Source: a virus (lineage: Duplodnaviria > Heunggongvirae > Uroviricota > Caudoviricetes). From it: a DNA stretch of 10,612 nt. The notes beneath the pieces were generated by a model that ran no database searches, had not been told where the DNA came from, and saw only the letters and a program-made list of their open reading frames with translations. Position 1 is the stretch's first letter. Each line of letters begins with the position of its first letter. The stretch lies in IMG/VR virus record IMGVR_UViG_3300029656_000140. One strand, 5' to 3'. This document shows, in pieces, positions 1 through 10,612 of the stretch. Made by a program: the position numbers and the translations under genes.

Positions 1-1827
1 GCCTTCCATCCGGGCCATTGCTTCTGCCAGAATGTCACGGGCGATGGCCTGGGTTGCGTTCTCCACCAGCCGGCCGGAGTAGGTTTCCTGCCTGGCCCAT
101 TTGTGGTTTTGCCCCACTCCTTCATAGGTCAGGCTCATCCTTCCGAAGCGGTTCGGCTGCAGTCTCGGCTTCAGATACGCCAGCTTTCTTCCAGAAGGAA
201 GCAGCATCCAAAGCGTACCGGAATAAAACTCAAATGCCAGCTTGCCGATCTCCTGTCGCTTTCCGGTCTTGAATGCCTGCGTTGCCGCCTTTTCCACATC
301 CCACCAATACTGGACGATCTTTGGATTGGCTTCCCGCCAGGAATCGATGATCTCCGGCAATTCCTCTTCTTTCAGACCCATCTGCAGAGCGCCCATGCTA
401 ATGAGTGCGCCGGAAGAACCGCCATAGCCGCAGGCCAGCTCTGCCACCTTTCCTTTCTGCCGAAGTTCCCCGTTGATGCCATGCTTCACCACCGGCACAT
501 GAAACATCTGGCTGGCAGAGGCACAGTAGATGTCCTTCCCTTCCAGAAAGGCTTCCAGCCGCCAGTCCTCCCCGGCTTCCCATGCAAGCACGCGGGCTTC
601 AATGGCGGAGAAGTCGGCCACGATGAACTCACAGCCTTCTTTTGGAATCAGCATGGTTCGGATCAGCTGTGAAAGCACATCCGGGGTGTTGCCGTAGATG
701 GTCTCGACCATATCAAAGCATCCCAGCTTCACCAGTTCCCTCGCCTCATCCAGCGTGGAAATATGGTTCTGCGGCAGATTCTGCAACTGGATATTCCGGC
801 CGGAATACCGACCCGTGCGGCTGGCCCCATAGAACTGGAACAGTCCTCTGGCTCTGCCATCTGAGCAGACACAGCGTTCTGCCGCCTGGTATTTCTTCAC
901 AGAGCTTTTTGCCATCTGGAGCCGGAGCTTCAGCATGTCCATTGCCTCAGCATCCACTCCGTTCTTGTCCAGTTCATCGATCATCTGTGCTACATCCTTT
1001 TTTCCGAGCGTGTCCATCGGGATGCCCCGTTCATCCAGCCATGACTTCAGCTGTGACACAGAGTTGGGATTCTCAAGCCCGGTCAGTTCGTAGGCTTTCT
1101 TACTCATAGCGTCCGAGAGCATCAGGTCACAGGCAATGGCCTGCTGCACCAGCTCCGTGTCGATCTTTACGCCCCGGTCATTGATACGCTCATTGACCCG
1201 GTAGTGCTTCCACTCCTGCACCGGCATCGGGAATTTCTTCAGCCGTTTATAAATGTCCACCTCAGTGTTAACATCCTGAATGCAGTAATACTTAAACTTC
1301 TCCCAGTCAGAAGGGTAATGCTCCGGAAGATTCCGGGTACGCATCCCATTACTCTTCGTTGGCTTACAGGGCATGGAAAACAGCTTGATCAGCCGCTCGC
1401 CTTCCTTGTCTTTCTGCTGGCTGGTCTTCAGCACGGTGCCAACATCCTTTAGAGCCATTGGCAAAGTCAGCGATGCCGCCATAACCATCGTGCAGATCCA
1501 GCTGTCCGGCGAAAGGAACTCTCCGGGTTTTAGGTACTGTCCGGGATAGTGCCGATTCAGATGCACCGAGAAGCACACCCGTTCAAAAGACGCATTGTGG
1601 GCGATCAGGCGCACATTGCCGGACTGGAAATCCTCCAGCAGTTCTGCCGGAATAGGTTCTCCCGATGCAAGGTCTGCACACCTGGTCTCGCCAAAGCCGT
1701 CCCCTTCATCGGTTGCCCATGCTACCAGCAGGATCTCAAAGCTTGGATCTGTGGCATAGCGGTACAGGCCGCATTTTCCGATGTCCACCTCGCTGTAGGT
1801 CTCAATATCGATCAGCGTTTCTTTCAA
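1..1827 (-). CDS. Phage family A DNA polymerase with 3'-5' exonuclease domain (partial, 609 codons, C-terminus beyond the left edge)
   Basis: Hand translation from TTG at 1827 (SD AGAGGTG upstream): MKETLIDIETYSEVDIGKCGLYRY (ExoI), AHNASFERVC (ExoII), YCIQDV (ExoIII), RTGRYSGRNIQLQNLP, motif A DFSAIEARV (589-615), motif B RQKGKVAELACGYGG (418-462), TYSGRLVENATQAIARD. All motifs are in one frame. Absent from the ORF track because no stop lies in the window. Confidence 0.96.
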   Translation of the reverse strand, partial: MKETLIDIETYSEVDIGKCGLYRYATDPSFEILLVAWATDEGDGFGETRCADLASGEPIPAELLEDFQSGNVRLIAHNASFERVCFSVHLNRHYPGQYLKPGEFLSPDSWICTMVMAASLTLPMALKDVGTVLKTSQQKDKEGERLIKLFSMPCKPTKSNGMRTRNLPEHYPSDWEKFKYYCIQDVNTEVDIYKRLKKFPMPVQEWKHYRVNERINDRGVKIDTELVQQAIACDLMLSDAMSKKAYELTGLENPNSVSQLKSWLDERGIPMDTLGKKDVAQMIDELDKNGVDAEAMDMLKLRLQMAKSSVKKYQAAERCVCSDGRARGLFQFYGASRTGRYSGRNIQLQNLPQNHISTLDEARELVKLGCFDMVETIYGNTPDVLSQLIRTMLIPKEGCEFIVADFSAIEARVLAWEAGEDWRLEAFLEGKDIYCASASQMFHVPVVKHGINGELRQKGKVAELACGYGGSSGALISMGALQMGLKEEELPEIIDSWREANPKIVQYWWDVEKAATQAFKTGKRQEIGKLAFEFYSGTLWMLLPSGRKLAYLKPRLQPNRFGRMSLTYEGVGQNHKWARQETYSGRLVENATQAIARDILAEAMARMEG

Positions 1828-1849
1828 ATATCTCACCTCTATTCGATGT

Positions 1850-1882
1850 AAAAAGCCGGAGGACACTCTGGCATCCCCCGGC
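1850..1882 (-). terminator. Intrinsic terminator between the SSB and polymerase genes
   Basis: Minus strand GCCGGGGGAUGC-CAGA-GUGUCCUCCGGC-UUUUU: 12-bp stem with three G.U pairs, followed by U5. Confidence 0.75.
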
Positions 1883-1905
1883 ACGGTTACTTATCTGTAT
1901 TTCTC

Positions 1906-2490
1906 TTAGCGAAGGTAATCCGGCAGTTCCTCACCGGCATCGCCGCCCAGAACATCCTCATCGTCCAGCGTTTCAAAATCAGACTCTGCCGATGCCTTGC
2001 CGGACAGACGGTCACCATCCTTGACGAACTGTACGTTCCCCAAGCCGGCAGCCACACCGCGGTTGCCATTGGCGTTAAAAGCGTAGAAGTTCACACTGAC
2101 GTTGCAGTAGCAGCCGGAGTATACCATCATCGGGTCCGTCACAGGCTGGACATGACGGTCCACGACCTGCGGTGCATCCTTGCTGGAGGCATTCACAAAG
2201 AAATGCTCCTGATAATTCTCATCGTCCGGACGGTCGATGTCACCGTCACGCAGAGGCAGCTTCAGGTTCGGCGGGATCTTACCGCCCCACTTACGGGTCT
2301 TGCCATCCTCCTTGGCTGCCTCCACTGCCTTGTGGATCGCCAGCAGGGTCTTCTTGTCCTCCTTCGGGATCAGGCAGGAAACGGAATACTTAGCCTCGCC
2401 GCCGTTGATGCTCTTTGCTTCAAAAATGTTTGCGAAAGAGATACGGCACGGAATCACGACCTTAGTTGCACTGGAAATCTTGTTAGCCAT
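1906..2490 (-). CDS. DUF2815 family phage ssDNA-binding protein (T7 gp2.5-like), 194 aa
   Basis: RISFANIFEAKSINGGEAKYSVSCLIPK, LKLPLRDGDIDR, YSGCYCNVSVNFYAFNANGNRGVAAGLGNVQFVKDGDRL, acidic C-terminal tail; GGAGG SD; lies between DUF2800 and PolA. Confidence 0.92.
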   Translation of the reverse strand: MANKISSATKVVIPCRISFANIFEAKSINGGEAKYSVSCLIPKEDKKTLLAIHKAVEAAKEDGKTRKWGGKIPPNLKLPLRDGDIDRPDDENYQEHFFVNASSKDAPQVVDRHVQPVTDPMMVYSGCYCNVSVNFYAFNANGNRGVAAGLGNVQFVKDGDRLSGKASAESDFETLDDEDVLGGDAGEELPDYLR

Positions 2491-2535
2491 AATAAAAATC
2501 CTCCATCAATCTGTTTTTGTGTATTGCTGCTGCCC

Positions 2536-3759
2536 TCAGTCGAGGACAGCAAATTCATCTTCCGCAGTCTGCAGATCGACTGCCTCTCTGGGGTCCGAAT
2601 CCGGGACAAGTGCCAGCTTACCGGGCGACTTGACCACATACTCTCCCAGAATCTCCTGGAACTTTTTCTTCCCCATGAGCTTTTCAAAGGCTGTCAGGGA
2701 GATCAGCTCCGTCTTATAAATATCGGTATATCCGGCCTTCTCTGCCGCGGCCACCACCGATTTCGTATCAAGGAACTGTCTCTTGCTCCTGCCTTCGACC
2801 ACCTTATACCCATCCCAGCTGACACCATGATTTATGGCCTCCGAACTGACATAGGCAAAGATGGCTTCGATCCAGGATTCGATACGGTTCAGGGTCGGCA
2901 GCATCTTCTCAATGTCTGTCTTGGAAAGCAGTGGCGGGGATTTAAAGGTCGGCACGGAGGTGTCCGGGTCAAAGGATGCTGTCGCATCTGTTTCCTCGGT
3001 TTCATCCTCCAGCACGCCGGCATCCAGATCCAGAAATTCTTCTTTCACCAGAACCATCGCTTCATCGGCACAGGCTTTGCAGGAAGTTCTGGCACGGCAG
3101 AACCGGCACCAGTCCCCGGGAACCTGCTCGCCTTTTCCTTCAAAGGCCAGCTTTGCCCTCGGTCTGACATAGGTCTCTGCCCAGTCCAGCAGTTCCTCCA
3201 CACTGCATTCAAACGTTGAGATATTTTCCAGTCTCGGCTGGATAATGGTCATGGACACCTTTTTGATGCTGTACAGATATCCGTAGGCGTGGTAAGCACC
3301 CAAAGCATACAGCATCATCTGCGGATTGTGGTCACAGTTTACGAACACGCCCTTGCCGTTCTTATAGTCCATGACATAAAGCGTACCGTCTGCGATGATC
3401 ACACAGTCACCCGTACCAAATCCCTGCGGAACGAGGTAGCTGTAATCCAGCCGCTCCTCCACCATGACCAGTGGATGCGGACAGGTCTCCTTGATGCGCT
3501 CCACTGTGGAAATGATGAACTCCGCATAGATATCGGTGTTCGCTTCCATCTCCTCATCCTCATATTCAGAGGTTGGGCGCTTCACCCGTTCATGCAGATA
3601 TTTCCGCAGCTTATACTCGCCCAGCGCATGGGCGGCAGTTCCCTCCTCGGCATACACCGAGGATTCATTTGGAAAGTTCTGCTCCAGCCTTGCAGAAAGC
3701 GTACAATTCAGCCACCTCTTCGAGCTGGAAGCAGAAAGGATTGCATGTACTTCCGGCAT
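2536..3759 (-). CDS. DUF2800 family PD-(D/E)XK (Cas4-like) nuclease, 407 aa
   Basis: HAILSASSSKRWLNC, AEEGTAAH, GFGTGDC, DYKNGKG, NPQMMLYALG, IIQPR, WCRFCRARTSC (1+3 Cys); GGAGG SD. Confidence 0.92.
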   Translation of the reverse strand: MPEVHAILSASSSKRWLNCTLSARLEQNFPNESSVYAEEGTAAHALGEYKLRKYLHERVKRPTSEYEDEEMEANTDIYAEFIISTVERIKETCPHPLVMVEERLDYSYLVPQGFGTGDCVIIADGTLYVMDYKNGKGVFVNCDHNPQMMLYALGAYHAYGYLYSIKKVSMTIIQPRLENISTFECSVEELLDWAETYVRPRAKLAFEGKGEQVPGDWCRFCRARTSCKACADEAMVLVKEEFLDLDAGVLEDETEETDATASFDPDTSVPTFKSPPLLSKTDIEKMLPTLNRIESWIEAIFAYVSSEAINHGVSWDGYKVVEGRSKRQFLDTKSVVAAAEKAGYTDIYKTELISLTAFEKLMGKKKFQEILGEYVVKSPGKLALVPDSDPREAVDLQTAEDEFAVLD

Positions 3760-3770
3760 GATGACCTCCC

Positions 3771-4424
3771 TTAAATCTGGGAGACATCTGCCAGAAATGC
3801 TTCGTACTTCTCTGCAGGCAGGTCAGACAGCTGGGCCACACCGTAGGTCTTCAGAAGCTGACCAATCTTCTCGTTGTTGTCACGCTTCTTCTTGATCTTC
3901 GCCACAATGACCGCCGTGATCTCGTCCTTGGTGATCGTCACCGCAGGCGGCGTTTCCTCTTCGGCAGCAGGTGTGTCCTTGCCAGCGGTTTTATCGGACG
4001 GTGCCTCTTTCTGACCGGTATCTTCTGCCCATGGCAGCGCATCCGCATCATCCACCGGATGCTCGCTCTCTGCGGTTTCTGAACTCTCGGAGTTCACAGC
4101 TTCCTCCGCCTCGTCAGGGTCTTCTACCACAGGCACCTCTGCGGCTTCCTCGATGGCCGAAGGAGCTGTATCTTCCACCTTTTTGGTTTTCTTGACCGGC
4201 TTCTTACGGGGATGCAAAACCGATGGACCTTTCTTTTCTGTTACAGGCAGTACCGGCTGCTCTGTCACCGGAAGCTCCAGTTCATCCTCCGTCTTTGCAT
4301 CTTCTGCCAGCATATCCAGCTGCTCGGATACCCCGGCAAACATCTGCGCCAGGCCATCAAAGACTTCAACCAGACCATCCACGACCTTCTTCGGAGCATT
4401 CAAGGCATTCAGCTCGTTCATCAT
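3771..4424 (-). CDS. Phage hypothetical protein with a long acidic low-complexity linker, 217 aa
   Basis: SD AGAGGAGG; 4-nt overlap with the upstream gene stop. The C-terminal segment LLKTYGVAQLSDLPAEKYEAFLAD resembles the small proteins usually found directly upstream of DUF2800 genes. Confidence 0.8.
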   Translation of the reverse strand: MMNELNALNAPKKVVDGLVEVFDGLAQMFAGVSEQLDMLAEDAKTEDELELPVTEQPVLPVTEKKGPSVLHPRKKPVKKTKKVEDTAPSAIEEAAEVPVVEDPDEAEEAVNSESSETAESEHPVDDADALPWAEDTGQKEAPSDKTAGKDTPAAEEETPPAVTITKDEITAVIVAKIKKKRDNNEKIGQLLKTYGVAQLSDLPAEKYEAFLADVSQI

Positions 4425-4843
4425 GCGTTTTCCTCCTCTCCGGTTTCTTCCTCATCCCCCCACAGGTCATCCAGATAATCGGCCTGTGCCTTCAGAACTG
4501 CCAGAATGACCTTCTCGCACAGACCGGTTTCCTTGTGGATGTGAGCCAGCATCTCATCGAAGTCGATGTCCTCTACCGGGTCATCTGCTTCAGCATCCGG
4601 CTCCTGTCCGAAACCGTAGTTGTACGAGGTCATACGCTCATCCATGTGGAGGTGCAGGTTCTTGATGCTGAGCGAAAGGAACGGAACACCAGACGGGCGT
4701 GCCGGCATCGGCTTATCCTGCTCCTGAGTTTCCGTTTTTTCCTCTGCCTTGGCAGGAAGCGGAACCTTTACCACCTTGGCGTCCTTCAGCATCTCGCTGA
4801 TCATCTCCTCCAGAGTCATGCTCTTCTCGTTCTTATTCTCCAT
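4421..4843 (-). CDS. Acidic hypothetical protein (about 140 aa)
   Basis: Overlaps both neighbours in the operon. ATG at 4843 preferred over GTG at 4855 because GAGG lies 7 nt upstream. Confidence 0.75.
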   Translation of the reverse strand: MENKNEKSMTLEEMISEMLKDAKVVKVPLPAKAEEKTETQEQDKPMPARPSGVPFLSLSIKNLHLHMDERMTSYNYGFGQEPDAEADDPVEDIDFDEMLAHIHKETGLCEKVILAVLKAQADYLDDLWGDEEETGEEENA

Positions 4844-5381
4844 TGTCTTCCTCACTTTCTGCAGCTTCCTGCTGCTCTTTTGTTTTATCTTCCATTGGTA
4901 TGTGATACTGCTCGGAAAGCCTCTTCAAAAGCAGCTCGACCATGCGTCCCGGCTCCGGGAGATTGCAAACAGGCTTCTTCAGCTCATGTGCTCTCTTGAT
5001 CTCCGCCGCCATCCCCTCGGATATGGTTTCGCCGAACACCCACACTTCATCCGCATCTTCCAGCCATTCCATTCCAAATCGGATTCCTGTGGCACGCTCC
5101 TGCGCGTCCTCATCCTTTAAGAACTGGGTAAAATACAGATGCGGAGCCAGCGGCAGGACTCCCATCGTGGCAAGAATCCTGCAGGCTGTCTTTGCCCTCT
5201 GGATGTTTGCTTCCAGCTGTGCCTTCCTACACGGCGCATCGTTTGCTGTCGGGCGGTAGGGTGAACAGATAAAAATCTTCTTCGGTGCTGATGCCAACGG
5301 GAAACCGCCGGGCGGACGAGCCTCCTTAGAACCCTCTATCTTGGCTGTAGCACTCGCCGTATTCATGCTTTTTGCATTCAT
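4833..5381 (-). CDS. DUF4406-like / nucleoside 2-deoxyribosyltransferase-fold protein (182 aa)
   Basis: KIFICSPY, PLAPHLYFTQFL, GMEWLEDADEVWVFGETISEGMAAEIKRA motifs. Start reassigned to ATG 5381 (AGGAGG 8 nt upstream). Confidence 0.8.
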   Translation of the reverse strand: MNAKSMNTASATAKIEGSKEARPPGGFPLASAPKKIFICSPYRPTANDAPCRKAQLEANIQRAKTACRILATMGVLPLAPHLYFTQFLKDEDAQERATGIRFGMEWLEDADEVWVFGETISEGMAAEIKRAHELKKPVCNLPEPGRMVELLLKRLSEQYHIPMEDKTKEQQEAAESEEDNGE

Positions 5382-5408
5382 AGGTTTTTCCTCCTGTCGA
5401 TGTACTTG

Positions 5409-5435
5409 AAAGGTGGTCCTCTCATAAAGACCACC
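5409..5435 (-). terminator. Hairpin with a short U-tract downstream of the sigma gene (weak terminator or 5' stabiliser)
   Basis: GGUGGUCUUU-AUGA-GAGGACCACC-UUU: 10-bp stem with two G.U pairs. Confidence 0.45.
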
Positions 5436-5462
5436 GTTTTGGGGCAAAAGTTAAGTAGTTCA

Positions 5463-6212
5463 TCAAAAACTTTTTCTAATTTTTTTGAGAGCACCTTTCA
5501 TCGCATAATGAACAGCCGGCTTTGTTATCCCCAATTCCTCTGCAATCTCCTGCAGCGTCATGCCTTTATAGAAGTAAAGCTGGATCACCTCGGTCTGGCG
5601 CTCGGTGAGCCTGCTCATGGCAGCGTACAGACGACGAAGCTCCCTGTCTGCCAGCATCTCGGCATTATCTTCATCCAGAAAATCCACCATAACAGAAGCA
5701 GACCAATCAGATCCGTCACATTCCAGGGAAACATTTTCTGAATCCGCCACGCGCTTATTCAGGTTGTGCTCCATCCGACGCTCGCCTTCCATCAGCAGAC
5801 GGACACTCCACTCAACATCCTCAAATGTTTCAGCCGGGATCACCTCGTAGGTCCCATCCGTAAAGTCATATCGGTAATCGTTACAGCGATCCACCGCCAT
5901 AACGGTATGTGAGCCATCCACCTCGTACACTGCATAACCGTTCTCATAAGCCGTCAGCTTCGCACCATTTACCATTGTCTGCGCCACTGCTACCGGCTCC
6001 TTTTCCATAAGGGTCTTAAAGGTCGGGAGCTTCTTTTCCACCACGGTATCGATCTTTGTCTTCAGCTCACGCAGGGTGATATGTGCGTTCACTGCAAGAT
6101 CTGCAGCCATCTGTTCTGCCGCCTGAGCCACGTTCTTTGCTATCGGCTGGCGAACCTCCATCACACCTACGCCACCGTTGATTGCTACTGCTCCAGTCAT
6201 CATGTTCATCAT
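5463..6212 (-). CDS. Sigma-70 region 4 domain protein (phage/ICE sigma-like regulator), 249 aa
   Basis: C-terminal LYAAMSRLTERQTEVIQLYFYKGMTLQEIAEELGITKPAVHYAMKGALKKIRK is a sigma70 R4 HTH. Start reassigned to ATG 6212 (GGGGGAAAGGA 7 nt upstream). Confidence 0.88.
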   Translation of the reverse strand: MMNMMTGAVAINGGVGVMEVRQPIAKNVAQAAEQMAADLAVNAHITLRELKTKIDTVVEKKLPTFKTLMEKEPVAVAQTMVNGAKLTAYENGYAVYEVDGSHTVMAVDRCNDYRYDFTDGTYEVIPAETFEDVEWSVRLLMEGERRMEHNLNKRVADSENVSLECDGSDWSASVMVDFLDEDNAEMLADRELRRLYAAMSRLTERQTEVIQLYFYKGMTLQEIAEELGITKPAVHYAMKGALKKIRKSF

Positions 6213-6343
6213 TGTTTTGTCCTTTCCCCCGGACTTCTGGGAGGGAAGGATACCGAAGCAGGACGCAGATGAGGCACCAAACCGTCTGGCAAGGCTGTGA
6301 AACACAAAAAGCCCGATTCCAGAGACAGCAGGAATAATCCCAT
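6209..6343 (-). CDS. Putative 44-aa leader peptide (uORF) translationally coupled to the sigma gene
   Basis: GGAGG (6355-6351) 7 nt before ATG 6343; MGLFLLSLESGFLCFTALPDGLVPHLRPASVSFPPRSPGERTKQ*; its TGA (6211-6209) overlaps the sigma ATG (6212-6210) as ATGA. Confidence 0.5.
   Translation of the reverse strand: MGLFLLSLESGFLCFTALPDGLVPHLRPASVSFPPRSPGERTKQ
6220..6250 (-). promoter_or_regulatory. Hairpin sequestering the sigma gene ribosome-binding site
   Basis: UCCUUCCCUC ... GGGGG(A)AAGGA pairs across the SD immediately before ATG 6212. Confidence 0.55.
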
Positions 6344-6427
6344 TCGCATACCTCCAGCACCAGCAAATAAATCGCTGTTCTATGAGGTTCTGCTATGGTA
6401 TCCTTCGCCTGCTCTAGAATCGGGCTT
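6306..6427 (-). ncRNA. Long rod-like leader RNA structure ending in a U-tract (attenuator candidate)
   Basis: 16-bp basal stem AAGCCCGAUUCUAGAG/CUCUGGAAUCGGGCUU (one U.G, valid only on the minus strand); nested CCAU/AUGG, GCA/UGC, ACCUC/GAGGU and CAGCGA/UUGCUG; then UUUG. Confidence 0.65.
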
Positions 6428-6508
6428 ACGATATTTTTTATTGATTCAGGTCTGTCCCATCAGATTCTTTTCTTTGGCTCTGTGGGGCTTGTCCCTTGAA
6501 CTGACTCT

Positions 6509-6517
6509 ATGATAACA
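6509..6517 (-). promoter_or_regulatory. Extended -10 promoter candidate for the sigma leader
   Basis: TG-T-TATCAT on the minus strand; the -35 position (TCGGAA) is poor. Confidence 0.4.
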
Positions 6518-6545
6518 GGATGACCAAGATTTTCCGATGGTGCGC

Positions 6546-6576
6546 TTCCCACACTTATGTGGGAAATTCCCCACAT
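6546..6576. promoter_or_regulatory. Two overlapping palindromic operator-like sites
   Basis: TTCCCACA-CTTA-TGTGGGAA (6546-6565) and ATGTGGG-AAATTC-CCCACAT (6557-6576). Confidence 0.55.
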
Positions 6577-6599
6577 TTCCTCATAGCTTGAAAAATGGC

Positions 6600-6636
6600 A
6601 AAAAAAAATCCGCACAGTCATCTCTGCTGTACGGAT
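6600..6636 (-). terminator. Intrinsic terminator of the XRE gene
   Basis: AUCCGUACAG-9nt-CUGUGCGGAU followed by U8, starting at the stop codon. Confidence 0.8.
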
Positions 6637-6980
6637 CACGATGCCATCGATTGCTGTAGGAATAAGGCATCCATCATTTGATCTATCATTTTTTGATTTT
6701 CTGAATTTAGTCTTTCATATTTTTCTATATGCTGCTCGTTTTTCTCCGGAGGTTCATCCTCGTCATCGAGCAGCTGTTCCGTTGAAACATCTAATGCCTT
6801 CGCAAACCGCTTCAGCATCTTAAATCCCATCTCTCCATTTTGACCGCTCTCATATTTGGAAATCTCAGCGCGATCAATGTCTACGGCTTCGCTTAGTTTG
6901 CTCTGCGTCCATTTTTTCAGCATTCGGTACTTTTTTATGTTCTGCCCAAGGATATACTCCTCGCTATGTACATCGATCAC
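6636..6980 (-). CDS. XRE/Cro-CI family HTH transcriptional regulator (114 aa)
   Basis: LGQNIKKYRMLKKWTQSKLSEAVDIDRAEISKYESG...LKRFAKALDVSTEQLL. Start reassigned to GTG 6980 (AAGGGGG 8 nt upstream). Confidence 0.9.
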   Translation of the reverse strand: MIDVHSEEYILGQNIKKYRMLKKWTQSKLSEAVDIDRAEISKYESGQNGEMGFKMLKRFAKALDVSTEQLLDDEDEPPEKNEQHIEKYERLNSENQKMIDQMMDALFLQQSMAS

Positions 6981-7013
6981 GCCAGACACCCCCTTTCTCT
7001 TTTGCAAGGTAAT

Positions 7014-7092
7014 AAAAAAAGACCGAAACACATGAGATACAGGCCGCTGGCATTTACCAACGCTACACTTGCTTCTCTAATGTGTTTCGGTC
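7014..7092 (-). terminator. Long rod-like terminator/attenuator upstream of the XRE gene
   Basis: Perfect 13-bp basal stem GACCGAAACACAU/AUGUGUUUCGGUC, inner GAGA/UCUC and CGUUGGU/GCCAGCG, then U7. Confidence 0.7.
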
Positions 7093-7197
7093 CTTTAAGA
7101 TTGTATGTTCTTAAAAAGCCGTGTGTATCAGAACGATAACTGTCTTTCAACCCACAAACGAGCGCACTGCGACCTACATATCATTGACTTTGAAATA

Positions 7198-7223
7198 AGA
7201 ACCAAACTTATAACTGTGGTTCT
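7198..7223. repeat. 26-bp imperfect palindrome (operator-like)
   Basis: AGAACCA-AAC-TTATAA-CTG-TGGTTCT. Confidence 0.5.
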
Positions 7224-7410
7224 ATCATCATGAAATTAAATAATTTAAATCAACTCTATGTAAGGTGCTCTTCACACCGCTCGCCGATCCGCTATTCCTC
7301 CTACCATGCGAATCAGGCTGAAATCAAATTATCTTTCTGTACACCTCCTTATGACAAATTTGTTTTTATTCAACTTATTTATGGCACCACTATTCTTTGT
7401 GGTATCTTTT

Positions 7411-7439
7411 ATCATAGCAGATATCGTGTCAAGCGTAAA
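7411..7439 (-). promoter_or_regulatory. Sigma-A promoter candidate (leftward)
   Basis: TTTACG-17bp-TATGAT with a TG-n extension. Confidence 0.45.
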
Positions 7440-7576
7440 TAGCTTTTAGCAAATTTTGTCAAAAGGTTCAGAAACAGGTCGTCAGTTTGTGCGAAATGTC
7501 AATATCCATTCCCTGTTATCCGCAAAATCACTCGTATTTCGCACACGCCTATTGTGTAATTTTCCCCTGAAACGAC

Positions 7577-7623
7577 AAAAGGAGCCGAAGACCATGGTTT
7601 CTCAACCACAATCCTCGGCTCCT
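7577..7623 (-). terminator. GNRA-capped 20-bp terminator hairpin
   Basis: AGGAGCCGAGGAUUGUGGUU-GAGA-AACCAUGGUCUUCGGCUCCU-UUU; four G.U pairs that work only on the minus strand. Confidence 0.8.
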
Positions 7624-7645
7624 ATTAGCCCTTCATCAAATCCAA

Positions 7646-7879
7646 TTATCCGATGGTTATACTCTTTTTCACTTCGTAAACAGCCAGCCTTCCATCGCTG
7701 CGCCGTTTTACCTCGGCATTATTGCCCCTACTTGTAATCTCCCGGATGCTTTTCATGATGAGCACATCGTCATCAGCTGTACTTGCAGAAACGCTGTTAT
7801 GTGTTGCCGCCTTGCTTCCGAGCATCGCCTGTTTGCCTTTTGATTTGTAACTACCACATTCTGAAATCAATATGCTCAT
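7646..7879 (-). CDS. Small hypothetical protein with a basic C-terminal half (up to 77 aa; start uncertain)
   Basis: ATGA overlap with the upstream gene stop; C-terminus IREITSRGNNAEVKRRSDGRLAVYEVKKSI looks like a compact alpha/beta unit; followed directly by a terminator. Confidence 0.6.
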   Translation of the reverse strand: MSILISECGSYKSKGKQAMLGSKAATHNSVSASTADDDVLIMKSIREITSRGNNAEVKRRSDGRLAVYEVKKSITIG

Positions 7880-8775
7880 CTCCCCTCTTCCATCTTAAAA
7901 ACCGATTTTTCTGTTCCATCAATTCGCGGAATACAAAATTCGTCTTTCACACATCGGTTCACTGGATCAATCAGAATAAAAGAGAAATAATCTCTAATCT
8001 TACACCCAGCATAATACTCCCGCGCCTGCTCAATCATAACCGCATGGTTTACTACTACCGAAATCTTAATGCCACGCTCACGAGGGCTCTCCATATATGC
8101 CATCGCAAACAACTGATTCATCTTGCCAATTGTACCTCTACCAATTCCTGTTATATAAGACTTGCATTCAAACAGCCATGTATCAATGCCTTCTTGCAAA
8201 AGAGCATTTGTCCGAATTGCAAAATCAGCTCTGTACTGTTTGGTTCTTGGCCAGATCATATTTTCATAGGAAACCAGTTCTACAAAATAGCCGTTCATAA
8301 GGAATGCGTTCTGCAACGTTTCCCTGTAATTTTGCTCTAACATATATCCGGTAAGCGTCTTTGCTGCATTCCGTAAGAACATATTTGATGAATTTGGATC
8401 TGGCTCAGTATTCTGCTCTTCTGCGATATCCGCCAAGTCAAAAACAATCTGAGATGGAGAGACAACCGCCCCCTCTGTACCAGCAGGAACAAGTTTCACC
8501 ATTCCGTTGGCTGCCAACAGCTTCTCCAGTGTGACCCCACTGTTGGGATCCGCAGCCTTTGATATCGCCACCAGCACCTCGTCAGAACAGGCAGTTGTGT
8601 TCTTCATATTGATAATACGGGAGATCGTCGATGTGTTTACCCCGCACTCATTTGCAAAGTCATTCATCGACCGTTCTCCCTTTGCACTCAGAACCAACTG
8701 ACTCAACGCTTCCAGATCAGCATTTCCCGTTCGAATGTAATCAGGAAAAAGATTCGTTATCTTCTTTCTTCCCAT
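7876..8775 (-). CDS. XRE-like HTH fused to a PD-(D/E)XK nuclease-like domain (299 aa)
   Basis: N-terminal AKGERSMNDFANECGVNTSTISRIIN is HTH-like; C-terminal EQNYRETL...YRADFAI...WLFECKS fits E...D...ExK. Start reassigned to ATG 8775 (AGAGGAGG SD, own promoter). Confidence 0.7.
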   Translation of the reverse strand: MGRKKITNLFPDYIRTGNADLEALSQLVLSAKGERSMNDFANECGVNTSTISRIINMKNTTACSDEVLVAISKAADPNSGVTLEKLLAANGMVKLVPAGTEGAVVSPSQIVFDLADIAEEQNTEPDPNSSNMFLRNAAKTLTGYMLEQNYRETLQNAFLMNGYFVELVSYENMIWPRTKQYRADFAIRTNALLQEGIDTWLFECKSYITGIGRGTIGKMNQLFAMAYMESPRERGIKISVVVNHAVMIEQAREYYAGCKIRDYFSFILIDPVNRCVKDEFCIPRIDGTEKSVFKMEEGR

Positions 8776-8799
8776 CGGTGTCACACCTCCTCTGTTTAT

Positions 8800-8828
8800 A
8801 TAGTAGCACTGCATTGCATACTTGTCAA
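8800..8828 (-). promoter_or_regulatory. Sigma-A promoter of the HTH-nuclease gene
   Basis: TTGACA-17bp-TACTAT with a TG-n extension, just upstream of the SD. Confidence 0.75.
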
Positions 8829-8938
8829 TATCACGCAATGATTTTGTTCTATTGCTTTTGTTGCGTTTCTTGACTCGGAGTTACGTTTTAGTAAATCCAT
8901 GTTACAGCCACAGTTACAGTCCCTACCATAATAAAAAG

Positions 8939-9039
8939 GAACAGAAGTTCATTTCCCTATTGACTTCTACAACTTCTTATTGTATGATAGGAACAGAAGT
9001 TCACGAACTGTTGTTCTTAGTATACAGGAACAGTTGTTC
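8939..9039. promoter_or_regulatory. Four GAAC-N4-GTTC operator sites (Bacillota SOS/LexA-box pattern)
   Basis: 8939-8950 GAACAGAAGTTC, 8991-9002 GAACAGAAGTTC, 9005-9016 GAACTGTTGTTC, 9028-9039 GAACAGTTGTTC. Confidence 0.8.
8960..8988 (+). promoter_or_regulatory. Rightward sigma-A promoter for the XRE-ImmA operon
   Basis: TTGACT-17bp-TATGAT. Confidence 0.75.
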
Positions 9040-9047
9040 CTTGTCAA
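9019..9047 (-). promoter_or_regulatory. Leftward sigma-A promoter facing the rightward one
   Basis: TTGACA-17bp-TATACT; the spacer is filled by AGGAACAGTTGTTCCT. Confidence 0.75.
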
Positions 9048-9057
9048 GTAGCTTTAC

Positions 9058-9110
9058 AAAAAAATTGCTGCTTCTCACCGGCCACTTTCCCTTCCGGCAA
9101 AAAACAGCAA
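9058..9110 (-). terminator. Minus-strand intrinsic terminator within the 5' UTR of the rightward XRE gene
   Basis: UUGCUGUUUUUUGCCGG-12nt-CCGGUGAGAAGCAGCAA-U7: 17 bp with four G.U pairs, valid only on the minus strand. Confidence 0.6.
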
Positions 9111-9133
9111 AATATCCCACATGGAGGCATGAC

Positions 9134-9628
9134 ATGAAAAAAGATACGAACTTACTAGACACACAGGATGTCCGGGCTGAAGCATCCACCGCGCTTACAC
9201 CGAATGCGACCAACGGTGAAAAGATCAAAGCTCTGCGAACCGCACAAGGTATGAGCATGACCGAACTCTCCAGACGAGCATCCATGTCTGATCGTGCCAT
9301 TCGCTATATCGAAGCCGGAGAGCGCGAACCAAGCGTGGACGCAATCCAGAAGATTGCCGCTGCTCTTGGTGTCACGACCGACTACTTTATGGATGATGCC
9401 ACTTTCCAGAAGGAACTCAGCGATGACCAATTCTACGCTGATGTCCGTAAGAAGTATGGCTCCCGCGGTGTAGCGCAGGCAAAGAAAATAAAAGAACAGA
9501 CCTCTGCCCTTTTTGCAGGCGGTGAGCTGTCCGAAGAAGATCAGGCTAATTTTATTAAAGAAATGGAAGCTCTCTTCCTTGATGCAAAGGAAGAGGCAAA
9601 AAAGTTTACTCCTAAAAAATATCTGTGA
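9134..9628 (+). CDS. XRE family repressor (ImmR-like), 164 aa
   Basis: GEKIKALRTAQGMSMTELSRRASMSDRAIRYIEAGEREPSVDAIQKIAAALGVTTDYF; C-terminal ALFAGGELSEED...KKFTPKKY; GGAGG 6 nt before ATG 9134; adjacent to an ImmA-type peptidase. Confidence 0.92.
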   Translation: MKKDTNLLDTQDVRAEASTALTPNATNGEKIKALRTAQGMSMTELSRRASMSDRAIRYIEAGEREPSVDAIQKIAAALGVTTDYFMDDATFQKELSDDQFYADVRKKYGSRGVAQAKKIKEQTSALFAGGELSEEDQANFIKEMEALFLDAKEEAKKFTPKKYL

Positions 9629-9655
9629 TCAAATTGCAGAGGAAAGGAGTCGCTG

Positions 9656-10321
9656 TTGGACAACTTTGCTATTACTGCCGCCGACACTTTAAGCCGCCGA
9701 TACAAGAGCAATGACCCGGAAGCTATCATTGCCCAGCGCGCCATTAAAATCAAAGACATCAGATTCTGCGAAGAGCTCCTTGGTTTTTACACTGTACTTC
9801 TGAATTGTGAATACATCGGCATTAATCCAAACTGCTCAAAGCAACAACGCAGATCCGCATTGGCTCACGAACTTGGACACGCTATTTTTGACCGGAAACA
9901 TGCGGCATCCGGTCAGGCTTTCCAAGACACCTATTTTTATAGTCTCAGCAGCGCAAAGGCTGAACGAAGGGCGAATACATTTGCTGCTGAACTGCTGCTA
10001 TCAGACGATGATGTGCTGAAACCAATCGGCTTCTATGAATTTAATGCCGACAGGCTTCAGATGGAGGCTTCTCTTCCAACTCACTGTTCCAGCACATATC
10101 GCGCCTTGAAATACCATGAGCTTCTGCAGGACTTTCAGTATTCGCATCCAGGATTCGCCACCCTTGAGGAAATCGCACAGACGGCCGGAATTGAAAAACA
10201 CTTCGTTGATTTTAAGCTGAACATTCTTACTGCAAAAGGGTATCAGCTTCCTGCTGTGCCAGAACTTCAGAGCAACTTTCTGAAGAATTCCATGAAGAAT
10301 TGCTCTAAATATTACGATTAA
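9656..10321 (+). CDS. ImmA/IrrE family Zn metallo-endopeptidase (anti-repressor), 221 aa
   Basis: IGINPN..QQRRSALAHELGH (HExxH), AERRANTFAAELLL; TTG start with AAGGAG SD. Confidence 0.92.
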   Translation: MDNFAITAADTLSRRYKSNDPEAIIAQRAIKIKDIRFCEELLGFYTVLLNCEYIGINPNCSKQQRRSALAHELGHAIFDRKHAASGQAFQDTYFYSLSSAKAERRANTFAAELLLSDDDVLKPIGFYEFNADRLQMEASLPTHCSSTYRALKYHELLQDFQYSHPGFATLEEIAQTAGIEKHFVDFKLNILTAKGYQLPAVPELQSNFLKNSMKNCSKYYD

Positions 10322-10339
10322 ACATGGAGGTGACTGCTT

Positions 10340-10612
10340 ATGACAAAAGAACGCGTCTATGTAAAAGTCGATTCCACATTCGACCCAACCGGTTTTATGC
10401 AGCCGACATCGATCACCTGGTCGGATGGACGTACCTTCCCAATCGAAACAGTGCGCGACTTCCGCCCCGCCGGGACTGCTGATAATGGTTACTCCGGAGA
10501 CTGTTTCACTGTCCTGATCCAAGGACAGGAGAAGCACCTGTTCTTTGAACACATCGACCCTCGCTTCACCGGACGGCTTGGCCGCTGGTATGTGGAGCGG
10601 ACGGCACAATAA
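10340..10612 (+). CDS. Hypothetical 90-aa beta-rich protein of a type I recall next to Y-family (DinB/UmuC) polymerase genes in Clostridia
   Basis: GGAGGT SD; VYVKV..F...G.MQP.SITWSDGR.F.I..V, FTVLIQGQEKHLFFE, RWYVE pattern. The gene call is solid; the association is from memory and unverified. Confidence 0.75.
   Translation: MTKERVYVKVDSTFDPTGFMQPTSITWSDGRTFPIETVRDFRPAGTADNGYSGDCFTVLIQGQEKHLFFEHIDPRFTGRLGRWYVERTAQ

Follow-up and report, generated by a model that had tools for sequence, protein, structure and literature searches.

The window, by which we mean the whole 10,612-nt stretch of the viral record IMGVR_UViG_3300029656_000140, is part of a temperate-phage-like element. On its minus strand, to which all coordinates below refer unless marked otherwise, it carries in order an XRE-family helix-turn-helix gene (6636-6980; Pfam HTH_3, E-value 7e-12) that likely encodes a repressor, an RNA leader, the gene of a 249-aa protein with sigma-70 region 4, and genes for a DUF2800 exonuclease, an ssDNA-binding protein and a family A DNA polymerase (1-3759; Pfam). 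The three replication genes stand in the same order in annotated records of Ca. Heliusvirales (PMC11283538). These phages are defined by terminase phylogeny and nine marker genes; the terminase lies outside the window, which holds only the three replication genes. The main text of the Heliusvirales paper mentions neither "sigma" nor "RNA structure". Close relatives of the window occur within human-gut proviruses of 73-86 kb, and also in genomes of Clostridium, Faecalibacterium, Lawsonibacter, Ruminococcus and Acetatifactor.

The surroundings contain several other elements. A gut-2 RNA motif lies 1.1 kb upstream of the leader (7611-7658), followed by a strong terminator-like hairpin (7623-7580), and gut-2 is also found upstream in two homologous loci (L028 and L205). 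On the plus strand, 9137-10609 holds an XRE gene paired with an IrrE/ImmA-like peptidase (Peptidase_M78), with a small ORF downstream, which is likely a DNA-damage-sensing immunity module. Among the homologous loci, an HDV-like ribozyme was found downstream in L053 (8496-8567) and a group II intron adjoins the leader in L302 (17-92) and L393.

Between the XRE gene and the leader, a hairpin with a U-run at the 3' end of the XRE gene (about 6637-6600) is followed by two imperfect dyads (6575-6558 and 6553-6538). Similar dyads are present upstream of homologous leaders. The dyads are likely repressor operators and lie immediately before a promoter-like element. This element, an extended -10 at 6517-6509, had been read from the sequence in the original prediction, and an element at the identical position was found in homologues. 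It is missing from the list of a consensus promoter scan because no -35 qualifies. The transcript is predicted to start near 6502.

The 249-aa protein (5463-6212) consists of an unclassified N-terminal domain and sigma-70 region 4 (Pfam PF04545, E-value 1e-15). The gene had been labelled "sigma", which fits region 4; for region 2, Pfam gave no Sigma70_r2 match, and a weak ECF match covered residues 136-238. For the N-terminal domain, neither a solved relative nor a Pfam model was found, and a search of the ESM Atlas with the 249-aa protein returned sigma-region-4 clusters only. The N-terminal domain (about 130 aa; 5700-6095) defines a large family, with 1235 representatives at an E-value of 0.001 when the whole protein was the query.

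The recognition helix of region 4 (5490-5530) is hypervariable among homologues that are 65-99% identical. Directly after the gene lies a likely target promoter (5418-5458), made up of a variable element (5458-5445) and a conserved element (5428-5418). Among the 18 helix variants listed, the variable element 3' of the stop codon changes with the recognition helix and is always accompanied by the conserved second element. We suggest that the helix and the element behind the stop codon may form a natural helix-to-site code, and that the protein is likely an activator or sigma subunit that sets the promoter specificity of the replication operon. In four loci (L101, L102, L110 and L273), the promoter-like element that follows the gene also has a copy ahead of the leader, which suggests auto-activation there.

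The leader and its predicted folds

The leader begins with a 5' domain, P1 (6444-6503), which is variable in length and has a short closing helix, as judged from folding and alignment. It is followed by hairpin H1 (6398-6434), which was delineated by alignment and by a covariance model, R1. H1 has two short stems, a purine-rich internal loop and a 13-nt apical loop, and its 5' strand doubles as the 5' arm of a much longer hairpin, the rod (6427-6309). The rod had been part of the original prediction, and its 16-bp basal stem (6427-6412 with 6324-6309) was recovered in a predicted fold of -59.7 kcal/mol, which would represent the OFF state. Folding of region 6300-6430 gave z = -6.46, and none of 200 shuffled sequences was equally stable. 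In 25 leaders, 97.5% of the cells of the basal stem were paired, with no two-sided changes.

A U-tract (6300-6310), kept in the window's clade, follows the basal stem and makes the rod a possible intrinsic terminator. The stem runs directly into the U-tract, but it encloses 87 nt, the rod is absent from the terminator-scan list, and two RNA-library contigs cross it. The contig sets concerned cover 6167-6362 and 6269-6439; since they are small-share and unstranded and may be DNA, we set them aside as expression evidence. Further downstream, a modest hairpin (6250-6220, -13.0 kcal/mol), which had also been noted before, hides the SD sequence of the downstream gene (6228-6220). All of its cells were paired in the 25 leaders.

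Within the 3' arm of the rod starts an upstream ORF (uORF) of 44 codons (6343-6209). Its SD (6355-6351) stands 7 nt ahead of the AUG at 6343. The predicted fold pairs both SD and AUG with the 5' arm, and the stop codon of the uORF overlaps the start of the downstream gene at 6212-6209. All of these features are present as first described. On this basis, it had been proposed that translation of the uORF blocks termination and passes ribosomes on to the downstream gene via start-stop coupling. We examined this proposal in 138 homologous loci, of which 14 had no parsable leader and were left out, while the remainder comprised 76 distinct leaders.

The start-stop overlap was retained in only 14 of the 76 leaders, namely in the window and 13 close relatives. 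In 37 leaders the uORF stops after four codons, in 11 it ends at another upstream stop, in eight it runs out of frame into the gene and in six it is fused to the gene in frame. In the window's subclade, by contrast, 64 of 66 leaders have the uORF SD at 7 nt from an AUG or UUG start, though spacer and partner strands vary, which speaks for the proposal. In the sister subclade, none of the ten leaders has an SD at that spacing, and other bases maintain the helix; nor was the SD seen in the aligned distant lineages. Moreover, the uORF SD is still paired in the predicted ON fold of the window. As frame and overlap are so poorly conserved, we reject translational coupling as the mechanism of the family, in which 62 of 76 leaders lack the overlap, and consider it very unlikely as an explanation of the leader. 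A lack of conserved frame and overlap in homologues had been named beforehand as an outcome that would refute the proposal. In the window's subclade, preservation of the uORF SD at 7 nt despite varying spacers suggests that ribosomes may bind at this SD, and a ribosome-binding role without coupling is possible in the window's subclade. A functional uORF protein was rejected as well, as there was no Pfam match and neither sequence nor length is kept.

Release of the downstream SD would be better explained by an RNA helix that forms without a ribosome. A repeat search revealed that part of the 5' arm of the rod (6406-6387) is complementary to the strand that masks the SD of the gene (6264-6245), a relationship that, like the palindromic loop described below, was absent from the original prediction. 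The former, which we call the anti-anti-SD strand, lies within the rod when OFF and is predicted to pair with the latter, the anti-SD strand, when ON. The anti-SD strand would thus have two alternative partners, as indicated by the repeat search, folding and cross-lineage comparison, and in the predicted folds these pairings are mutually exclusive, as in a riboswitch-like expression platform.

Among 41 distinct leaders, the energy of the alternative helix ranged from -18.8 to -29.9 kcal/mol. It appeared in the free minimum-energy fold of two leaders, in 38 when the 3' arm of the rod was blocked and in 37 when the 5' arm was removed. In the window, the probability that the SD is unpaired rose from 0.11 in the free fold to 0.40 with the 3' arm blocked and 0.63 with the 5' arm removed. 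Covariation of the helix within the window's clade was weak (7 versus 4.1 cells, with 32 of 500 shuffles as high). Stronger support came from distant lineages, where the strands differ yet still pair: both strands change together, and 19 of the 20 rows listed reach -12 kcal/mol or better, while the 20th reached -19.5 once a longer range was searched. Distant lineages also possess a separate hairpin with a U-run after the rod. A segment of the rod 3' strand can pair into this hairpin, and two-sided changes between lineages were seen by eye in this pair.

The leader might also be nothing but a long terminator or a passive damper of translation, without a switch. The strong stem followed by a U-tract would fit this, and other related phages have just a hairpin and a U-run ahead of this gene. 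Such a leader would, however, leave unexplained why the alternative helix is kept across lineages, why a second long-range pair covaries in distant lineages and why the loop palindromes exist, and we consider it the least probable of all the explanations weighed here. From the predicted folds, we propose that the leader is a conserved RNA that switches between two folds. This retains the earlier idea of a conserved structured leader that locks the SD of the gene until the rod is opened, and drops the translational coupling that was thought to open it.

Distribution of the leader family

The invariant core of the leader was found in 42 viral matches, all of them in contigs that also encode the sigma-region-4 protein. 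Two distant homologues of the protein had alignable leaders (loci L115 and L205). A degenerate pattern derived from three leaders (the window's clade, L115 and L205) and blind to the loop of H1 recovered 93 loci with 55 distinct matches, of which 49 had the full architecture. The other six, which lacked the downstream anti-SD, SD and gene, were dropped by eye as chance matches; one of these had an off-centre palindrome. A looser pattern gave 73 distinct matches, most of which were dropped before the counts.

Annotated members include four Ca. Heliusvirales phages (NatCom_21982, _43819, _991 and _27610), Terrisporobacter phage TPDSL_ph1, Gardnerella phage vB_Gva_AB1, Erysipelothrix phage phi1605 and a Peptoclostridium megaplasmid. 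In these annotated distant members, the leaders mostly stand before sigma-region-4-like genes whose N-terminal parts are unrelated. Twelve annotated phage regions were taken for comparison. Nine were folded at the first gene, with the leader present in four and missing in five, and the remaining three, scanned only with covariance model R1, gave no match.

Several loci depart from the common arrangement. Locus L507 (G551:C11:89978-90029) has a full leader before a gene that looks like an XRE-like helix-turn-helix gene rather than a sigma-region-4 gene. In locus L043, a copy of the gene without a leader is joined directly to another reading frame; the same contig holds a normal copy (L042). Multiple leaders were found in genome G1263, where contig C6 carries the same palindrome twice (L503 and L504), and in genome G004, with several leaders (L049, L051, L514) and two different palindromes. 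Both genomes bear on the question of cross-talk between co-resident prophages.

Most Lachnospiraceae homologues of the protein carry another conserved leader (L101-L123 except L115 and L120; L273-L275), with a long stem, an A-run in the apical loop, a U-tract and an SD-hiding hairpin, and without a match in Rfam. It looks like a second undescribed family, in which pairing of the loop-closing strand with the anti-SD could provide an analogous switch.

A scan against Rfam 15 gave no match to the leader of the window, and 40 source scans covering relatives gave none either. The earlier view that the leader is not a described element agrees with our literature searches, in whose listings we found no description of it. 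In the Fremin and Bhatt catalogue (PMC8040213), the rows near DUF2800 are short motifs unmatched to the leader, and a candidate may exist among the catalogue's sequences. Whatever its trigger, the leader appears to be a widely spread, uncatalogued RNA switch that is predicted to act on two levels at the head of the replication operon.

The palindromic loop of hairpin H1

H1 is near-invariant among the 76 leaders. Its stems show no covariation and were part of the search patterns. At the centre of its apical loop lies a self-complementary hexamer (6413-6418). Across lineages, the loop contains seven different hexamers, every one of which is self-complementary. A central palindrome was present in all 49 distinct members recovered with the loop-blind pattern and in all 24 representatives, which cover the seven hexamers, versus 3% expected for random loops; related rows in these counts are not independent events.

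The symmetric positions of the hexamer also covary. The three symmetric column pairs had 16 two-sided changes versus 4.9 in shuffles, and their pairing score was 0.618 versus 0.179, a level reached by none of 500 shuffles; slid controls did not exceed 0.172. This test was run on a plain MAFFT alignment in which about six rows are misplaced. Model R1 of H1, run on two samples of 151 genomes, gave 12 matches outside the window's clade. Ten of these had a downstream anti-SD and SD, and all ten had a central palindrome, with no new hexamer. The two weakest matches, which had neither the palindrome nor the architecture, were dropped from the count. Because R1 was trained on palindromic loops, this test is only partly independent. 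At the level of sequence comparison, we regard it as shown that the loop hexamer is kept self-complementary.

The central pair of the palindrome joins neighbouring bases, which is impossible within one molecule. The selected pairing must thus be either between two RNAs or that of a DNA dyad. The comparison of loops leads us to predict that the hexamer at 6418-6413 is an RNA-RNA dimerization site. H1 was predicted to gain 9.4 to 19.9 kcal/mol as a homodimer relative to two monomers. In the free fold, the palindrome is hidden under the distant 3' arm of the rod in 22 of the 24 representatives, and only one of the 24 has a 3' arm that forms a perfect palindrome of its own. In the window, it is the basal stem of the rod that covers the hexamer.

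We also looked for other sequences that could match the loop. All five near-complete proviruses had one H1 per genome, and none of five annotated phages had a second strong copy, the second match in TPDSL_ph1 being weak (17.8 bits). A separate trans-acting copy of the loop was sought in ten phage records and not found, and five host genomes held no second leader beyond that of a second prophage. With at most one strong H1 per phage genome searched, the only matching loop found is that of another copy of the leader.

Leader-leader pairing as a possible trigger

These observations can be combined into a model that starts from the order seen in the sequence, namely promoter-like element, leader, sigma-region-4 gene and replication operon. 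H1 would fold first on a new transcript. If its loop stays unbound, the 3' arm would invade, pairing with the palindrome and flanking bases to form the rod. The SD hairpin would mask the SD and the gene would be off; the U-tract, or the separate terminator hairpin in distant lineages, may also end transcription. If the basal stem is prevented from forming, the anti-anti-SD strand would instead capture the anti-SD and the SD would open. We propose that a second leader may prevent the stem by kissing the exposed loop of the nascent transcript, thereby blocking the rod. The activator protein would then switch on the replication operon at the promoter that follows the activator gene. If kissing blocks the rod, output would climb steeply as transcripts accumulate after relief of XRE repression, and our best reading of the modelled folds is that the leader acts as an RNA concentration sensor. 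That pairing of leaders through the palindromic loop turns the gene on is a tentative proposal, which we place slightly on the doubtful side of even. That self-pairing of leaders matters, in either direction, we consider somewhat probable.

Folding of whole leaders sets a constraint on this proposal. Free co-folding of two full leaders gave no intermolecular palindrome pairs in the rows listed, with the rod preferred at equilibrium, and opening the palindrome in a full leader costs about 5 to 15 kcal/mol. A dimer would therefore need a kinetic, co-transcriptional window. It also counts against the proposal that another leader is found with many homologues of the protein.

Pairing could also act in the opposite direction. 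An extended H1 duplex would occupy the anti-anti-SD strand and so push the leader OFF rather than ON, in which case lysogeny would be favoured at high copy number, similar to multiplicity counting. The predicted H1 homodimer does include the strand needed by the ON helix, and in most distant lineages the ON helix takes the whole 3' strand of H1. Yet the monomer already folds into the OFF rod, which makes a second OFF route seem redundant, and it is the palindrome that the rod specifically conceals. We regard pairing as an OFF signal as improbable.

A third explanation keeps the two-fold switch and assigns its trigger to a protein, an antisense RNA or processing, with the palindrome serving as a DNA dyad or as the site of a dimeric protein. 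The hexamer lies at the centre of an imperfect inverted repeat formed by H1, whose core is near-invariant in the window's clade while the 3' partner drifts. Loss of the 5' arm is by itself enough to flip the fold, and an internal start or a cut would cause such a loss; the unclassified N-terminal domain of the protein could bind RNA. A protein would, however, have to match seven unrelated hexamers with seven specificities, and the hexamer is constant in a clade whose members differ in upstream genes and recognition helix. An antisense partner has no need of self-complementarity, and the consensus scan listed no plus-strand promoter-like site in 5300-7800. Such a trigger seems unlikely, although it deserves more weight than pairing as an OFF signal.

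Returning to pairing as an ON signal, the leaders would represent gene control by mRNA homodimerization, in which two leaders kiss, the rod is blocked, and transcription and translation of a phage master activator are released. We advance this as a possibility that falls just short of what we would call probable. If true, it would provide a protein-free threshold for the lysis-lysogeny decision, in a phage leader family that counts its own copies. It would also be a new route by which temperate phages of a common human-gut lineage filter leaky transcription or count genomes, and different palindromes would insulate co-resident prophages from one another. Natural orthogonal palindromes would supply ready-made cooperative RNA switches.

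The closest parallels in bacteria are the antisense-controlled leaders of plasmid rep genes (R1 copA/tap-repA, ColIb-P9 repY-repZ, pT181 and pIP501). In these, long-range alternative pairing reportedly decides SD access or termination, and a loop-loop contact with a separate antisense RNA is said to be the trigger, following a copy-number logic. The coupled leader ORF is reportedly conserved in R1 and ColIb-P9, whereas coupling is not conserved in the phage leader, whose loop matches itself. Within the same phage regions, the DUF2800 motif and gut-2 of Rfam are elements of the same kind, but no Rfam family matches the leader.

For the regulated protein, the nearest comparison is Tn916 Sig7-Sig8 (Orf7/Orf8), described as a split sigma factor in which the region-4-only Sig7 directs transcription of the element together with its partner (bioRxiv 10.64898/2026.10.01.756105). 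Like Sig7, the 249-aa protein belongs to a Firmicutes mobile element and has region 4 as its only Pfam-supported sigma region. Unlike Sig7, it carries a further N-terminal domain of 170 aa. A partner subunit was not identified for it here, and what is described for Tn916 includes no such leader. Overproduction of the Tn916 sigma factor is toxic (bioRxiv 10.64898/2026.10.01.756105), and with such toxicity a tight switch would be favoured.

Functional RNA dimers are rare, and those listed in the relevant part of a review are retroviral genomes, fly mRNA localization signals and ribozymes, with bacterial or phage gene control not among them. The most similar RNA is the dimerization site (DIS) of the HIV-1 leader, where a six-base palindrome is concealed in the monomer and becomes accessible in the dimer through a U5:DIS / U5:AUG switch (PMC7357161). 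The phage leader differs in belonging to an mRNA of a DNA phage, which packages no RNA genome, in its predicted output, which is gene expression, and in having no sequence relation to HIV-1; its dimer is a prediction, with computed energies that are favourable for H1 alone and unfavourable for full leaders at equilibrium. Like the part of the HIV-1 system described there, the phage leader has a six-base palindrome in an apical loop, here kept by compensating changes, and an intramolecular partner that hides it in the predicted monomer. In both, the alternative pairing involves the translation start region, and kissing as well as extended-duplex forms are possible.
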